From the IMG/VR virus record IMGVR_UViG_3300028364_000001, positions 1 to 61,955 of that record: a stretch of DNA of 61,955 nt; one strand, written 5' to 3'. Below are positions 1 to 61,955 of the stretch, in pieces. The notes beneath the pieces are model-generated. The model had not been told where the DNA came from and ran no database searches. It saw nothing but the letters and a program-made list of their open reading frames with translations. The position numbers and the translations under genes were made by a program. The DNA comes from a virus (Duplodnaviria; Caudoviricetes). Each line of letters opens with the position of its first letter. The first letter of the stretch is position 1.

Positions 1-117
1 CTGAGATATGTGCGCCTGCACAGTTACAACCCCATCAAAGTTGACCGTGATGCTGTCACTGGCCAAAGTGTAGTCCGAGTCTGTTGCGTCGTTTGTTCCG
101 CCGAACGGGATGTTTGC
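1..117. repeat. Terminal direct repeat / circular-assembly overlap (identical to 61839-61955)
   Basis: ctgagatatg...ggatgtttgc occurs at both ends, and a minus-strand ORF reads continuously across the junction. Confidence 0.95.
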
Positions 118-501
118 GGCAGTGGCTGGGTTGATGTTAGTCGATGTGTCAGTGTTGCGAACTTGACAAAAGCTGAACACGCTGCCCGCCGCCCAAGCCG
201 GGATGCCGCCCGCAACTTTCAGTATTTGGCCTGTTGATCCAATTGGCAACCGCACAAATTGACCACCTGCACTTCGGTAGTAAGTGTCGCCCGTTGCGTC
301 CGATGTGACGTTGATCGCCGGGCTTGTCAGCGTCTTGTTCGTCAGAGTCTGTGTGGTCGCTGACAAAAGCGTATCGAGCGCAGACACCAAAAAGTTTACC
401 GTCTCTCCGCCCGGATCGTTCCCAGTGTCCGAAATATCGGTGCCAAGCAGCTTGTCGCCTGCCGCTGGCGTGGCGTTGGGGTATGTGTTGATTTTCGCCA
501 T
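1..501 (-). CDS. 5' part of a virion/fibre-like protein spanning the circular junction (joins 61578-61838; about 253 aa)
   Basis: ATG at 501 (MAKINTYPNATPAAGDKLL...TQTLTNKTLTSP...), open to position 1 and in frame with 61578-61838; TQTLTNKTLT is a common phage fibre motif. Confidence 0.75.
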   Translation of the reverse strand, partial: MAKINTYPNATPAAGDKLLGTDISDTGNDPGGETVNFLVSALDTLLSATTQTLTNKTLTSPAINVTSDATGDTYYRSAGGQFVRLPIGSTGQILKVAGGIPAWAAGSVFSFCQVRNTDTSTNINPATAANIPFGGTNDATDSDYTLASDSITVNFDGVVTVQAHISQ

Positions 502-504
502 GGC

Positions 505-951
505 TCAGGCGATGCGAATAATGGCGTCTGTTGCATTCGCCGTCGGGAACACAATCGTGAAGTCCCCCCCGGTGGACGTGCGGTCGTTCCCGAAATCCAG
601 CACAGCCACAACCGGGTTGGTGTACGTGTGGGTCGGGGTCGTGTTGTAGATCAGAGCCCCGCGCGCCGTGATGGTCGCCGTGGTGAACGTCAGGTCAGCA
701 AAGTCAGTGAACGCCGTCGTGCCCGTGGCTGTCGGGTTCACGCGGGTCAAGGTGCCACCGCCCGCGGTATAGGAACCAGAAGCCCCAACCTCGTTGGTCG
801 CCGTGTACGCCGTGGTCGCCGCTGTGAACGACGCGCTGTTGGTGTACATGGCCAACTTGAACGTGTCCCCGCCCGAGTTGCGGAAGTCGTGCACCCCTTC
901 TAGCAGTTGCTGCTTGAAGCTGGTAGCCATGAAGTTGCCGGTAAACGCCAT
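505..951 (-). CDS. Virion structural protein
   Basis: MAFTGNFMATSFKQQLLEGVHDF...; Thr/Ala/Gly-rich, in the structural cluster; start trimmed from the track ORF. Confidence 0.7.
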   Translation of the reverse strand: MAFTGNFMATSFKQQLLEGVHDFRNSGGDTFKLAMYTNSASFTAATTAYTATNEVGASGSYTAGGGTLTRVNPTATGTTAFTDFADLTFTTATITARGALIYNTTPTHTYTNPVVAVLDFGNDRTSTGGDFTIVFPTANATDAIIRIA

Positions 952-952
952 T

Positions 953-1237
953 TCAAAGTCTCCTGATAAGGTCTGCGAGTTCTGGATGCCCCGCATCCTT
1001 CAGCGCAGCATACACGGTTGTGCGGTCTGACGCGATAGCTTCTCTCAGGTAGCGCGCCACCACACTGCCGACCTCCCGCTTGTAGGCACGGGCTTGGTCC
1101 CGGATCTCCGGGGGCGCTGTGTCCGCGACGGATACGATCTTGTCCGCGCACCGCGCAGCGATCTCTTCAGGGGTAGCCCCTCGACCCGACGTTGTGTGCA
1201 CCATCACCCGGGGTGACGCCATCGTTCCTGCGTTCAT
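953..1237 (-). CDS. Hypothetical phage protein
   Basis: 94-aa ORF tightly packed with its neighbours. Confidence 0.65.
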   Translation of the reverse strand: MNAGTMASPRVMVHTTSGRGATPEEIAARCADKIVSVADTAPPEIRDQARAYKREVGSVVARYLREAIASDRTTVYAALKDAGHPELADLIRRL

Positions 1238-1881
1238 TCGACCCTCATATCCCCATCGCGGTAGCTGTCGCGCTTGCTCCGCACATCAATGATCCCCAGC
1301 TGGGCAAGGGCCTCGTCGTATCGGCCCTTGTAGACCGCCATCATGTCCGCGTCGCCCTTCATGAAGCTATACGCCTCGATCAGCGCGCCGTAGAGCAGCG
1401 CCGGAGCCGCGTTCTCGCCAAGCCATGACGTGCCCGCGTCCACTATAGATGCGGGGTCACGGTAATACTGCATCTCGACTTCGTAGTCCGCGTCGGGCGT
1501 GGGCCCCACCAAGAAGTACCCGGAGGGAGAGGCCGTATTGTCCCCGACGAACTGGGAATAGTATTTTGGCAGCCCTGTCACCGCCGGGTTGGGGTAGGCC
1601 TCCCGCATGAAGTTCATGTCCTTGTCGAGCAGGTAGGTGTAGACCCCTGCGGCGTTGATCACAGCCACAGAAAAGGCGGACAGGAAGTCGGTAGGGCGCG
1701 CGAGGTAGCGATTGCCAGACGTCAATGACCCTGAAGAATTGGCGCGGAACTCCGGGATGAGGACTGAGCGATAGATGCGGCTTTCGGCTTGCCGAACAAA
1801 CGTGGGAATGCTCGAAACGAAAGTCGCCTCGAAGTTCTCCGTGTATTCTTGGATCGCCAGCAGCAGCTCTGCATAGGTCAT
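1234..1881 (-). CDS. Putative head-tail adaptor / tail tubular protein A-like
   Basis: MTYAELLLAIQEYTEN...FVRQAE..I...GLPKYY...GPTPD...LLYGALIEAY pattern typical of podovirus adaptors. Confidence 0.65.
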   Translation of the reverse strand: MTYAELLLAIQEYTENFEATFVSSIPTFVRQAESRIYRSVLIPEFRANSSGSLTSGNRYLARPTDFLSAFSVAVINAAGVYTYLLDKDMNFMREAYPNPAVTGLPKYYSQFVGDNTASPSGYFLVGPTPDADYEVEMQYYRDPASIVDAGTSWLGENAAPALLYGALIEAYSFMKGDADMMAVYKGRYDEALAQLGIIDVRSKRDSYRDGDMRVE

Positions 1882-1884
1882 GGC

Positions 1885-1992
1885 TTACCCGTTCTTGGTG
1901 AACTTGCCGCCCTTGGTGGCAGCGCCCATCCCACGAGAAGTGCCACCCGTCGAGGGTTTGGCAGTGGCCTTTGGGGTATCTGATTTTTTCAT
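1885..1992 (-). CDS. Small basic protein
   Basis: MKKSDTPK...RGMGAATKGGKF; ATGA overlap with the upstream ORF. Confidence 0.55.
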   Translation of the reverse strand: MKKSDTPKATAKPSTGGTSRGMGAATKGGKFTKNG

Positions 1993-2312
1993 GGCGCGTC
2001 CTCGGTGTTTACAGTTACGGCTCCCACAGAGCCTACCATATATTGAGCAGGATTCCACACAGGATTCCAACCCCACAGCGCGTTTGCTGCAGCTTGTGAC
2101 GTATCAGGGCGCGGATCGAAGAGCGACCGGGGGTCGTCCACCTTGAGCCGGCCTACGAAGTTCTGCGGGTGGTCGGGGTCGACCATGTCCTTCCCGATGC
2201 GAAAACCAGTCCGATGTCCGTCGCTAACCTCGTACACAAGATCCCTCAGAGGATACCTGAACCCCGTCCGGTCGCAGAACCCAAACGCTTTGGTTGCGCG
2301 TGCGTAGGTCAT
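1989..2312 (-). CDS. Hypothetical phage protein
   Basis: CDRTGFRYP...DPDHPQ...DPRPD; coupled start/stop. Confidence 0.7.
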   Translation of the reverse strand: MTYARATKAFGFCDRTGFRYPLRDLVYEVSDGHRTGFRIGKDMVDPDHPQNFVGRLKVDDPRSLFDPRPDTSQAAANALWGWNPVWNPAQYMVGSVGAVTVNTEDAP

Positions 2313-2977
2313 CAGAACCCCCTGCCGCCCGTGGGCACGAACCTGACGGATGCACGATCCCGGTCCTCCCCGGCCGCGCGGTCAAACTGCGCCTCATACT
2401 CTGCTTGGAGCCGGGGGATACGCCCTTCTGCCTGCGGCCGCTTGCCCGCGATGTAATAAGCGAGGCCCGCCACGAGGGCGGGCACAAAGCGAGGTGGGAT
2501 GGACGTGACGTCGCCCCCGAGGCCTGATGCCAAGCCTTCGATGTACTTGAGCCGGTAGTAAACGAGGGTGTAGGCCTGCGTGCTGTCTGGCACGGGCCAG
2601 AGCGTCACCGTCGTGCCAGTGGCCCCGCGGTTCACGTAGATCTGGGTGGGGCGCGCGACCATCGCCTTGTTGGACTGCTGGGCATAGGTTGACACGCTGA
2701 TCCGCTCCAAGAACGTATCTTGCTGCCCGGTACGCAGCTGGTGTTCAATCAGGTCTATCGTGTCCACAGGCATCTCGTATGACGCAGTGCCCGCGGTGAG
2801 GGGGATCGTGCCCGCCTCGATGGTAAAAAGGTTCAGGCCCCGGTTGGCCCACTCCAGCGACAGCAGGTTCAGGCTGCGCCGAATAGTCTTCAAGTCGTAG
2901 CCTGAACGCATCTCGAGGCCAGCCCGCTCGAAGGCTTCCTCGAAGAGTTCTGAGAGGTCAGGTACGATGGCGGCCAT
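2312..2977 (-). CDS. Putative head-tail connector / adaptor protein
   Basis: EEAFERAG..RSGYDLKT.RRSLNLL..EWANRGLNL; downstream of capsid genes. Confidence 0.65.
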   Translation of the reverse strand: MAAIVPDLSELFEEAFERAGLEMRSGYDLKTIRRSLNLLSLEWANRGLNLFTIEAGTIPLTAGTASYEMPVDTIDLIEHQLRTGQQDTFLERISVSTYAQQSNKAMVARPTQIYVNRGATGTTVTLWPVPDSTQAYTLVYYRLKYIEGLASGLGGDVTSIPPRFVPALVAGLAYYIAGKRPQAEGRIPRLQAEYEAQFDRAAGEDRDRASVRFVPTGGRGF

Positions 2978-2979
2978 GG

Positions 2980-3228
2980 TCAGTCCCTAAACTTCGCGGT
3001 CTTCTTCGCGATCTTCTTCGGCTGCTTCACGAACTGCTTGCCCTTGGCAGTGCCCGCGCGCTTCGCCTTCGTGGTGGCACTGTACTCTTTGGCAGACAGA
3101 GATTCACGCGCTTTCTTCGGCAGGTATCTTTCACCTGTGGCCTTGGCCCCTTGCGTCGAGGGTTTGCCGCTCTTGGTCCCCCAATCCTCCTTGCCCCAGC
3201 TCTTCAGGCTCTTCTGCGGCTTCTTCAC
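2980..3228 (-). CDS. Lys-rich basic protein (DUF5872-like)
   Basis: GTG start; QKSLKSWGKEDWGTKSG...GERYLPKKA. Confidence 0.6.
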   Translation of the reverse strand: MKKPQKSLKSWGKEDWGTKSGKPSTQGAKATGERYLPKKARESLSAKEYSATTKAKRAGTAKGKQFVKQPKKIAKKTAKFRD

Positions 3229-3416
3229 GAGGAATAGCCCCCGCCGGCCGCCTTGTATCGCTTGGCCAGCATCTGGGCTTTTCTGGCGCTCCATTGCCCC
3301 GGCGCACCACCTTTGCCTCCAGCCTTGATCGTGCCAAACAAACGTTTCCGCATGGCGGGCTTGGTATAGTTTCCGGCCTCGTTGACCTTGGATTTTGCGG
3401 GGGTCTTCGCCATCAC
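3225..3416 (-). CDS. Lys-rich basic protein (DUF5872-like)
   Basis: NYTKPAMRKRLF..IKAGGKGGAPGQWSARKAQMLAKRYKAAGGGY. Confidence 0.65.
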   Translation of the reverse strand: MMAKTPAKSKVNEAGNYTKPAMRKRLFGTIKAGGKGGAPGQWSARKAQMLAKRYKAAGGGYSS

Positions 3417-3526
3417 TTAGCCTTTTTCTTCGACTTCTTCTTCGCCTTTTTCTTCTCGATCATTGCGAGGAAGCGGTCCTTGCCAGACATCTTGCTCTCG
3501 TCGGCCTTCTTGGTGGGCTTCTTCAT
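3413..3526 (-). CDS. Small Lys-rich protein (37 aa, below the track cut-off)
   Basis: MKKPTKKADESKMSGKDRFLAMIEKKKAKKKSKKKAK; overlaps both neighbours. Confidence 0.55.
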   Translation of the reverse strand: MKKPTKKADESKMSGKDRFLAMIEKKKAKKKSKKKAK

Positions 3527-3714
3527 CGCATGGCCCCCCGGGTCTTGCCCTTGACGCAGACGCCGTCGCCACGGGCCTTGCCACCCTTGGCCATCTTCTT
3601 GACCTTGCCGCCAGCCTTCATGGGGCTGACAGGCATCATCGGTTGAGCAGGCGTCATCGGCATAGCCATCTGATTGCCCATCATCTGATTGCCCATCATC
3701 GCACGGTTCATCAT
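3523..3714 (-). CDS. Small basic Met-rich protein
   Basis: MKAGGKVKKMAKGG..RGDGVCVKGKTRG. Confidence 0.6.
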   Translation of the reverse strand: MMNRAMMGNQMMGNQMAMPMTPAQPMMPVSPMKAGGKVKKMAKGGKARGDGVCVKGKTRGAMR

Positions 3715-3728
3715 CGGGTATCCCCCAT

Positions 3729-3983
3729 CTAACACTTCCACGCCCTTAAACTTTTATTCACCCGGCTGTTCGGGTCAGCAGCCGTCTTCTTCGAGGTCAG
3801 CTTCTTCTTTAACCCCGTCATTCTGGCACAGAAGCTCTTCTTGCGAGCGCCTCCTTTTGGCTGTGGGGCCTTCAACCCCGGCTTCCCGGGATTGGCCTTG
3901 TTGTATGAGGCCCGCCCCTTGGCGTTCAGCCCGCCTTTGGCGCTCTTGCCTTCAGACCTTTGCCATGCCGGAGACTTGGCCAT
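3729..3983 (-). CDS. Basic protein (DUF6321-like)
   Basis: AWQRSEGKSAKGGLNAKGRASY...RKKSFCARM...SLRAWKC. Confidence 0.7.
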   Translation of the reverse strand: MAKSPAWQRSEGKSAKGGLNAKGRASYNKANPGKPGLKAPQPKGGARKKSFCARMTGLKKKLTSKKTAADPNSRVNKSLRAWKC

Positions 3984-4255
3984 CAGGCGTAATAGATTGT
4001 TGCAGAGGTGATATTGGTCGCCACGGACACAAACGGGTCGCCCGCAGAGAGAATACCCTCGTCAGGGATGTTTGCGATGTGCGTAGAGTCCGCAACAAAG
4101 TCCAAGTCCAAAAGGACTTCGCCCCCGTTACCGCTTGTGATCGTCAAGCGGCCCGCGGTGCCCCCGGTCGTTACGTGGACCTGACGAAGCCGGGCCCGGC
4201 CGACGACAAGCGCGCCAGTGCCAGTGACGCGCTTCATCTTGATGTCTGAGGACAT
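3983..4255 (-). CDS. Small virion protein
   Basis: 90-aa ORF in the head cluster. Confidence 0.65.
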   Translation of the reverse strand: MSSDIKMKRVTGTGALVVGRARLRQVHVTTGGTAGRLTITSGNGGEVLLDLDFVADSTHIANIPDEGILSAGDPFVSVATNITSATIYYA

Positions 4256-4258
4256 GAC

Positions 4259-4390
4259 TTACTCCTTGGCTTTCTTGGCAGCCTTCTTGGCGGCGGGCTT
4301 CTTGGCAGGAACGGCTTCGGGCTCGGAAACTGCTCCGCGGGCCTTCAGTTCCTCGGCGGACGGAGCCGCCCAGACAATAGCTTTTTTCAT
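4259..4390 (-). CDS. Small Ala/Lys-rich protein (43 aa)
   Basis: MKKAIVWAAPSAEELKARG...KKPAAKKAAKKAKE with AAGGA RBS. Confidence 0.55.
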   Translation of the reverse strand: MKKAIVWAAPSAEELKARGAVSEPEAVPAKKPAAKKAAKKAKE

Positions 4391-4401
4391 GGGGGCTGTC
4401 C

Positions 4402-4638
4402 TTATGATGCTGCGATGGTTGCGCCGGTATCGGAGCGCTTCCAGTTTGTGCCGTCAGAAAAGGCGAGGATCGCTGCACCGGCTGCGCCGTTGGACACATA
4501 AATGAGCGTGCCTGCACCGGCGGTGGCGGCGGAAGGCGCGGCGGCCACAGTGTATGTGGGGAGCTTGATAGCCCCAATAACGTCCCCGGCGAAGCCGTTG
4601 GTCGCATTGACGGGGCCTGAGAAGGTAGTCGTACCCAT
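4402..4638 (-). CDS. Putative head decoration / fibre protein
   Basis: MGTTTFSGPV...LIYVSNGAAG...LAFSDGTNWKRSDT; directly after the capsid gene. Confidence 0.65.
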   Translation of the reverse strand: MGTTTFSGPVNATNGFAGDVIGAIKLPTYTVAAAPSAATAGAGTLIYVSNGAAGAAILAFSDGTNWKRSDTGATIAAS

Positions 4639-4716
4639 GATGATCTCCTGTCTGGGTTAGGTCAGCGGCACAATGCACGCTGTCAGGGATAGCCTTGAGG
4701 ATACACTACCTCTTGA

Positions 4717-4745
4717 CAAAAGAAAAGGCCCGCCGAAGCGGGCCT
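4717..4745 (-). terminator. Rho-independent terminator after the major capsid gene
   Basis: Minus strand AGGCCCGC-TTCG-GCGGGCCT followed by TTTCTTTT. Confidence 0.85.
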
Positions 4746-4773
4746 AATCATCTGATAACGCTTGATATTGCTA

Positions 4774-5679
4774 TCAGGCTCCCGGCGAGGCGTAGATGCC
4801 CAAGGGATCTGAGCACCCGAAAGAATATCTTTCGCGTGCTTTATAACGGACGTTCCCGGTGTCGAAGTCGCCGTCCATTGCAGTCGTCATCGCCGCCCGA
4901 ACAAAGTGTTTCATCCCGTTCGGCACGTCAGTTGTAAGGAACCACGCATCTGCATCAGTCAGGTAATGGTTGACGCGGTAGCCTTCAGGGATCGAGCCGT
5001 TGGTCTTCAAGGCGTTCAGATCGTTGTCAGCAGTGCCGACACGCAAGTCCGTCTGCAGCAGACGGGTTGCAACGAACATGAGGCCGGGCGGGATAATCAG
5101 CTTGCGAGGCATTGCAGCGATCAGCAGGCCACGCTCATCCACGTACCCCGCAATGTCGATCACAGCTTGCTCGAGAGCCGTCTCGTTCAGATCGACCGCA
5201 ACGCTGGGCCGGTTGGAGTTGGTCACGCCCGACACCGTCGGATGGGCCGTTGAGAACAAGGCAACCCCGTCCCCGGTCAGGAACGTGGTGAAGCCCGTAT
5301 TCAGCAGTGACGCTGCCTTGACCTGCTTGGTATAGGCCATGCCGCGAGCGAGCGCCTTGGTGTACCGGCTGGACAGGGAGTCGTAAAGGTTGTCTTCCAT
5401 CGCTTCTTCGGTGATGGCAAAACCCATTGCCACCGTCTCATGAACGTAACGTGCAACATAGGACTCTTGCGCGTTGTCATAGGACAGTGACTGTCCTTCG
5501 CTCTTGACGGGGGCTGCGCCGAAGCCCGACAACTTCAGCTCTTCTTCGTACGACCGCTCGGAGTTCTCGGTCTCGTAGATCTCCGAATGCTCATCTTCAT
5601 ACTTCGCATATTCCAGACCGAACAGCGCGTTCAGTCCGGGGAGAAGCTCTTTGAGGGCCTGTGCCCGTGAAATTGCCAT
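4774..5679 (-). CDS. Major capsid protein
   Basis: 301 aa, MAISRAQALKELLPGLNALFGLEY...GDFDTGNVRYKARERYSFG; follows scaffold, has its own terminator. Confidence 0.9.
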   Translation of the reverse strand: MAISRAQALKELLPGLNALFGLEYAKYEDEHSEIYETENSERSYEEELKLSGFGAAPVKSEGQSLSYDNAQESYVARYVHETVAMGFAITEEAMEDNLYDSLSSRYTKALARGMAYTKQVKAASLLNTGFTTFLTGDGVALFSTAHPTVSGVTNSNRPSVAVDLNETALEQAVIDIAGYVDERGLLIAAMPRKLIIPPGLMFVATRLLQTDLRVGTADNDLNALKTNGSIPEGYRVNHYLTDADAWFLTTDVPNGMKHFVRAAMTTAMDGDFDTGNVRYKARERYSFGCSDPLGIYASPGA

Positions 5680-5691
5680 GGTCAGTCCTCC

Positions 5692-6312
5692 TCAAAGGCC
5701 AACAGCGTTGGTCATGCTGTGGTAGCCGGGGTTAAACTTGACCAGAACATCTGGAAAAGCGTCAGTCAGCGGAGATACCGCCGATACGATGCGGAACGCC
5801 GCGGTCGTGGTGACCGTGGTGGATTCCAGCGCCGAGGTGGACACACCCAGCGCGACGTTGCCAGTCGAAGTGGACTGGGCGGCGGCAAAGAAGGTGTTGG
5901 CCCCGATGTCCGTCTGGTCGGCAACGCCGTCCAGCTGGGCTTGGAACAGGACGTCCGGATCGTCGACGACGAGCGCCTTGATCTGAGTGCCCGCAGGTGC
6001 AGCATAACCCGAAGGGTAACGCTGCGAGAAGACCAGCTGGCCTTCTGCGTTGATGTACTCACAACCCATGAAGACGCCCAGCGAGCCCGTGAGGGTCGTG
6101 CCGGTCGGCAGCGCGTTGGTGGTGCCGTTGGCGCCAGTTGCGGTAGACAAAGCAAGGAAGCCGTCCGCGCCGATGTGTACAACTTGCCCGACAAACAGGT
6201 TCGTTGCTTCACCGGCAGGGTCGATCAGGTACTGGGACATAGCCCCAGCATAAGGCATGCCGTCAGCGCGCTTCACGGGCTTCAGGCCATAGGGAGAGGC
6301 AGTAAGTGCCAT
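5692..6312 (-). CDS. Head structural protein (capsid cement/decoration-like)
   Basis: PYGLKPV...GVFMGCEY...VVDDPDVLF; immediately upstream of the capsid gene. Confidence 0.65.
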   Translation of the reverse strand: MALTASPYGLKPVKRADGMPYAGAMSQYLIDPAGEATNLFVGQVVHIGADGFLALSTATGANGTTNALPTGTTLTGSLGVFMGCEYINAEGQLVFSQRYPSGYAAPAGTQIKALVVDDPDVLFQAQLDGVADQTDIGANTFFAAAQSTSTGNVALGVSTSALESTTVTTTAAFRIVSAVSPLTDAFPDVLVKFNPGYHSMTNAVGL

Positions 6313-6347
6313 TTCTCATCCTCCAGAATCGTATCGAGGAGGCAAGG

Positions 6348-6794
6348 TCAGCCCTTGCCAAACGAATTGCGGGACGAACGCTCCGGCGCAAGCACGGGCA
6401 TCCGTGGGTCAGACTCCTTCATGTAGTTCCGGTCGACTGCGTCCATCTGGGCTTTCGCCTGCTGGGCCTGACCGTGAATACGTCGGGTTGCCTGTTTGTC
6501 GGGGATGCTGCAGAGCAACAGGCCTCCAACTTCAATGTTTTCCGGGAACCGGGAGTCCACGTCAGACATGATCTTCAGTTCGGGGAACTCCTTGGCGAGG
6601 ACAGGGACGTAGCCTTCACGAAAGCGGCGTGAGACGTTTGCCATGTCAGCGTTGCCAACGGCAGAAGTGCGAACCCACCGGAAATGGATACCATCTCGTG
6701 GTTCGGGGGAGGGGAGCATAGATTCGCGTTTCCACGGCGTGTCGTGGGCGTTGGCTTCCCGCGTCTCAGAATCTCTGGGGGTACGATCAGCCAT
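6348..6794 (-). CDS. Hypothetical head-module protein
   Basis: 148 aa between scaffold and capsid genes. Confidence 0.7.
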   Translation of the reverse strand: MADRTPRDSETREANAHDTPWKRESMLPSPEPRDGIHFRWVRTSAVGNADMANVSRRFREGYVPVLAKEFPELKIMSDVDSRFPENIEVGGLLLCSIPDKQATRRIHGQAQQAKAQMDAVDRNYMKESDPRMPVLAPERSSRNSFGKG

Positions 6795-7695
6795 TCTTCA
6801 GCTCCTTGATGATCTGCGCCGCATACTGCTCTACCGTCAACCCGAGTTTCTTGGCGAGAGAAACCTGAGTCGCTGTCAACGTGACCTTGCGTGGTGCTGC
6901 TGCGGTACTTCTACCGCCGGGGGCCACCACGGAGCCCGGCTGCTTCCGAGGCGTTGACTCCTCGGGAGACGCGAACTTGTCTGGAAACCGCTGTCGCATA
7001 GCGGTGTCTATCTGAGTATAGTACGCTTCACTGTCTGGCGCAACACCTTCTCCAATCGCCCGCTCGTGGACGCCGAACGCGAGAGCCGTCATCTCCTTGT
7101 CCACACCGAACCAATCGTTCGTGGTGGCCCATGCTTCCGCACGGGGCGAGGGTTTTGCCACCACTGGGCGCGCAGGCTGTGGGGCCGGGGTAGTGGCGGC
7201 GGTTTGCTGTGGCTGGGGCGGCCGGTACGACGCAAGCCGTCCCTCTTCGCCCTTGATGGCCACCAGCTCGGCGCTTGCTGCCACGAACGCCTTGGAGTCA
7301 CCGGCCTCGTGGGCCGCTTCCATCTTGGCCGTCACCTGCTCCAGCTGGGATCTGACACGGCCTTGCGCCTGTGTCACGAACGCTGCGTCGCCGTCGGCGA
7401 GGCGCTTGCGGTAGCCAGTGATCTCGTCCTGCTGTTTCTGGGCGTAAGAAACAGCCTCGTCCCGCAGGCGGGTGGACTCTTCCGCACGGCGGCGCTCTTC
7501 GTGAAACTCGTACTTGAGCTTGCTGATGCGCTTCTTCACGCTGTCAGAATACTGCTCCAGATCGTCGTCTTCCGGGATATCGGGCGTGGCGCCTTCAGCA
7601 CGGCGCGGTCGGCCCTTGTCATCCGCAGGTGTGTCATCGACAATTTCGATCTCGAAGTCGTCGTCTTCAGCGGGCTTCTTGTTGGTATCGGTCAT
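6787..7695 (-). CDS. Putative capsid scaffolding protein
   Basis: Acidic N-terminus, coiled coil, W...N.WFG motif, C-terminal LAKKLGLTVEQYA. Confidence 0.7.
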   Translation of the reverse strand: MTDTNKKPAEDDDFEIEIVDDTPADDKGRPRRAEGATPDIPEDDDLEQYSDSVKKRISKLKYEFHEERRRAEESTRLRDEAVSYAQKQQDEITGYRKRLADGDAAFVTQAQGRVRSQLEQVTAKMEAAHEAGDSKAFVAASAELVAIKGEEGRLASYRPPQPQQTAATTPAPQPARPVVAKPSPRAEAWATTNDWFGVDKEMTALAFGVHERAIGEGVAPDSEAYYTQIDTAMRQRFPDKFASPEESTPRKQPGSVVAPGGRSTAAAPRKVTLTATQVSLAKKLGLTVEQYAAQIIKELKNG

Positions 7696-8063
7696 GCGCG
7701 GCTGTACCCCCGTGGGTCTTCGACGACCGCTTCCACGGTATCGTCATTGATGATGCGGAACTCTTTCCCGTGTACCTTGAAGCGGGTGCCGGAATACGAA
7801 CGGAAGATGATGAAGTCCTCCGCTTTGCACCAAGGCCCGCCGGGAAATTTCGTCTGGTCTGCGTAGGCGTCGTCGCCCAGCGCAAGGACGTACCCGATGA
7901 CGGAGGCGGTCTCTTCGGCCTCACGACGCTCATCAGGGAGGTGTACCCCCCCTTCAGTCGTCTTGTTCATTTGGGGGACGGCGATCAAGAGCTTGTAGCC
8001 CTTGGGGACGGGAAGTTTTGCGCGCAACTCCGCGTCGACTTTTGGATCGGATGGCGTAAGCAT
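7692..8063 (-). CDS. groES: GroES-like co-chaperonin
   Basis: PKGYKLLI...TEGGVHLPD...GPWCK..D.IIFRSYSGTRFKVHGKEFRIINDD.V.AVV matches Cpn10 motifs. Confidence 0.85.
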   Translation of the reverse strand: MLTPSDPKVDAELRAKLPVPKGYKLLIAVPQMNKTTEGGVHLPDERREAEETASVIGYVLALGDDAYADQTKFPGGPWCKAEDFIIFRSYSGTRFKVHGKEFRIINDDTVEAVVEDPRGYSRA

Positions 8064-8129
8064 GGTCTCTCCGCAGCGTTTAAGGTACGCCGTTACCTAG
8101 CGTGAGTTTGTCCCACGGTATGGGGTCAT

Positions 8130-8158
8130 ATAATAGCGAGAAGCAGTTTATTCTTCAA
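8130..8158 (-). promoter_or_regulatory. Putative sigma70-type promoter for the groES-scaffold-capsid operon
   Basis: Minus strand TTGAAG-17 nt-TATTAT. Confidence 0.5.
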
Positions 8159-8333
8159 GTTGCTTCTTTTCGATGTCGGCGATCTCCGCCAGCACCATAT
8201 CCAAGGCCCCGATAGCCCCCACTGTCTTGGCGTAGGCCACGTAATCGACGGCACCCCCCGTAGCCAGATAGTCCGCGAGGTCGTTGCGCTGCAGGGTGAG
8301 TATGTGACGGAGGCGTTCAATGATTTCCATCAA
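8148..8333 (-). CDS. Hypothetical protein
   Basis: 61 aa; DY..Y...VG.I.AL pattern often seen between portal and GroES. Confidence 0.65.
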   Translation of the reverse strand: MMEIIERLRHILTLQRNDLADYLATGGAVDYVAYAKTVGAIGALDMVLAEIADIEKKQLEE

Positions 8334-8608
8334 ACGGCCTCGTAGGTCGCAGCGAAGATGTCGGGCTTGCAGGCATAGAACTCACCCTGAATGCCCTTGA
8401 TGATCCAGTCGCCCTCGGTGGCAACGTGTTTTGCGCGCCCATCCGTGCCATCTTCCATCGTGACGATATCGGCCTCAGCCTTTGCGCCGGGGTGCCGCGC
8501 TTTGCGAATGTTTCTCAGCACAGGGCAAAACTCGTGCAACGCTGACATGTCGCCCAAATAGAGGAATTGCATTGCTTCGATGACGACAGGCTTCTTGCGG
8601 TATTTCAT
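8330..8608 (-). CDS. Conserved phage protein (PGDYG-like)
   Basis: MKYRKKPVVIEA...GDWIIKGIQGEFYACKPDIFAATYE. Confidence 0.8.
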   Translation of the reverse strand: MKYRKKPVVIEAMQFLYLGDMSALHEFCPVLRNIRKARHPGAKAEADIVTMEDGTDGRAKHVATEGDWIIKGIQGEFYACKPDIFAATYEAV

Positions 8609-8720
8609 GGTTTTTCCTTCACCTTGTGCGGCCACCGGCCAATGATCAGCCCAAACACCCATGGCGCCGCCCACCCGGGCAGAGGGATGTTATCGAACAC
8701 CCACGCGGCAATACGACCTG

Positions 8721-11168
8721 TCATGCTTTTCCTCCCTTACGTGCCAACTCCTTGGCGATGTCGATGCCCATGGCGAGCCCCTTGGCCTTGTCTTCCCGTG
8801 TCGCGTTGGTCGCGTCCTCTGCGACCCGCACCCCGAGCCGGGCGCCCTCGCGCTTGTCCTCGGCCGCGATCCGTTCCCGCTGGACAGCCGAGCCGTCGGC
8901 GGCCTTCATCGCGTCGAGCTCGAGACGCTTGGTCTTGATCTCCGCATCGAGCCTGATCTTCATCTCTTCGAGCTCCAGCTCCTTCAGCTGGATCTGCGTG
9001 AGCGGGTCCTTGGCCACCTGCTCGGCCTGCTGCTGTGCAGCCTCGGCCTGATTTTCCTGCAAGAGCTTGCCCGCCGCCGCAGCCACGAGCCTTGACAGCT
9101 CCACCTCGACGTCCTCGGGCAGGGGCTCGTCCTCGGCTGGCAGGGGCACACCCAGCTGGGCTTCCAACGCCTTGCGGTATCCCAGCGCCACGTGCTCGGT
9201 GATATGCGCAGCCAGAGCACTCTTGATTGCCCCGGCGAACGGGGACTGGCCGACGATCTGTGCCAGCTTGGGGTCCTGCGCGGCAGCCATGTGCACTGCG
9301 ATGTGCGCCTCGTGATCCTGATACAGGAACGCCTTGACCGGCTCCTGCTTGAGGACGGCCACGTTCTCCGCCACCGGGTCTTTCGGCTTCAGCTCACTTG
9401 GCAGCTTGATGATCTCCGAGGCGTCTTGGATACCCAGCACCTCCAGCATCTGCCGGTGCAGCAGTCCCATGTCGTACAGCTGCGGGGCCTGCGTCGAGAG
9501 CTGGAGAGCTGCCTGATACTGCATGATGCGCTGTGCGGTGGTTGCCGCGTTGGGGTCCGACACCGGGATGATGTCCACTCCCGAGCCAAAGTCCTTCGAC
9601 CGGTCGAAGTCCTCGTCGTCAAAGTAGTCGTATTGGCCAGACATGAAATCGCCGATCACCCGGGCGAGCAGCCGCAGCTCCTGCTTCATAGCGGCGTGCA
9701 GGCGGTGTTGGATGCCCGACATCACCTTCATGTTGCGCTCGAGGAGCGCCAGTGTGGTCCCGACCGGGGCCTGTGCGCTCATATCGCTGACCTGCAGGTC
9801 CGCCATGGAGCTGATCCGGCGGCCTTCCTGCACCACGTTGCCCAGCAGCTGGTACAAGACCACGCTTGGTTCCTTGTAAGGCATCGGGAACAGGGAGTCG
9901 CGGAGCGATCCGCCCACGATGTCCACGTCACGCCACTCGCCCGGCTTCAGGGGGCTGTTGTCCCCCTTGATGCGCAAGGATCGCGACTTCAGACCGGCGG
10001 GCAGGTTTGACAGCGTACCCGCGTCGATCAGCTGGCGGAGAATGGATGTGGCGGATTTCGTGAGGCCGCCCACAAGGTGCGTGAGACCCGTGCCATAGAA
10101 CCCCATCCCCGGGAGGTAGGGGTAGTGGGCGAAGTGCAACCGCTTGGTCTTGGTCTCGTCTTCTTCGTACCAGTTACGGTAGATGGCCAGCACCTTCCTT
10201 GAGGTGAGGTCGATGGTGACGACGTAGGGCCGGTCGATCTCCTCCGGGTCGTCAAGCGGCTCAGGGAGCGAGATGTCGACGTGCATCTCAAGCAGAGTGT
10301 GCCGCTCTTCGTCCTCGGTCGGGATATCCACGCCGGTGATCTTGGCGTAGGCCTCCTCGATGTCGGTGGTCTCCCGCACGGGGCTGTCGAGGGCCTCGTC
10401 CAAGTAGAGCCCTGCCACCTGCAGCTTGCGCACCTCGTTGGATGTCCGTTTCATCACGTGGGTGTAGCGGGGGCAGTCCTCCAGCCCGGCGGCGCCGTAG
10501 GACACGACGAAGTCCTCGGCCTGCACAAACACCGACCGCGGCCGCTTCATGGACGGATCGTAATAGACCTTCTTGAACGCGGAACCCGCCAGAGGGAGCT
10601 TGAACAGCATGCTCTCGGTCTCTTCGCGATACCCCGGCATGCGCTCGGTGATCTGGTAGTTCAGCTCCTGCTCGACCCGCTTGGCCTGCTCGACCTTCTC
10701 CCGGGTGGATTTACCCATAATCTTGGTCTTGGCCGGGCCCCCGGAGGGCATCATCTCGCCCATGGCCTGCGCTTGGAACCGCACGACAGCCTCGGCCAGC
10801 ATGGGGTGGAACACGCCGGATGCGCCGTCCCACGGCTCCATGCGGTCCTCGATCTTCATCCCGAGCAGCTCCAGCCCCTTGATGTATGACTCTGCCCAGT
10901 CCGCGCGGCTGCGGCGGTCCATCTCGAACCCGGTGATGAGATCCGAGGCGAGCTCTGCAAGAGCCTCCTCGTCGACGAACTCCGCGAGGTTGGCGTCGTG
11001 CTCCATGCTTTCAGGAGGGGTATCCGTCTCATCGCCGAACTCTACCGTGACGCTGCCATCCTCGCCTTCAATGGTGATAGACTCCGGGTCAAGGAGTTCG
11101 ATCTCCATGTCAGGCAGGTCTTCCTGAGCCAGAAAGTCTGACGGCTGCATCGGCTTCTCAATCGCCAT
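8721..11168 (-). CDS. Portal protein
   Basis: 815 aa, next to TerL; HPMLAEAVVRFQAQA, GSAFKKVYYD, RQLIDAGTLSNLP motifs. Confidence 0.85.
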   Translation of the reverse strand: MAIEKPMQPSDFLAQEDLPDMEIELLDPESITIEGEDGSVTVEFGDETDTPPESMEHDANLAEFVDEEALAELASDLITGFEMDRRSRADWAESYIKGLELLGMKIEDRMEPWDGASGVFHPMLAEAVVRFQAQAMGEMMPSGGPAKTKIMGKSTREKVEQAKRVEQELNYQITERMPGYREETESMLFKLPLAGSAFKKVYYDPSMKRPRSVFVQAEDFVVSYGAAGLEDCPRYTHVMKRTSNEVRKLQVAGLYLDEALDSPVRETTDIEEAYAKITGVDIPTEDEERHTLLEMHVDISLPEPLDDPEEIDRPYVVTIDLTSRKVLAIYRNWYEEDETKTKRLHFAHYPYLPGMGFYGTGLTHLVGGLTKSATSILRQLIDAGTLSNLPAGLKSRSLRIKGDNSPLKPGEWRDVDIVGGSLRDSLFPMPYKEPSVVLYQLLGNVVQEGRRISSMADLQVSDMSAQAPVGTTLALLERNMKVMSGIQHRLHAAMKQELRLLARVIGDFMSGQYDYFDDEDFDRSKDFGSGVDIIPVSDPNAATTAQRIMQYQAALQLSTQAPQLYDMGLLHRQMLEVLGIQDASEIIKLPSELKPKDPVAENVAVLKQEPVKAFLYQDHEAHIAVHMAAAQDPKLAQIVGQSPFAGAIKSALAAHITEHVALGYRKALEAQLGVPLPAEDEPLPEDVEVELSRLVAAAAGKLLQENQAEAAQQQAEQVAKDPLTQIQLKELELEEMKIRLDAEIKTKRLELDAMKAADGSAVQRERIAAEDKREGARLGVRVAEDATNATREDKAKGLAMGIDIAKELARKGGKA

Positions 11169-11173
11169 GTTTA

Positions 11174-11677
11174 TTACCTCTGCTGCTGCCCGAAGAACCT
11201 GCCCGGTCCTCCGTCGTAAAACCCGCGATCTTCGCCGGACATGCGCTGCTCGGCAAGCCCTGAAATCCCGGTACCCTTACCTGACAGCCCCCTGCCTTTA
11301 CCGGCACCGGGTATGCCCATACCTCCTCCGAGCGCCATCTGGGCTCGCTCCCGCGTGGCGGCCTGCGCCGCGGCCAGTGCGTCGAAGTTCGGGGTGTTGA
11401 TGTTGATCTGCATGCCTGTAGGTGGAGCCTGCGGCGCTGCCATCATCTCTTGGGACGGCCGCACCCTGTTCAAGAGTTGTGACCCGTATAACTGCTGGGC
11501 GCTGGGAAGTAGCTGCGCCAGCCCCTGTGGCATGGCTTGTGGCATGGCCTGCTGGGGCGCCATGCCTTGCGGCATACCCGGTGGGGGCGCCATGCCTTGC
11601 GGCATACCCGGTGGGGGCGCCATGCCTTGCGGCATACCCGGTGGGGGCGCCATCCCCCCGCCTGTTGAAAACTCCAT
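11174..11677 (-). CDS. Pro/Gln/Met/Gly-rich low-complexity protein
   Basis: (MAPPPGMPQG)x3; fills the TerL-portal gap with a GAGG RBS. Confidence 0.55.
   Translation of the reverse strand: MEFSTGGGMAPPPGMPQGMAPPPGMPQGMAPPPGMPQGMAPQQAMPQAMPQGLAQLLPSAQQLYGSQLLNRVRPSQEMMAAPQAPPTGMQININTPNFDALAAAQAATRERAQMALGGGMGIPGAGKGRGLSGKGTGISGLAEQRMSGEDRGFYDGGPGRFFGQQQR
11554..11653. repeat. Tandem 30-bp repeat, about 3.3 copies
   Basis: ggggcgccatgccttgcggcatacccggtg repeated. Confidence 0.9.
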
Positions 11678-11923
11678 GGCTTACCTCGTCAGCATGTATG
11701 TTGGCCGCACTATAACAGCAAAGTGGCCTTGAGCGGAAGTCACTTGCTGGAGCCCTCTTCAGGGCTAATGAAGGCGTATGTCCGCTCAAGGTTCCTGATG
11801 CTGGCGTTGAGCATGTCGATCTCGGTTTTCACGAAGTGCGGGAGCTTGCGATGCGCAGTGTGCGCCCCGCTCTGGAGGAGCCTGCGCCGCCGCTTCCACA
11901 ACTCTGTGTATCTCGCCTGCATC

Positions 11924-14900
11924 TCAGTAGTAGGCTGCACGTTTCGGGACATATTCGGTCTCGTCCTCATCCTCGTCTGTGGGCAGGCGGATAAACCCGC
12001 CCTGTCGGAACCTCGTCAGGGCCATCACTGCGGTATCCGCGAGGTCATCGTGGGCGCCGACCGGGAAACTCGCGATCTCCTCCACCAGCTCCTCGGCCCA
12101 ACGGGTCGTCGGCACCCAGACGATGCCTGCCAGCACGATATCTGCCACGGCCTGCATGCGCGCGAACTTGTTACCCGACCCACGGTGGGGGGTAAACTCC
12201 TGCAGCATCATGCCTGTGCGCCGCAATTCTTGAAACAGTGCCACCCCGGAGCTCTTTTTCTCCACGATGAACGCATCCGGCTCCCACTTCTGGTACAGCT
12301 CCGTGGCCAGCGCCCTCAGTTCAGGGTATTCGACCCGGCGCCGCACCGCGTCCAGCAGGATCAGGTTGTTCGTGCGCTCTTCCTCATGAAAAAACACGCC
12401 CCACGTGGTGATCGCGGTATAGTCGGCCTGTTCTTTCTGCTCCGCAGCAGCATCAAGTGCCATGATGATGTAATCCACCTCTGGTGGCTCGGTTCCCGTC
12501 CATATCCGCCACCATTCTCGTTTGATGAGCGCTGAACCTTCCGCCGTGGGGTCCTGCTGGTACTGGGCGTTCCACTGGAACGTGGGCATCGAGGCCTGCG
12601 TGCGGTGCAAGGCTGCCAGATCGAAGAACGCGGGCCACAACGCCTTCTCCTTGATCGTCCCATCAGGCTGCTTGATCTCCATGATGGCTGGAAACTCGAC
12701 CACCTCGTACTGATCGGCGTTGTCGTTCTGGGTCATGTCCTGCACGACTCGCCCCGTAAGGTCCAGGACATGCCAGCGAGTGTTATGGCTCACCAGCCCG
12801 TTCGCTATGAAGTTCTCCGTGCGGTTTATCTGGACATCGAACACTTCTTCCCGCCCTGCAGGGGTGATCGACTCAATCTGGTCTTCGGTGAAGTCGCAGG
12901 TACTCGGCAACCGCAAGGGCGGTCTCTGCAGTTTTTGCGTATCCGGCGGCAAGGTTGCAGTCGTTGCAGAGCAGGGCTCTGACATACCCTCCCTCGTGAC
13001 AGTGATCGACGCACAGTTTGTTGTTCCAGTGCGCCCGGGTGTTGTGCTTGCTGGGGGGTTGCTTGCAGATAGCACACTTGCCCTCTTGGGCGACCAGCAT
13101 CCTGTCGTGCTCCTCCATACTAAGCCCGTACCGGTGTTTAAGATGTATCCTGCGTCTGTCTTCGGGGCTCTGACTCCTCTTTCCAGATGCCCACAGGCTT
13201 TTGTTATAGTGGCTTCTGCAAAACCCTTTAGCTTTCGCAGGGGCATCACAGCCTTCGATAGAGCAGCTCTGGCCCACGTGCTTCCCCCAGTGACCCACAC
13301 CGCGCCGGGGCGCGTCGGGGTTCTTCCGGTGGTAGCAGTCGAAGGATTTGTGAGCCCCTCACTTGCTCCGCTTGGTTGTCGCGCTAGATGGGCGGTCGCA
13401 TCCTTCAGCGATACAACGAAATCCCCCGTCCTCAAGTCTTTCAGGCGTACCCATGCAGTCTCTCCCGTTTGTGTGCGGACCAAGAACGGATGTCGTTCGT
13501 TCGCCCTCACAACAATACCAGAAGTCATCTTGATTGCATATATGCAATCTATACCATTTGACTGATGGTTCACCACCTTCTCATAGTCTAGGCGCCCGTC
13601 GTCATATGTCGCAACGACGTCTCCGACGCGGATATCCCGCAGGGGCTTCCCGCGCCCGTCCTGCATGAGGACCGGGGTGTCGCCTGTCATGCACTGGACC
13701 AACGCCACGCAGCCCCCGGGCATGAGGCGTGTCCGCGCGCCGAAGGTGAACCATTGATATGCCTTGTCGAACACCTCGAAATTGCCCGCCAGCACGTCCT
13801 GCTCGGAGTGTGGGTCGTCGATGATCAGCATGTCCGCACCGCGCCCGGCCAGACTTGAGCCCACACCGGTGGCGTAATACTCGGACCCGTGGTTCGTGCT
13901 CCACCGGCCAGCCGACTTGGAGTCCTGTGCGAGGGTGATCCCTGCGAATATCTCCTGATACCGCGTGTCATTCATCAGGTTCCGCACCTTGCGGCCGAAG
14001 TCCACCGCCAGATCGGTGGTGTGGGACACCATCATGACCTTCTTGCCGGGGTTACGCCCAATGTACCACGCGGGGTAGTATATGGAGACAAGCTGCGAGT
14101 TGTGCGTGGGTGTCAGATTCCGGCCTACCAGATACAGCCCGTCCGGGCTGTCTACCTGAATGCAGTGCCCCACCTCCCCGTTGGGGTTCAGCCGGATAGC
14201 TGCGATTGCCTTCCTGCGCTGCGGGGCCAACCGTTTTATATGTTTGTGGGGGATGTGCACCGGTATATCAATGGTGGGCTGGAAACCCACATAATACACG
14301 ACTTGCCTGCCCACGATCCCGCTCGTCGATGTCGTTGGCGGTTGCTCATACATATAGGGCGCCTGCCCAAGCCCTGTCAGCATCTCCAGCAGGGAGTCCT
14401 TCAACGGGGCAGAACACGTGGCGATCCGCACGCGCCCGGTGCTGCGCTCGACGTGCCCGTCAGTGTCGATGAGCCCCGCCAAGAGATCGAGCCTCTGCTC
14501 CAGAGATGCCCTTATGTAGATGTCGGGTATGTGCTTGTTCCCCAACACCCCCACGTGCCGGAGAGTCTGTTTTATCCCTTGGTAGCAAAACCCTGCTGAT
14601 ATGACCCCGGTATCCTTGTGCACAGCCTCCCAAGTTACGCGAAACCCTCGGCGCTGCAGCTCTGCTCTAGGCTGCGGGTAGTCCGGGTGATATACGAAGT
14701 CAGGGTGCGTCGCCCGGCCGTCCCCTAACCAAACCCCCAAAAAGTATGGGTCCAGAGGCAGCTCTGCCACGGGAAACTCCAGAGGCGTGATTTCAGGTAG
14801 CTGGTATTGGAACCGATTGCCGTTGGTGAGGTTACGTGGCTGGCCAGCTGTGGGCCCGACCCTGCTTGGCTCTAGGAACCATTGGGTCTCCTGTGTTTCC

Positions 14901-15406
14901 CACACCCTTTTCGGGCGACTGTACACAGTCCACTCATGGGCCCCATGGCAGCGTATGGTATCCCCGTTGGTGAACTCCACCTCGTAGTCCGCAGGAGCGG
15001 TGTCGGACACTGCAAGCACCTCGACAGGTTCGCCCGACGGGTGAAACACATAGTCCCCTACCTGAAGCTCCCCGTGAGTTCTCCATCCGGCTGGTGTAAG
15101 GACGGGCGTGCTGTCTGCTACAAGTTTGCCGTGGCGAGGAGGCATGTTCACTGCCACCCGGTCCTTGGCGCCGTTATCCAGTGCCATAAGCTGGTCAGCG
15201 AGGATGCGGTGGTGTCGTCCCACCTTATAGTCAGGCTGCATATATTTGCAGAACGCGATCAAGTCGTCGTAGGCCGCTTGCCGGGCCGAGCGATCCTGCA
15301 GGTCGGAGACCATGGCCTCCACCTCCGCCGCCTCGTCGTGCGTCAGCTGGTCGATGTTTGCCAGCAAGGTGCGCAGCTCGGCTTCGGAGAACCCAACGTC
15401 AGACAT
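11924..15406 (-). CDS. terL: Terminase large subunit with two inteins (1160-aa precursor, about 514 aa spliced)
   Basis: Spliced Walker A MPPRHGK|S, Walker B LIIDDP, VQ|TRWH, nuclease-domain ALDAA and HDDLAD. Confidence 0.93.
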   Translation of the reverse strand: MSDVGFSEAELRTLLANIDQLTHDEAAEVEAMVSDLQDRSARQAAYDDLIAFCKYMQPDYKVGRHHRILADQLMALDNGAKDRVAVNMPPRHGKLVADSTPVLTPAGWRTHGELQVGDYVFHPSGEPVEVLAVSDTAPADYEVEFTNGDTIRCHGAHEWTVYSRPKRVWETQETQWFLEPSRVGPTAGQPRNLTNGNRFQYQLPEITPLEFPVAELPLDPYFLGVWLGDGRATHPDFVYHPDYPQPRAELQRRGFRVTWEAVHKDTGVISAGFCYQGIKQTLRHVGVLGNKHIPDIYIRASLEQRLDLLAGLIDTDGHVERSTGRVRIATCSAPLKDSLLEMLTGLGQAPYMYEQPPTTSTSGIVGRQVVYYVGFQPTIDIPVHIPHKHIKRLAPQRRKAIAAIRLNPNGEVGHCIQVDSPDGLYLVGRNLTPTHNSQLVSIYYPAWYIGRNPGKKVMMVSHTTDLAVDFGRKVRNLMNDTRYQEIFAGITLAQDSKSAGRWSTNHGSEYYATGVGSSLAGRGADMLIIDDPHSEQDVLAGNFEVFDKAYQWFTFGARTRLMPGGCVALVQCMTGDTPVLMQDGRGKPLRDIRVGDVVATYDDGRLDYEKVVNHQSNGIDCIYAIKMTSGIVVRANERHPFLVRTQTGETAWVRLKDLRTGDFVVSLKDATAHLARQPSGASEGLTNPSTATTGRTPTRPGAVWVTGGSTWARAALSKAVMPLRKLKGFAEATITKACGHLERGVRAPKTDAGYILNTGTGLVWRSTTGCWSPKRASVLSASNPPASTTPGRTGTTNCASITVTREGMSEPCSATTATLPPDTQKLQRPPLRLPSTCDFTEDQIESITPAGREEVFDVQINRTENFIANGLVSHNTRWHVLDLTGRVVQDMTQNDNADQYEVVEFPAIMEIKQPDGTIKEKALWPAFFDLAALHRTQASMPTFQWNAQYQQDPTAEGSALIKREWWRIWTGTEPPEVDYIIMALDAAAEQKEQADYTAITTWGVFFHEEERTNNLILLDAVRRRVEYPELRALATELYQKWEPDAFIVEKKSSGVALFQELRRTGMMLQEFTPHRGSGNKFARMQAVADIVLAGIVWVPTTRWAEELVEEIASFPVGAHDDLADTAVMALTRFRQGGFIRLPTDEDEDETEYVPKRAAYY
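12782..13693 (-). mobile_element. TerL intein 2 (304 aa, C...HN|T)
   Basis: CMTGDTPVLMQDG...ANERHPFL...VFDVQINRTENFIANGLVSHN|T; the centre has no in-frame endonuclease motifs. Confidence 0.9.
12873..13298 (-). CDS. Endonuclease VII-family homing endonuclease in an alternative frame inside TerL intein 2
   Basis: RYGLS.EE...M...Q.GKCAIC...LCVDHCH..G.VRALLC..CN...G; N-terminal CSIEGC...GFCRSHY zinc knuckle. Confidence 0.85.
   Translation of the reverse strand: MGHWGKHVGQSCSIEGCDAPAKAKGFCRSHYNKSLWASGKRSQSPEDRRRIHLKHRYGLSMEEHDRMLVAQEGKCAICKQPPSKHNTRAHWNNKLCVDHCHEGGYVRALLCNDCNLAAGYAKTAETALAVAEYLRLHRRPD
14099..15124 (-). mobile_element. TerL intein 1 (342 aa): class-3-like, in-frame LAGLIDADG endonuclease
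   Basis: Inserted in Walker A (GK|LVADSTP...THN|S); LGVWLGDG and LLAGLIDTDG; W (HEW), C (HCIQV) and T (THN) signature. Confidence 0.88.
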
Positions 15407-15567
15407 CAGTGGCAGTCCCGATCACGCCCGTCCAAGGCGTTGTGCACAAACAAGTCGAGGACCTCCTCGTCACGCACCGGTTTGCACCAGCAGTTGCGGG
15501 ATATCTCGTGCTCCTTGGTGTCGCTGCCGGGAACGACGTGGAAGTCGGTTTTCCTGTCCCTACTCAT
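15406..15567 (-). CDS. Small His/Cys protein (53 aa)
   Basis: HVVP..D..EH....CWCKP...VHNALDGR; TGATG overlap with the TerL start. Confidence 0.6.
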   Translation of the reverse strand: MSRDRKTDFHVVPGSDTKEHEISRNCWCKPVRDEEVLDLFVHNALDGRDRDCH

Positions 15568-15970
15568 CTGCGACGTCTCTCGTGATCAGCTCTTCGGCGG
15601 CCGTCAGGCGCTCCTGCAGCCACTGCACGTCTTCGGCGTTGTCCACGTTGGTCCATGTGTGGATCTGTCCTGACTGACGCACGACGATTATGGCGGACAC
15701 GTCAGGTTCGCACGCGTGGCGCCCCATCCGCTCGCGCGCGAAGTCCACCAAGTCGTTGCCCATGACATGGGTGACGGGGTTATCTCCTTCCCACGCAGTG
15801 TCTGGCAGCTCCGGCACGTACCAGCCGCCCTCTGCACCTACGATCAGGCTGCTGCAGGCGGTGCACGTGAGGACCCCCTCGCCGCCCAACGCGAAGCTGG
15901 CACAACCGCAGCCGCACACCCACACCACCTCGGGTGGAGCTTTCGATGGGAACGCGATCACTTCACTCAT
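15560..15970 (-). CDS. Hypothetical Cys-containing protein
   Basis: MSEVIAFPSK...CGCGC...CTAC; GGAGG RBS. Confidence 0.6.
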   Translation of the reverse strand: MSEVIAFPSKAPPEVVWVCGCGCASFALGGEGVLTCTACSSLIVGAEGGWYVPELPDTAWEGDNPVTHVMGNDLVDFARERMGRHACEPDVSAIIVVRQSGQIHTWTNVDNAEDVQWLQERLTAAEELITRDVADE

Positions 15971-16559
15971 CGTAGTCTTCCTCCTCCGGTTCTTCTGGCT
16001 CATCATCTATGAAGTCTGCGTCCTCGACCGTCAGCAGCTGCTGCAGCTTGGCACGCAGTCGATCCTTCACGTCGTCGGTAGTCTGGTGGGTGACCGTGAC
16101 CTCACGCTTCTCGTTGAACAGGCCCACGTCGCCAATCTTGCCGAGCAGCTCCAAGGCGCGCAACCGCACCCGCGGGTCAGGGTTCTCCGTCTCGACCACC
16201 AGCTTGTTGGTCACGAGGAACCGCACCTGCTGTGCTTCCTGCACCACCTTGTGGCCGAACTCCTGCAAGATGTGTTCTGTGAGCAGCAGGGCCGCCGGGG
16301 TCTGCTTGAGCAGTCCAAGGGCCGCAGCCTTCAACATCAGCTCACCCGGCTCCTGCGCCGCCTGCCGGGTGATCCCCGCCGCATAGTCGAGATCTGCATC
16401 TGTGGGGGCGAAGGTGAGACCTGCCTCGGCAAGCAGCCGGGCCGTGGCCGCAGCGGCCTTCAGTGTCGGCACGAACCGATCAAATTCATCGTTGTCGGGC
16501 ATTGGCATATCTACCTCAGGCGTCAGGCATATCATCGTCATCAGCGCCTCCTGACACAA
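15963..16559 (-). CDS. Putative terminase small subunit
   Basis: RLRALELLGKIGDVGLFNEKREVT motif; upstream of TerL; exact start uncertain. Confidence 0.6.
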   Translation of the reverse strand: MCQEALMTMICLTPEVDMPMPDNDEFDRFVPTLKAAAATARLLAEAGLTFAPTDADLDYAAGITRQAAQEPGELMLKAAALGLLKQTPAALLLTEHILQEFGHKVVQEAQQVRFLVTNKLVVETENPDPRVRLRALELLGKIGDVGLFNEKREVTVTHQTTDDVKDRLRAKLQQLLTVEDADFIDDEPEEPEEEDYDE

Positions 16560-16660
16560 TATAGCCCCCCTTGGCAGAAAAGGGGAGTACCTAAATAAAA
16601 CAGGGGGTGGGGGTCTTCTGAGGGTGGCGACCGGCTGAAAAAATAATCAGGGGTGGGGGT

Positions 16661-16864
16661 CTATGCTTCGCCCCTGCGCACCGAGACCATCAGTCTGAGC
16701 GTATAAGCCATGACTGGGCCAACAGCACGATGCTGGGGATCGTAAGGGTTCTCGTAGCGCCGGATCGTGCGCCCCCCATTCGCACCCATCCCCCACTCGT
16801 CAGCCAGCTCCTGCTCGTCGAAGCCAAGGTATTTGCGAGCGGCTTTGAACTCCGAAGGCGTCAT
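16661..16864 (-). CDS. XRE/Cro-like HTH DNA-binding protein
   Basis: MTPSEFKAARKYLG..EQELA..WG.....RTIRRYE. Confidence 0.8.
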   Translation of the reverse strand: MTPSEFKAARKYLGFDEQELADEWGMGANGGRTIRRYENPYDPQHRAVGPVMAYTLRLMVSVRRGEA

Positions 16865-17016
16865 GCACCAAACCCTATCAGTGCCCCTAGCACTGCGCCC
16901 ACGACGATGAACCCTGACCAGAGCTGTTCCCCTGTTGCGGTCCCTTCGATGACGGACACGGCCATGCCCGTGAAGTAGCCCACTGCTGCACCTGCGAGTG
17001 CGCCCACGACGATCAT
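16861..17016 (-). CDS. Small membrane protein
   Basis: Two hydrophobic segments; AAGGAG RBS. Confidence 0.55.
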   Translation of the reverse strand: MIVVGALAGAAVGYFTGMAVSVIEGTATGEQLWSGFIVVGAVLGALIGFGA

Positions 17017-17265
17017 ATTGTTGCTCCTTGGTTGCTGCCTCGTAATATATTGCACCTTATAGTGGTGTGTCAAGGGGAATAGTGGTGGCTGGACATATAT
17101 AAAATATATGCTGCAACGCAGAAAAACTGAAAATGGTTCGTGTGGAATAGTAATATATACAGCGCCCCGCCCGCCCCCTCATATGGGGTGATACCCCCTG
17201 CGTGGGGTTCGCTGGATTCACCCTCAAAAACGACCCAGCCCCATTAGCCCGCTGGCCTAAGTCTA

Positions 17266-17294
17266 TTGATCTTAACCCAAGCCTATCCTATAAG
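17266..17294 (+). promoter_or_regulatory. Putative sigma70 early promoter
   Basis: TTGATC-17 nt-TATAAG upstream of 17352; degenerate TTAG palindrome directly upstream of the -35. Confidence 0.55.
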
Positions 17295-17351
17295 TAGGTT
17301 GTCAGGACGGAATAACCCGTTCCCGACATTCAATCGAAAGCAAAACACACT

Positions 17352-18128
17352 ATGGAAAACACAATCAACACCCCCCGCGATACTTCAAACGATACCCCCC
17401 GCGATCTTTCCTTGATCCTTTCGACGATTCCATTGGCCATCCGCGCAATGGGGAAGGAAGCGACTGCCACTGTCGCCGCTGACACCGCCGCCATGGCGGT
17501 TCATGACGCGGCGGTAGCTACGTTCGGCACTGCGCGTTGTTTGACCGCCACGTCACGCGACAAGGACGCCACGCCTGTTGAGGCGCTGGCCTATATTGAC
17601 TGTAAGGAAGCGGCTGTCGCTGAAGTATGGGGCAAGGCGTTCGCTGACAAGGTAAACAATGGTGGCGCGGCAAAGGAAAAGATTGGCGCGCCCAAGCGTG
17701 GCATGGCGTCTAATACCCGTTCATACTGGCAACAACAAAAAGGCAAGGTTTGGAGCCGGATAACAGCACGCATTGCCAAGGTACTGGCAGAACGCCGTGC
17801 CGCACAGGATACGACAACCGGCGGCACGAAAGCACCAAACCGCAAGGCTGGGGTGGACGAACGCGCAATCGCCGCGCTAGGCGTACCGATGAAGGCAATT
17901 CGCAAGGCGATGGAATCGACCGATGGCAAGGGCGAACAACTGCCGCCCCATATCGACGCGAATGCTTTCCTTCGCTTGTCTGAATTGGCATTGCTTGCCT
18001 TGTCACCGATTCGTGCCAAGCAAGAGCAAGCCCGCATTGCCCTGACCGCGTATGATGCAGCGGTGTCGCTTGTGGGCAAGAGCAAGCCCCGCCCGACTGG
18101 CAAGCTGGCAAGCAAGCCCAAATCCTAA
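17352..18128 (+). CDS. Hypothetical early protein (258 aa)
   Basis: Stand-alone unit with its own promoter and terminator. Confidence 0.7.
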   Translation: MENTINTPRDTSNDTPRDLSLILSTIPLAIRAMGKEATATVAADTAAMAVHDAAVATFGTARCLTATSRDKDATPVEALAYIDCKEAAVAEVWGKAFADKVNNGGAAKEKIGAPKRGMASNTRSYWQQQKGKVWSRITARIAKVLAERRAAQDTTTGGTKAPNRKAGVDERAIAALGVPMKAIRKAMESTDGKGEQLPPHIDANAFLRLSELALLALSPIRAKQEQARIALTAYDAAVSLVGKSKPRPTGKLASKPKS

Positions 18129-18137
18129 GATACAATT

Positions 18138-18169
18138 GCCCCTGTGCCGCAAGGCATGGGGGCTTTTTT
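18138..18169 (+). terminator. Rho-independent terminator
   Basis: GCCCCTGTGCC-GCAA-GGCATGGGGGC followed by TTTTTT. Confidence 0.85.
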
Positions 18170-18300
18170 GTGTCCATTTTTTGGTTCCCTCACAGAAACC
18201 AGTTCCGTAGCAGGTACGGGCCTGACCCACTTAGGCGTCAGGACTAAGTGCCGCGCGGGCCGGAAACCAGTTCTGTTGCAGCTGTGAGGCGAGGTGACGC

Positions 18301-18618
18301 CTAATCGTATCGACCGCTCTCGGCGAACAAGGGGAGATCCTCCCCCCACTCATTGGCGCGCTTCCGTGTGGCCACCATGGCGAGCTTCGCATCCCTGCGC
18401 AGATTGCTGAGGTGCTTGCCAGTTGTCGTGGTCTTGAGGGCTGTGGCACACCTGCTGCACACCGGGGCCAACGGATACCCCGCGCAGGCCACATCAGGAA
18501 AGCCAATAGGTGCGAGAAACAGGGAGCGGCCCGACAGTGGGCCTTGCCCACAACAATGACAGCTTGAGCCATATTGGCGGACCGCGAGGCCGCGCAGCAC
18601 AGTACGTTCGGAGGGCAT
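18301..18618 (-). CDS. CxxC...CxxC zinc-binding protein (degenerate HNH-like), paralog A
   Basis: YGSSCHCCGQGPL...LFLAPIG...PVCSRC. Confidence 0.6.
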   Translation of the reverse strand: MPSERTVLRGLAVRQYGSSCHCCGQGPLSGRSLFLAPIGFPDVACAGYPLAPVCSRCATALKTTTTGKHLSNLRRDAKLAMVATRKRANEWGEDLPLFAESGRYD

Positions 18619-18665
18619 GATGTGTCCTTTCAGGATGGAAACCAGTTTTGTGGCAGCTGTGGGAC

Positions 18666-18974
18666 TTAGTCCGCACGCCTATGTCCGTCGTCCGGCACCG
18701 GGGCGATCTTGTAGCCACCTATGGTGGCCTGCTCACGCGTTATTTCGATCATGGCGTTGGCACGTCTGCGCAAGGTCTGCACGATTGCCTTCCGTGTGAC
18801 CCCAGCCTTGAGGTGGTTGTGACACTCTTTACACAGTGGGATGTGGTGATGGTTGGGTCCGATAGGTAAAACGAACAAACCACGTCGATTTAGCGGTCCT
18901 ATGGCGCAAACTTTACAATGCGAACCGTAGTTTCTTATTGCCTGTGCTCGGTCTAGCTGGTGCTCAGTGGCCAT
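18666..18974 (-). CDS. CxxC...CxxC zinc-binding protein (degenerate HNH-like), paralog B
   Basis: YGSHCKVCAIGPL...LFVLPIG...PLCKECHN. Confidence 0.6.
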   Translation of the reverse strand: MATEHQLDRAQAIRNYGSHCKVCAIGPLNRRGLFVLPIGPNHHHIPLCKECHNHLKAGVTRKAIVQTLRRRANAMIEITREQATIGGYKIAPVPDDGHRRAD

Positions 18975-19019
18975 TTTGGGCCCTTTCCTAATGTTCTGAA
19001 ACCGACGAAAATCCGTCAT

Positions 19020-19700
19020 CTGGAAAGTTTACATCAGTATCAAGAGTTCTGCAACAATAAATTATAGTTCCACAGGTCCTGATATCGATGTAAACTATTC
19101 TTATCTCGGGCCCCGGAACATTGGTTTTCGTTAGATATCAATGACTTAGCTTTTTCAATGTTTTGCAATGTTCCGGCCCAATGTTCGGCGTAAGTCATTG
19201 ATATTGCAGCGTTGTTGCAATGTTCCGCGATTTGAAGGGTAGGGGGGTGGCTTGAAAAACGAAATCAGCGAGAAACGGTCCGTTTTGCCAATGTTCAGCA
19301 CCGAGCACAAAAAAATGTAGTTGAGTACCCTAAATCCCGGAACATTTGCACATCCTCCTAACACATTGATATATATATATATATTTAAGAACATTACTAC
19401 AACAATAAGAACATTGCTCGCCTGATACCTCCTGCAACCCCACGCTGCCGTGCCACGCCCGGTGCAACCCCACGCCACCACGCAACGCCACCTGATACCG
19501 AAATCAGTGTTAGAAATTCTATCTCCGTAGTTAGATTTTTTATCTACCCCACGACTAAGCCTCCGAGATAAAACTTCTATCTCTCCCCCAGCGATGCCAG
19601 TTTTACCGCCATAAACCACCAGAAGAAACCTCCCACTTTCAGAAGAAACTGCTTGATATAAGGTGCCGGAATGGTATTCTGATGGTAGAAAGACGAGTTA
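19020..19700. other. AT-rich non-coding region with iterated CAATGTT/AACATT motifs; candidate origin or control region
   Basis: No credible ORF, (AT)8 tract, 14-bp inverted repeat, point of strand divergence. Confidence 0.5.
19653..19680 (+). promoter_or_regulatory. Putative sigma70 promoter for the early modular region
   Basis: TTGATA-16 nt-TATTCT with an extended TG. Confidence 0.45.
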
Positions 19701-19760
19701 CCCCGGTGCCTAGACCACTTAGTCCTGACGCCTAAGCCAACCCAAAGAAAGGTTAACCCC

Positions 19761-19976
19761 ATGCCCAAGCAAGCCAAGAATGCGTCGATCACGTTCCAGA
19801 ACGTGACGAAAACCAAACTCCACACCGTCCAGTGCGATACAGCCTCCATCGGCCAGATCATCGAGTGGTACGCCGCGGCGCACTCCGGCGACCACATCAA
19901 CATCACCACGTGGTATCCCAAGCGCGAGATATGCCGCACGCTGAATGCGCCCCCCACCATTTTCCCCAAGCTCTGA
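19761..19976 (+). CDS. Hypothetical protein
   Basis: Follows palindrome and RBS. Confidence 0.6.
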   Translation: MPKQAKNASITFQNVTKTKLHTVQCDTASIGQIIEWYAAAHSGDHINITTWYPKREICRTLNAPPTIFPKL

Positions 19977-20049
19977 GAAAGGTCCTCACCATGCCCGACC
20001 AGAAACCCCACTTAGTCCCCGTGCCTAAGCCAACAGAAGGAAGACCCCG

Positions 20050-20199
20050 ATGCTAAAACTCAGAGCGTTCCTCAACGGCATGTTGGAGTTCCGCACAAGC
20101 TGGACGACAAACTATCCCGACGACGCCTTGATGGAAACCTACGACAGGGGCCGCGACCCCGCGCACCGGCTCACCTTTCGCAGATATGAAGAGCGTTGA
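20050..20199 (+). CDS. Hypothetical protein (49 aa)
   Basis: MLKLRAFLNGMLEFR...YDRGR; follows palindrome and RBS. Confidence 0.55.
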   Translation: MLKLRAFLNGMLEFRTSWTTNYPDDALMETYDRGRDPAHRLTFRRYEER

Positions 20200-20231
20200 C
20201 CCACCAACCAACCCAAAGAAAGGTTCACACC

Positions 20232-20324
20232 ATGCTTCTCAAGATCATGCTCGCCCTGCACTATCTGTTCCTCGCAGTGGCGCTATGGTTCCCCTTCCTC
20301 GCCTTCTGGTTCCTGACACCATGA
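20232..20324 (+). CDS. Small hydrophobic peptide (30 aa)
   Basis: MLLKIMLALHYLFLAVALWFPFLAFWFLTP; GAAAGG RBS, ATGA-coupled to the next ORF. Confidence 0.45.
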   Translation: MLLKIMLALHYLFLAVALWFPFLAFWFLTP

Positions 20325-20521
20325 CCCCCTTCCACCCGGACTACGGGCTGGGCGACGAGCACCGCCTTGCAGCCTTGCGCTGTGCCGAAACCATTGGCCT
20401 CCGTCGTGCAGCGGCGGTGTTCAACGTGCACTTGTCATCCCTCTACAGGTGGCGAAAGAGCTACGACCCCGAGCTGCTGCGCTTCGCCGCGCGGCACGAG
20501 CAGCTTAGGCCTGACGCCTAA
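20321..20521 (+). CDS. Small HTH protein
   Basis: GLRRAAAVFNVHLSSLYRWRK; stop codon lies inside a palindrome. Confidence 0.65.
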   Translation: MTPFHPDYGLGDEHRLAALRCAETIGLRRAAAVFNVHLSSLYRWRKSYDPELLRFAARHEQLRPDA

Positions 20522-20546
20522 GCCAAACAAAAGAAAGGTTCACACC

Positions 20547-20750
20547 ATGCAAGTCCTCCAGATCCTGCGGGACATAAAGACACCCTCCGATGCCAGCGAA
20601 TGGCTCGCCGAACATGACAGCTGGCATCCCGACGACATCGTCGATCTTGCCGAGGAGGCACAGTTCGACCGCGCACACGACGCGAGCGACTACGAAGTGC
20701 TGCCGTGCAGCTGCTACGACGTGACCGTAACACTTAGGCCTCAGGTCTAA
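20547..20750 (+). CDS. Hypothetical acidic protein
   Basis: Palindrome and RBS upstream; stop codon inside the next palindrome. Confidence 0.6.
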   Translation: MQVLQILRDIKTPSDASEWLAEHDSWHPDDIVDLAEEAQFDRAHDASDYEVLPCSCYDVTVTLRPQV

Positions 20751-20775
20751 GTCCACCCAAGAAAGGAATAACGAT

Positions 20776-20904
20776 ATGCCCTACAGAGTTCAGATCACCA
20801 AAGCCAAGTGGCGGGCCCTCGGAGGGTTCCGCAATTCCTCGCTGTTCCGCTCCCAGCGGGGCCAGCGGTGGGCATACTTTCGCCTGCTGGAGGGTCGGAC
20901 ATGA
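20776..20904 (+). CDS. Hypothetical protein (42 aa), cargo of module 1
   Basis: MPYRVQITKAKWRALGGFRNSSLFR...; AAGGA RBS. Confidence 0.55.
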   Translation: MPYRVQITKAKWRALGGFRNSSLFRSQRGQRWAYFRLLEGRT

Positions 20905-21113
20905 TCTGGTCCTTCCTGCGCCCGCTGGTGCACCCCGCCGACATCTACGTCGACCGCGACGGGTACGGTTATGGCGACGGTGCATACAACGACATGCTTG
21001 GCCACTACGGCCAAGGTAGAGGCGACGGCGGGCCCGGTAATAGCCGCTCCCACGACACAGGCGAAGGCTTCTACTACGGCACAGGCTGCGGCTACGACGA
21101 CGACAACGACTGA
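20901..21113 (+). CDS. Gly-rich leader peptide, copy 1
   Basis: MIWSFLRPLVH...GYGYGDG...; ATGA overlap. Confidence 0.75.
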   Translation: MIWSFLRPLVHPADIYVDRDGYGYGDGAYNDMLGHYGQGRGDGGPGNSRSHDTGEGFYYGTGCGYDDDND

Positions 21114-21152
21114 CTTAGTCATCCCGACTAGGTCCAACCCAAGGAGATTACC

Positions 21153-21431
21153 ATGAACTTCAAGACCCCAACTCTCGCGATCCTCGTCATCACTGCTGGC
21201 CACGTCATGGTCGGCCGGGCGCGGAGCAACGACGACGGCTTCGTCGAACTGTTCGACGCACGCACCATCCGCAAGTGGGGGACGGCCAACGGCCTGAACC
21301 AATTGTATGATGGTCCCACCAGCGACACGGTGCTGGATGCCAAGGCACCTCTCATCTTGGTGCCGAATATCCACATCCTTTTCACCCTGCCTGTGAACGA
21401 GAGCGCAGCATGGATCGAAGCACTGGCATAA
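21153..21431 (+). CDS. Small phage protein (DUF6948-like)
   Basis: G.V.VG......V.L..AR.IRKWGT..GL.QL..GP pattern. Confidence 0.65.
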   Translation: MNFKTPTLAILVITAGHVMVGRARSNDDGFVELFDARTIRKWGTANGLNQLYDGPTSDTVLDAKAPLILVPNIHILFTLPVNESAAWIEALA

Positions 21432-21625
21432 TGATCTGGGCGTTCTTGCGTCCGTTGGTGTGGCACAGGTCCCGATGGGGCGACGGCTACGGCGACGGCC
21501 ACGGCACCGGCTACGGCTACGGCTTCGGCTACGGCAACGGCTACGGCTACGGCGACGGCGACGGCAACGTCAACGGTAACGGCTACGGCGACGGCGACGG
21601 ATACAGCGGCGACGGCAACAACTGA
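21431..21625 (+). CDS. Gly-rich leader peptide, copy 2
   Basis: MIWAFLRPLVW...; TAATG overlap. Confidence 0.75.
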   Translation: MIWAFLRPLVWHRSRWGDGYGDGHGTGYGYGFGYGNGYGYGDGDGNVNGNGYGDGDGYSGDGNN

Positions 21626-21667
21626 CTTAGTCATCCCGACTAAGTCCAACCAACTGAAGGACACGAC

Positions 21668-22768
21668 ATGACACGAGCAAACGCAATCTACGACGTCAGC
21701 CTTGACCAGTGCGCAAGCCTGATCGAGGCCTCGGGCAGCACGGTGACCTACCTGCTGCAAGGCGGGATCGGTATCGGCAAGTCCGCTTTGCTGGGCCAGA
21801 TCGGCAAGAGCATGCCCGGCCACCTGCAGGTCTACTTCGACTGCACGACCAAGGATCTTGGGGACATCATGATCCCCAACCTTGCCGAAGCTGCGGGCGG
21901 CACGCCCTACGTGCGGTTCGCGACCAACGAAGAACTGGGCATGCACCTGTGCGACCAGCCTATCATCCTGATGATCGACGAGCTGGGCAAGGCCAACCCC
22001 TCGGTGAAGAACGCACTGACCCGCATCCTCTACGAGCGCAAGATGGCCGGGTATACGATGCACCCCGACAGTATCGTGTTCGCCACCACCAACCTCGGTG
22101 CCGAAGGCGTTGGGGATATGCTGCTGCCCCACCAGTGGAACCGGATCTCGGTGCTGACTGTGCGCAAGCCCGACCACATGGAGTGGCTCGAATGGGGTAT
22201 CAGCAACGGGATCGACCACACCCTGCTGGGCTGGGTCCGCGACAACCCGCAGCTGTTCCAGTCCTTCGAGGACGTCAACGACGCAGAGCAGAACCCCTAT
22301 ATCTTCCACCCCCGGGACCCCAGCCGCAAGGCGTTCGTGACCGGCAGATCGCTGGAGAAGGCCAGCCACATCATCAAGGCCACCAAGGGCAAGGTGGACG
22401 ACATGACGCTGACTGCCGCCCTGATGGGCACGCTGGGGGACCGCGCGGCGATGGACCTGATGGCCTTCGTGCGACTGGCCAACGACCTGCCCAGCCATGC
22501 CTCGATCAAGAACGACCCGCTCAACGCCAAGGTGCCCGCCTCGGCCGCCGCAACGTGCATGGTGGTGTACCGGGCCTTGTCTACCATGGAGGCCGACTGG
22601 GTGGACAACTGGATGATTTACGTTGAGAGGTTGGACACCGAGGCCCAAGGCCTGTTCGCCAACGGCGTGCGGTCGCCCAAGTACGCCAAGCAGTCGGTGG
22701 TGTTGCTCAACAAGAGCTTCACTCGCTGGGTCCAGAGCAGGGCTTACCTCTTCGGCGCGGATCAGTGA
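21668..22768 (+). CDS. MoxR-like AAA+ ATPase
   Basis: Walker A GGIGIGKS, Walker B LMIDE, ATTN sensor, TGRSLE. Confidence 0.85.
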   Translation: MTRANAIYDVSLDQCASLIEASGSTVTYLLQGGIGIGKSALLGQIGKSMPGHLQVYFDCTTKDLGDIMIPNLAEAAGGTPYVRFATNEELGMHLCDQPIILMIDELGKANPSVKNALTRILYERKMAGYTMHPDSIVFATTNLGAEGVGDMLLPHQWNRISVLTVRKPDHMEWLEWGISNGIDHTLLGWVRDNPQLFQSFEDVNDAEQNPYIFHPRDPSRKAFVTGRSLEKASHIIKATKGKVDDMTLTAALMGTLGDRAAMDLMAFVRLANDLPSHASIKNDPLNAKVPASAAATCMVVYRALSTMEADWVDNWMIYVERLDTEAQGLFANGVRSPKYAKQSVVLLNKSFTRWVQSRAYLFGADQ

Positions 22769-22769
22769 C

Positions 22770-22958
22770 ATGATCTGGTCCTTCCTGCGCCCGCTGGTGT
22801 GGTGCCTGTGCCGCTACGGTAGGGGCGACGACGCCCCTTTTGGGGACGGCTACTACGGCAGCAGCGGCGGCAACAGCTCTGGCGAAGGTTACAACTATGG
22901 GCATGGCGCCGGTGACCACTGCGATCTAGGCTGCGACTTCTACGGAGGTCGGGGATGA
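22770..22958 (+). CDS. Gly-rich leader peptide, copy 3
   Basis: MIWSFLRPLVW; starts 1 nt after the ATPase stop. Confidence 0.75.
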   Translation: MIWSFLRPLVWCLCRYGRGDDAPFGDGYYGSSGGNSSGEGYNYGHGAGDHCDLGCDFYGGRG

Positions 22959-23173
22959 TCTGGTCCTTCCTGCGCCCGCTGGTGTGGAGTGTCGCCCCAT
23001 ATGGCTCAGGCACTAGAGGCTTCCTCCACGGCGAAGGCTTTGGCGATGGTGGCGGTTACGGCGGCAACGGCGATGGCTGGGGCTACCACGACAGTATGGG
23101 CCGTGGCTTTGGTTACTACAACGGTGACGGGGCCGGGTACGGCCTCGGCGACAAGAACGACGACATGACTTAG
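22955..23173 (+). CDS. Gly-rich leader peptide, copy 4
   Basis: MIWSFLRPLVW; GGAGG RBS and ATGA overlap. Confidence 0.75.
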   Translation: MIWSFLRPLVWSVAPYGSGTRGFLHGEGFGDGGGYGGNGDGWGYHDSMGRGFGYYNGDGAGYGLGDKNDDMT

Positions 23174-23197
23174 TGCAACCAAGAAAGGAATACTCCC

Positions 23198-23950
23198 ATG
23201 ATGGGACTTCGTATGCCGGACGTCAGGGGCGTCGGCACCTACGCGCAGGCCGCTGCACTGTTCGACAGGGCCAAGGAGCGCAAGAACCCCTACCACTCCG
23301 GCACACATGCCATACCCGGGCACAAGGTCACGTTCACAGGCCTGTCCAAGGCCGCCGACGGCACAATCAGATTCACCTATCACAGCACTGACGTGGTGGA
23401 GTGGCACCCCGACGACACCTGCACGCTGGACATCGGCTGGAAGAGCATAAGCACAGGCACGTTCGCTGATCGCTTTGCGCCTGTTGGGGTGGGCATCTAT
23501 GGAGCGTGCAAAGCCCTGCGTGTGGACGGCGTCTACTACAACCCACATGGCATTGTGCGCCTCGACGTGGAGGGACGGCTGACCCACGCCAGCGAAGACA
23601 CGCGCCCGATCCTTCAGGTGCGTGTAGACCGCAAGAAGGCAAAGGCTGCATCGGAGGAGTCTGGTCTCACGGCTTTCCTCGCATGGTACAAGCCCATGGC
23701 GGCCCTGCTGGGCAACGAGCAGATGCACAGGGAGAACCACTACAACTCGGACCTCGTTACGTCCTTGCTCTACAGGGATCAGTGGGAAAAGCTGCGCACC
23801 TGTAGCAGGCTTGCCGGTGCCCGGGCCCATGTCTCCGTCGTAGAGCGGGCTCTGCGCAAGGCCGTGTACGAGCGTTACGACGCCTACTACACCACGGAGC
23901 ACGCAAGCGCCCCCGATTACGGGTCGTTCACTGCGTGGACCCGGGAGTGA
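23198..23950 (+). CDS. Hypothetical protein (250 aa)
   Basis: AAGGA RBS; YH.TDVV.WHPD motif. Confidence 0.75.
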   Translation: MMGLRMPDVRGVGTYAQAAALFDRAKERKNPYHSGTHAIPGHKVTFTGLSKAADGTIRFTYHSTDVVEWHPDDTCTLDIGWKSISTGTFADRFAPVGVGIYGACKALRVDGVYYNPHGIVRLDVEGRLTHASEDTRPILQVRVDRKKAKAASEESGLTAFLAWYKPMAALLGNEQMHRENHYNSDLVTSLLYRDQWEKLRTCSRLAGARAHVSVVERALRKAVYERYDAYYTTEHASAPDYGSFTAWTRE

Positions 23951-24117
23951 TCTGGGCTTTCCTCCGTCCGCTGGTGTGGGCCAAGTACGCGTGGGACGGT
24001 GGCGGCGACGACTACCCTTTTGGGGACGGCTACTACGGCGACGGCGACGGCGACTGCTATGGCGAAGGTTACAACTATGGGCATGGCGCCGGTGACCACG
24101 ACGGAAACAGCAGATGA
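23947..24117 (+). CDS. Gly-rich leader peptide, copy 5
   Basis: GTG start, IWAFLRPLVW; GTGA overlap. Confidence 0.75.
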   Translation: MIWAFLRPLVWAKYAWDGGGDDYPFGDGYYGDGDGDCYGEGYNYGHGAGDHDGNSR

Positions 24118-24159
24118 CTTAGTCATCCCGACTAGGTCCAACCAAGAAAGGACGACCCC

Positions 24160-26319
24160 ATGTTTGGGAACGGAAAACTTACACCAGAGCAACGCCTCCA
24201 GAAGGCGGTCATTGCGATCATGCATCACGACAGATACCGCGCCTTGGCGGGGGTGCTGATGATCGGCAGTCGCAAGGTGGGCACCCATCTGGGTCGCACC
24301 GCTGTGGACACCGCCGCCACAAACGGCATGGACGAGATGTACAACCCCGATTTCATCACGTCGCTCAAGGACTCGGAGCTGCGGTTCCTCGTGCTGCACG
24401 AGAACTACCACAAGCTGTACAAGCACCTGACCACATGGCGGTGGATGTATCTGCGCCATAAGCAGGCGGCCAATGCTGCCTGCGTGGTCGGGGAGACCCT
24501 TATCACGATGGCAGACGGATCGTTTCGTGCCGCCGAAAACATTCGGGTTGGGGATAAGGTGCGGACCCCGTTTGGTCCTGCGCCCGTGCTCGCTGTCAAG
24601 GCCACTGACAACCGTCAAGTATGCGAACTTGACATGGGTATGGGATATAAACTACAATGTACCCCTGACCATAAACTACTGACGGATCGTGGATATGTCG
24701 AAGCCCAATGCCTCACAGAAGCGGATACAATCTACTTGGACGCCGGAGATGGACGCCTTTGTGAAGGAGAATCATGGCGTCATGCAGATCAAAGATATGG
24801 CCCCACACTTGGGGGTGACGGCAATGTCTGTGTACCACAGGCTGCGGAAGCTGGGCTTGGCGTCTACTCGGATGACCGTGAAACAGCAATCGCTGAAAGG
24901 CTTGGGTCTCTGGCAGCCTACGGACTGGGCGTACTTCGCCGGCTTGGTGGACGGGGAGGGCACGGTTACGTGCCAGATCACACAGGGCAAGTACCTGAGG
25001 CCAACACTATCCGTGACCAATACGAGCTACAGCTTAATGCTTTGGTTGGAGTCGCTGGGGATGTATTGTGTGCTGGCCCGAAACAACTACGGCAATATGT
25101 ACTGGAAGGCGGAGGTTTCGGGCTTCGGGATATTGCCGGTGCTGGAGGGGATACGCCCTTGGGTGAAGATACGGACCCGTCGCTACGATATACTCATGGA
25201 GATAATCCGCATCCGAACCTCGGCGGGCTACCGTTTCCAGCCGACTACCGCCATCATCTCCTTGTTAGCGGAATTGAAGGCCTTGAACCTGCGAGGCTCA
25301 CAGTTAGAAGATTCCTTGGCGAGAGCCGGAGAGTCTACGACATCACTACGCCCGCACAGTGTTTTGTTGCAAACGGGGTAGTCGTGCACAATTGCGATTT
25401 TGTCATCAACATCAAGCTGGTGGACGACAACAAGACTGACCGCTTCGCCACCATGACAGGGGGCCTGCTGATCGGCTGCTTCGACGAGAAATATAGAGAC
25501 TGGGACAGCGCTGCGGTGTTCCACGACCTGCTCAAGAACGCCAAGCAAGGCGGGGGTGGCGGCCAAGGCGAACCCGGCCAACCCGGCGAACCCGGCGAAG
25601 GCGAACCGGGCCAAGGCTTCGACGCCCACGACTGGGACGGGGCGCAGGACATGCCCGATGCTGACAAGCAGGCGCTGGCACGCGACATCGACGAGGCGAT
25701 CCGCCAAGGCGCGCTGATGGCAGGCAAGACCGGGTCAGGCGGTGACAGGTCACTTGATGATCTGATGCAGCCACAGGTGGACTGGCGCACGGCGCTGCGC
25801 GACTTCATCACCACGACCTGCGCAGGGTCTGACTTCTCCACGTGGAAGCGGCCCAACCGTCGCTTCATCGGCGCGGGCTACTACATGCCCAGTGGCATCA
25901 CGGAGCGTGTCAAGGATATCTGCGTGGCCGTGGACACCTCGGGGTCCATCAGAGGGCCGCAACTGGCATCGTTTCTGAGCGAGGTCCGGGGCATCGCCGA
26001 CTCCGTGCGGCCCGAGCGCATCCACCTGCTGTACTGGGACACGGCAGTGTGCCGCCACGAGGTGTATCTGGAGCAGGACCTGCACAACTTGGTCCAGTCG
26101 ACCAAGCCCGAGGGCGGCGGAGGCACCATGGTCGAGTGCGTGCCGGAGTTCCTCAACAAGATGGGGATCACCCCACAAGCGGTTATCGTGCTGACCGACG
26201 GCTACCTCGGCGGCAGCTGGGGCACGTGGACCTGTCCGGTCCTGTGGACCATCCTCGACAACAAGAGCGCCCGCCCTGACCACGGGGCAACGGTGCACAT
26301 CAAGGGTCACGAGCTGTGA
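24160..26319 (+). CDS. Metallopeptidase (HExxH) + VWA-like protein (DUF2201-like) with an intein (about 415 aa spliced)
   Basis: TAATNG, LHENYH, ANAA|CDFVIN after splicing, MIDAS DTSGS, GGGT, VLTDG. Confidence 0.88.
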   Translation: MFGNGKLTPEQRLQKAVIAIMHHDRYRALAGVLMIGSRKVGTHLGRTAVDTAATNGMDEMYNPDFITSLKDSELRFLVLHENYHKLYKHLTTWRWMYLRHKQAANAACVVGETLITMADGSFRAAENIRVGDKVRTPFGPAPVLAVKATDNRQVCELDMGMGYKLQCTPDHKLLTDRGYVEAQCLTEADTIYLDAGDGRLCEGESWRHADQRYGPTLGGDGNVCVPQAAEAGLGVYSDDRETAIAERLGSLAAYGLGVLRRLGGRGGHGYVPDHTGQVPEANTIRDQYELQLNALVGVAGDVLCAGPKQLRQYVLEGGGFGLRDIAGAGGDTPLGEDTDPSLRYTHGDNPHPNLGGLPFPADYRHHLLVSGIEGLEPARLTVRRFLGESRRVYDITTPAQCFVANGVVVHNCDFVINIKLVDDNKTDRFATMTGGLLIGCFDEKYRDWDSAAVFHDLLKNAKQGGGGGQGEPGQPGEPGEGEPGQGFDAHDWDGAQDMPDADKQALARDIDEAIRQGALMAGKTGSGGDRSLDDLMQPQVDWRTALRDFITTTCAGSDFSTWKRPNRRFIGAGYYMPSGITERVKDICVAVDTSGSIRGPQLASFLSEVRGIADSVRPERIHLLYWDTAVCRHEVYLEQDLHNLVQSTKPEGGGGTMVECVPEFLNKMGITPQAVIVLTDGYLGGSWGTWTCPVLWTILDNKSARPDHGATVHIKGHEL
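24481..25392 (+). mobile_element. Intein 3 (304 aa, C...HN|C)
   Basis: CVVGETLITMADG...CTPDHKLLT...VYDITT...FVANGVVVHN|C. Confidence 0.9.
24689..25381 (+). CDS. LAGLIDADG homing endonuclease with an N-terminal HTH, in the +1 frame inside intein 3
   Basis: WAYFAGLVDGEGTV...RPTLSVTNTS...; N-terminal WT.E.D..........MA.HLG.T..SV..R..KLGL. Confidence 0.85.
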   Translation: MDMSKPNASQKRIQSTWTPEMDAFVKENHGVMQIKDMAPHLGVTAMSVYHRLRKLGLASTRMTVKQQSLKGLGLWQPTDWAYFAGLVDGEGTVTCQITQGKYLRPTLSVTNTSYSLMLWLESLGMYCVLARNNYGNMYWKAEVSGFGILPVLEGIRPWVKIRTRRYDILMEIIRIRTSAGYRFQPTTAIISLLAELKALNLRGSQLEDSLARAGESTTSLRPHSVLLQTG

Positions 26320-26537
26320 TCTGGAGCTTTCTCAAGCCGCTGGTGTGGTGGGGTGACAACTACGGCGATGGCCGCAACGGAGCCGACGGGAACGGTTATG
26401 GCGACAGCATCTTCGCATATGGAGGCGATGGGACGGATAGCCATGGCTTCGAGTACGGCAATGGTGACGGCGTCGGCTACCACGACACTGAAGGTCGCGG
26501 CTTCGGCCGTGACAATGGGAACGGAGGAAGGTCATGA
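26316..26537 (+). CDS. Gly-rich leader peptide, copy 6
   Basis: GTG start, IWSFLKPLVW; GTGA overlap. Confidence 0.75.
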   Translation: MIWSFLKPLVWWGDNYGDGRNGADGNGYGDSIFAYGGDGTDSHGFEYGNGDGVGYHDTEGRGFGRDNGNGGRS

Positions 26538-26692
26538 TCTGGGCCTTCCTCAGACCGTTGGTGTGGTGCGAGACCCGCTACGGCGACGGCAACGGCTACG
26601 GCTACGGCGACGGCGACGGCAACGGCTACGGCGACGGCGACGGATACAGCGGCGACGGCGACGGCCGTGGTCGTGATGACTACCACAACTGA
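26534..26692 (+). CDS. Gly-rich leader peptide, copy 7 (52 aa, not in the ORF track)
   Basis: MIWAFLRPLVWCETRYGDGNGYG...; GGAGG RBS. Confidence 0.75.
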   Translation: MIWAFLRPLVWCETRYGDGNGYGYGDGDGNGYGDGDGYSGDGDGRGRDDYHN

Positions 26693-26737
26693 CTTAGTCA
26701 TGAGGACTAAGCCCAACCAACCAACGAAGGACACGAC

Positions 26738-26971
26738 ATGTCAAAACCAACCCACCCACCCGCGTGGTCACTCGCCGAAGTGCAGACAGACGGAGGGGCG
26801 ATGATCACCCTTCACGTACCTGTGGCCCCGGGAATTGCTGAATATCTCGCCCAGAGGATGCGCGATACCGGGTTCCTGACCCTGCGGAATGACAAGGAGT
26901 CCCTCTCGATAGCGGCGGATCGTGTCGTCGCTTTCAAACTGACACGTATTGTAGGAGAGCAACCAACATGA
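26738..26971 (+). CDS. Hypothetical protein
   Basis: Follows palindrome and RBS. Confidence 0.65.
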   Translation: MSKPTHPPAWSLAEVQTDGGAMITLHVPVAPGIAEYLAQRMRDTGFLTLRNDKESLSIAADRVVAFKLTRIVGEQPT

Positions 26972-27795
26972 AACTTCCAGTATTCGACCGCAGCACTGCC
27001 CGCTGGGACCGCTTCCGGCGGTTCTACAACGAGCCCGAGCATAACCTGATCGTGTTCGAGAGCGGCGAGGTGATGCTCGCGTCGCGGGACTTCAAGCCCG
27101 ATCAGCGCGGGGTCAATCGCCCCCTTGGGCGGGGCGAGAGTGACCTGCGTGTGGTCAGCACCACCGACGGCGACTGCCCGGCATTGTCGCTTGGCAAGGA
27201 CAGCCTGACCCCAGAGAGCCTCGCGGTGCTCGCACTGTGCCGGCAGGACCCGACTGCGCTGGCAGCAAAGCCTCTGCCCAAGGTATGGATCGCCGAGGGT
27301 CTGTCACGGCAGCTGCTCGTCGACGCAAGCACCGGGCGCAGCGTGGGTATCGGTGGCGACAGGAGCGACAAGGGGCGCAACGCTGCGTGGCAGTGGGCAC
27401 CGTTCCCGGATGCGGAATACTACCGGCCCATGGCCTATATCCCCAGCCCACAGAGCAAGGCCGTCGGGGAGAACCTGAAGATCGCGGTGCCCGTAAAGCT
27501 GACCCCGGAGGAGAAGAAAGCCCTGAGCGACCTCCATGCGGCCTGCACCGCGTGGTGCGAGCTGTGCAGCTGGGACAGCGCGAAGATGGCACCGAAGTAT
27601 CACCGTGGCCGGTATGGCTACCGATACACGGGCGTTCGCTCCCTACACCAACCATGCCTGCCCAGCGAGTTGCCCGAGGGCGTGGAGTCGGAGCTCTCCG
27701 ATCTTGGGCCCGACCAGATCTTCCAGATCGCAACGCACGGGTTCGAACGCGCGACACACGATATGTGGGTAGAGTGCCTCTACGCAGCGATATGA
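26968..27795 (+). CDS. Hypothetical protein (275 aa)
   Basis: AGGAG RBS, ATGA coupling at both ends. Confidence 0.7.
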   Translation: MKLPVFDRSTARWDRFRRFYNEPEHNLIVFESGEVMLASRDFKPDQRGVNRPLGRGESDLRVVSTTDGDCPALSLGKDSLTPESLAVLALCRQDPTALAAKPLPKVWIAEGLSRQLLVDASTGRSVGIGGDRSDKGRNAAWQWAPFPDAEYYRPMAYIPSPQSKAVGENLKIAVPVKLTPEEKKALSDLHAACTAWCELCSWDSAKMAPKYHRGRYGYRYTGVRSLHQPCLPSELPEGVESELSDLGPDQIFQIATHGFERATHDMWVECLYAAI

Positions 27796-28022
27796 TCTGG
27801 GCGTTCTTGCGACCGCTGGTGTGGAACAGGTCCGCTGACGGCTTCGGCTATGGCAACAACCACGGCACCGGGGCGGGCAAAGGTGACCTCAACGGTTGGA
27901 ATAGCGGCAACGGCCAAGGAGAGGGGTACAGCTGGCACGTCGGCGACGGCTACGGCTACGGATATGGCTTTGGCGAAGGCGACGGTGGTGACTACGACGA
28001 CGGAAACGGAGGTGACCTATGA
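27792..28022 (+). CDS. Gly-rich leader peptide, copy 8
   Basis: MIWAFLRPLVW; ATGA overlap. Confidence 0.75.
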   Translation: MIWAFLRPLVWNRSADGFGYGNNHGTGAGKGDLNGWNSGNGQGEGYSWHVGDGYGYGYGFGEGDGGDYDDGNGGDL

Positions 28023-28258
28023 TCTGGATCTTCGCCCGACCGTTGGTGCTGCCCGGTGGCTGCTACGTCAGTGCCTTTGGGCAGCCGTTTGGCGATGGCG
28101 TATACAATAAAAACCTTGGCCATTATGGCCAAGGAAACGGCGATGGCAACGGCGACGGCTACGGCTTCGGCCATGATAGAGAGAATGAAGGCAGCGGCGA
28201 CGACTACGGCCACGGTCGCGGCTTCGGCCGTGGCAATGGGAATGGAGGTGACCTATGA
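28019..28258 (+). CDS. Gly-rich leader peptide, copy 9
   Basis: MIWIFARPLVL; GGAGG RBS and ATGA overlap. Confidence 0.75.
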   Translation: MIWIFARPLVLPGGCYVSAFGQPFGDGVYNKNLGHYGQGNGDGNGDGYGFGHDRENEGSGDDYGHGRGFGRGNGNGGDL

Positions 28259-28494
28259 TCTGGATCTTCGTCCGACCGCTGGTGTGGCAGAGGCAGAACC
28301 GAGGCAATGGATACGACACCGCTTACAACAACGGCAGCGGCGCTGGTATGGGCGATGGTACGGACAGCAGCACGGACACCATCCACGGCTTTGGCAACGG
28401 CAACGGCTTTGGCGGCCACCACAACGGCTTTGGTAACGGCTCCAGCTGCTACGACGGAGGCAACGGCAAAGGCCGTGGTTTTCACCACCAATGA
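28255..28494 (+). CDS. Gly-rich leader peptide, copy 10
   Basis: MIWIFVRPLVW; GGAGG RBS and ATGA overlap. Confidence 0.75.
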   Translation: MIWIFVRPLVWQRQNRGNGYDTAYNNGSGAGMGDGTDSSTDTIHGFGNGNGFGGHHNGFGNGSSCYDGGNGKGRGFHHQ

Positions 28495-28532
28495 CTTAGT
28501 CATCCCGACTAAGTCCAACCAAAGGAAAGACA

Positions 28533-29459
28533 ATGATCAATATCACAAACAGACCGACCCCTATCCAGCTGCCTGCGGGCTTCGGGCAGACGGCACCTTC
28601 GGTGTCCAGTGCTGCCATGCTGGTGGATCTGAGTATCTCGGTGTGGACCGCACGCAAGCGCGACAAGACGGCATCCGAGGCGGTGACCCGCTCCAGCGGT
28701 GCCGCAAGAGGTGTGGCCAGCGTGAACAAGAACCTGCTGGGCGACTGCGCAGAGCTGGACGCGGTGCAGAAGTTCTCGGAGAACGTGCGCAGCTTGCACC
28801 GGTCCATGACCATGCCATGGTCTGACCTTGGCCTCCGCCTGCTCCCCACGGCGCAGTTCTTCAAGTACCAGAAGCAGATGACGGCCATGCAGGACGAGTT
28901 CACGCGCCTGTCTGACGGGTTCCTCAGCGCATACAGCTACCAGATCGCTGCTTCGGAGCTGAAGCTGGGCACCCTGTTCAACTTGGGCGAGTACCCCACG
29001 GTCGACTCTATCCGGGACAAGTTTGCGTTCCGCATGAGCTTCGTGCCCCTGCCCGACGCAGGTGACTGGCGTGTGGAGATGGAAGCCGAGGCCAAGGCGG
29101 CCTTGCAGAAGGAGTATGCCTCCTACTTCGACACGCAGGTCAAGGCGGCGATGGATGACATCTGGGTCCGGCTGCGCGACACCCTGACCACACTGACCCG
29201 GCAGCTGGAGCCGACCGCGGATGGGGAGAAGGCCCGTCGCATCTACGACAGCGTCATCGAGAGGGCCAACGATCTCGTGGCCATGATGGAGACGTGCAAC
29301 ATCACGAAGGACCCGGCCATGGTGGAGATGCAGCGCGTCCTCAGCGAGACCCTCAACGGCACCTCTGCCACCACCCTGCGCGATAACCTCGACCACAAGG
29401 CCGACACGAAGAAGCGGCTGGACGCGGCCATCGCGGCCCTGCCCGGTCTGGGCTGGTAA
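28533..29459 (+). CDS. DUF3150-like protein
   Basis: AMLVDLSISVWTARKRD...PWSDLG.RLLP...F....YP.....RDKF; a family often near MoxR/VWA genes in phages. Confidence 0.65.
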   Translation: MINITNRPTPIQLPAGFGQTAPSVSSAAMLVDLSISVWTARKRDKTASEAVTRSSGAARGVASVNKNLLGDCAELDAVQKFSENVRSLHRSMTMPWSDLGLRLLPTAQFFKYQKQMTAMQDEFTRLSDGFLSAYSYQIAASELKLGTLFNLGEYPTVDSIRDKFAFRMSFVPLPDAGDWRVEMEAEAKAALQKEYASYFDTQVKAAMDDIWVRLRDTLTTLTRQLEPTADGEKARRIYDSVIERANDLVAMMETCNITKDPAMVEMQRVLSETLNGTSATTLRDNLDHKADTKKRLDAAIAALPGLGW

Positions 29460-29460
29460 C

Positions 29461-29817
29461 ATGGGGAATGGAGAAAAGAAAAGCAAATGGCGAGCCCTCC
29501 GGGACTTGGTACAGACGGGGCACTCAATGGAGCAGCGCGTAGTGGTAACCCGCTGGATAGCCAAGGCCCACCCTTACCAGATCCGGGCGGAAGTCATGGA
29601 CGACAAGCGTGTCGTGCTACAACCATTCGACGATATATGGGTTGATGTGCTACCAACCGGCGACTATACTCTCGGCACCGAGCCCATGTGGGTGACCGAC
29701 CGATTGATGGCTTTGGGGCTTATGGAGATACCTCCGCCGCCCCGGCCCATCGAGGGTGTGGGGATACGAATGTCTGCAACGGTCTTCTGGATCATTGCCC
29801 CAACGAAGGAAAAGTAG
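29461..29817 (+). CDS. Hypothetical protein
   Basis: Packed ORF; start uncertain. Confidence 0.55.
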   Translation: MGNGEKKSKWRALRDLVQTGHSMEQRVVVTRWIAKAHPYQIRAEVMDDKRVVLQPFDDIWVDVLPTGDYTLGTEPMWVTDRLMALGLMEIPPPPRPIEGVGIRMSATVFWIIAPTKEK

Positions 29818-30137
29818 TGGCCGACACCCCAGAGAAGAAAGTAAAGCGCAACGTCGTCTCCCTGCTGAAAGGCATGGGGGCGTACCACTTCTTCCCTACC
29901 ACCGGGGGCTACGGTGCCTCCGGGGTACCCGACATAGTAGGGTGCTACCAAGGCGTTTTCTTTGGCATCGAGTGCAAGGCGGGCAAGAACACCCCGACCC
30001 CGCTCCAGACCAAGAACCTCGCAGCTATCACGGCTGCGGGGGGCGTCGCCCTCGTGGTAAACGAGAACAACATCGCTGAGATCGCCATCACGCTGTACGC
30101 GGCGTCAGCTGCCAACAACAGGAAGATCGACCAATGA
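29817..30137 (+). CDS. VRR-NUC / PD-(D/E)XK endonuclease (resolvase-like)
   Basis: TPEKKVK...GVPDI...F.GIECKAGKN.PTPLQ. Confidence 0.85.
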   Translation: MADTPEKKVKRNVVSLLKGMGAYHFFPTTGGYGASGVPDIVGCYQGVFFGIECKAGKNTPTPLQTKNLAAITAAGGVALVVNENNIAEIAITLYAASAANNRKIDQ

Positions 30138-30598
30138 CGAGAATCACAATTACGCACCGACTACCTACCGGCACGACGTTTGCCGTGACTGCTGACGGGC
30201 CCCCCGAGGCAGTGTTCGTGTCAGGGCGCGTGGCCGACGTCGCTGGCGCCGAGATCGGGCTCACCTACGATGCTGATCTGGCTGCGAACCCGCGCGACAA
30301 CGAGCGCACCCCATGGCAGGCGCTGTCGATGAAAACCCTTGGCGGCCCGACACCCCGGGGCCGCGTGATGGAGGTGCTTGAGCTTGGCGGGGTGTGGACC
30401 CCTGCCGAGATGGCTGCGCAGATCTTGGGGGAGAACGAGGCATCCGTTCGTGGCACTCTGCTGGGGATCTTCAAGGATGGTGGCTGCGCCAAGTTCGAGC
30501 TGCGCACCTCGCCCGTCAGCGCCCTGCCCGCCAAGGAATGGTTCACCTGCACACCGGACGAGGCCGATGTCAGCGAGTGGGAGAACGAGGGATGCTGA
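30134..30598 (+). CDS. Hypothetical protein
   Basis: ATGA-coupled 154-aa ORF. Confidence 0.65.
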   Translation: MTRITITHRLPTGTTFAVTADGPPEAVFVSGRVADVAGAEIGLTYDADLAANPRDNERTPWQALSMKTLGGPTPRGRVMEVLELGGVWTPAEMAAQILGENEASVRGTLLGIFKDGGCAKFELRTSPVSALPAKEWFTCTPDEADVSEWENEGC

Positions 30599-30774
30599 CC
30601 TGCCCTGACTGCCCCGGGGCTCCCAAGCTGGTGGTCATCAACACCCGGCGGCGGACCTATGGGAAGACCGAGACCCTGCACCGGGCAAGACGGTGCATCG
30701 TGTGTAAGAAAGTGAAGTTCCATACAGTCGAGGTGCCCGCCGCGTGGGCCGACGACCTGTTCAACGAAGAATGA
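30592..30774 (+). CDS. NrdR-like zinc-ribbon protein
   Basis: MLTCPDC...V.NTR...RARRCIVC...F.TVE. Confidence 0.65.
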   Translation: MLTCPDCPGAPKLVVINTRRRTYGKTETLHRARRCIVCKKVKFHTVEVPAAWADDLFNEE

Positions 30775-30787
30775 AAAGGAGAAAGCT

Positions 30788-30988
30788 ATGAGCAAGATTA
30801 ACAGAGGCAACCCCCTCACCCGCACAAGCGCCATCCGAGTGCTCAACATCAAGTTGCCATCGGTCGACTCGGAGGAGTCTTGGCGGCACGAGATCCAGCA
30901 GATGTGGGTCGACTCGCAGACCGGAGAGGAAACGTGGGTCGCGATACCCGTCGTCGAAGAGGACCGTTCGGGAGGGGACGACAAATGA
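30788..30988 (+). CDS. Hypothetical protein
   Basis: AAGGAG RBS. Confidence 0.6.
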   Translation: MSKINRGNPLTRTSAIRVLNIKLPSVDSEESWRHEIQQMWVDSQTGEETWVAIPVVEEDRSGGDDK

Positions 30989-31287
30989 CCTCAATGACCG
31001 AAGTTATATGCGGCAACAAAAAGTGCAAAAAGCCCTTTCAAGCGCGCACGGCAGATGTGGCGCGCGGCTGGGGCAAATTCTGCTCAAAATCTTGCAAGGC
31101 CCACAAGCAGGGGCGATTGCCAATGTCGAAAGAAACTCGCGCGATGTGGCGCGAATACAACAGGGAATTTCCCGACGATCACGCAAAGGATAATCGTAGC
31201 GAACACGAGATTATTCTGGATGAATTGGGAGAAAGCCCCGAGGAGAAATATGGTGGCAGCGGCGATGGAAGGATGTTCCAGTGGTGA
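30985..31287 (+). CDS. Zinc-finger protein
   Basis: CGNKKCKKPF.AR.ADV.RGWGKFCSKSCKA. Confidence 0.65.
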   Translation: MTSMTEVICGNKKCKKPFQARTADVARGWGKFCSKSCKAHKQGRLPMSKETRAMWREYNREFPDDHAKDNRSEHEIILDELGESPEEKYGGSGDGRMFQW

Positions 31288-31496
31288 CGACCCAAGCACA
31301 AGAGAGACAGCGTGCCGTTGCCGTCGATGCGTTCATGACCTTTCAGGCGGACCTTGAGTTCGATCAGCTCTGCGACGCGTTCACTGCGGCCGCTGAGGCG
31401 CGACCCGATATCGACCCGGACCTGCTGACGGCCCTTGGCAACCGCCTGTGCCAGATGGCCGACGAAGTAGAACGTGAGCAAAGGAGAACGAGATGA
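31281..31496 (+). CDS. Hypothetical protein
   Basis: Packed ORF. Confidence 0.55.
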   Translation: MVTTQAQERQRAVAVDAFMTFQADLEFDQLCDAFTAAAEARPDIDPDLLTALGNRLCQMADEVEREQRRTR

Positions 31497-31762
31497 ACAC
31501 CCGAGACGAAGCAGAAGCCAAGCGCGATGCCCTGCTGGCGCAGATGCGGGCCCCGGCACAGGTCAAGCCACTGGTCTGGGAGCGCCACCCTGTGGGCTGG
31601 ATCGCAGTGAGTGCGGGCTACGCCTACCACATCGACAGCCGGGGCAAGCGACCCCGCATAACAAAGGGGATATCGACCTGCCCCGAGTGCGAAGACTTGG
31701 AAGCGGCCAAGGACTGGTGCGAGGTCGACAACATCTCCCGGATACGGGGGGAGTTGGTGTGA
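31493..31762 (+). CDS. Hypothetical protein
   Basis: VKPLVW...LEAAK; AGGAG RBS. Confidence 0.6.
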   Translation: MNTRDEAEAKRDALLAQMRAPAQVKPLVWERHPVGWIAVSAGYAYHIDSRGKRPRITKGISTCPECEDLEAAKDWCEVDNISRIRGELV

Positions 31763-31973
31763 CCAAAGCGAAGCGTAAACCCCCCGCACAACCACAGCTC
31801 TTGGCGGCTCTGGCCCGGCTGACCCCGGCACAGCTGAGGGGTGCACACCGCATAGCTAAAGACCCCACACGGGGGCTGCGGCCATTCTTTACTGCCCCTT
31901 ACGCTATGATCGCCTTGCGCACAGCTGCGCAGCGTGATATGCTACCGTAAACAACAAACCACTGGAGTACACC

Positions 31974-32237
31974 ATGACCCCCGCATCGAAGATTGAGCAG
32001 CTCGCGCGGCTGTATTGCAAGGAGATCGGGGAGGACCCCGATAAAGAGTATCTGGCTTACAGGGGCCCCTTTACAGGGGCGGTCTACCGCCCCCGGTGGC
32101 AGAGCCACATAGACAAGGCGGCGGCCGCGCTCGAACCTATCGCGATGGAAGCGGCTTTGCGCCAGCTGGAAGCAACGGAGGTCGTAAGCCTCCACCACGA
32201 CGAGATACTTGCGAAACTGGAAGGGTGGGAGATATGA
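31974..32237 (+). CDS. Hypothetical protein
   Basis: CCACTGGAG start-associated motif. Confidence 0.6.
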   Translation: MTPASKIEQLARLYCKEIGEDPDKEYLAYRGPFTGAVYRPRWQSHIDKAAAALEPIAMEAALRQLEATEVVSLHHDEILAKLEGWEI

Positions 32238-32530
32238 TTGAGAACCCCGACTACGTAGGGCTGGGCCGCGCGCTGGGTGCCGCCTACAACCAAGCAGCTG
32301 TTGGCAAAGGCAAGGAGCGCCACGCCAACGGCAAGCCTTTCGAGCGCCAGCCCATCATGGAGATCGCCCGCATGGTGGGGCCCGGCTACCAGCTCGGTCA
32401 GGCCATGAAGAAGTCGCAGGAAGCCGCTGGCATGCTGAACCGGGATGAGCCCGACCGGGCACAGGCCGAGATGCTCGGGGCCATCAACTATCTCGCAGCC
32501 TGCTGGCTGTACGTCGAGGAGACGAAATAG
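32234..32530 (+). CDS. Conserved phage hypothetical protein
   Basis: AYNQAAVGKGKERHA...PF..QPI...GQA.KK..E...E.LGAINYLAA. Confidence 0.75.
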   Translation: MIENPDYVGLGRALGAAYNQAAVGKGKERHANGKPFERQPIMEIARMVGPGYQLGQAMKKSQEAAGMLNRDEPDRAQAEMLGAINYLAACWLYVEETK

Positions 32531-33270
32531 TGGACCAGAGCAGCTTTGCCCTATCGGACTGCATGGACTTCATGGCCCAGCAGCCAGCGAATGCTTTTTC
32601 CGCGGTAGTGACTTCGCCCCCGTATAACATAGGGGTTGACTACGGCGAGGCTTGCGACGACGCCCGCAGTTTGGAAGACTACGAAAGTTTCACAAAACAG
32701 TGGCTGGCAGCAGCCCTGCGGGTTGCCCCGGTCTTGGCCATAAACTTTGGGGCCAAGACATCTAACCCGGTGATGCTGTGCCACTTTGGGCTGTGGTGTC
32801 ACGAGGTGGGCCACCTCCAGCAGAGTATCACGTGGGCGAAAAGTGTGCATGTCGATGGGGTGTCCACAGGGCACTTCAAGCCAGTGAACTCTGAAAGGTA
32901 TCTCGCTAACGTAACCGAGCAGATACTGATAGTGTCCCGAGATGGGAACGCGCCTCTGAACAAACTGGCCGTCGGGGTTCCATACCAAGACAAGAGCAAC
33001 ATAGCTCGCAGGGGCCACGAACAAGACATCCGAGACAGGGGGAACCTGTGGTTCCTGCCCTACCCTACGAGACAGAAAAAACTCAGTCATCCGGCTACCT
33101 ACCCGGTGGTTCTCGCGGAAATGATGATGAAGTTGGTGGCGACGAGTGGGGTCATCTACGACCCATTCTGCGGTGTAGGGTCAACTCTGACAGCAGCAAA
33201 CCTACAGGGATGGGACTCGGTAGGGACGGATACCAAAGAATGGCGACCCCTTATTGAGGAGACGAAATAA
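32530..33270 (+). CDS. DNA methyltransferase (N4C/N6A, beta class)
   Basis: TSPPY precedes HPATYP and DPFCGVGST. Confidence 0.88.
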   Translation: MDQSSFALSDCMDFMAQQPANAFSAVVTSPPYNIGVDYGEACDDARSLEDYESFTKQWLAAALRVAPVLAINFGAKTSNPVMLCHFGLWCHEVGHLQQSITWAKSVHVDGVSTGHFKPVNSERYLANVTEQILIVSRDGNAPLNKLAVGVPYQDKSNIARRGHEQDIRDRGNLWFLPYPTRQKKLSHPATYPVVLAEMMMKLVATSGVIYDPFCGVGSTLTAANLQGWDSVGTDTKEWRPLIEETK

Positions 33271-33788
33271 TGCACATCATGCTCGACCTAGAGACCATGG
33301 GCACCCGCCCGGACGCACCGATCATCGCCATTGGCGCAGTGGCGTTCGACAAAGACGGCATTACCAGCCCGTTCTACGAGGTTATTGACCTTGCGTGGGC
33401 AGTGCGGGATGGGGCCACGATGAGCCCCGAGACAGTCATCTGGTGGCTGAAGCAGTCGGACGAAGCGCGCGCAGCCATCACCCGCAGGGGGATTGAGCCC
33501 AAGGTGGCGCTGGAGCGGTTCCGTCGGTTCGTTGAGCTGCACGGCGGCGACGGCATGTGGGGCAATGGTGCCAGCTTCGACAACGTGATCCTGTCTGAGG
33601 TGTACCTGCGGTTGGGTATGAAGGCCCCGTGGCCCTTCTGGACAGATCGCTGCTACCGCACTGTCAAGGGCATGTATCCTGACGTGCGGATGGAGCGCAG
33701 TGGCACCCACCACAACGCGCTGGACGATGCCCGCTCGCAGGCAGAGCACCTGATCGCTATCAGCGCCAAGCACGGCGACTTCTTGTGA
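33270..33788 (+). CDS. DEDD 3'-5' exonuclease (Rv2179c-like)
   Basis: MLDLETMG...WGNGASFD...HNALDDA. Confidence 0.88.
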   Translation: MHIMLDLETMGTRPDAPIIAIGAVAFDKDGITSPFYEVIDLAWAVRDGATMSPETVIWWLKQSDEARAAITRRGIEPKVALERFRRFVELHGGDGMWGNGASFDNVILSEVYLRLGMKAPWPFWTDRCYRTVKGMYPDVRMERSGTHHNALDDARSQAEHLIAISAKHGDFL

Positions 33789-34267
33789 GCGCGTGGGAAG
33801 CCCCCGGCGCAACAGACGATTGGTATACCCCCAAGTATATCTTTGACGCCTTGCGCGTTACCTTTGACCTCGACGTTGCCTCCCCTGAGGGAGGGCCGCA
33901 ACACGTGCCCTGTAAAGGCTGGATCAGCACAGACAGTCTGGCCGCGCAATGGCAAGGTTTTGTCTGGATGAACCCGCCCTTCGGAGGGCGCAACGGGCTG
34001 TCGCCGTGGCTGGACAAGTTCTTCCTGCATGGTAACGGCATTGCGCTGACGCCCGACCGCACAAGTGCGCCATGGTGGCAAGACGCCGCCAAGAAAAGCA
34101 AAGGGATGATGCTGGTGCTGGGCAAACCAAAGTTCGAGAGGCCCGATGGCTCTGTCGGCAAATCCCCCGGCCACGGCATAACCCTTTGGGCTGCGGGCAA
34201 ACGTGCCGATACTGTCCTGTCGAAGCGCGCTGGTGCCCTCGGCAGCTATTGGCGGAGGGTGCCGTGA
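33785..34267 (+). CDS. Phage N6-adenine DNA methyltransferase (Dam-like)
   Basis: DDWYTP...FDLDVAS...WMNPPFG...RTSAPWW. Confidence 0.85.
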   Translation: MSAWEAPGATDDWYTPKYIFDALRVTFDLDVASPEGGPQHVPCKGWISTDSLAAQWQGFVWMNPPFGGRNGLSPWLDKFFLHGNGIALTPDRTSAPWWQDAAKKSKGMMLVLGKPKFERPDGSVGKSPGHGITLWAAGKRADTVLSKRAGALGSYWRRVP

Positions 34268-36156
34268 TGCGTCTGTTCCTCGACATCGAGGTCTACAAAA
34301 ACTACTTCTTGGCCCTGCTTATGGATGAGCAGGGTCGGACCCGCTATCTCGAGATATTTGAGGAGGAACTATCTGGCCTGAGCCCCGATGAGCTCTTGCA
34401 GATCATAACCCACGACGACGTTGAGCTGGTGACGTTCAATGGCAACACCTACGACGTTCCCATCCTGAGCTTTGCGCTGCTGAACTTGGACACCTACCTG
34501 ATCAAACGGGCGAGTGACCGGGTCATAAAAAACAACGTCAGACCTTGGCACTTCTACCGGGATAACAGCATCCGGGAGCCGGAGCTTAACCACATCGACC
34601 TGATCGACGTCGCCCCGGGCATGGTCAGTCTGAAGATATACGGCGGCCGCCTCCACAGCCCGAAACTGCAAGACCTGCCCATCGAGCACTCGGCCATGAT
34701 CCTGCGGGAGCAGGTGCCGATGCTGCGTCGTTACTGCCGCAACGATGTGCGTGTCACCCAGATGCTTTACGAAAATCTCAGGGGTCAGGTCGAACTGCGC
34801 CGCGTCATGAGCAAGACCTACGGTGTGGACCTGCGGTCAAAGTCCGACGCCCAGATAGCCGAGGCCGTGCTCAAGGCGGAGTACGCCCGCCTGACCGGCG
34901 CCCTGCCACCAAAGACAACACTTGCGGATAGCAGCTTCCTTTACGATCCCCCTGCCTATGTGCGCTTTTCCAGTCCTGAACTGAAGCACGTGCTGGAGAC
35001 GGTGCGTACCGCAGAGATGATCATCGACAACAAGACCGGGCATGTGAAGATGCCCAAGGAGATTGCGGCCCTGAAGATCGAGATCGGTGGAAGTCGATAC
35101 AAGATCGGTATCGGAGGTCTCCATAGCCAAGAGTCGGAGGTCACACATCTTTCTGACGAAGACGACGAGCTGATCGAAGAGGACGTCGAGAGCTACTACC
35201 CCCGGATGATGCTGAACATGGGTATGGAGCCGGGCGGGTTCGGTCGTCACTTCAACCCGGTGTTTGGGGGCATTCTTGAAGAGCGTTTATCGGCGAAACA
35301 CGCAGGTGATATGGTCAAGTCGAACGCTCTGAAGATTGTTCTCAACGGCACCTTTGGCAAGACATCCAGCCGCTACAGCACGCTCTACTCTCCAGACTTC
35401 ATGATCCGCACAACCATCACTGGCCAGCTGACCATCCTGATGCTGATCGAGGCGCTTGAGGCTTACGGGATACCTGTGATCTCGGCGAACACCGACGGCA
35501 TCGTGACAAAGTGCCCCCGGCACGAGCGTGAAGCCCTGCGGATCATCCTGCGGAAGTGGGAAAAACATACTGGGCTGAAGACCGAGGAGACCCTCTACAA
35601 GGCCCTCTACTCGCGTGACGTGAACAACTACATCGCGGTCAAAGCCGATGGAAAGGTCAAGGCCAAGGGGGTGTATGGGCCGCCCTCGATCTCGAAGAAC
35701 CCGCAGAACACCATCTGTGCGGAGGCCGTCATTGCGCATCTGACCACAGGTGCATCTATCCGGGATACGGTCCGGTCATGCGACGACATCACGAAGTTCC
35801 TCACGCTACGCACGGTGACGGGCGGTGCCGTGAAAGACGGGGAAGCGGTCGGCAAAGCGATCAGGTGGTACTATTCGACGCAAGAGTTCGGGTCCATTCA
35901 CTACGCCACAAACGGGAATACCGTGCCCCGTTCGGAAGGTGCTCGGCCCTTGATGGATCTGCCGGAAAGGTTCCCGTTCGATCTGGATTTTGAATGGTAC
36001 ATCCGTGAGTGCGAAGAGATACTGATGTCTCTTGGGGTGAAGGAGCGGCCCTTCGTCGAGAAGCTGCCCCGCAAGAATAGCAACGCGTGGAAGGCACTGC
36101 GCGACACTGGAAAAATCAGCGAGAACCGCAAAGGAGAATGGTCTTGGGTGACGTAA
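34267..36156 (+). CDS. DNA polymerase (family B-like) with a 3'-5' exonuclease domain
   Basis: DIE, FNG..YD, YC.ND exonuclease motifs; DVESYYP, KIVLNGTFGK, NTDG polymerase motifs. Confidence 0.85.
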   Translation: MRLFLDIEVYKNYFLALLMDEQGRTRYLEIFEEELSGLSPDELLQIITHDDVELVTFNGNTYDVPILSFALLNLDTYLIKRASDRVIKNNVRPWHFYRDNSIREPELNHIDLIDVAPGMVSLKIYGGRLHSPKLQDLPIEHSAMILREQVPMLRRYCRNDVRVTQMLYENLRGQVELRRVMSKTYGVDLRSKSDAQIAEAVLKAEYARLTGALPPKTTLADSSFLYDPPAYVRFSSPELKHVLETVRTAEMIIDNKTGHVKMPKEIAALKIEIGGSRYKIGIGGLHSQESEVTHLSDEDDELIEEDVESYYPRMMLNMGMEPGGFGRHFNPVFGGILEERLSAKHAGDMVKSNALKIVLNGTFGKTSSRYSTLYSPDFMIRTTITGQLTILMLIEALEAYGIPVISANTDGIVTKCPRHEREALRIILRKWEKHTGLKTEETLYKALYSRDVNNYIAVKADGKVKAKGVYGPPSISKNPQNTICAEAVIAHLTTGASIRDTVRSCDDITKFLTLRTVTGGAVKDGEAVGKAIRWYYSTQEFGSIHYATNGNTVPRSEGARPLMDLPERFPFDLDFEWYIRECEEILMSLGVKERPFVEKLPRKNSNAWKALRDTGKISENRKGEWSWVT

Positions 36157-36824
36157 ACAAGCTACCGGCATGGTCGTTCAGCAGCCTCAAAGGCTTCCTG
36201 ACCTGCGCCAAACAATACTACCACACCCGTGTCACCAAGGAGTACACGAGCGCTCCGACGGCGGCCACCACCTACGGCACCGAGTTCCATGAGGCCTGCG
36301 AGAAATACGTGCGGGACGACACGCCGCTCGAAGGTCGCTTCGCTCATGTGAAGCCAGTGCTGGACGCGTTGAAGGCGATCAAGGGTGAGCGGTTATGCGA
36401 ACAGAAGATGGCCCTGAACACCAAGCTGGAGGGCTGTACGTTCTTCGCCAAGGACTGCTTCGTGCGTGGCATCGGTGACCTGATCATCCTGCAGCGTGCG
36501 AAAGGCGTGGCCTTCTACGTGGACTACAAGACCGGCAAGTCCAGCCGGTACGCAGACACCGGGCAGCTGGGGCTGATGGCCCTGATGATCTTCGCCCTGT
36601 ACCCCGAGATCAAGGAAGTGCGCGGGGCCCTGCTGTTCGTGGTGCCGAACCAGATGATAAAGGCCACCTACCTGCGGCGAGAGCGCAAGAAGATGTGGGC
36701 AGAGTGGCTGGCTGATTACTCCAAGCTGCTCGGAGCCTTCGAGACCGGCGTGTGGAACCCGAGCCCCTCGGGCCTGTGCCGCAACTATTGCCCTGTAACG
36801 GAGTGCCCACACCATGGCCAATGA
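36138..36824 (+). CDS. PD-(D/E)XK / Cas4-like exonuclease
   Basis: WSFSSL..F..C...G..FH...DL...DYKTGK...QL...LC.NYCP...C; AAGGAG RBS. Confidence 0.85.
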   Translation: MVLGDVNKLPAWSFSSLKGFLTCAKQYYHTRVTKEYTSAPTAATTYGTEFHEACEKYVRDDTPLEGRFAHVKPVLDALKAIKGERLCEQKMALNTKLEGCTFFAKDCFVRGIGDLIILQRAKGVAFYVDYKTGKSSRYADTGQLGLMALMIFALYPEIKEVRGALLFVVPNQMIKATYLRRERKKMWAEWLADYSKLLGAFETGVWNPSPSGLCRNYCPVTECPHHGQ

Positions 36825-36887
36825 GGTTGGTCCCTTGGGGCACCACCCGTGGTATAAGTAGGCGAACAAGCTCTAAAGGAGGCTCCC

Positions 36888-37142
36888 ATGCCCTACACAA
36901 AATCGCCACGGCCCTACAAGCGCGAATACGAACTGCAGAAGGCGCGAGGGGAGCACGAGGGTCGCATGGAGCGGCAGCGCGCCCGCCGCGCGCTCGACAA
37001 GAAGGGCGTTTCCCGCAAGGGCAAGGACGTCAGCCACAAGAAAGCCATCGCCAAGGGCGGGAAGAACTCTGACGGCATCACGCTGGAAGCACCGTCGAAG
37101 AACCGCGCCCGTAACGGGCATAAAAAGGGCGAAAAGCCTTAA
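36888..37142 (+). CDS. Small HNH-like endonuclease
   Basis: GKDVSHKK...GG.N...NRARN. Confidence 0.7.
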   Translation: MPYTKSPRPYKREYELQKARGEHEGRMERQRARRALDKKGVSRKGKDVSHKKAIAKGGKNSDGITLEAPSKNRARNGHKKGEKP

Positions 37143-37156
37143 CCACTGGAGAGACC

Positions 37157-38698
37157 ATGCAGATCATCGACAACAAAGCCTTGCTCCTGCGCGTCAGGGA
37201 GCCTGCCCACATCATGGCGGCAGTAGACAAAGCGCACCTCGTGGGCCCCAACGAAGTGCTGGTGCGGTGGGACTTGGCCACAGCGCAGCGCCTGCGCGCC
37301 ATGAACATCAAGGTGCCGTCGCCCATAGAGGGGCGCTACCAGTGGACCGGCCTGCACAAGCCCATGGGGCACCAGAAGCAGACCGCGGCGTTCCTCACGC
37401 TGCACAAGAAGGCTTTCTGCTTCTCCGAGGCGGGGTCAGGCAAGACGGCCAGCACCATCTGGGCCGCAGACTTCCTGATGAAGACCAAACGCATCCGCAG
37501 GGTGCTGGTGATCTGCCCGGTGTCGATCATGGATGTAGCATGGAAGGGCGACCTCTTCAGCTTCGCCATGCACCGCACAGTGAGTATTGCCCACGGCACC
37601 CCTGTGAAGCGCAAGAAGATCATGGCGGAGGGCGCCGAGTTCGTGATCATCAACTACGACGGCGTCGCCATCGTGAAGGACGAGATCATCAAGGGCGGGT
37701 TCGACCTGATAATCGTCGACGAGGCCACGTCCTACAAGAATGCGCAGAGCAAGCGGTGGAAGGCCCTCAACGCGATCCTGAAGGCATGCCCGGACGCATG
37801 GTTGTGGATGATGACCGGCACGCCTGCCGCGCAGGGGCCAGAGGACGCGTACGGCTTGGCGAAGCTGGTGAACCCGACAGGGGTGCCCCGCACGTTCGGT
37901 TCCTTCAAGGACATGGTGATGATCAAGGTGACCCAGTTTAAGTGGGTGCCCCGAAGGGAGTCGGCCCTGATCGTGCACAAGGCCCTGCAGCCTGCGATCA
38001 GGTTCACCAAAGAGGAGTGCATGGACCTGCCCGACATGGTCTACGTCAAACGCACGGTCGAGCTCACCAAGCAGCAGAAAGTCTACTACGAGCGGCTGCG
38101 CAAGAACCTGCTGCTGGAGACGTCCGGGTCGGTGGTGACCGCCGTAAACGCTGCCGTGGGCATGAACAAGCTCCTGCAAATCAGCTGTGGCGCGGCCTAC
38201 GACGACGACGGCAACGTGTTGGAGTTCGATATCGGCAACCGATACGCGGTGCTGAAGGAGGTCATTGCCGAGGCGTCCAAGAAGGTTCTGGTGTTCGTGC
38301 CCTATACGCACATCACCGACATCTTGGTCGAGAAGATGCGGGCCGACGGTTACTCCGCGGACATCATCCGGGGCGACGTGCCTGTGAGCAAGCGCACCGA
38401 GATTTTCCAGAAGTTCCAGCGCGAGGCGGACCCGCAGGTCTTGCTGATCCAGCCACAGGCGGCAGCGCATGGCGTGACGCTGACGGCAGCGAACGTCGTG
38501 GTCTGGTGGGGGCCGACACCATCGCTGGAGATATATGCACAGGCCAACGCCCGCGTGCACCGCTCTGGCCAGACCCACAAGTGCACGGTGGTGCAGCTGC
38601 AGGGGTCGGCCGTCGAGAGGCACATCTACGACATGCTGGACGCCCGCGAAGGGAACCACACGAAACTTACGACCCTCTACAAACAAATGCTTGACTAG
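37157..38698 (+). CDS. SNF2/SF2 DNA helicase
   Basis: EAGSGKT, IVDEA, MTGTP, HGVTLT, QANARVHRSGQ. Confidence 0.9.
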   Translation: MQIIDNKALLLRVREPAHIMAAVDKAHLVGPNEVLVRWDLATAQRLRAMNIKVPSPIEGRYQWTGLHKPMGHQKQTAAFLTLHKKAFCFSEAGSGKTASTIWAADFLMKTKRIRRVLVICPVSIMDVAWKGDLFSFAMHRTVSIAHGTPVKRKKIMAEGAEFVIINYDGVAIVKDEIIKGGFDLIIVDEATSYKNAQSKRWKALNAILKACPDAWLWMMTGTPAAQGPEDAYGLAKLVNPTGVPRTFGSFKDMVMIKVTQFKWVPRRESALIVHKALQPAIRFTKEECMDLPDMVYVKRTVELTKQQKVYYERLRKNLLLETSGSVVTAVNAAVGMNKLLQISCGAAYDDDGNVLEFDIGNRYAVLKEVIAEASKKVLVFVPYTHITDILVEKMRADGYSADIIRGDVPVSKRTEIFQKFQREADPQVLLIQPQAAAHGVTLTAANVVVWWGPTPSLEIYAQANARVHRSGQTHKCTVVQLQGSAVERHIYDMLDAREGNHTKLTTLYKQMLD

Positions 38699-38719
38699 AC
38701 AACTGCGCACCATTAAATA
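38691..38719 (+). promoter_or_regulatory. Putative sigma70 promoter
   Basis: TTGACT-17 nt-TAAATA. Confidence 0.45.
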
Positions 38720-38746
38720 AGCGCTATAGCCACTGGAGAACTGCAA

Positions 38747-39154
38747 ATGACATCCGAGACAACGGAGACCGTACAGGTCGGCAAGATGACGAAAGCCTAC
38801 GTTCGCATCCGCGATGCGAAGGCGAAGCTGAAGGCGGAGTATGACACCGCGGACAAAGTCTTCACCGAACAGATGGACACCATCAAACGCGCTTTGCTGG
38901 ACCACTGCAAGGAGCACGGGGTGGACTCTGTTCGCACGGAGAACGGGCTGTTCTACCGCTCTGTGAAGACCCGGTATTGGACCGGCGATTGGGCGGCCAT
39001 GCACGCCTTCATCATGGAGCACGGCCTGCCTGAGTTCCTCGAGAAGCGCCTGAACCAGACTGCGGTGAAGACGTATATCGAGGAGAACCCCGAAATCACT
39101 CTACCGGCGTTGAACGTCGACTCGGAGTACAACATTTCTGTGAGGAAAGCCTGA
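38747..39154 (+). CDS. Conserved replication-module protein
   Basis: Y..IRD...SVRT..G...DW.....FI......LEKR..Q. Confidence 0.7.
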   Translation: MTSETTETVQVGKMTKAYVRIRDAKAKLKAEYDTADKVFTEQMDTIKRALLDHCKEHGVDSVRTENGLFYRSVKTRYWTGDWAAMHAFIMEHGLPEFLEKRLNQTAVKTYIEENPEITLPALNVDSEYNISVRKA

Positions 39155-39381
39155 TGTCTACTGATACCCCCTATGTGACGCTGGAGGCTGCTGCGCAGTA
39201 TTTTCAGGTGTCGCTTTCCACATTCCGCGGCTGGGTAAAGAAGGGTGCGGTCCCCAAGGGTAGCTATATCCGACAGGGAGCCGTATACCGCTTCAACCTA
39301 CCTGCGGTAGTCACCGCGCTACAGGCCCACGCAGGGGCCGCGCAAGAGAAACCCACAACCACTGGAGACGACAATGAGTGA
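39154..39381 (+). CDS. Excisionase/MerR-like HTH protein
   Basis: YVTLEAAAQYFQVSLSTFRGWVKKG...YRF. Confidence 0.75.
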   Translation: MSTDTPYVTLEAAAQYFQVSLSTFRGWVKKGAVPKGSYIRQGAVYRFNLPAVVTALQAHAGAAQEKPTTTGDDNE

Positions 39382-40426
39382 CGCAATGACACTTTTCGGA
39401 GACGAAGGAAATTCGCTGGTGAGCAGTGATCTGTTCAAATCCCTGCTGGAGACCAACAAGACGCTTTCGGGTGGCCCCGGCGGCGGCGTTCCGCGTATCA
39501 GCATCAAGGGGGGTCGCTTCCGCGAGATGATCGGCGGCGAGCAGACACGCACGTTCAAGGGCGACAAGATCAACCTGATCATCGTGAACGCGGCACCGCT
39601 GGCACGCACCTATTACGAGGGCACCTACGACCCCAACAATGCGGCGCCACCGGTATGCTGGTCATCTGATACCCGGGTGCCGAGCCCTGACGTGCCTGAA
39701 GGTCAGAAGATGTCGGACAGCTGCTCGACATGCCCAATGAACATCAAGGGCTCCGGTCAGGGCGACAGCCGTGCATGCCGTTACAGCCAGCGCCTTGCTG
39801 TGGTGCTGGAGGGCGACGAAGACAACATGGTGTATCAGATGCAGCTGCCCGCCACGTCGATCTTCGGCGAGGCCCAGAAAGGCCTGATGGGCATGCAGGC
39901 CTATGCGAAGCTGCTGGGGGTGCACAACACGCCGATCACAGCCATCGTGACAGAGGTGGCCTTCGATACAGACAGTGAGACGCCGAAGCTATACTTCAAG
40001 CCTCTTCGCCCCCTCGAAGAGGACGAGCTGCGCATGGCGGTGGCCGCACGGGACAGCGAAGAGGCCAAGGCGGCGCTCACAATGACCGTGTCACAGGCAG
40101 ATGGCGTCAAGGCGAAGGCCCCGGCACCGAAGCCCAAGACCAAGGCCAAGGCTGCCCCGGTCGACCCCGACGATGACGAGGAAGAGGCTCCCAAGCCGAA
40201 GGCCAAGCCGACGCCCAAAGCCAAGGCCCCTCCGGTCGAGGATGACGACGAGGACGAAGAGCCCGCGCCAAAGCCGAAACCAAAGCCCAAGCCCGCACCG
40301 GTCGAGGACGAAGAGGAAGAAGAGCCTGTGAAGCGCACCACCAAGCCCACGCGCGCCGCAGAGACCAAGACGGATCTGGCCAGCATCATCGGCCAGTGGG
40401 ATGATGACGACGATGACGACGTATAA
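39374..40426 (+). CDS. Putative ssDNA-binding / recombination protein
   Basis: RISIKGG.FR, PVCWS, C..CP.N..GS...RAC; Pro/Lys/acidic tail ending in WDDDDDDV. Confidence 0.55.
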   Translation: MSDAMTLFGDEGNSLVSSDLFKSLLETNKTLSGGPGGGVPRISIKGGRFREMIGGEQTRTFKGDKINLIIVNAAPLARTYYEGTYDPNNAAPPVCWSSDTRVPSPDVPEGQKMSDSCSTCPMNIKGSGQGDSRACRYSQRLAVVLEGDEDNMVYQMQLPATSIFGEAQKGLMGMQAYAKLLGVHNTPITAIVTEVAFDTDSETPKLYFKPLRPLEEDELRMAVAARDSEEAKAALTMTVSQADGVKAKAPAPKPKTKAKAAPVDPDDDEEEAPKPKAKPTPKAKAPPVEDDDEDEEPAPKPKPKPKPAPVEDEEEEEPVKRTTKPTRAAETKTDLASIIGQWDDDDDDDV

Positions 40427-40507
40427 GGTCGCGCGTCACTGACACGAACCCGCTGAGGTAATAAGAACAATCGGCCTCAGCGGGCCATCATCCAAAGCGG
40501 GGCGGCT

Positions 40508-43387
40508 ATGGAAACGTTAGACTTCATACGGCAGGTCACTGGGGCCGCCGGGCACTACAGTGTTCTCGCGCTTGGGCCGACCAAGGGCAAGCGCATCCAG
40601 AAATTCTACACGACACCTGAAGCTGCACTCCATGCAGCGCACAATTTCGATGCCAACGGCAGCGATGCCTATTTCGCACTGGGGCGCTTCGCTTCCGACG
40701 ATAGTCGTGAGGCGGCCAACGTCACCGAGCTAGGGTCATTCTTCCTCGATCTGGACTGCGGGACGGGCAAGGATTACCCGGACCAAGCCGCTGCGCTGCA
40801 GGGCTTGCGGGGCTTCGTCAAGCAGCTGCGCCTGCCCAAGCCAATCATTGTGAACTCCGGCCGGGGCCTGCATGTGTACTGGCCGCTCACCACCGCGGTG
40901 CCCTATGCAAGCTGGCTGCCTGTGGCGCTCAGGTTCAAGTCGGCCTGCAAGGCGCTGGGTTTCCGCTGCGACACGACAGCGACGTCAGACGCCGCACGGG
41001 TCCTGCGCGTACCGGGTACGCGCAACCACAAGGACAACCCCCCGAAACCGGTGGGGATACTGGCCAACGGGGAGCACGTGAAGACCTCGCTGGAGATGTT
41101 CGATGCGTGCGTGGCCCCTCACTCGACGGTCGCTGTGCCTTCAGGGCTGTTCGCTGACCCCAACGCAACGGTTTCGGCGGCGGCAAGGGCCACGGCAGGC
41201 ACCAGCGCTGTCATGGACGCCCTGCGGGGCAATATAGAGGCCTCGTTCAAGAAGATCGCCCGCAAGACCGCTGCAGGCACCGGCTGCGCACAGATAGGTG
41301 CCATGCTGACAGACCCTACCCAAGTGTCGGAACCTCTTTGGCGGGCCGGGCTGTCCATCGCGGCACACTGCGCCGAGCAAGAGGCGATCCACTGGCTGTC
41401 GTCAGGCCACCCGGAGTACGACGCCGAAGACACGGCGCACAAGGCGTCCCATATCAAGGGTCCCTACCTCTGTGTGCGGTTCGACGAGCTGAACCCCGGC
41501 GGCTGCGAAGGCTGCCCGCACTGGGGCAAGATCAAGTCGCCTATCGTGCTGGGAAATTCGCTGATCGAGTCCGAGGGACCGGTGGAACTGTCGATGGCAC
41601 CAACAGGGGTGAAGGCAACCCCAGAAGTCTTCACCGATGGCAAGACTCCTTTCCCTGACTTGCCAAGCCCCTACACCCGAGGCAAAAAGGGGGGCATATA
41701 CTACACGACCCGCGATGCTGACGGCGTAGAGGATCAAAAGCTGGTATGGCTGCATGACATCTATGTGGTACGACGTCTGGTTGACCCTGAGCAGGGGGAG
41801 GTTGTCGAGATGCGGTGCCACCTGCCCCAAGACGGTGCACGCACGTTCGTCGTGCCGCTCTACGCCGTCACATCGAAAGAAGAATTTCGCCGGGCCCTGT
41901 CGATGCAGGGCGTGGCCGCTATCGGCAAAGAAGTGGACGCACTTATGCAGTACACACAATCATGGGTGAGAGAATTGCAACAGCTATCACAAGCAGACAA
42001 TGCCCACCGCCAGTTCGGCTGGATCGGTGAGTTCAACGGGTTCGTGCTGGGCGACAAGGTTGTCCAAGCGGGTCGGATCGAACACAATTCCCCCGCCGCT
42101 GGCACGCGCGGGCTGACGGAGTTCTTCGCCCCCAAAGGGACGATGGAAGGGTGGAAGGAGACAATGGCCTTCTACAACAAGCCCGGGTTCGAGCTGCACC
42201 AGCTAATTGTCTGTGCCGGGTTCGGGTCGGCCCTGATGAAGTTCATGCCAGAGAGCGCGGCTCTCCTGCACCTGTGGTCCAAGGACTCCGGTTTCGGCAA
42301 GACAACGGCCCAGCTCGCGGCGCTGTCGATCTGGGGGAACCCCAAGAAGCTGATCCTAGATGAGCGGGACACCCACAACTCCCGCATGAACCGCGCCGAC
42401 GTGATGCACAGTATCCCTGTGTGCATGGACGAGGTGACCAACATCCGCGCCGACCACGCCTCGGACCTGATCTACCAAGCGACCGGCGGCCAGCAACGGA
42501 ACCGGATGTCGTCCAGCGGCAACGCCGAGCGCTATCGCGGAGACCCATGGAACCTGCTGTTCATCACCTCGGGCAACGCCAGCCTGATCGACAAGGTGGC
42601 CAGCGCCAAGGCAATGCCGAAAGCAGAGGCACAGCGGGTGCTTGAGATCGAGGTGGGGCGGCTGTTCTCGGAGAAGTCCGACAAGGAGGAGACTGACAAG
42701 TTCAGCAGGGACCTGCTCACGCACTACGGTCATGCCGGTGTGCCCTTTGTGCAGTACGTCCTTCAGCACCTGCAGGAAGTCCAGATGCTGGTGCAGACCA
42801 TCCAGCGCCAGATCGACACCACCGCGAATCTGGGGCCAGAGAACCGCTTCTGGTCGGCCGCCATGGCAGCGTCTATTGCGGCCGCAGTGATCTGCAACCA
42901 CCTCGGCCTGCTCGACTATGATGTGAAAACCCTGCGGGATTATGTCGTTGCCAAGGTGCTCCGCCCCAACCAGCAGGCGAGCGGTGACCTTACGATTGAC
43001 GCCGTGGCGCTGGTCAACGAGTACGTCTACGAAAACTGGGGCCGCATCCTGCAGATCAAATCGACCATAGACCTCCGGGCCAAGAACACCGCCGCCACCA
43101 TGGAGCATATGTCTGTGCCCGAGCAGATGCCCCGCAGCACCGATTTCGCCGGGCGGTACGAGACGGACATCAAGCAGCTGTACCTGCTGATCCGACCATT
43201 CAAGGAGTGGTTGTCCGAGCAACAGATTAACTATGCGTCGGTGCAAGAGGAGCTTATGAAGAAGGTGAAGGCCAAGAAGACGCGCATACGGCTGTCCAAA
43301 GGCACCTCGATGAACCTGCCCCCGGTGGATGTGCTGAGTATACCCATGGAGTTTGAGGCGCCCAATGACAGTGCGGACCCTACTTGA
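40508..43387 (+). CDS. Primase (AEP/RepB-like) fused to a DUF927 helicase-like domain
   Basis: FFLDLDC, SGRGLHVYW, ARVLRVPG; C-terminal SGFGKTT and CMDE. Confidence 0.85.
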   Translation: METLDFIRQVTGAAGHYSVLALGPTKGKRIQKFYTTPEAALHAAHNFDANGSDAYFALGRFASDDSREAANVTELGSFFLDLDCGTGKDYPDQAAALQGLRGFVKQLRLPKPIIVNSGRGLHVYWPLTTAVPYASWLPVALRFKSACKALGFRCDTTATSDAARVLRVPGTRNHKDNPPKPVGILANGEHVKTSLEMFDACVAPHSTVAVPSGLFADPNATVSAAARATAGTSAVMDALRGNIEASFKKIARKTAAGTGCAQIGAMLTDPTQVSEPLWRAGLSIAAHCAEQEAIHWLSSGHPEYDAEDTAHKASHIKGPYLCVRFDELNPGGCEGCPHWGKIKSPIVLGNSLIESEGPVELSMAPTGVKATPEVFTDGKTPFPDLPSPYTRGKKGGIYYTTRDADGVEDQKLVWLHDIYVVRRLVDPEQGEVVEMRCHLPQDGARTFVVPLYAVTSKEEFRRALSMQGVAAIGKEVDALMQYTQSWVRELQQLSQADNAHRQFGWIGEFNGFVLGDKVVQAGRIEHNSPAAGTRGLTEFFAPKGTMEGWKETMAFYNKPGFELHQLIVCAGFGSALMKFMPESAALLHLWSKDSGFGKTTAQLAALSIWGNPKKLILDERDTHNSRMNRADVMHSIPVCMDEVTNIRADHASDLIYQATGGQQRNRMSSSGNAERYRGDPWNLLFITSGNASLIDKVASAKAMPKAEAQRVLEIEVGRLFSEKSDKEETDKFSRDLLTHYGHAGVPFVQYVLQHLQEVQMLVQTIQRQIDTTANLGPENRFWSAAMAASIAAAVICNHLGLLDYDVKTLRDYVVAKVLRPNQQASGDLTIDAVALVNEYVYENWGRILQIKSTIDLRAKNTAATMEHMSVPEQMPRSTDFAGRYETDIKQLYLLIRPFKEWLSEQQINYASVQEELMKKVKAKKTRIRLSKGTSMNLPPVDVLSIPMEFEAPNDSADPT

Positions 43388-43586
43388 CCTCTGCCCCGAT
43401 GGGCTGAGGATCGTCGTTCCTTGGAAGAAGCTCTATCCGGGGATGTCGGTGTTCGTGCCCTGCATAGACGCCCGTGCCTGCCAGTTGCAGGCAGAGGAGA
43501 TCGCCCGGCGCTTGGAGATCCGTGTCGCCTGCCGCCGGGCCTTCAAAGACCACATTTTGGGGTTGCGTATATGGCGCACCCCATGA
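43365..43586 (+). CDS. Hypothetical protein
   Basis: W....G.SVFVPCI...GLRIWR. Confidence 0.65.
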   Translation: MTVRTLLDLCPDGLRIVVPWKKLYPGMSVFVPCIDARACQLQAEEIARRLEIRVACRRAFKDHILGLRIWRTP

Positions 43587-43647
43587 TATAGTCCACTAGA
43601 CGGAACCCCCTTGTTCTTTCTGTCGCCCCTCCCAGTGGACCGCCTAG

Positions 43648-43680
43648 CCCGCTCTTCCTCCCCGAAGAGCGGGCCTTTTT
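43648..43680 (+). terminator. Rho-independent terminator at the convergence of the early and late arms
   Basis: GCCCGCTCTTC-loop-GAAGAGCGGGC followed by CTTTTT. Confidence 0.85.
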
Positions 43681-46600
43681 CATCCTTGGTAGTCGGTGAA
43701 CCGGGCTCGCACTTCGTTCACCAGTCGCGCGTTGAACGACACCCCGTTGAAGGTCCGCTCGTTGGTGCTGTCCCGGCTCCGCATGGAGCTTGCGAGGAAC
43801 TCGCGATCCACCGCCAAATACGGGTGATCCTCATTGTAGGCAGCTATGTCCTCCATCAGCTCACGCAGTGCCTCTCGGTTGCCCTCACGCAGTGCCATCT
43901 CGTAGCGATCTGCCAGAGCCGACCGCCGCTCCACGACGCCGCGCTCGAACCGCTTGCGTGCAGAGTTGACCTCCTGCGTAGCGACGATCTCTGCGGGCGC
44001 AAAGCCGATGGCCTGCGCGAGGAGGTGGCCGGGGTGAATATCTTCCACGATGCTGTCTCCGGCACGGGTCAGTGACCCCTCGTTTGCGTACCGCCCGCTC
44101 CTCAAGATATACCGGAGCGCTGCGGGCGAGGCCGACTCGATGCCCCGCTGCCATTCGCCAGAAGCCATGTCGTTGATGCCGCGCTCGAGGTTCATGTACG
44201 TGCCGACGGCAGGGCCGCCGAACACTTCGGCGAGGGTCCACAGACTGGACTGGTCCTTGTCGATCATCGGCTCCCGGAAGAGCACATCTGCCAGACCCAC
44301 GCGGGGCGCGACGCTGACGCCAAGGGTATAGTCGAGTATCCCCCTGTACATGCCGTCACCCAACCCCTCCCGCACAACCGACTCGAACCGGGGCTCGTCG
44401 TCATCGGCGAACAGCAGGTTGTACAGCAGTGCGACCACCCCAAATACGGGCAGACCTGCGACACCGGACAAGAGTGTTGTGGCCCCCAAGAGGCCGCCCA
44501 GCTGCTTTGCGGCGATCATCTTTGCTTCAGGGGACTGGTCCTTGAGTGCCCGCTTCGCAGTATCGAACAGCAAGGCGTACATGGACACCCCGTACCGCTT
44601 GTACATGAACACGACGGAGCCGAGCCCATTCTGGGCAATGCGCGGGGTGGACGCTGCCGCGGTCCCACCGTTTATCATCTCTGTGAGGTAGACGGCCTGC
44701 TTGGCAGCGTTGCGCATGACGTCCGGGGTGAGCGCGGTGCCCGCCGCCTCAAGCCTGCCCAGCTCGAGGAAGTAGGACGATGCCAGTGCGACCTCCCGGT
44801 TGGCGCGCTCCGAGTGATGCAGCATCCAGCCTGTTGCGCGGTTGAATTTCTCCGAGACGGCCTTCGTGCCGTCGATGTCCATGATGTCGAACGTGATGGA
44901 CCTGTTGAACTGACCATTGGTTCGCCCGACCTCCACGAGGTATCGCAGCTTCTTCATCTCGTCCGATTGATCCGGGCTGTTGAAGTCATAGTTCTCCAGC
45001 GAGGGCTGTGCAGCCACCCGCTCCCGCACCAGCCCGGTGCCGTCGGGGTTGTAGGCGTCGATCTCCCGCATCATGCCGCTCCCTGCGATCAACCGTGTCG
45101 CTGCGCCCATGGCACGCGTGGTCTCCCGGTAGCCGTACTTTGCACCGAGGAAGGGCAGGCCGATCATGGGCATCTGCATGAGGTTCAGCATGGCTGTCGA
45201 GATGTTGAAGCCAAGGGTCATGTTGAACGCAACCGACCGGAGCGTTTGTGACCAGCCCGGCAGATCAGGGTTCGTGCCGAAATCAGCGAACGCGTCAAGT
45301 TGATCGCGAAGCTGCTTGATCTTGGGCGTCTCCGAGATCCCGCCCTGCTGGGCCTCTCCAGCGAACCGGCTCTTGAGCGCGGCGAACTTCGAGCCATACT
45401 TCAGCCGAACGATGTTCCGCGCGAGCGTGTTGGCCTTCGTCGTGTTGGTGTGGATCGCGTCCTTGTTGAAGCCCAACGTGCCTTTCCGCTGCCGGTAGGA
45501 CTGCAGGAACGACGTTTCCGGCACCGTGTCGAGGTAGAGGTTGGTGACCAGCCGAACAGTATCCTCGTCCACATTGGCCGCCCGGAGCTGGTTGTTGAGT
45601 TTTGCCACGAACGATGCCGGTGGCGCGTTGGCGAAGCCGTCGCTGTCGAGCCGCAGCATCTGCTTGAAGTTGGCGGCCTGTGTCGCGGGATCGCTTTCCA
45701 GCTCGGTCTGTGCACGGGCACGGGCTGTCTGCGTCTCGAACGCCTCGACGAAATACTCGACCGATCCGCTACGGGGGTCGTAGGCGTTGTAGGACAGCCA
45801 ATAGTCGCCGCTCCGCCCCAGTGCAAAGTAAACGGAAAGCTGGTCTTTCGCGGTGAGCTGCTTGTAGAGGTCGTTCCGCACCCGTGATCGAACCTGTGCG
45901 TCAGGGATGGCCGACTCGAGGCGGGCATCGAGCGCCGTCATGAGGTCAGCATGCAGCGTGCGGAACACGTTGCGGAGACCACGGTATTCGGCCTGCCCCG
46001 AAGGGCCCACGGCGTTCCAGTCGGCCATCACGGCGCGGTACTGCTGCATCCGGTCTGTGTCGGACCCATATGCCTTCAAGGCGGCAGCCCCGGTGATCTC
46101 GGGGTCCACCTGATAGAGCGTGGAGTAGTTGATGAGCGCGTTGAACCTGTCCACGAGGTCGCGGTTGCCGCTGGCCCATTGGCCTATCTTGTTGTTCAGG
46201 GCCGTTGTCCGCTCGAGCACCCGCGCGATTTCTCCGTTGGCCTCGTTCACCAGCTCGTTCAGCCGGGGCGCGCTCGGAAAGTATGGCTCAGCCACCTGCA
46301 CCAGATAGTGCAGGGGCGTCAGGCGCAGCACAGCCTCCTTGAACAAGGAATTGGTCCCGAGCCTCGCTTCTGCGCCCGCATCAGTCAGGATCTCCGTGAG
46401 CCTGCCCATGCGCGCCTTGTTCGCCTCCACCGTGTCGGCGTTCACCAGATTGGAGAGCAGGCGCTTCTCGGTGCCTTTACGGTGTGCCATGTAGAGGGCA
46501 CCGGAGTTCCGCGACTCAGGCGATGGCGCCAGCATCCCCATGATGATCTCGTCACCCCGGGACAAGGCGGAGCCCATGATGCGCTGGTTCATGCCGAGCA

Positions 46601-49600
46601 GGCGGCGCACGTAGTTGCTGAGGGCATGCAGCACCCGGTCCAGCGCGGAGATGTTCTTCCCCCGCTCGTTCAGCTGGGCCAGAGACTGGCGGAACTTGAC
46701 GCTGGCCAGCACCTCTGCGGCGAACTCCTGCAGGTTTGTGGTGCCGTAGGCCGCCCCCAGACCGGGCTTCGTGTTGGTGAACAGCGTCTTCAGCTGCATT
46801 GTCAGCGGGTGACCGGGCTTGGAGAGCGTCGTGGACACCGCCGCGTGTGTCATCTCGTGCAGCACCGTGTGGAAGTTCAGGCCCGTGTTCACGTCGAGTG
46901 AGATTGTGTTCGTCGCCGGATCGAACTTGCCAGAGGCGGGTGATCCGTCCTCGGCCGTGAGATCGTTCACCAACTCCACCTTCGTCGTGCCAGTCACGCG
47001 GGACAGCGACCGGGCAATGCGCGCCACGCCAGAGCTTTCGGCAGTGGCCGCTATGGCTTCAAGGGCACCTTTCAGGTTGCCCCCGATCAGGAGGCGTCGC
47101 ACGCTTGGCAGTATGGGGCGGTCGAGCCCCGTGGCGGCGTCGGTCTTGAGGGCAAAGCCCTGCTGCTTGGAGTAGGCCCACCCGTCGTATATCTCCATCA
47201 TGTCCGCGTCTGACAGAGCCTCTTGTTCCGCTTTGGTATAGATGTCGCCGAGGAACACCTCGAAGCCAGTTTTACCCTTTAGCCGTGTGGTGTCGCGGCC
47301 AGTGGGCGCGGGCGTCTGGAGCGCAGGCGGCAGGGTTGTGGCCCCGAGGGCTCTTGCCGCACTGTCTTCTGCTTGTCCCGCTGCGAGGGCGCCGCGCACG
47401 GCCCCTACCGTAACAGGCATACCCGCCAAGATATCGTCGTTCTGCTTTGCCTCAGCTTCAAGAGCCTGCTGTGTCTGAGCAACCGGGTCGGCACCGCGCT
47501 TGCCGCGCACAGAGATGCGAACCCCTGACATCCGGGCGTCTTGCCGGGCTTTGCGGAACGCTGCCCGCACCGGGGGCGACATCCGTGTGAGTGCCCACTT
47601 GCCTGCCAACATGGCTGCGTCTTGCCCCATGCCTGCATAGAACGCAGAAGCCACGGGGCTGTCCCCGCGCTTGTCGAAAGTCTTGGGGGCGAGCACTGAC
47701 TGTGATGCGATCTCTTCCATCGCCTCTGTGGGGTTGGTGAACTTGGAGAAGAATTTCTTTGCCGCTTTCTCCTCTGGGGTCTTGGCCCCGCGCCGCGTGA
47801 GCAGCGAGAGGATCAGGCTCTTGTCTGTGGAGTCCGTGACATCGGGACGGTCGGCCACCTCGTTCAGCCCAAGGAAGTCCTGCTGTGCCTGCGACATTGC
47901 GCTTCGCACCCGTGCTGCGATCTCAGCGCCAAGCGCACTGCTATCGTTCGGCTGTGCGGCCGATGTGGATATCGCCGCCGATGGCACCGGTGCCGAAGCT
48001 GTGCCACGCACCCCTTGCGGGATAGTCTGCCCAGCCGTGCCCAAGGCAGCGCCGGGGATGGTGCCGCTCATGGGCCCATAATCAGGCAAAGGCACAACAG
48101 GCGCGGCTGGGGGCGGGGGCGCAGGTGTTTCGGCAACAGGTGCCACAGGCGGCTCGACCACAGGTGCCGGAGCAGGTGCCATCGCCGCACGGATCGCTTC
48201 TTGTCTCTCGGGCGGCACAAATTCGTTGGTCGTCAGCTTGTTGAGGAGCTCCTGCACGCCGGGGTCAGACAGGGGCTTGCCGCCCAGTGCCGAGGTGTTT
48301 TCAGCTGCTTTGGTGGGGGCGGCCCCCTTGGAGAAACCGAAAGACTGCATGAACGCCGGAGTGAACAACTGCTCTGGGGCTGCCTCAGGCTCTGCAGCGA
48401 TGGCATCAGCGGAAGCGATAACTGGCGCGACAACGGGCGTAGCCTGTGCTGGCTCTTCGATCTGCGCCTCCGGGGCGGGCGCCACTGCGTCTTTTACGGC
48501 AGCCTGCTCCGCGGGGGTGAGCTGCGTCCCTTGTGGAGCGGGGGTCCTCTCGACGTCAGGGCCAGATCGCTTCTTCTCGGCCCCAAGGAACGCCGTGGTG
48601 TTGGCCTGCCATGCAGAGAGCGCGACTGGATCTTCGGCCGAGGGCACGCCGATACGATTCCGTACCTGCTGCACGAACTCGTTTCGGAGCTGGATGCGTT
48701 CGTTCCTTGCAGCGTTGCGGGTCAGGTCCTTGATCGTGTCCCCGAGATCCTTGGCGCTCTCCGCTGCGGTCTTGCCCTTGGCAGCGTCGGCCAAGATCCG
48801 TCTCTGCACCCCGAAGGCTTCCGCCTGTGCAAACGCTGTCTCTTGGGTTTGCTGCAGCTGCGTCAGCGCCCCGAAGGCATCGCCCGCAACGGCCGGCCGC
48901 ATCTCCATGCCCGTGGGCAGGAGCATCTGCTCGTCGTCGAACGGCTCTTCTGCAATGGGGCCCTCTGCAAGGGGATCGACAGCACCTGCCTCTGGTGGCA
49001 CACCAGCTTCTGCGAGGGGGACAACAGGCGCTGCCGCAGCGGCGCTGGCACCGCGCCGCCTGCCGGGCAATACCAGCTCAACGAGCGCTCCCACAATGGC
49101 ACCGACACCGCCGCCCAGCGCCGCAGCCTCGCCGATCCCGCCAAGGGCGTCCTGCTCTGGATCATAGACGCCTTGAGCAATGAGGTTCTGCGCCACTTCC
49201 TGCGCGGCTTCCTGCAGTGCTTCTTCGCCACTCTGCTGGAGGATACGGCCCAGTGAGCCTTTCAGCCCCTGCGTTGTTGCAAGCCCAAGGCGACGGGTCA
49301 GTCGTGAGACAGGGATGAAGTCGAACGAACCGGGGATGAGGCCCAGCGCAGCCGAGAGACTGCGCTCGTCTACCGTGGCATCGGCCGCACGGGCCCGTTC
49401 AGATGCTTCACCTGCACCAGCCGCAGCCGCGAGCCCGATACCGGCACCGGGGCCGCCTATCAGCGTGGCCCCAACGATACCGCCGAAAGAGCCGACGCCT
49501 TCCGACAGCGTGCCTACGAGGTTGTCTTCGAGCCCGATATCCGCTTGGGGCGACAGGTTGTATGACGTGCGGCGGATGGCCTCCCGCGTCGGATCTTCAA

Positions 49601-49886
49601 GCCGCTCAGGGAGCAGGGCGGCGGCACCGAGGGCACCTGTCTCCAGAATGCCAACACCACCGCGAACCAGACCCTTGGGTATCTCCCCGAGGATGTTGCC
49701 AAGGCCCGAGCCTTCGTCGTAGCCGAGAGAGCCGTATCTCTGCTCATAATCTGTCTGGAAGCCCTGTTCAGTCTGGCTGATGAAGCTGTCGATTCGCTGC
49801 TGCTCATCGACCGTGGGCGTGTCCCCGAGGATGTTGATCCGATAGCCTCTACCGCTGATCGGGCCGGGAACGGTGATGATAGCCAT
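43680..49886 (-). CDS. Large internal virion (ejection) / polyvalent protein with a zincin-like HExxH domain
   Basis: 2068 aa; GKFDP..NTI.L...TVLHEMTHA...EFAAE; last of the internal-protein cluster. Confidence 0.75.
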   Translation of the reverse strand: MAIITVPGPISGRGYRINILGDTPTVDEQQRIDSFISQTEQGFQTDYEQRYGSLGYDEGSGLGNILGEIPKGLVRGGVGILETGALGAAALLPERLEDPTREAIRRTSYNLSPQADIGLEDNLVGTLSEGVGSFGGIVGATLIGGPGAGIGLAAAAGAGEASERARAADATVDERSLSAALGLIPGSFDFIPVSRLTRRLGLATTQGLKGSLGRILQQSGEEALQEAAQEVAQNLIAQGVYDPEQDALGGIGEAAALGGGVGAIVGALVELVLPGRRRGASAAAAAPVVPLAEAGVPPEAGAVDPLAEGPIAEEPFDDEQMLLPTGMEMRPAVAGDAFGALTQLQQTQETAFAQAEAFGVQRRILADAAKGKTAAESAKDLGDTIKDLTRNAARNERIQLRNEFVQQVRNRIGVPSAEDPVALSAWQANTTAFLGAEKKRSGPDVERTPAPQGTQLTPAEQAAVKDAVAPAPEAQIEEPAQATPVVAPVIASADAIAAEPEAAPEQLFTPAFMQSFGFSKGAAPTKAAENTSALGGKPLSDPGVQELLNKLTTNEFVPPERQEAIRAAMAPAPAPVVEPPVAPVAETPAPPPPAAPVVPLPDYGPMSGTIPGAALGTAGQTIPQGVRGTASAPVPSAAISTSAAQPNDSSALGAEIAARVRSAMSQAQQDFLGLNEVADRPDVTDSTDKSLILSLLTRRGAKTPEEKAAKKFFSKFTNPTEAMEEIASQSVLAPKTFDKRGDSPVASAFYAGMGQDAAMLAGKWALTRMSPPVRAAFRKARQDARMSGVRISVRGKRGADPVAQTQQALEAEAKQNDDILAGMPVTVGAVRGALAAGQAEDSAARALGATTLPPALQTPAPTGRDTTRLKGKTGFEVFLGDIYTKAEQEALSDADMMEIYDGWAYSKQQGFALKTDAATGLDRPILPSVRRLLIGGNLKGALEAIAATAESSGVARIARSLSRVTGTTKVELVNDLTAEDGSPASGKFDPATNTISLDVNTGLNFHTVLHEMTHAAVSTTLSKPGHPLTMQLKTLFTNTKPGLGAAYGTTNLQEFAAEVLASVKFRQSLAQLNERGKNISALDRVLHALSNYVRRLLGMNQRIMGSALSRGDEIIMGMLAPSPESRNSGALYMAHRKGTEKRLLSNLVNADTVEANKARMGRLTEILTDAGAEARLGTNSLFKEAVLRLTPLHYLVQVAEPYFPSAPRLNELVNEANGEIARVLERTTALNNKIGQWASGNRDLVDRFNALINYSTLYQVDPEITGAAALKAYGSDTDRMQQYRAVMADWNAVGPSGQAEYRGLRNVFRTLHADLMTALDARLESAIPDAQVRSRVRNDLYKQLTAKDQLSVYFALGRSGDYWLSYNAYDPRSGSVEYFVEAFETQTARARAQTELESDPATQAANFKQMLRLDSDGFANAPPASFVAKLNNQLRAANVDEDTVRLVTNLYLDTVPETSFLQSYRQRKGTLGFNKDAIHTNTTKANTLARNIVRLKYGSKFAALKSRFAGEAQQGGISETPKIKQLRDQLDAFADFGTNPDLPGWSQTLRSVAFNMTLGFNISTAMLNLMQMPMIGLPFLGAKYGYRETTRAMGAATRLIAGSGMMREIDAYNPDGTGLVRERVAAQPSLENYDFNSPDQSDEMKKLRYLVEVGRTNGQFNRSITFDIMDIDGTKAVSEKFNRATGWMLHHSERANREVALASSYFLELGRLEAAGTALTPDVMRNAAKQAVYLTEMINGGTAAASTPRIAQNGLGSVVFMYKRYGVSMYALLFDTAKRALKDQSPEAKMIAAKQLGGLLGATTLLSGVAGLPVFGVVALLYNLLFADDDEPRFESVVREGLGDGMYRGILDYTLGVSVAPRVGLADVLFREPMIDKDQSSLWTLAEVFGGPAVGTYMNLERGINDMASGEWQRGIESASPAALRYILRSGRYANEGSLTRAGDSIVEDIHPGHLLAQAIGFAPAEIVATQEVNSARKRFERGVVERRSALADRYEMALREGNREALRELMEDIAAYNEDHPYLAVDREFLASSMRSRDSTNERTFNGVSFNARLVNEVRARFTDYQG

Positions 49887-49942
49887 ACTGCGCCTCCATG
49901 GTTGAGACGCAGTATACGCACGTTTGGGCGTCTTCGCTAGTC

Positions 49943-51730
49943 TTAGCCTGCTGCGTCGAAGGCTAGGGCCGGGGCACTGCCGCCGCCAGCGTTGAGGCCT
50001 AGTATACTCATACGCTGGCGGTCTATCTCGCTTTGCTGGGCCACCATTGCCTCGTATTGATCTATCGTTGCGGGGTTGGGCATACCGTCGATGCCCACCA
50101 TGCCGCTGATCTGCTCGCCAAGCATGGCCGATGCGCTCGTGAGGTTGTCGAAATACTGGTCCATCGACCGGAACCCGCCGACGCCACCGCCACTCCCCCC
50201 ACCACCGGCGGCGCGGGCTTGGGCCATGGCCAACTGCTGCTGCGCCAACTGCGCCCCAAAACGCTGCTCCATCAACCCTATGCGGCTTTCCTCAGCGTCG
50301 TCACGGCTGCCCCGGAACGCAGCGAGGCCCGTGGCCCCTGCTTCGCCGAGTGCGCCACCAAGCGTCGGCTGGGTGGACGACATGAGGGCCATACCGGCTT
50401 GGGCCAGTGCCAACCACTTGTCCTGCTCCGCACGCTCTTCACTACGAGTGATGGCATCAGTGAGCTCTTGCTCGTAGGAAGACATGCCCCCTGTACCAGC
50501 GGGGGCACTACCGCCGCCCGATCCGCCACCAGAGCCTGCACCGGCAGGTATGCCTGCGGGACCGCCGACGGTTGGCGCTGCTGCGGGATCTGCGGCAGGG
50601 TCCACCGCTGCGGGATCTGCAGCAGGCTCTGATGGGGCTTCGGAGGGCGTTCGAGGAGCTGGGATGACCGAACGGGGCGCAGCCTCTGTCATGGAGCTAG
50701 GCAGGCCTGAAAGCTCAAGAGGCAGGTCGGAGACGCGGGCCGACTGCTGGAGTGCCGTCCTGACGGCAGGCGTGTTCAGTTCGGTTGCCCCAACAAGGTT
50801 GGTTCCATCTTGCACTTGCCGGTCGTTGGCTATGGCCCGCAAGCCTGTAGCGAGCCCCGCGCCGCCCCCGCCTGCGCCAAGCGCCGTCCTAATAGCAGGC
50901 GTATTGAGCTCGGTTGCGCCCACGTTAAGTTGAGCAGGCCTTTGCCCACCCGTCAGGTCGAGATCGACCGGTGCAAAAGGCACGTCGAGGTTTGGGGGTA
51001 TCAGTGGCCCGCTCATTGCGACCGGGGGGAGACCGGGCAAGTTGCGTGGAGGCACCATCGGCCCAGTGACTTGGGGCGGTGGTGCAGGGGGCACTGGATC
51101 AGCGAAAGGATCAGGCCGTGAGGCGCTCTCGGAATAGCTGGGGTTTACCCCACCACCCGTCGGGGGGATGATGCTCGAGATGAAGTCTTGCCGGGTGACC
51201 GGTCCTGTCACGCTGTTGCCCTGCATCTCGATGCGGGCCAGCTCGCTCCGCCGCGCCTCGTCGGACATCTGTGCCCATATCTGCGAAGGTCGAAGCCCCA
51301 TGCGGGCCGCTTGCGCCTGCACGGCAGGATCGCGGAACCATGGCATCGGCGGCTCGTCAGAAACAAACCCGCCCTCCTGCATCCTCTGCACCGGGGCGGC
51401 CCCTTGTTGGGCCTGAGGCATCCCTTGCGGGGCTTGGGGCAGAGCACCGATCCCGCTGTTACCCACGATGTCTGACTGGGGTGCCATGGCCATGGCCATA
51501 CGGCCCAGCCCCTGCTGGGGCATGCCTGCAGCGGCGACGGCCTCTTCGGCCACGGTTGACTGGGGGCCCTGCTGCTCGCGCGCCGCCATCTCATCGCGCA
51601 TGGATTTGCGGCGGGTGATCTCCGACAGCACAAGATATTGTGGCATTTGCCCGGAAGGCATCTGCATCTCGGACACGAGCTGCTGCTCTGACAGCCCTTT
51701 GAGCTTGTCCTGCTGGTCGAGGATATTCAT
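49943..51730 (-). CDS. Putative internal virion protein
   Basis: Pro/Gly-rich, MQEGG motif, amphipathic LAQAGMALM segment. Confidence 0.65.
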   Translation of the reverse strand: MNILDQQDKLKGLSEQQLVSEMQMPSGQMPQYLVLSEITRRKSMRDEMAAREQQGPQSTVAEEAVAAAGMPQQGLGRMAMAMAPQSDIVGNSGIGALPQAPQGMPQAQQGAAPVQRMQEGGFVSDEPPMPWFRDPAVQAQAARMGLRPSQIWAQMSDEARRSELARIEMQGNSVTGPVTRQDFISSIIPPTGGGVNPSYSESASRPDPFADPVPPAPPPQVTGPMVPPRNLPGLPPVAMSGPLIPPNLDVPFAPVDLDLTGGQRPAQLNVGATELNTPAIRTALGAGGGGAGLATGLRAIANDRQVQDGTNLVGATELNTPAVRTALQQSARVSDLPLELSGLPSSMTEAAPRSVIPAPRTPSEAPSEPAADPAAVDPAADPAAAPTVGGPAGIPAGAGSGGGSGGGSAPAGTGGMSSYEQELTDAITRSEERAEQDKWLALAQAGMALMSSTQPTLGGALGEAGATGLAAFRGSRDDAEESRIGLMEQRFGAQLAQQQLAMAQARAAGGGGSGGGVGGFRSMDQYFDNLTSASAMLGEQISGMVGIDGMPNPATIDQYEAMVAQQSEIDRQRMSILGLNAGGGSAPALAFDAAG

Positions 51731-52779
51731 TACTGCATCCCTCTGTAGAGCCCGAGGGCCGAGATACCCATGCCCAACGCCTGCTGCACCGGGTTGTAGG
51801 GAGTCTGCGTGCTGGTGCTACCCGCTGGCTGCACGGGCAGGCCGTTGATCATGGCCGAGAACTGCTGCAGCTGCTCCATCGGATAGCCTTGCTGGCGTAG
51901 GAAGTCCTGATAGGCGATGTCCAAGCCCGCCTGATCGCGCGCCTCGTTGGACCGCCCCATGACCTCAAGCAGCTGCGCTGCTTGGATGTCGCCTGATCGA
52001 GCCTGCTCTGACAGGGCCGCAAGCTGCTGTGCCATACCGCTGGACTGCGCAAGGGCGTCCAGACCGAACTGATCGCGTGCCAGACCTTCCCCCGCACGCG
52101 CACCCTGCACCCGCCCAAGCTCGCCAGCCTGCGCCTGCTGCGTTGCAAACCCTGCGTTGCGATCAGCCTCGAACATCCGCTGCGCGTCGCTATAGGCGTT
52201 CGACAAACCTTCAGCTTGGATCTGCCCGGTGCGGGTCAGCAGGTCGCGCTCGGCCATTGCCTCTTGCACAGCTTGACGAGAGCCTCCGAAGGCCCCCGCT
52301 TGGATGGCGCCAGCGTTCCGGGACTGCTGTGCGATCTGATAGTCTGTGGCAGCTTGCTGCTTCTGGATATCCACCACGTTCTGCATGAACGGGTTCATGT
52401 ATTGCGCGACGGCGTCCCCGGTGAACTGCTGCGTCGGGGAGAAGCCGAACTCCGAAAACTGAGCGTTTGGCTGTCCGCCCATACCTTGCGTGGCGAGCGC
52501 GTTATTCGCCGTCAGACCTGTGGCGAGGTCCAGCCCCGGCTGCCCGTTGGTAGCGAGGTCCCGCACCATCTGCTGCGAGTCGAGCGTATCCCCCGTCTGC
52601 CCAGTCAGCCGTGCTCCCCCGTAGGGGATATATGGTGCCTGCGACGCAGCTTCGCCCCGGATGAGCATCCGCTCGAAATACGGCTTGAACTCGTCAGGGA
52701 TGTTCTGCTGCGTTACCGTCGATGTGGTATTCCCGGTCTGACTGACCTGCTGAGGTTGGCTTCCACCTTTACCGCCCAT
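51730..52779 (-). CDS. Putative internal virion / pilot protein
   Basis: MGGKGG..., QYMNPF, GAFGGSRQAV, Gln-rich. Confidence 0.7.
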   Translation of the reverse strand: MGGKGGSQPQQVSQTGNTTSTVTQQNIPDEFKPYFERMLIRGEAASQAPYIPYGGARLTGQTGDTLDSQQMVRDLATNGQPGLDLATGLTANNALATQGMGGQPNAQFSEFGFSPTQQFTGDAVAQYMNPFMQNVVDIQKQQAATDYQIAQQSRNAGAIQAGAFGGSRQAVQEAMAERDLLTRTGQIQAEGLSNAYSDAQRMFEADRNAGFATQQAQAGELGRVQGARAGEGLARDQFGLDALAQSSGMAQQLAALSEQARSGDIQAAQLLEVMGRSNEARDQAGLDIAYQDFLRQQGYPMEQLQQFSAMINGLPVQPAGSTSTQTPYNPVQQALGMGISALGLYRGMQ

Positions 52780-53200
52780 CGTCTAGCTCCATCCTGAACG
52801 CCACATACTCTCGGCGCCAACCCTCTTTGCCAAGCCACCGCATCCAAGCCTCGCGACCATAGCCTTCCATGTGCGCGCAATCGTTGCGGGCGGCATGCTC
52901 TTTCATAACACGCATCGCCAGACTGAACCACACCTTCATGCGCGTGCCGCCGATCCAGTCGAGCGCCATGGCGCGTCGCTGGGGGTATTCGATCACGCGC
53001 GAGGTTATTGTCGCCGTGATGGTGCCGTCTACCGTGACAACCCATATCACATAGGCCCCCAGATAGGCACCCTCCAGAATGTCAGAAACGACGAGCTTGT
53101 CCGGTGCAGTGAGCACCGCCTTCGCAAGCATCGGCTCCACCACAGGCCAGATCGTAGCGAGGTGCTCGCGCGGCACCGCGAGGCACTGGACATCGCTCAT
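52769..53200 (-). CDS. GNAT-like acetyltransferase of the virion module
   Basis: IWP.V...L...YP......WIGG.....W...C..MEGYGR..W.R. Confidence 0.6.
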   Translation of the reverse strand: MSDVQCLAVPREHLATIWPVVEPMLAKAVLTAPDKLVVSDILEGAYLGAYVIWVVTVDGTITATITSRVIEYPQRRAMALDWIGGTRMKVWFSLAMRVMKEHAARNDCAHMEGYGREAWMRWLGKEGWRREYVAFRMELDDGR

Positions 53201-54420
53201 GCGGCTACCCGTCGCTTCGCAGCAGTGGCCGCCCCTGCACCGGCGTCGTTGACCTCGTCGAGGAACCCGTCCCCAAACTGTCGCTCGAGGGCGTCGGAGG
53301 CGTCTTTTCGCATCACGAACTCCCCGTCCGACAGCAGCACGTCGCCCGAGCCATCATCCATCCGTGCAGGCACCTTGTCGTCTGTGCCCGAGCCGTCGCC
53401 GACACCGCGAACCTCACCGTTCTCGCCACTGCGGAACCGCTCGGCTGTCTCGTCCACTGCCCCAGACCGCACCTTGCTCACGAGATCGCGGAGCGCTTCC
53501 TCGCCGTAGGCGGCAAGGAACATGCCAAGTGCGGCTTCAGGCTGCGGGGAGTTCCCCTTTATAGCCGCCACAGCGGCGGACACGATCTCGCGCTCGTTGG
53601 GTTGTGGCGACGGCCGACCGCCCTGCTGCGGCATCTCTCCACCTTCGGCCAAGGCAACAATGCCCCCGCGTGCAAGGCGGACTGGCCCGAGCCCGGGCAT
53701 GTCGGGGTTTGCAAACCGCGAGATCATGCCCCCATTGGCAAAGCGCCCTATGCTTCGGTTGTAGTCGATGATGTCCCTCGCCGACTGCGGAGTGCTGATC
53801 CCGTAGTCGAACTCACCAGATACGCCGGGCTGGTAATCTGAGCCGGGTATCATGGGTGTTCTTGGGATTGGCGACATCTCGGTCTTTGCATTCTGGTTCT
53901 CTTCGCCTTCTTCCCCGCCGCCGCCGCGACTCCCGAACATCCCGGCAAGCGCTGGCCCCGCCATGGCGCCAAGGCCCGCGCCTATACCTGTGGGAGACAT
54001 CGCAAACGCCTTGGCGTCGCCAAACATATTGCCCAGCATGCCCCCGGGCGCAGCTGGTGGGGGGAGCAACTCAGCCCCTGACAGCCCAGCAATCCCCGGG
54101 TTCCCCGGAGCAAGAGCCGTCGATGCGTTAGCACCTGTTCCCGTGGCGATCTGGCCCGGTTGCAGTGCAGCCTCTGCACCCGCACCGCCGCCTCCGAACA
54201 GTCCGCCCTCTGTACCCGCACCACCAGCGCCTCCGAGCAGAGGGCCCAGCAGAGACCCCCCAGCGAACGCGCCAAGCCCGGTAAGCAAGCCTTGTTCGAG
54301 GTCCCCTGTCTGTATTGCACCGCCAACACCTGCACCAAGAGCGCTCGCTGCGAGCGCCGACATGCCCGTGCCAGCCAGCAGCTGTGGGGCAAGGAAGGAA
54401 AATAGAAGGGGCAGTGCCAT
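53197..54420 (-). CDS. Putative internal virion protein
   Basis: FANGG/LARGG/LAEGG motifs, GDGSGTDD.VPA..LSDGEFV. Confidence 0.65.
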   Translation of the reverse strand: MALPLLFSFLAPQLLAGTGMSALAASALGAGVGGAIQTGDLEQGLLTGLGAFAGGSLLGPLLGGAGGAGTEGGLFGGGGAGAEAALQPGQIATGTGANASTALAPGNPGIAGLSGAELLPPPAAPGGMLGNMFGDAKAFAMSPTGIGAGLGAMAGPALAGMFGSRGGGGEEGEENQNAKTEMSPIPRTPMIPGSDYQPGVSGEFDYGISTPQSARDIIDYNRSIGRFANGGMISRFANPDMPGLGPVRLARGGIVALAEGGEMPQQGGRPSPQPNEREIVSAAVAAIKGNSPQPEAALGMFLAAYGEEALRDLVSKVRSGAVDETAERFRSGENGEVRGVGDGSGTDDKVPARMDDGSGDVLLSDGEFVMRKDASDALERQFGDGFLDEVNDAGAGAATAAKRRVAA

Positions 54421-54476
54421 GGGTCATCTCCTGAAGGCTTGGCGCAGAATAGCAAGATTTTACAGAGAAGGATAGC

Positions 54477-54728
54477 TCACACCACGATGCGAAGTTCTCC
54501 GGCAGCGGTCTTGTATACGTCGTTCACGGACAGGCCCCCCGTGACGGCGGCCGCATTGTTGGCGAAGATCGGCAGGTTCAGCAGGCGCAGAGTAGACATC
54601 ACCCCCGGGCCGGGGTTGTTGACCTGCTGCACAAACACGGAAAACGCACGGGTGACCTGTGCAAAATATCGCTGATCGTACGCTGGCGGGGGTGCTGCAA
54701 AAAACGGTGCCGGGTTGGAAGAAGCCAT
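54477..54728 (-). CDS. Small tail-associated protein
   Basis: 83 aa ending GGL...DVYKTAAGELRIVV. Confidence 0.6.
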   Translation of the reverse strand: MASSNPAPFFAAPPPAYDQRYFAQVTRAFSVFVQQVNNPGPGVMSTLRLLNLPIFANNAAAVTGGLSVNDVYKTAAGELRIVV

Positions 54729-56593
54729 TATCGCCTCCCATCTGTGCGAACTTCGAGCCGGGGGCTGCCCAGCCGCCACGCGGTCCCGGTCTGCGCCGAC
54801 TCCACCCGCAAGGACAAAGACCTCCCCCTGATGCGGATAAAGAGCTGGTCGGTGAACCGCTCGACAGGTAGTGTGGCCGTCTTGACCACAGGGTTCGAGT
54901 CTGCGCCGCTGAAGGCGTCGCCCGGGAAGTTTCTTGCAGAGATGCTCATGGTGGCAGTGGCGTCGGTGGCGGTAGACGCCCGGAATGTGATATCGGGGAT
55001 AAGTCGTGAGGCGAACATGAACTGATCGCCCTCGCCCATGTCGACCACGCTGGACTCGATGTAGGGGTTGAGTGGCGCAGGCGGGTTGACGCTGCCATCA
55101 TCCAGACCGAACTCTTGGAAGTACACCTCTCCGTCACTTGTCGAGGCCAGAGGGTACTGCACCAGCCCGGTGTCCGCCCACGCCGTCCTGTTCATGGTGC
55201 CGTAATACCAGAGCTTCTGGGCGTAGTTGTACACGACATAGCGGTCGTTGTTCAGGCTGGCCGCAGAGGGGTAGAACCACCAGATCTCCGAGAACCCGCT
55301 GTTGTGCCCCGTGCATATCTTGGCACCCTGTATCCGGTTGATGTTGCTGAACACATACTCCTTCACATCGCAGGGGAGCGGCGTCACCGAGCCATCGTAT
55401 ATGTGGAAGTCGCCAAGACCCATCCAGTATACCGCATCGCCCACGGCAAGCACTGCGTTCGGCCCGATCAGGGAAACCCCCGAGGCGACCTCTTGGGTGC
55501 TGAATGTGAACGGCGGCCCGACAAACTGCATGGCGTGCAGCGACATATCGGTAAAGACCGCGATCTGCTGCTTGGTCTGCACCGCGGCTATGAACGTGGA
55601 GCCCGACCCCAGCCGGATCTCCCCGGCGGTGTTTGTGGCGCTCGTGACGTCCCAGTCGAGCAAGGTCTCTTGGCTGGAAAACCGGATCAGAAGGGGGTCC
55701 GCAACGCCTGCCGAGAACTGACTGTCGCAGCCGAAAGCGATGGTATGCCGGTCCCGCTCCGACACGATCACCTGCTGTGCAACTGTCGGGGCTTCAGAGG
55801 ACCCCACCAGCGCAGCGATGTTGACTGCCCGCGCTGCGAACCCTGCGCTTGTATCCCACAGGAATATACCCCCACCCCTCGGGCAGATGAGCAGGTCTTC
55901 CCCAAAGTTGTCTTCGCTCCATATCCGCAGCTGGGCGCCAACGATGCTGACATCAGCGGCAGAACCCCAACCGCCTCGTGACCACGCGCCTGCGCCCCAA
56001 CCGCTGCCCAGAGAGGTGCTGTCGAGGCCCACCGTGAGCTGGTATACAGCGATAGTGCTCGCGCCCCCGTCTCCGCTGTCTGAGGCGTTTGCAGCGGCGG
56101 TCAGGCTGATTGTGTAGTTGTTGGCATCGACAATGCTCGCGATCTGGTGCTCTGTGTTGAGCACTGCTGCAGTCACCACGCCCCCGAGCGAGGCTGCGCT
56201 TGAAAAGGTTACGAAGTCGTTCAGCGAGGCCCCATGCGCGGTGTCGGTCACGGTCAGCACAGTAGACCCGTTGGTGGCCGCAAAGGTGGCGTCCCCTGCG
56301 GCCGTGGTTGCCCTGATCGGAGTGATGTCGTTCGGTGCGCCGCCTTCGAGGACGTAATACTTGAGCTGCGTCCCTGACCCGATGTAGGTGTCTCCGTCCA
56401 GCGAAGCCCATGGGAACAGGCTGCGGGGCACCCCGAGCATGGCTTGCCGGGTGTACTGCTCCCACCCTCCGATAGTCTCGGGGAGCCCCGCGCGGAACCT
56501 GATCTTGTCGCCGTCGATCCACCCGCCCTCGTTCGTATAGGCCGTGGTCTCGCGGTTGATGCCCGGACGGAACTGCAGCTTGATGAATGGCAT
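54728..56593 (-). CDS. Tail nozzle / tubular protein B-like (packaged-DNA stabilisation)
   Basis: MPFIKLQFRPGINRETT...WRLGSPRLEVRTDGRR; beta-rich, 621 aa. Confidence 0.7.
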   Translation of the reverse strand: MPFIKLQFRPGINRETTAYTNEGGWIDGDKIRFRAGLPETIGGWEQYTRQAMLGVPRSLFPWASLDGDTYIGSGTQLKYYVLEGGAPNDITPIRATTAAGDATFAATNGSTVLTVTDTAHGASLNDFVTFSSAASLGGVVTAAVLNTEHQIASIVDANNYTISLTAAANASDSGDGGASTIAVYQLTVGLDSTSLGSGWGAGAWSRGGWGSAADVSIVGAQLRIWSEDNFGEDLLICPRGGGIFLWDTSAGFAARAVNIAALVGSSEAPTVAQQVIVSERDRHTIAFGCDSQFSAGVADPLLIRFSSQETLLDWDVTSATNTAGEIRLGSGSTFIAAVQTKQQIAVFTDMSLHAMQFVGPPFTFSTQEVASGVSLIGPNAVLAVGDAVYWMGLGDFHIYDGSVTPLPCDVKEYVFSNINRIQGAKICTGHNSGFSEIWWFYPSAASLNNDRYVVYNYAQKLWYYGTMNRTAWADTGLVQYPLASTSDGEVYFQEFGLDDGSVNPPAPLNPYIESSVVDMGEGDQFMFASRLIPDITFRASTATDATATMSISARNFPGDAFSGADSNPVVKTATLPVERFTDQLFIRIRGRSLSLRVESAQTGTAWRLGSPRLEVRTDGRR

Positions 56594-56815
56594 GGGGTTC
56601 TCCTGTGGCGAGAATATACCGCTAAATAAGCCCCGCGTCGATAGGCTGGGCGGACGGGCTACAACGCCTCGCCCGCCAAACGACATTCGCCGCGCACCGC
56701 CAAGACCGCAGGGCCAAAGTGGCCACGCAATGTGTCTGGTCCATGATGTCTCGGCTGGCAAAGGTCCGACAGGTGACAGCCATACCGGACTGCAGACATA
56801 CGATCATGACCGCGA

Positions 56816-57052
56816 TCATCGGGCGCACCCCGCGTCGAGTTCTGCAATCAGCCTGTCGCCTGTCACCACGAGCAAAGGCGTGCCTTCGGCCAATAGTGCG
56901 GCGGCATGAGCGTCGGTCGACTCCGCGGTCCGCACACAAATTGCATCAAGGCTTGGGCGTGCGGTGCCGCAGGCGCTGACGAGCAGCAGCAGCATCAAGG
57001 CTGCGCACTTGGTCGATACGCCGCCCGGTCTCAAGGCCATCTTGGATTGCAT
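56816..57052 (-). CDS. Putative o-spanin lipoprotein
   Basis: LLLLVSAC lipobox; overlaps the i-spanin gene; start uncertain. Confidence 0.65.
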   Translation of the reverse strand: MQSKMALRPGGVSTKCAALMLLLLVSACGTARPSLDAICVRTAESTDAHAAALLAEGTPLLVVTGDRLIAELDAGCAR

Positions 57053-57170
57053 CGTCTCGCTCCTCCTTTTTACCTTCGCGCTTGCCGCGCATCCGTCCGA
57101 ATATCTGGCCACCAATTGCGCCGATTGCCAGTGCGATCAGGCCGACGATTCCTGCGATGATTTCCGTCAT
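56946..57170 (-). CDS. Putative i-spanin
   Basis: N-terminal TM segment then a charged helix; after the holin. Confidence 0.65.
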   Translation of the reverse strand: MTEIIAGIVGLIALAIGAIGGQIFGRMRGKREGKKEERDDAIQDGLETGRRIDQVRSLDAAAARQRLRHRTPKP

Positions 57171-57373
57171 GTGTCGTCTCCTTGCTTCACCAATCGCCCG
57201 ATCATGCCAAGCACCAGCAGCGCGCCCGTGACCCACGCGGCGGTGTCATCGCCAGCGCGCGCCTTGAGGTCGTCGGGGATAAACACCCACGCGCCCTGCA
57301 ATGCGAAGGCGGCACCCATTGCTTGCATAGATATCCAGCGCCACCACCGGCGCGCATCGTCTACGAATTTCAT
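57167..57373 (-). CDS. Putative holin
   Basis: 68 aa, two TM segments, WWRWISMQ...GRLVKQ. Confidence 0.7.
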   Translation of the reverse strand: MKFVDDARRWWRWISMQAMGAAFALQGAWVFIPDDLKARAGDDTAAWVTGALLVLGMIGRLVKQGDDT

Positions 57374-57609
57374 GTGCCACCTCCGGGCGCGCGTTCTTGG
57401 CCTTTATGGATTCCATACACGACCCATTTGTCGTATCCGCTGTGAAGCGCGCCCGTGGCATGCCGCCAAAACGCTTGGTGACGATCAACCTGTATCGCGT
57501 GATAAACGCCACGAAAATACCGAATGATTGGCAGGCGCTTCCATGCTGGGGCTGTTGGCATAACCCACCCGTTTGCCGTGCCATCCTGTAGCCAGTGGTG
57601 CATGCTCAT
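57370..57609 (-). CDS. Hypothetical protein in the lysis cassette
   Basis: ATGA overlaps at both ends. Confidence 0.5.
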   Translation of the reverse strand: MSMHHWLQDGTANGWVMPTAPAWKRLPIIRYFRGVYHAIQVDRHQAFWRHATGALHSGYDKWVVYGIHKGQERAPGGGT

Positions 57610-58181
57610 GTGCGCTTGCCTTTAATAAGGGATGCCAGCAATTCAAGGATACGCGTCAGCCAGCCTTGCCGCTCACTTTGAGCGGGTTTCTGCACCACAA
57701 CGGGCGCGGGGCGAGCCGTGGGGGCCTTGTGCGCCACCCCTGCCCACCACGCAGCCGCATCATAGCCGGGGCACTGCGTGGCCGCTCCGGGCATGTCGCG
57801 ATGGCCTTCGACTTTGGCGTTGGGGAAGCGCGCCAGCAACTCACGGATCAGCGCGATCTGTGCCTTGATCTGGGCCGGAGTCCGGTTGTCAACTCCCACA
57901 TTTGGCGCAGCTAGGGTAACGCCGCCCTCAAGGCAGATGCCGACCGACGCACTGTTTTCGCCCTGCGAATGCGCGCCGGTTTCAAATCGCCCCGGCTGAG
58001 ACAGATCGCGGCCAGTCTCAACCTCCCCGCTTTTGCGGATGAAGTAATGATAGCCGATTTCGCGGAACCCGCGCTGGCGGTGCATCTTGTCAATATCGGC
58101 GGCGGTGAAGTCGCTTTCAATCGGTGTCGCGCTGTAGTGCTGCACGATCCAGCGAACCTGACTATCTGGTTTATAGGTCAT
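57606..58181 (-). CDS. Endolysin, N-acetylmuramoyl-L-alanine amidase (T7 lysozyme-like)
   Basis: HYSAT, IGYHYFI, GAH..G.N..SVGICLEGG, GHRD, CPG. Confidence 0.9.
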   Translation of the reverse strand: MTYKPDSQVRWIVQHYSATPIESDFTAADIDKMHRQRGFREIGYHYFIRKSGEVETGRDLSQPGRFETGAHSQGENSASVGICLEGGVTLAAPNVGVDNRTPAQIKAQIALIRELLARFPNAKVEGHRDMPGAATQCPGYDAAAWWAGVAHKAPTARPAPVVVQKPAQSERQGWLTRILELLASLIKGKRT

Positions 58182-58507
58182 TGAAACCACCCCACGATAA
58201 AATCCTTGAAGAAAACGATCACGAACGTCGCCAGCGCCCCGATAAATCCCATGACGATCATTATCCCGGCCAGTTTGCCGCGCCACGACGTTACAAGATC
58301 AGTGACAGGCTCGATCCTGTCTAGCCGTCGCAGGATGTCGTCCTGACTGTTCTGCATTTTGGAAAGGTCATCGCTGACTGCTTTGCGGGCCAGTTCGGTT
58401 TCCTTTGATGCCTCTTTGCGCTCTTTGTAATCTTCCTCAAAGCGACGTTCCAGCCGCACAAGGATAGCAGTGTTGGCGGCCATTTCTGCGGCAACGGATG
58501 TAGGCAT
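58178..58507 (-). CDS. Coiled-coil protein with a C-terminal TM segment
   Basis: Hydrophobic C-terminus; adjacent to the endolysin. Confidence 0.6.
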   Translation of the reverse strand: MPTSVAAEMAANTAILVRLERRFEEDYKERKEASKETELARKAVSDDLSKMQNSQDDILRRLDRIEPVTDLVTSWRGKLAGIMIVMGFIGALATFVIVFFKDFIVGWFQ

Positions 58508-58758
58508 TAGGTTTCCCCTTCAATTTCAGTCAACAGGGCTTTCGCGTCTAGGATGTCGGCCTGTAATGACCGCGCGCAATGGTTGGGGTTGCGCTGCCAG
58601 AAGAACACTGCGTCGATCAGTTTTTCGCGCCTGCGCTTCTGGCGGTGCATCCGCGCGCTGACGCTTTCGTTTGGTCCCGTCTCCGTCAAGTCGCGCGCCG
58701 TCATAACGTTGAGAAGCTGCGACAAGGCTGACCCGATCATGATGAGGCGCTGCATCAT
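58507..58758 (-). CDS. Hypothetical phage protein
   Basis: SQLLNV...NESVSAR...ID.VFFW...HC. Confidence 0.65.
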   Translation of the reverse strand: MMQRLIMIGSALSQLLNVMTARDLTETGPNESVSARMHRQKRRREKLIDAVFFWQRNPNHCARSLQADILDAKALLTEIEGET

Positions 58759-59351
58759 GGCCAGTATTTATCATCGGTGTAGTTTGACGGGATCGGGTCC
58801 ATGGCCTTGACTGTGCGGCCCGCGAAGATGTGCGCGCTCTGGTTCGTCGCCGCCGCATTTCCGAACGCAAAACACGTCTGTGCGTCCATCGTGGTCAGCG
58901 TGTTGTCAGCGGCAATCCATGTAAAGTCAGCCGCGCCACCGTGCCACCGCAGATTGCCCGCCGCCGCGCCCGCACCCATGGCAAACCCGGCAAGGGTTGC
59001 CGCGCCCGTGATCCGCGCGAGGCTTGCAGTGTCGCAGTCGTATGACTTGCCAGCGAAAGTGAATGTCGTGCCAAGGCGGCGGTCACGCTCTGCATTTACG
59101 GCGGCGCGGGCTTGGGCCAGTTGCTCAGCGGCTGTCGGCTCCGGTTCCGGTTCCGGCTCTGGCTCCGGCTGGACAATAGCCCAACGCTTGCCGTCCCATT
59201 GCGCGCGCTCTTTACCTGTCAATTCTGGCGGGTTCCCAGCGTCAACGCTCCCCGCTGGCAAGTGAAACACCCCCGGCTCCAGCGGGCTTTCGTCTGCCGT
59301 GGTGAAGCCTGCAAAGAAACCGTCTGCGTCAAGCTGAATTACTGTTTTCAT
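58755..59351 (-). CDS. Tail fibre assembly / DUF4376-like protein
   Basis: ADESPLEPGVF.LP...WDG..W, (PE)n linker, WIAADN. Confidence 0.7.
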   Translation of the reverse strand: MKTVIQLDADGFFAGFTTADESPLEPGVFHLPAGSVDAGNPPELTGKERAQWDGKRWAIVQPEPEPEPEPEPTAAEQLAQARAAVNAERDRRLGTTFTFAGKSYDCDTASLARITGAATLAGFAMGAGAAAGNLRWHGGAADFTWIAADNTLTTMDAQTCFAFGNAAATNQSAHIFAGRTVKAMDPIPSNYTDDKYWP

Positions 59352-59360
59352 TGTCAGACC

Positions 59361-60584
59361 TCAAAAGAAGATTACTGCGAGAAGGGCGATGTTTCGTGGG
59401 CGGGTTTCCGATCCGCCGGTTGATCCTGTATCGACAGTACCGGCGCTAGGACCACCGGCACCGGGCTCTATGCCGCCAAAGCCGCCAAAGCCGCTATTTA
59501 TAGTCACCGTGTGTGCGTGTGCTTGGAGCAGAGCGGCCTGCGCCGAACCGAACGCGCGCCCGGAGTCAATTCCGCGCCCATCATCCCAGCCGCGCGCAAA
59601 CTCGCCGCGCATGTCGGGAACGTTAAATGTGGTCGAGCCGTTGCCCGCACCAAAGGTTGTTCCGATCACCGCAAACAATGCCTCATAGGTGGTGCGCGAA
59701 ACCGCTGCGCCGTTGGCCTTGAGCGTTCCGGTCGGCGCGGTGCTGACGGCATACCAAGCGACTTCACCTGCGCGTGATGTTCCCCCCGCCGCCACCTCCG
59801 TCAGCACAAACTCCGTTGTCGCAAGCTGCGTTGTGTTCGTCGCCGCCGCCGCCGTAGGTCCAGCAGGGACGCCCGTAAACGTAGGGCTGGCGAGGGCAGC
59901 CTTGGCGTCAAGCTGCGTCTGGAGCCCGCCTGTCACGCCGTCCACAAAGTTCAGCTCCGCCGTCGAGGCCGTTACCCCGTCGAGGACGTTTATCTCTGCC
60001 GTCGAGGCCGTTACCCCGTCGAGGACGTTTATCTCTGCCGCGGTGGCCGTCAGGCCCAGATTCGTCAGCGCGACAGCGGCAGTCGAAGCCCCAGTGCCCC
60101 CGTCTGCAACGGCGAGGTCAACGATACCAGTGATGGTACCGCCCGTGATCGCTACCGCCCCCATGGCAAGGGCATCGAACATATTGAGCACAGCCGCCCC
60201 AGACCCGCCGCCGTTGCAATAGATCGCAGCTGCATTGCCTGCCAGAACCGTGACGTTGGCCCCGGACCCTTGCGAGAACACCGCCGATTGGTCGCTGGCG
60301 TTGGTCACGAAGTAGATCTTCTGGGCGTCGTTGGGCGCCACAGTGATGGTGTGGGCACCGCCGGGCGACCCCGTGAGACGCAAGAACTTGGTCTGGCCAT
60401 CCGAGAGCGTGCCATCGGCTGTCGTCAGTGTGGACGTGGCCCCCACAAGCGTGAGCGATACAGCTCCGTTTATCGCCCGGTCCACGATGTCCATGTTGAG
60501 ATTGATGGTGTTACCCCACGTGCCTGACTGTTCGCCAGAGCCGGGCTTCTCTACACCGAGGTTCGTTGTATAGGTACTCGGCAT
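59361..60584 (-). CDS. Tail fibre protein with a tail-collar domain
   Basis: NGAAVSRTTY..LFAVIGTTFGAGNGSTTFNVPDMRGEFARGWDDGRG, ETRPRNIALL. Confidence 0.88.
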   Translation of the reverse strand: MPSTYTTNLGVEKPGSGEQSGTWGNTINLNMDIVDRAINGAVSLTLVGATSTLTTADGTLSDGQTKFLRLTGSPGGAHTITVAPNDAQKIYFVTNASDQSAVFSQGSGANVTVLAGNAAAIYCNGGGSGAAVLNMFDALAMGAVAITGGTITGIVDLAVADGGTGASTAAVALTNLGLTATAAEINVLDGVTASTAEINVLDGVTASTAELNFVDGVTGGLQTQLDAKAALASPTFTGVPAGPTAAAATNTTQLATTEFVLTEVAAGGTSRAGEVAWYAVSTAPTGTLKANGAAVSRTTYEALFAVIGTTFGAGNGSTTFNVPDMRGEFARGWDDGRGIDSGRAFGSAQAALLQAHAHTVTINSGFGGFGGIEPGAGGPSAGTVDTGSTGGSETRPRNIALLAVIFF

Positions 60585-60594
60585 GGTCTAGGCC

Positions 60595-61581
60595 TCACGC
60601 TGCAATGGTGACCCATGTGGGGGTCTGGTTCGGATTATCGGGAGAATACCCCGGATCTTGGTTTGGGGCAATGCCCACGTAGCCGGGCACCTGATCGGGG
60701 TTCTCGTTGCTCCATACAAGGGTGATGCCCACCCCGCCTACGGCGGCTGTCCCGACAACGGGGGCAACGGCGGAACCTGCGGTAGTGACTGCACCCGCGG
60801 AGCCTGCGGCCGTCACGCCAGTGACCCCAACAGTGATACGGAGCTGGATCGCAACATCGCCTACAGCGCTTGTAGCCGCTACACCAGTGATGGAAACGGA
60901 AACACCAACTGGGACTACGGCATCGCCTATGGAGCCTGTAGCTGCTACGCCGACAACGAGAGCAACAGCCGAACCTGCGGCATCGACCGCCCCAACGGCA
61001 GCTATGCCCTCCACGCCAGTGACAGCCGTGAGCGCGGTGGCGATGACAGTGACTGCGTCGATGGAGCTTGTAGCCGCTACGCCTGTGGGGGCAACCACCG
61101 CAGTGCCAAACGTAGAAACAGTGCCTACAGCGCCAGCAGCCGCCAGACCTGTGACTGGGCTGATCGCGGAAGCCGCAGTAGTAACCGTGCCGACAGCGCT
61201 GGTGCCCGCTGCGCCAGTGACTGCGACGGTAATCCCGAGCGGTAGCGTGACATCGCCCACGTCGCCCGTGGCCGCTACGCCTGTGATGGAAACGGAAACC
61301 CCAAGCTGGAGTGTTACATCGCCCACGGCACCTGTGGCCGCTACACCAGTGATGGAAACGGAAACACCAACTGGGACTACGGCATCGCCTACTGCACCTG
61401 ATGCCGCCACGCCCGTGACGGAAACGGAAACACCAACTGGGACTACGGCATCGCCTACTGCACCTGATGCCGCCACGCCCGTGACGGAAACAGAGATATT
61501 GCCGCCACCTTCGTCGAGCAGTCGGTTACCGCTTTCGTCGAGTAGTTCGTTGCCGCTTTCGTCTAGGAGGCGGGTGGTCAT
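60595..61581 (-). CDS. Repeat-rich virion protein (Val/Thr/Gly/Ala)
   Basis: About 13 VTGVAA(T/S)G.VG repeats; N-terminal LLDE(S/G)G x3. Confidence 0.7.
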   Translation of the reverse strand: MTTRLLDESGNELLDESGNRLLDEGGGNISVSVTGVAASGAVGDAVVPVGVSVSVTGVAASGAVGDAVVPVGVSVSITGVAATGAVGDVTLQLGVSVSITGVAATGDVGDVTLPLGITVAVTGAAGTSAVGTVTTAASAISPVTGLAAAGAVGTVSTFGTAVVAPTGVAATSSIDAVTVIATALTAVTGVEGIAAVGAVDAAGSAVALVVGVAATGSIGDAVVPVGVSVSITGVAATSAVGDVAIQLRITVGVTGVTAAGSAGAVTTAGSAVAPVVGTAAVGGVGITLVWSNENPDQVPGYVGIAPNQDPGYSPDNPNQTPTWVTIAA

Positions 61582-61955
61582 GTGCGCCGTTCGACGGTTA
61601 CTTGGCTTTCGCCTGCTATTTGGTTAACGGTGCCAGATGCCGCGCGCTCTTCACCCTGAACGCGGATAACATCTCCGTCCGACACAGCGAACGTGGCACT
61701 CATATGCGACGATGACTCATTATGGTCGTCGGCATTCCTGATGTAACCCGTCTGTCCCACGCCACTGACCTTAGTATTATTATTTGTAATCCAGATACCG
61801 ACGTTTGGTCGCACCATTGGCACGCCCTGAGGTATGCTCTGAGATATGTGCGCCTGCACAGTTACAACCCCATCAAAGTTGACCGTGATGCTGTCACTGG
61901 CCAAAGTGTAGTCCGAGTCTGTTGCGTCGTTTGTTCCGCCGAACGGGATGTTTGC
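61578..61955 (-). CDS. 3' part of the junction-spanning virion protein (see 1-501)
   Basis: In frame across the 117-bp overlap. Confidence 0.7.
   Translation of the reverse strand, partial: ANIPFGGTNDATDSDYTLASDSITVNFDGVVTVQAHISQSIPQGVPMVRPNVGIWITNNNTKVSGVGQTGYIRNADDHNESSSHMSATFAVSDGDVIRVQGEERAASGTVNQIAGESQVTVERRT

Follow-up and report, generated by a model that had tools for sequence, protein, structure and literature searches.

An endonuclease VII gene nested in the +2 frame of a TerL intein from an uncultivated lake phage

The TerL gene of an uncultivated lake phage harbors an intein whose DNA is read in two frames of the same strand, one encoding the splicing domains of the intein together with a featureless linker and the other, offset by +2, encoding a nuclease of the endonuclease VII family. 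The gene lies in the window, the stretch of 61,955 nucleotides under study, and the arrangement recurs in related phages and prophages. We consider it likely that this intein (intein 2) and the nuclease gene are overprinted so as to give rise to two separate products, the nuclease being translated from an internal start and acting in homing, and that the copy in the window is decaying. The features on which this account is built are as follows.

11924-15406, minus strand: TerL precursor gene of 1160 codons (3483 nt) with two inteins inside it; Pfam matches to Terminase_6C (9.1e-11), Intein_splicing and LAGLIDADG_3
12782-13693, minus strand: intein 2, 304 aa (TerL residues 572-875), running from Cys1 to His-Asn and followed by Thr+1; insertion site LVQ|TRWH
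13382-13693, minus strand: aa 1-104 of intein 2, its N-terminal splicing (Hint) portion; pLDDT 88-97; conserved in 20/20 aligned inteins
12902-13381, minus strand: intein-frame linker, aa 105-264, the other reading of the nuclease gene; predicted to be disordered, pLDDT <50
12782-12901, minus strand: aa 265-304 of intein 2, its C-terminal splicing portion; pLDDT 94-97
12873-13454, minus strand, +2 frame: full nuclease (putative homing endonuclease) gene of 193 codons, starting with ATG 13454-13452, ending with TGA 12875-12873, and broken at codon 32 by a further TGA
13460-13466, minus strand: Shine-Dalgarno-like GGGAGAG, 5 nt 5' of the nuclease ATG and made of intein Gly-Glu codons
13359-13361, minus strand: in-frame TGA at nuclease codon 32, within the first zinc finger; the intein frame reads Glu (GAG) here
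12873-13298, minus strand: 141-aa ORF of the earlier note, with a GTG start, 3' of the nonsense codon; second zinc finger and endonuclease VII domain
12894-13145, minus strand: endonuclease VII catalytic domain (CxxC, DHxH, CxxCN), Pfam PF02945, residues 52-135 of the 141-aa ORF

Intein 2 is a mobile mini-intein of class-1 type located within the ATPase domain of TerL. Its 304 codons are free of stops in the TerL frame, its junction residues read CMTGD...VSHN|TRWH, and it matches Pfam Intein_splicing with an E-value of 8.1e-16. The nucleophiles and termini are represented by Cys1, His303-Asn304, and Thr+1; among 20 sequences, Cys1 and Asn304 are invariant and His303 is retained in at least 90%. 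In the segment that we take to be block B (Thr-x-x-His), His68 is invariant and the usual Thr position is occupied by Asn65 in all 20 aligned inteins. The AlphaFold2 model of intein 2 has pLDDT values above 88 at aa 1-104 and 265-304, and a Foldseek search with the whole model found the NpuDnaB mini-intein 4o1r (TMt 0.87, rmsd 2.0) and Ssp DnaB 1mi8 (TMt 0.86), with both splicing parts covered. The intervening linker (aa 105-264) consists to 65% of T/S/P/G/A/R and is modeled at pLDDT <50 with zero secondary structure, in keeping with the earlier note, which had described an open frame of 304 aa with a T/P/S-rich middle. The boundaries of intein 2 are confirmed at the DNA level by an empty allele from a salt lake (run X5) that joins 12781|13694 exactly, and the insertion site follows the pattern ...Q/M/L|C...HN|T(R/W)W at 14/14 loci and likewise at 19 loci of a second set. 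Intein 2 would be expected to splice out of TerL, because TerL is essential and the intein frame has been kept open.

The earlier note had also placed an endonuclease VII-type nuclease, out of frame, at 12873-13298, and the 141-aa ORF found there does belong to this family, matching Pfam Endonuclease_7 PF02945 at 4.3e-16 (59.0 bits against a cut-off of 23.6) and the PHROG annotated as 'endonuclease VII' at 1.1e-23. Eight residues of the ORF (C75, C78, C111, C114, D98, H99, H101, and N115) are invariant in an alignment of 6 sequences, the same columns being invariant in an alignment of 20, and their roles are presumed to be those of their counterparts in the T4 enzyme. Similarity to T4 endonuclease VII (gp49; 1e7d, 1en7) is weak (2.3e-4 against 1e7d), but the catalytic and zinc residues of the CxxC, DHxH-like, and CxxCN core align; gp49 itself is a free-standing junction-resolving enzyme and carries no N-terminal fingers. 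The residue that follows CN.. is Ala in the window nuclease, Val in most relatives, and Glu in T4 endonuclease VII (...CNAAEG), where this Glu matters. A model built on the intact nuclease of a relative (locus L005) has a mean pLDDT of 84.3, and its top Foldseek matches were Hpy99I (3.2e-3) and T4 endonuclease VII (5.9e-3), both of them weak (E about 1e-3 to 1e-2, TM about 0.3), with nothing at E <= 0.001. The nested endonuclease VII is probably the homing enzyme for intein 2, as indicated indirectly by the coexistence of an empty and an intact-nuclease allele and by the much closer resemblance of the intein than of the exteins between distant phages.

The frame and motifs assigned to 12873-13298 have stood, whereas the ORF boundaries have not. 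The nuclease reading frame is homologous to that of relatives upstream as far as the ATG at 13454, which is the native start, and the TGA at 13359-13361 interrupts it; the 141-aa ORF is thus the part of a longer gene that lies past a nonsense codon. Relative to the N-extein, the N- and C-terminal parts of the intein, and the C-extein alike, the nuclease frame is offset by +2 (= -1), as the earlier note had stated, and the frame is ended by a stop codon of its own ahead of the C-terminal splicing part.

The same offset is found in the four phage records in which it was read (Angelicage, Phlyer, Vincenzo, and Nordenberg). Of ten IMG/VR loci with intein flanks, eight have the +2 offset on both sides; in L004 it is seen solely on the C side, and L008 is aberrant. 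Of 18 loci from prokaryote genomes, 17 have it on both sides, the remaining one (L097) again being aberrant. The suggestion that this is a recurring architecture is thereby borne out by 32 other loci, the 29 among them with +2 on both sides being drawn from three collections and having nuclease identities of 43-97%, although shared ancestry means that these loci are not independent events. The best match among phages is Angelicage, a Gordonia phage, whose terL nuclease is 56% identical. In tblastn searches, the 141-aa ORF matched inside the terminase genes of Angelicage, Affeca, Keitabear, and Sedona with 54-56% identity over 96% of its length (E 2e-46 to 1e-43); of these four, the frame was read in the record itself for Angelicage alone. 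Conservation is concentrated in the intein, in that Angelicage and Phlyer are 52-74% identical to the window in the intein parts and 52-56% in the nuclease, as against 24-25% in the exteins, and at the DNA level the window terL is 72% identical to Angelicage in two pieces within the intein span that together make up 11% of the 3483-nt query. Carriers of the nested unit are phages and prophages labelled as belonging to many bacterial phyla, including a Bradyrhizobium isolate (on a contig of 948 kb), Mycolicibacterium, and metagenome-assembled genomes of Chloroflexota, Verrucomicrobiota, and Gamma- and Betaproteobacteria; further carriers are lake phages, with GC contents of 41-68%. The portal protein of the window phage is closest (about 40% aa identity) to those of phages of Gammaproteobacteria, cyanobacteria, Pelagibacter, Roseobacter, and Caulobacter.

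Both frames of the overlap are under selection. Among 10 non-redundant loci, from which L004 (truncated), L008 (aberrant), and L006, L011, and L013 (duplicates of L005, L010, and L012, respectively) were left out, the nuclease shows 0.36, 0.34, and 0.60 differences per site at codon positions 1, 2, and 3 (45 pairs), and dN/dS between the window and L005 nucleases is 0.11. Identity across the linker is 0.46 in the nuclease frame versus 0.27 in the intein frame. The demand on the intein frame is seen in its freedom from stops: when the window nuclease was recoded synonymously in 5000 trials, the intein frame remained stop-free in 4.5%, and for the 10 family members the simulated proportion was 0-32%, as against an observed 10/10 that are open. 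The third frame of the same members contains 3-28 stops. Downstream of the last sense codon of the nuclease (12782-12875), 4/4 differences between the window and L005 fall at third positions of the intein frame. The alignments of a second set of 19 loci left out L092, L090 (= L089), L097 (merged frames), L100 (broken nuclease), and four GenBank phage loci.

The nuclease start is embedded in conserved intein codons. The ATG at 13454 lies on the codons for a G-E-x-x-W stretch, and of 28 loci, 26 have a start codon (ATG in 21 and GTG in 5) that overlaps the codon for the conserved Trp; by intein residue, the start falls at aa 79-80 in 14/14 loci. A GGAG-like motif precedes it in most loci, as scored with a permissive list of motifs and without a shuffled control. 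Intact nuclease ORFs that begin at this start in relatives are 153-194 aa long in 19/19 examined. No Pfam family was matched at E <= 0.01 by the leader of 31 codons (13362-13454) that precedes the nonsense codon in the window. An antisense ORF of 281 aa (12720-13565, plus strand) shares the codon register of the nuclease; just 4 of 24 homologues keep it free of stops, and it was treated as a shadow ORF.

At 13359-13361, close relatives (96% identical) and the salt-lake run X5 carry a Cys codon (TGC or TGT in the relatives, TGC in X5), whereas TGA is seen in contigs of runs X1, X4, and X6. Since this TGA occupies codon 32, the full-length nuclease cannot be made in the window genome. Recoding of TGA as a sense codon was considered and rejected, as 8 of the 12 long ORFs that were checked terminate in TGA, among them terL, the portal gene, and the nuclease gene. 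No intact, translatable nuclease gene was found in the window genome, where the 141-codon remainder alone is open and has no evident ribosome-binding site. Over the 96 nt leading to the stop, the window and L005 differ at 12 positions that do not favor third positions, whereas in the 423 nt from the GTG onward there are 13 differences, 9 of them at third positions (Fisher p = 5e-4 versus the upstream 96 nt); the region 5' of the stop has thus diverged from L005 four times faster than the remainder. The terL frame stays open in the copies with a broken nuclease, namely the window and L100. Most likely, the window copy has just entered the decay phase of a homing cycle, with splicing retained, although 'decaying' may overstate what is a single substitution.

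Other alleles can be seen in DNA contigs of sequencing runs (24 runs listed; the window may itself come from the sample behind X1-X3). The intein copy of run X5 differs from that of the window by 9 substitutions in 933 nt, carries the TGC allele, and has different flanking sequence, and the same run holds the intein-less allele alongside this intact-nuclease allele. Three alleles therefore exist in nature: empty, with an intact nuclease, and with the nonsense codon.

In the mechanism that we propose, ribosomes in the TerL frame would cross about 160 unconserved and disordered linker codons, on which the sole demand would be the lack of a stop, and the Hint fold assembled from residues 1-104 and 265-304 would then splice TerL at LVQ|TRWH. 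Other ribosomes would start at the internal Shine-Dalgarno-like motif and ATG, yielding a protein of 193 aa in which an endonuclease VII (beta-beta-alpha-metal) domain is combined with two Cys-rich fingers. At co-infection, this nuclease would be predicted to cut intein-less TerL alleles, with repair copying in the intein and the nuclease gene together.

Several other explanations have to be set against this one. Frameshift errors of assembly or sequencing could mimic nesting in what would really be an intein with an in-frame endonuclease VII, as L008 and L097, in which the N-terminal part of the intein lies in the nuclease frame, might suggest. The TerL frames of these two loci are broken, however, and the independent contigs of runs X1, X4, X5, and X6 contain zero indels over 12700-13760; together with the +2 offset on both sides in 29 other loci, the stop codon proper to the nuclease, and its conserved start codon and ribosome-binding site, this leaves the explanation with almost no credence, in agreement with the view of the earlier note that assembly error was unlikely. 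Programmed -1 frameshifting, by which the nuclease would be made as an N-extein-IntN-EndoVII fusion and not as a separate protein, draws on the equivalence of +2 and -1 and on the fact that L008 and L097 encode such a fusion in a single frame. It is nevertheless highly improbable, given that 17 of 24 loci, including the window, have no X_XXY_YYZ heptamer where one would be needed and the others have none at a conserved place, and that the position of the start codon is shared by 26 of 28 loci, most of which have a GGAG-like motif before it.

Two further alternatives accept the separate nuclease and differ as to its product or purpose. T4 endonuclease VII resolves branched DNA ahead of packaging, and by analogy the nested enzyme might serve the phage itself, and not homing, in branch resolution or in association with terminase during packaging, its placement in terL ensuring co-expression. 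The available portion of a 2015 brucellaphage paper speculates along similar lines that an out-of-frame HNH gene is functionally linked to its host terminase gene. Such a role is improbable here, as the nuclease always accompanies the intein at one site and is missing where alleles of the same population lack the intein, distant phages resemble each other much more in intein and nuclease than in the exteins, and the copies with a broken nuclease maintain an open TerL frame. The other alternative concerns the window copy, whose nuclease could be active as a shortened, one-finger form initiated or re-initiated internally at GTG 13298, the first finger being dispensable. Such a truncated enzyme is conceivable because the remainder 3' of the stop keeps a purifying pattern, the slower and third-position-biased divergence from L005 described above; in addition, the 141-codon remainder contains all of the invariant catalytic and zinc residues, and one finger is natural in many relatives, with proteins of 151-162 aa. 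These one-finger relatives still use the ATG on the Trp codon, however, while GTG 13298 lies 60 nt past the stop with no GGAG-like motif upstream, and the purifying pattern may be older than a recent nonsense mutation. We regard a functional short form as somewhat unlikely, and the overprinted pair with a disabled nuclease in the window as the preferred account.

The earlier note had allowed that such inteins might already be reported, and this particular family is in print. The terL intein and its nuclease have been described in actinophages on the basis of a survey of PhagesDB only, with Angelicage (printed 'Angelicase'), Affeca, Keitabear, and Sedona among the phages named (Gosselin et al., bioRxiv 2025). 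That family shares with the window its host gene, nuclease family, 'frame 3' (= +2), and insertion site, and is directly homologous to it; the window differs in deriving from an uncultivated lake phage and in having a two-fingered nuclease with a nonsense codon. In its main text, the strings 'start codon', 'ribosom', and 'metagenom' do not occur (Gosselin et al., bioRxiv 2025). Comparable arrangements are a dnaX intein of cyanobacteria that carries a LAGLIDADG homing endonuclease out of frame (+2; Phillips, DeSimone, and Gogarten, bioRxiv 10.64898/2026.09.14.751524), which is likewise a same-strand overlap with purifying selection on the nuclease frame and relaxed selection on the intein frame, but in which the nuclease is of another family, the host gene is cellular, and the sequence is not homologous to the window; and the ShiLan insertion of actinophage DNA methylase genes (Arsenault, Gosselin, and Gogarten, Genes 2025, PMC11855218), which similarly combines an in-frame, stop-free insert with a hidden out-of-frame HNH endonuclease of homing type but lacks splicing domains, whereas the window element is a complete intein. 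The brucellaphage paper already mentioned had attributed to an intein a nuclease ORF lying over the middle of terL in another frame; that nuclease is annotated as HNH, and the portion available contains no frame or selection analysis. The principle of an out-of-frame nuclease within an intein is therefore already published, and none of the additions made by the window changes it. What may be new is that the family spreads past actinophages, that the start signal is built into the intein, and that the alleles form a natural series.

Taken together, start signals that lie in Hint codons, a single TerL site, a start at residues 79-80, and a wide range of phyla suggest that TerL intein and endonuclease VII gene are an old pair whose overlap is obligatory, as opposed to an invasion that is rare, recent, and restricted to actinophages; we see this as about evenly balanced. 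If it is correct, lake populations display three stages of the homing cycle together, namely an unoccupied site, an intact nuclease, and a nonsense allele. The allele series in lake metagenomes could be followed over time to inform homing-cycle models. The family also supports the notion of splicing domains and homing nucleases as distinct partners able to share DNA without being fused. The nested nuclease is overlooked by gene callers, and inteins of this kind are filed as mini-inteins or as decaying inteins. The proposed translation start is concrete and testable, consisting of a GGAG-like motif and an ATG set on Gly-Glu-x-x-Trp codons.

A second intein with a nested ORF is present in the same genome. 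Intein 3 lies in the gene at 24160-26319, and although its nested ORF matched no Pfam family at E <= 0.01, it is found at 24689-25381 with an offset of +1, so that the two different offsets put forward in the earlier note, +2 in intein 2 and +1 in intein 3, are both present.

The TerL precursor of the window, a complete record of 61,955 bp with terminal repeats, contains an intein (intein 2) that holds an endonuclease VII-type gene in its +2 frame, and this nested nuclease is real, well supported and of a kind published before. The features concerned are listed here.

Features of the TerL gene and its nested nuclease
11924-15406, minus strand: TerL precursor, 1160 aa (Pfam Terminase_6C, Intein_splicing and LAGLIDADG_3)
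12782-13693, minus strand: intein 2, 304 aa, TerL residues 572-875 (Pfam Intein_splicing, 8.1e-16)
12873-13298, minus strand: nuclease ORF of the earlier note, 141 codons, +2 frame (Pfam, PHROG and T4 endonuclease VII matches)
12873-13454, minus strand: full nuclease gene, 193 codons, interrupted, taken from the homologous start in relatives
13359-13361, minus strand: in-frame TGA within the nuclease gene, Cys in the IMG/VR loci L004, L005 and L006

Intein 2 begins CMTGD and ends FIANGLVSHN, after which TerL resumes with TRWH. In an AlphaFold2 model built on a 20-sequence alignment, residues 1-104 and 265-304 reach pLDDT values of 88-97, and this ordered part resembles solved mini-inteins (NpuDnaB 4o1r: TMt 0.87, rmsd 2.0); residues 105-264 fall below 50 and are devoid of secondary structure. 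The earlier note had placed an endonuclease VII ORF out of frame at 12873-13298, and family searches bear this out, with matches to Pfam Endonuclease_7 (4.3e-16, 59 bits against a cut-off of 23.6), to PHROG endonuclease VII families (1.1e-23) and to T4 endonuclease VII itself (2.3e-4). The structure of the nuclease frame was modelled from L005, a close relative with an intact gene (mean pLDDT 84.3); its top Foldseek matches, both weak, are the beta-beta-alpha-metal enzymes Hpy99I (3.2e-3) and T4 endonuclease VII (5.9e-3). An antisense ORF of 281 codons (12720-13565, plus strand) spans the entire nuclease gene, the codon register being common to both; only 4 of 24 homologues keep this antisense frame free of stops, which makes it probably a shadow ORF. 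The same TerL carries intein 1 (14099-15124, minus strand, 342 aa), inserted in the Walker A loop after PPRHGK and ending in THN before SQLVS. Its first residue is Leu, neither Cys nor Ser, it has an in-frame LAGLIDADG_3 match (1.6e-5), and it may be a candidate class 3-type intein.

Logan contigs from four sequencing runs, X1 (possibly the source sample) and X4, X5 and X6 (other samples, X5 being from a salt lake), were compared with the window over 12700-13760, and no inserted or deleted letters were found in any of them. The X1 contig covers the entire interval with 0 differences, X4 contigs cover 12700-13531 and 13558-13760 with 0 differences, X6 contigs cover the interval in four pieces with 4 substitutions, and an X5 contig covers 12773-13705 with nine substitutions in 933 nt. 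The indel-free contigs from four runs rule out an assembly artefact as the source of the nesting, which the earlier note had already judged unlikely.

The proposal that the architecture recurs has likewise held up. Among 50,697 phage records, the best matches of the nuclease lie within terminase genes of Gordonia and Mycobacterium phages, and in all four records examined (Angelicage, Phlyer, Vincenzo and Nordenberg) the offset is +2 from the annotated terL start. An IMG/VR scan with the nuclease returned 80 loci, ten of which (L004-L013) are flanked on one or both sides by intein halves of the window's type, eight with the +2 offset on both sides; in L004, which is cut by a contig end, the offset is visible on the C side only, and in L008 the N-terminal intein half shares the nuclease frame. 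The remaining 70 loci were matched in the catalytic part alone (32-51% identity), with no intein near. Scanning prokaryote genomes, one per species, gave 21 loci, 18 of them nested (L086-L103), and 17 of these combine a +2 offset on both sides with a TerL frame that is open for 540-1261 codons. The nuclease frame is merged with the N-terminal intein half in L097 and is broken in L100, where the TerL frame is open. All members share one TerL insertion site, following Q, M or L and preceding T(R/W)W, with an intein of the form C...HN, and the nuclease ORF starts at intein residue 79 or 80. L008 (1900-2740) and L097 (2195-2966) have a single ORF of N-extein, N-terminal intein half and nuclease, followed in the +1 frame by the C-terminal half and C-extein, with an additional frame change within the N-extein of L008; these forms could be broken genes, assembly errors or split-intein-like. 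In L006 (1319-2400) and L103 (1343-2109), about 0.8-1.1 kb separates the intein start from the upstream stretch that matches the window's N-extein, both lying in a single open TerL frame (1261 codons in L103), which suggests an extra insertion at a nearby site, perhaps another intein.

In relatives, the nuclease frame extends without stops beyond the 5' end of the 141-codon ORF, and an ATG stands at one homologous position, formed from the final base of one intein codon and the TG of a conserved Trp codon (...G-E-T-A-W-V-R-L-K-D-L...). This position bears a start codon in 26 of 28 loci (21 ATG, 5 GTG), the exceptions being the frame-merged L008 and L097, and an uninterrupted ORF of 153-194 aa follows in all 19 non-redundant IMG/VR and genome loci. 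Two Cys-rich fingers precede the catalytic domain in the long forms, the window's among them, and a single one does in the short forms. In the window, GGGAGAG precedes the ATG at 13454 (minus strand) by 5 nt, and GGAG-like motifs drawn from intein Gly-Glu codons lie at equal distance in most relatives (by a loose motif list, without control). An X_XXY_YYZ slippery heptamer is absent from 17 of 24 loci and was found at no conserved place, so that independent initiation is the better reading than frameshifting.

Selection acts on both frames, for different things. In pairwise comparisons of ten non-redundant members (45 pairs), per-site differences are 0.36, 0.34 and 0.60 for the first, second and third codon positions of the nuclease; dN and dS between the window and L005 are 0.012 and 0.110, and mean amino-acid identity over the linker is 0.46 for the nuclease reading and 0.27 for the intein reading. 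No stop interrupts the intein frame along the nuclease gene in any of the 10 members (3-28 stops in the third frame), counts that are not independent trials, the loci being related. When each nuclease protein was randomly recoded with synonymous codons, following the codon usage of the locus's own terL, the share of trials that left the intein frame free of stops was 4.5% for the window, at most 32% for any member, and 0.00% and 0.02% for the two 43%-GC members; the low-GC members alone show that openness is maintained.

The window's own copy is interrupted by the TGA at 13359-13361, which is also seen in contigs of X1, X4 and X6; the nucleases of L004, L005 and L006 are 96% identical to it. 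Recoding is ruled out, TGA being an ordinary stop that terminates 8 of 12 long ORFs checked, terL and the nuclease gene among them. In the intein frame the change replaces Ala with Glu within the disordered linker, which leaves TerL unaffected. Compared with L005, the window has 12 differences in the 96 nt up to the TGA, spread over all three codon positions, which makes this part look released from constraint; the 423 nt after GTG 13298 hold 13, nine at third positions, and look constrained (density, Fisher p = 5e-4). Past the last sense codon of the nuclease (12782-12875), 4 of 4 differences are at intein-frame third positions. Recent inactivation and continued use of a shortened enzyme would each fit this pattern. 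Inactivation is reasonably probable and the likelier of the two; the shortened enzyme is rather unlikely, and no GGAG-like motif was found ahead of GTG 13298 in the window. Elsewhere, L100 (2378-2926), with its nuclease frame open only to 2590 and its TerL frame open for 1001 codons, appears to have gone further in nuclease decay while keeping its intein.

X5 carries an allele that lacks the intein, 12781 being joined to 13694 precisely as predicted: one contig ends at 12781, running on into letters from 13694, and another begins with letters up to 12781 and resumes at 13694. Also present in X5 is the intein with an intact codon (G instead of T at plus-strand 13359, hence minus-strand TGC, Cys), at a word depth of 8.45 versus about 5 and 13.7 for the empty-allele pieces, these being contig depths and not allele frequencies. 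About 20 nt on each side of the intein contig, beyond 12773 and 13705, are unlike the window's TerL, which is what a diverged terL allele carrying this intein would be expected to show. A further sign of mobility comes from comparing the window with Angelicage and Phlyer: the intein halves share 53-74% and the nucleases 52-56% identity, against 24-25% for flanking TerL.

The window's portal is nearest to those of phages of Gammaproteobacteria, cyanobacteria, Pelagibacter and Roseobacter (39-44% identity over 79-96%), with 34% over 79% to Caulobacter phages; no actinobacterial host appears in the host summary or among the 15 listed of 18 matching records. Record titles of the nested genome loci include Bradyrhizobium tropiciagri (948-kb contig) and Mycolicibacterium vanbaalenii, and MAG labels, unreliable for short phage-like contigs, include Anaerolineae, Chloroflexota, Opitutaceae, Oleiphilaceae, Sulfuritalea, Geobacteraceae, Caulobacteraceae, Microbacteriaceae, Saccharimonadales, Clostridiaceae and others. 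Two Firmicutes isolate assemblies of one project, L089 (Oribacterium sp.) and L090 (Dysosmobacter sp.), have identical coordinates, identities and 64% GC. This GC looks high for either genus, and the pair may therefore reflect cross-contamination or a shared phage.

Actinophage terL inteins with an out-of-frame nuclease, among which Angelicage, Affeca, Keitabear and Sedona are named, were termed a previously unreported type by Gosselin et al. (bioRxiv 2025), whose main text makes no mention of start codon, ribosome binding or metagenomes. Related cases are a cyanobacterial dnaX intein with a LAGLIDADG gene in the +2 frame, which has coexisting alleles and, as in the window's family, frame-specific selection (Phillips et al., bioRxiv 10.64898/2026.09.14.751524), a non-intein insertion with an out-of-frame HNH gene (Arsenault et al., Genes 2025, PMC11855218) and an out-of-frame "intein-encoded HNH" noted in brucellaphage terL in 2015 (PMC4422536). 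Possible advances on the published description are the wide host spread of the window's nuclease-intein family, the start signal within conserved intein codons, and the allele series seen in nature (empty, intact and nonsense).

The window holds a third intein at about 24478-25392 (plus strand; Pfam Intein_splicing, 6.2e-9), in a DUF2201 metallopeptidase/VWA-like host gene (24160-26319, plus strand). Its nested ORF (24689-25381, 230 aa, +1 frame) has no Pfam family and matches a PHROG "HNH endonuclease" (2.8e-7) and the N-terminus of a D5-like regulator (4.3e-9); with this HNH-like ORF, one phage thus carries two different out-of-frame intein nucleases and one canonical intein.

What the first reader, a model, noticed from the sequence alone, without database searches (positions are those of the whole stretch)
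24481..25392. Intein whose LAGLIDADG homing endonuclease is overprinted in the +1 frame
Seen: the intein frame is open for 304 codons with intact splicing blocks (C1, TPDH, VYDI, HN|C), but its centre has no endonuclease motifs. The +1 frame (24689-25381, GTG or ATG at 24695) encodes a 230-aa HTH plus single-motif LAGLIDADG protein (WAYFAGLVDGEG). About 690 nt are therefore double-coding. Known: canonical inteins carry the endonuclease in frame, and single-motif LAGLIDADGs act as homodimers and are more typical of introns or free-standing genes. Inference: a free-standing endonuclease gene invaded a mini-intein and stops were avoided in the host frame, uncoupling endonuclease expression from splicing.
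Basis: partly seen in the sequence, partly recalled or inferred. Interest (0 to 1): 0.85.

Follow-up and report, generated by a model that had tools for sequence, protein, structure and literature searches.

The report
A phage gene is interrupted by a self-splicing intein whose homing endonuclease is a separate gene read one base out of register inside the intein, a real and apparently still mobile arrangement that has recently been described for other inteins.

Summary
Window 24481-25392 is a 304-codon class-1 intein in a phage DUF2201 metallopeptidase/VWA-like gene (24160-26319). Only residues 1-87 and 273-304 fold as a Hint domain. The 185 residues between them have no confident fold.

The +1 frame (ATG 24695 to TAG 25381, 228 aa) encodes an HTH plus single-motif LAGLIDADG protein. 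Its model has pLDDT 87.8 and matches I-CvuI, I-CreI and I-MsoI.

It is not a sequencing error. Four more contigs and three more database proteins carry a 304-aa intein at this site. The five DNA copies align without a gap, and four public runs show no indel.

Constraint switches frame. dN/dS is 0.08-0.14 in the intein frame over the N-splicing part. In the centre it is 0.09-0.16 in the +1 frame and 1.7-2.3 in the intein frame. Stops in the intein frame are avoided: 0 of 217 at-risk wobble positions are T, against 141 of 922 elsewhere.

The element looks mobile. It is 97.5% identical in exteins only 60% identical, and 42 of 42 other host homologues lack it. An exact intein-less allele coexists with it in one run.

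Fourteen of 78 more distant relatives of the endonuclease sit in the same +1 register inside inteins of other host genes.

The kind is already described (Gorbalenya 1998 as cited, and preprints of 2025 and 2026). This is a new member.

The parts
24160..26319 (+). Host gene, 719 codons including the intein. It is a DUF2201_N putative metallopeptidase (HENYH motif) plus a DUF2201 VWA-like domain.
   Evidence: Pfam PF13203 E 4.6e-19 and PF09967 E 1.1e-15; phrog_1314 E 1.7e-74.
24481..25392 (+). Intein, 304 codons in the host frame, class 1 (Cys1 ... His-Asn | Cys+1).
   Evidence: Pfam Intein_splicing scores 36.3 bits against a cut-off of 35.8. C1, T61, H64, H303 and N304 are invariant in 5 of 5 alleles. 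A contig in run X5 joins 24480 to 25393, which is an exact intein-less allele.
24481..24741 (+). N-terminal splicing (Hint) part, intein residues 1-87, including block B TPDH at 24661-24672.
   Evidence: AF2 block pLDDT is 57-85 with beta strands. Foldseek matches the gp41-1, MchDnaB-1 and Ssp DnaB mini-inteins. Substitutions peak at codon position 3 of this frame and dN/dS is 0.08-0.14.
24742..25296 (+). Read-through spacer of the intein frame, residues 88-272. It has no confident fold and is kept free of stops and indels only.
   Evidence: pLDDT is below 50 for residues 88-272. Frame-0 amino-acid identity is 27-50% against 58-78% for the +1 frame (excluding the near-identical window-L002 pair). 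dN/dS in frame 0 is 1.66-2.27. GC by codon position is 0.75/0.50/0.43.
25297..25392 (+). C-terminal splicing part, intein residues 273-304 (blocks F and G: RVYDITT ... ANGVVVHN).
   Evidence: AF2 block pLDDT is 62-84 with beta strands. The residues are invariant in 5 alleles.
24695..25381 (+). Homing endonuclease gene in the +1 frame, 228 codons plus TAG.
   Evidence: Homologues of 57-78% identity are called as separate 228-229 aa genes. The profile search finds 2951 relatives at E<=1e-3. dN/dS in the centre is 0.09-0.16. GC by codon position is 0.49/0.42/0.76, against 0.62/0.44/0.83 in the exteins.
24743..24850 (+). N-terminal three-helix HTH-like DNA-binding domain of the endonuclease (residues 17-52).
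   Evidence: phrog_323 'transcriptional regulator' E 4.3e-9 on residues 3-65 of the 230-aa ORF from GTG 24689. AF2 helices at 17-26, 32-39 and 43-52 with pLDDT 85-94.
24917..25324 (+). Single-motif LAGLIDADG core (residues 75-210). The motif WAYFAGLVDGEG lies at 24926-24961.
   Evidence: The A1 profile hits I-MsoI at E 8.3e-6 and I-CvuI at 1.9e-3. Foldseek gives I-CvuI, I-CreI and I-MsoI at E about 1e-7 and TM (target) 0.60-0.72. D and E of the motif are invariant in 7 of 7 sequences.
24683..24697 (+). Presumed internal translation start. A GGAT/GGAG Shine-Dalgarno-like element lies 8 nt before ATG 24695, embedded in the intein codons T-D/E-R-G-Y-V.
   Evidence: The ATG is kept in 5 of 5 close alleles. 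GGAG or AGGG lies 7-13 nt upstream in L003, L004 and L005, and an AGGGG-type element is present in L062-L064. Function is inferred.
24629..24658 (+). Promoter-like site TTGACA-18-TACAAT (11 of 12 matches), ending 36 nt upstream of the endonuclease ATG. This is a lead only.
   Evidence: One search found 1 site against 0.9 expected in shuffles. The -35 hexamer is kept in 4 of 5 alleles and the -10 hexamer is exact in 3 of 5. Coding constraint could explain the conservation.
25393..25395 (+). Cys+1, the first residue of the C-extein and a native residue of the host motif AN.A|CD[YF]VIN.
   Evidence: 40 of 42 intein-less homologues have Cys here.

Best explanation
This is a functional, still mobile 'non-canonical' intein. 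A small class-1 Hint splicing domain of 87 + 32 residues interrupts a conserved motif (AN.A|CD[YF]VIN) of a phage DUF2201 metallopeptidase/VWA-like gene. The usual endonuclease insertion point of the Hint fold holds a complete gene of free-standing type. That gene encodes an HTH plus single-motif, I-CreI-like LAGLIDADG endonuclease and lies one base out of register (+1).

The host ribosome reads straight through it in frame 0. This produces a 185-residue unstructured spacer that is removed with the intein by protein splicing (inferred). Frame 0 can stay open cheaply. Its first codon position is the wobble position of the endonuclease gene. Every potential stop (T + AA/AG/GA) can therefore be removed by a synonymous change in the endonuclease (shown statistically).

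The endonuclease is most likely made separately, by internal initiation at the conserved ATG 24695 behind a Shine-Dalgarno-like element (inferred). It would then dimerise through its LAGLIDADG helix (model only). It would cut intein-less alleles near the insertion site, so that repair copies intein and endonuclease together (inferred from the distribution).
For: **Real in both frames**
- The Hint fold covers only intein residues 1-87 and 273-304. Residues 88-272 have pLDDT below 50.
- The +1 protein model has pLDDT 87.8. Its best structural matches are I-CvuI, I-CreI and I-MsoI. Profile hits to the same enzymes appear.

**Not an artefact**
- L002, L003, L004 and L005 (endonuclease 96, 76, 78 and 60% identical in the search tables) keep the same +1 arrangement. 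The host frame is open over 704-724 codons in each.
- The 5 inteins align over 912 nt with 0 gap columns.
- P0156, P0157 and P0158 each have a 304-aa intein.
- Runs X3, X4, X5 and X8 show no inserted or deleted letters.

**Constraint switches frame**
- In the N-splicing part, differences peak at frame-0 codon position 3 (0.38-0.68).
- In the centre they peak at frame-0 position 1, which is the endonuclease wobble position (0.45-0.61).
- NG86 dN/dS, for the three pairs among the window, L003 and L004: 0.08-0.14 for the N-splicing part in frame 0, 1.66-2.19 for the centre in frame 0, and 0.09-0.16 for the centre in frame +1. Pairs with L005 give 1.76-2.27 for the centre in frame 0; their dS is saturated in most other comparisons.

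**Stop avoidance**
- T at at-risk wobble positions is 0/40, 0/42, 0/44, 0/42 and 0/49. Elsewhere it is 28/188, 26/186, 30/184, 28/186 and 29/178.
- Pooled, this is 0/217 against 141/922, Fisher p = 2e-14.
- Free-standing relatives have T at 218 of 788 such positions.

**Mobility**
- Window against L002: the intein is 889/912 nt identical. The last 30 nt of the N-extein are 13/30 identical and the first 30 nt of the C-extein are 22/30. The exteins are 60% identical at the amino-acid level.
- 42 of 42 other viral homologues of the host gene lack the intein. These include L013, L014 and L040, which are 84-88% identical to the window's C-extein.
- Run X5 holds a contig that skips exactly 24481-25392, at depth 27.6 against about 12.6 for the intein-bearing form.
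- Run X8 holds the intein next to a different N-extein flank.

**Recurrence**
- 14 of 78 more distant viral loci have a relative of the endonuclease at +1 inside a long open frame with intein ends. The hosts are DUF2201 proteins, group-1 glycosyltransferases and others.

**Dimer model**
- ipSAE is 0.69 against a best control of 0.00. This mark was reached by 20 of 30 proteins solved as pairs of one chain and by 1 of 23 solved as single chains.
- The runs agree in at least 68% of contacts and the partner pLDDT is at least 81. The interface is residues 75-88, the LAGLIDADG helix.
- I-CreI-type dimers are solved, so this pass may come from likeness to known structures.
Against: - No expression, splicing or cleavage data exist for this element. 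Everything about activity is inferred from sequence evolution and distribution.
- Pfam LAGLIDADG_3 scores only 14.2 bits against a cut-off of 22.5 on the +1 protein.
- The Shine-Dalgarno-like element in the window itself is weak (GGAT). The promoter-like site is not above chance by count, at 1 found against 0.9 expected.
- No pseudo-palindromic target was seen at the insertion site of the intein-less alleles. The best symmetry was 6 of 11 pairs. A strictly symmetric homodimer site is therefore not evident.
- How a 185-residue spacer affects splicing efficiency is unknown.
- No mini-intein ancestor was found at this site, so 'invasion of a mini-intein' remains a hypothesis.
Confidence: 0.85

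Rival explanations
1. Decaying relic. An originally in-frame endonuclease domain was thrown out of frame by two compensating indels. It is now a dead passenger, and the intein is only inherited vertically.
For: No activity data exist. All 8 alleles found have the same length, so no intermediate forms are known.
Against: - The +1 frame is under strong purifying selection (dN/dS 0.09-0.16).
- It is intact, with its own conserved ATG, in 5 lineages down to 60% identity.
- Its relatives are free-standing 200-245 aa genes, not in-frame intein domains.
- The intein is near-identical in exteins that are 60% identical, and it is absent from the closest extein relatives.
Confidence: 0.05
2. Assembly or sequencing artefact. 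Two compensating indel errors hide an ordinary in-frame LAGLIDADG intein.
For: None was found.
Against: - Five independent contigs from different records align without any gap over 912 nt.
- Three further database proteins have the same 304-aa intein.
- Contigs of four runs from four studies show no inserted or deleted letters.
- Stop avoidance in frame 0 would be pointless if frame 0 were not read.
Confidence: 0.01
3. Programmed ribosomal frameshifting. Ribosomes shift +1 near 24690-24750 and shift back near 25300-25380, so the endonuclease is made as an in-frame domain of the intein.
For: The two frames overlap at both junctions, so a shift is geometrically possible. The +1 frame is closed by TGA at 24680-24682 and reopens just before the junction.
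Against: - Two separate efficient shifts would be needed.
- Frame 0 is kept free of stops along its whole centre, which is needed only if it is translated.
- The endonuclease keeps its own ATG and Shine-Dalgarno-like element.
- A single-motif enzyme must pair with a second copy (model only).
- No slippery site was looked for systematically.
Confidence: 0.03
4. True dual function. The frame-0 centre (residues 88-272) also encodes a functional polypeptide segment, for example a regulatory linker of the intein.
For: - The spacer has exactly the same length in 8 of 8 alleles.
- AF2 draws two long helices (133-153 and 174-210), at low confidence.
- A 27-nt block at 25339-25365 is invariant in 25 of 27 columns at all codon positions. 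This shows that dual constraint does exist at the 3' overlap.
Against: - pLDDT is below 50 throughout residues 88-272.
- Frame-0 identity is 27-50% where the +1 protein is 58-78% identical.
- Frame-0 dN/dS is 1.66-2.27.
- No Pfam family matches the centre.
- The fixed length is explained by the endonuclease frame and the need to return to frame.
Confidence: 0.05

Closest known systems
Cyanobacterial dnaX intein with an out-of-frame LAGLIDADG endonuclease (Phillips, DeSimone and Gogarten, bioRxiv 10.64898/2026.09.14.751524; passages and section 17 read). The paper credits the first proposal to Gorbalenya 1998, which is not held here.
   Same: - The endonuclease is on the same strand and in an overlapping frame.
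- The in-frame centre is disordered.
- A confident LAGLIDADG model comes from the other frame.
- Shine-Dalgarno motifs lie before the endonuclease ORF.
- dN/dS is low in the endonuclease frame and raised in the extein frame.
- The distribution is sporadic, and secondary invasion of a mini-intein is proposed.
   Different: - The host is a phage DUF2201/VWA gene, not bacterial dnaX.
- The enzyme here is a single-motif, I-CreI-like protein with an N-terminal HTH.
- Mini-intein alleles are known for dnaX, and none was found here.
- Whether the two endonucleases are homologous could not be tested, because the genome-contig scan failed.
Actinobacteriophage non-canonical inteins (Gosselin, Arsenault and Gogarten, bioRxiv 10.1101/2025.01.02.630785; abstract, passages and section 15 read).
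   Same: - These are phage inteins whose endonuclease lies in a separate reading frame.
- The in-frame centre has no recognisable fold.
- Relatives of the endonucleases are free-standing genes.
- There is evidence of continued transfer.
[quoted passage not shown]
   Different: - Their LAGLIDADG cases are antisense.
- Their only same-strand out-of-frame case is endonuclease VII-like.
- Their hosts are DNA polymerase, minor capsid, terminase and thymidylate synthase, not DUF2201 or glycosyltransferase.
[quoted passage not shown] 2009, PMC2677866; abstract and passages read).
   Same: A free-standing-type endonuclease gene sits at the endonuclease insertion point of an intein. Its 3' end overlaps the C-intein coding region (6-69 bp there, about 85 nt here).
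   Different: There the host gene is broken into two ORFs and is joined by trans-splicing. Here the host frame stays open and the intein is contiguous.
I-CreI, I-MsoI and I-CvuI, homodimeric single-motif LAGLIDADG enzymes of group I introns.
   Same: They share the fold and the motif. The predicted dimer forms through the LAGLIDADG helix.
   Different: Sequence identity is 16-22%. This protein has an extra N-terminal HTH domain and sits in an intein rather than an intron. No Rfam family matches 24000-25700.
ShiLan-type out-of-frame HNH insertion in phage DNA methylases (Arsenault et al. 2025, PMC11855218; abstract read).
   Same: An endonuclease ORF is hidden in another frame of an insertion that is stop-free in the host frame.
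   Different: That element has no splicing domain. Here the Hint domain is intact.

Membership tests
Class 1 intein (Hint fold, Pfam Intein_splicing PF14890) | N-terminal Cys/Ser nucleophile, block B T-x-x-H, and a C-terminal His-Asn followed by Cys/Ser/Thr +1 | tested here: met
   C1, T61/H64 (TPDH), H303-N304 and Cys+1 are present. The intein residues among them are invariant in 5 of 5 alleles.
Class 1 intein (Hint fold, Pfam Intein_splicing PF14890) | Hint fold and family score | tested here: met
   PF14890 scores 36.3 bits against a cut-off of 35.8 on the intein alone, and 33.2 bits (below the cut-off) on the whole protein. The AF2 model of the termini matches the gp41-1, MchDnaB-1, Ssp DnaB and Mtu RecA mini-inteins at E 3e-6 to 2e-5.
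Class 1 intein (Hint fold, Pfam Intein_splicing PF14890) | Precise in-frame insertion relative to intein-less alleles of a conserved host motif | tested here: met
   42 of 42 homologues read ...AN.[AS]|CD[YF]... without an insert. A contig in run X5 skips exactly 912 nt.
Class 1 intein (Hint fold, Pfam Intein_splicing PF14890) | Protein splicing activity | not testable with these tools
   Splicing is inferred only from conservation of the catalytic residues and from the persistence of the host gene.
LAGLIDADG homing endonuclease, single-motif homodimeric type (I-CreI-like) | One LAGLIDADG helix ending in an acidic metal-binding residue | tested here: met
   The motif AYFAGLVDGEG is present. 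D88, E90 and G91 are invariant in 7 of 7 sequences, and the motif is nearly invariant in 42 sequences. The assignment of the catalytic residue is from recall.
LAGLIDADG homing endonuclease, single-motif homodimeric type (I-CreI-like) | Alpha-beta-beta-alpha-beta-beta-alpha core fold | tested here: met
   The model has pLDDT 87.8 with elements H75-88, E89-96, E100-109, H112-120, E124-129, E135-142 and H144-156. Foldseek gives probability 1.00 to I-CvuI, I-CreI and I-MsoI.
LAGLIDADG homing endonuclease, single-motif homodimeric type (I-CreI-like) | Pfam family score above the curated cut-off | tested here: not met
   PF14528 scores 14.2 bits against a cut-off of 22.5. A profile of the family reaches I-MsoI at E 8.3e-6.
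LAGLIDADG homing endonuclease, single-motif homodimeric type (I-CreI-like) | Homodimer | tested here: inconclusive
   The model supports pairing: score 0.69 against a best control of 0.00. The mark was reached by 20 of 30 solved pairs of one chain and by 1 of 23 single chains. The pass may come from likeness to solved I-CreI dimers.
LAGLIDADG homing endonuclease, single-motif homodimeric type (I-CreI-like) | Site-specific cleavage of the empty allele | not testable with these tools
   No clear pseudo-palindrome is present at the site; the best symmetry is 6 of 11 pairs.
Non-canonical intein with an out-of-frame endonuclease (Gorbalenya 1998 as cited; preprints of 2025 and 2026) | Splicing domain in the extein frame, an unfolded centre, and an endonuclease ORF with a confident fold in another frame | tested here: met
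Non-canonical intein with an out-of-frame endonuclease (Gorbalenya 1998 as cited; preprints of 2025 and 2026) | Purifying selection follows the endonuclease frame in the overlap | tested here: met
Non-canonical intein with an out-of-frame endonuclease (Gorbalenya 1998 as cited; preprints of 2025 and 2026) | Sporadic distribution, and intein and extein histories in conflict | tested here: met
Fractured gene / split intein with an intervening endonuclease gene (Dassa et al. 2009) | Host gene broken into two ORFs at the intein | tested here: not met
   The host frame is open through the intein in the window and in L002-L005.

The most novel reading that the evidence does not exclude
The +1 nesting is not a one-off accident. 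It may be the heritable signature of an old and successful lineage of intein-endonuclease composites in environmental phages.

A homodimeric, single-motif HTH-LAGLIDADG gene is carried out of frame in every case. The unit has moved between at least four host gene families and about seven insertion sites: two in DUF2201, two in group-1 glycosyltransferases, one in a DegT-like aminotransferase and two in unknown hosts. Through all of this it kept the register.

Two reasons could favour that register. First, all host-frame stops can be removed by synonymous wobble changes in the endonuclease. Second, separate translation lets the enzyme dimerise free of the splicing precursor. A one-motif enzyme fused in frame could not easily do that.
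Probability: 0.35. Interest if true: 0.65.

Novelty: new member of a known kind. Interest (0 to 1): 0.5.

Why it matters
This is a clean and unusually well-replicated natural example of an intein and its endonuclease encoded in two overlapping frames. The data are five gap-free alleles down to 60% identity, plus 14 more distant cases in other host genes.

Three points follow from it.

- The host frame can be kept open purely by codon choice in the nested gene.
- Such inteins still appear to be moving between phages.
- They are easy to mistake for decaying inteins or mini-inteins. That affects intein surveys and phage annotation.

It also supports the 'splicing domain first, free-standing endonuclease second' view of intein origins. 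It offers a compact splicing domain of 119 residues, and a new HTH-LAGLIDADG enzyme with a defined candidate target, for experimental work.

It does not open a new category. The architecture has been in print since 1998 (as cited) and was re-described in 2025 and 2026.

Tried and rejected
**Searches that found nothing or little**
- DNA search of the region against GenBank phages (distant mode): no match.
- tblastn of the endonuclease against the same collection: no match at E 1e-5. At E 0.05 there were 23 records, and 0 of them cover at least 80% of the query. They are weak hits to free-standing LAGLIDADG or 'HNH' genes of Gordonia, Caulobacter, Mycobacterium and Streptomyces phages. No cultured relative was found.
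- Rfam scan of 24000-25700 at E<=0.1: 0 matches. There is no sign of an intron.
- Other copies in the genome: the endonuclease is single-copy.
- Mini-intein or differently sized alleles at this site: 3 hits among 45 candidates, all with a 304-aa intein. The search is word-based, so this does not show absence.
- Literature: three searches were run. None listed a paper on an intein in a DUF2201/VWA gene, but no search used those words, so I do not claim it is unpublished. Supplements were closed. The supplementary tables of the 2025 preprint may list related cases.

**Analyses that were inconclusive**
- Palindrome scan of the empty site in L013, L014 and L040: best 6 of 11 pairs, not informative.
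- Promoter scan: one 11-of-12 site against 0.9 expected by chance. It is kept only as a lead.
- Phylogeny of 35 endonuclease sequences. These were 17 nested and 18 free-standing, chosen from the loci with the longest ORFs; the other loci were left out. Only the quick tree finished. The nested label needs 4 changes against a shuffled mean of 11.9, and 0 of 500 shuffles were as low. Starred branches force at least 2 changes. Nine long branches make the placements unsure. A single origin is therefore neither shown nor excluded.
- T-avoidance in the 12 nested distant loci tested (0 of 681) holds by construction, because those loci were picked for the open frame. Only the contrast with free-standing relatives (218 of 788) is informative.

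**Sequencing runs**
- No RNA holder was listed for the stretch, so nothing can be said on expression.
- 24 rows in 24 studies hold at least part of the stretch. 6 hold half of the sampled words or more, and 2 of those may be the source. Only X3, X4, X5 and X8 were laid.
- Some bins in X3, X4 and X8 had no cover. I draw nothing from those bins.

Full report
**What is there**

The window is a complete 61,955-bp virus record with direct terminal repeats. Gene 24160-26319 (+) encodes a 719-residue protein. It has a DUF2201_N putative metallopeptidase domain (HENYH motif) and a DUF2201 VWA-like domain. It lies about 1.4 kb downstream of an ATPase gene at 21668-22768 (phrog_1297).

Codons 108-411 (24481-25392) are an intein. 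It begins CVVGET, has TPDH as block B and ends RVYDITT...ANGVVVHN, followed by Cys. Pfam Intein_splicing scores 36.3 bits on the intein alone, against a cut-off of 35.8.

The +1 frame is open from 24683 to TAG 25379-25381. It encodes an HTH-like domain followed by WAYFAGLVDGEG.

**Both frames encode something real, but in different places**

An AlphaFold2 model of the frame-0 intein was built on an alignment of 5 alleles.

- It is confident only for residues 1-87 and 273-304 (block pLDDT 57-85, all beta strands).
- Residues 88-272 are below 50.
- The confident part matches solved mini-inteins: gp41-1, MchDnaB-1, Ssp DnaB and Mtu RecA, at E 3e-6 to 2e-5.

The +1 protein was modelled on 42 homologues.

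- Mean pLDDT is 87.8.
- It has a three-helix N-terminal domain and an alpha-beta-beta-alpha-beta-beta-alpha core.
- The best structural matches are the homodimeric single-motif enzymes I-CvuI, I-CreI and I-MsoI. E is about 1e-7, probability 1.00, and TM normalised to the target is 0.60-0.72.
- A sequence profile reaches I-MsoI at E 8.3e-6.
- Pfam LAGLIDADG_3 alone is below its cut-off, at 14.2 against 22.5 bits.
- PHROGs gives an HTH family at 4.3e-9 and an endonuclease family at 2.8e-7.

The folded part of the endonuclease (residues 17-210, 24743-25324) sits almost exactly in the unfolded spacer of the intein (24742-25296). Real two-frame overlap of folded parts is about 47 nt at the 5' end. 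At the 3' end about 85 nt of the ORF, mostly its low-confidence tail, overlap the C-splicing part.

**It is not an error**

The endonuclease has close homologues that gene callers called as separate 228-229 aa genes: 6 proteins at E<=0.001 among 424 candidates (alignment).

I recovered DNA for one viral contig (L002) and for metagenome contigs L003, L004 and L005. L006 is partial.

- In all four complete loci the endonuclease is at +1, and the host frame is open stop-to-stop over 705, 714, 724 and 704 codons.
- The five inteins are each 912 nt and align with no gap column. Divergence reaches about 40%.
- Three more host proteins from the protein database also have a 304-residue intein.
- Contigs of four public runs from four studies, laid on 24300-25600, show no inserted or deleted letters.

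**Which frame is under selection**

GC by codon position in the centre is 0.49/0.42/0.76 in the +1 frame. This is the pattern of the exteins (0.62/0.44/0.83). In frame 0 it is 0.75/0.50/0.43.

Pairwise differences tell the same story.

- In the N-splicing part (nt 1-214) they peak at frame-0 codon position 3 (0.38-0.68 of sites).
- In the centre (nt 275-849) they peak at frame-0 position 1, which is the endonuclease wobble position (0.45-0.61).

Nei-Gojobori dN/dS for the three pairs among the window, L003 and L004:

| Region and frame | dN/dS |
|---|---|
| N-splicing part, frame 0 | 0.08-0.14 |
| Centre, frame +1 | 0.09-0.16 |
| Centre, frame 0 | 1.66-2.19 |

Pairs with L005 give 1.76-2.27 for the centre in frame 0. 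Most of their other comparisons are saturated in dS.

Amino-acid identity in the centre is 27-50% in frame 0 and 58-78% in the +1 frame (excluding the near-identical window-L002 pair). The frame-0 centre is therefore a spacer. Its only visible constraints are 'no stop' and 'no indel'.

**Stop avoidance**

A frame-0 stop needs T at an endonuclease wobble position followed by a codon that starts AA, AG or GA.

- In the five loci, T occupies 0 of 40, 42, 44, 42 and 49 such positions. Elsewhere it occupies 28/188, 26/186, 30/184, 28/186 and 29/178.
- Pooled, this is 0/217 against 141/922, Fisher p = 2e-14. The window and L002 are near-copies, so there are four effective lineages.
- Permuting synonymous codons leaves frame 0 open in 0.14-1.06% of trials per locus and in 135 of 20000 for the window's 230-codon ORF.
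- Free-standing relatives have T at 218 of 788 such positions. The avoidance is therefore not a family habit.

This frame relation makes the read-through cheap. Every stop can be removed without changing the endonuclease.

**Evidence that the element moves**

- Window against L002: 889 of 912 intein nucleotides are identical. The last 30 nt of the N-extein match at 13 of 30 and the first 30 nt of the C-extein at 22 of 30. The exteins are 60% identical as protein.
- Of 45 viral loci found with the window's C-extein, 42 cover the junction. All 42 lack any insert and read ...AN.[AS]|CD[YF].... L051, L052 and L054 start too late to cover the junction and were dropped.
- 40 of those 42 have the Cys. 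They include L013, L014 and L040, which are 84-88% identical to the window's C-extein.
- In run X5 one contig joins 24480 to 25393 (912 nt skipped) at depth 27.6. The intein-bearing contigs are at about 12.6.
- In run X8 a contig carries the intein (37 differences, 0 gaps) next to an N-extein flank unlike the window's.

So empty and occupied alleles coexist, and the intein has recently crossed between diverged hosts. That the +1 protein is the agent is inferred.

**How the endonuclease is probably made**

ATG 24695 is conserved in the window and in L002-L004. L005 uses an ATG 6 nt further on. GTG 24689 is not conserved.

GGAG (GGAT in the window) lies 8 nt upstream, inside the intein codons for T-D/E-R-G-Y-V. 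Relatives L062-L064 have an AGGGG-type element 7-9 nt before their ATG.

In this clade (the window, L002-L005 and L062-L064) the ATG lies 34-40 nt after the start of block B. The stop lies 8-11 nt before the intein end.

A promoter-like TTGACA-18-TACAAT site at 24629-24658 is partly conserved. It is not above chance by count.

A two-copy model of residues 66-215 pairs through residues 75-88, the LAGLIDADG helix. The score is 0.69 against a best control of 0.00. The mark was reached by 20 of 30 proteins solved as pairs of one chain and by 1 of 23 solved as single chains. The runs share at least 68% of contacts, and the partner pLDDT is at least 81. Dimers of this family are solved, so the pass may reflect likeness only.

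**The arrangement recurs in the family**

The profile search of 1.84 billion representatives found 2951 relatives at E<=1e-3 and 202 at E<=1e-10. Most of the single-stretch, full-length matches among the 150 listed are about 170-290 aa long. The long hits match mostly through repeated copies of the HTH part, and I saw no in-frame intein form among the 150.

A scan of viral contigs with the 42-sequence profile gave 79 loci. One of them is the L002 contig again.

- In 14 of the other 78 (L062-L071, L073, L081, L102, L129), the relative (22-47% identical in the search table) lies at +1 inside a same-strand open frame of 592-1041 codons.
- None of the 78 had the relative at +2 inside a comparably long same-strand open frame.
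- The translations show intein ends (C... and ...HN|C/S) and a junk centre.
- Pfam on 10 of the 14 hosts gave DUF2201_N plus DUF2201 in 4, group-1 glycosyltransferase in 4, and only Intein_splicing in 2. Intein_splicing reached E<=0.001 in 8 of the 10.
- L064, L069, L102 (a DegT-like aminotransferase by eye) and L129 were read by eye only.
- The insertion sites differ: two in DUF2201 and two in the glycosyltransferases.
- Other relatives are truly free-standing, for example L007-L009, L012 and L079.

A quick tree clusters the nested forms but does not settle one origin against several.

**Comparison with what is known**

The architecture is in print.

[quoted passage not shown] It proposes invasion by free-standing genes and predicts that such inteins are under-reported.
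- The 2026 preprint on the cyanobacterial dnaX intein describes a LAGLIDADG enzyme in an overlapping '+2 ORF'. It reports Shine-Dalgarno motifs, frame-dependent dN/dS and sporadic distribution. It credits the first proposal to Gorbalenya 1998.
- Fractured genes are the split version of the arrangement.

The locus here meets every defining feature of that kind that I could test. It differs in three ways.

- The host gene is a phage DUF2201/VWA gene.
- The enzyme is an HTH plus one-motif, I-CreI-like protein.
- The same register appears across several host genes in uncultured phages.

**Verdict**

It is a new member of a known kind. Confidence is 0.85 that this is a functional, mobile out-of-frame intein-endonuclease composite. 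Interest is 0.5: it is a very clean case with a useful family-wide extension, but it is not a new category.

Noticed in passing
window 11924-15406 (-), inner ORF 12873-13298 (-): The terminase large subunit-like gene (1160 codons; Terminase_6C, Intein_splicing and LAGLIDADG_3 by Pfam) appears to hold two inteins. One has an in-frame LAGLIDADG domain. In the second (about residues 569-875) the centre looks like junk in frame and overlaps a same-strand 141-aa ORF at offset +2. That ORF is Recombination endonuclease VII (PF02945, E 4.3e-16). This is the 'type D' architecture of the 2025 preprint, so the genome carries two different out-of-frame intein endonucleases.
   Followed up: partly
window 21431-21625, 22770-22958, 22955-23173, 23947-24117, 26316-26537, 26534-26692, 27792-28022 (+): Seven paralogous small ORFs (52-76 aa) lie between the genes around the finding. 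Each starts with [MV]IW[SA]FL[RK]PLVW and continues as a Gly/Asp/Tyr/Asn-rich tail. Their function is unknown.
   Followed up: partly
window 25339-25365: This 27-nt block in the 3' overlap encodes DITTPAQCF in frame 0 and TSLRPHSVL in frame +1. It is invariant in 25 of 27 columns across five alleles that differ at up to 60% of wobble sites elsewhere. Either there is dual protein constraint or the sequence has a role at the nucleotide level.
   Followed up: no
L072 1458-3822: A relative of the endonuclease (1974-2699) lies between two ORFs. These look like the N-terminal (HETMH ... MWNLVTD) and C-terminal (VWA-like) halves of a DUF2201 gene. No Hint sequence is visible, so this is a host gene of the same family split by a free-standing endonuclease rather than by an intein.
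   Followed up: partly
L067 1181-4303: This DUF2201 host gene has two inteins. One carries the +1-frame endonuclease at the AN.A|CD site. The second is canonical, with an in-frame LAGLIDADG (WLAGMYDGEGY), and lies further downstream.
   Followed up: no
hit H1, Mycobacterium phage DotProduct 42213-42710: A weak tblastn match of the LAGLIDADG core (E 3e-4, 26% identity) lies under a gene annotated as DNA methyltransferase. This may be another hidden out-of-frame endonuclease.
   Followed up: no
L128 17-1381 (-): In a contig of 38% GC, a 455-codon antisense frame is open across a free-standing relative of the endonuclease. The part opposite the endonuclease looks like junk and there are no intein motifs. 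It is probably an upstream extension of a neighbouring gene's frame.
   Followed up: partly
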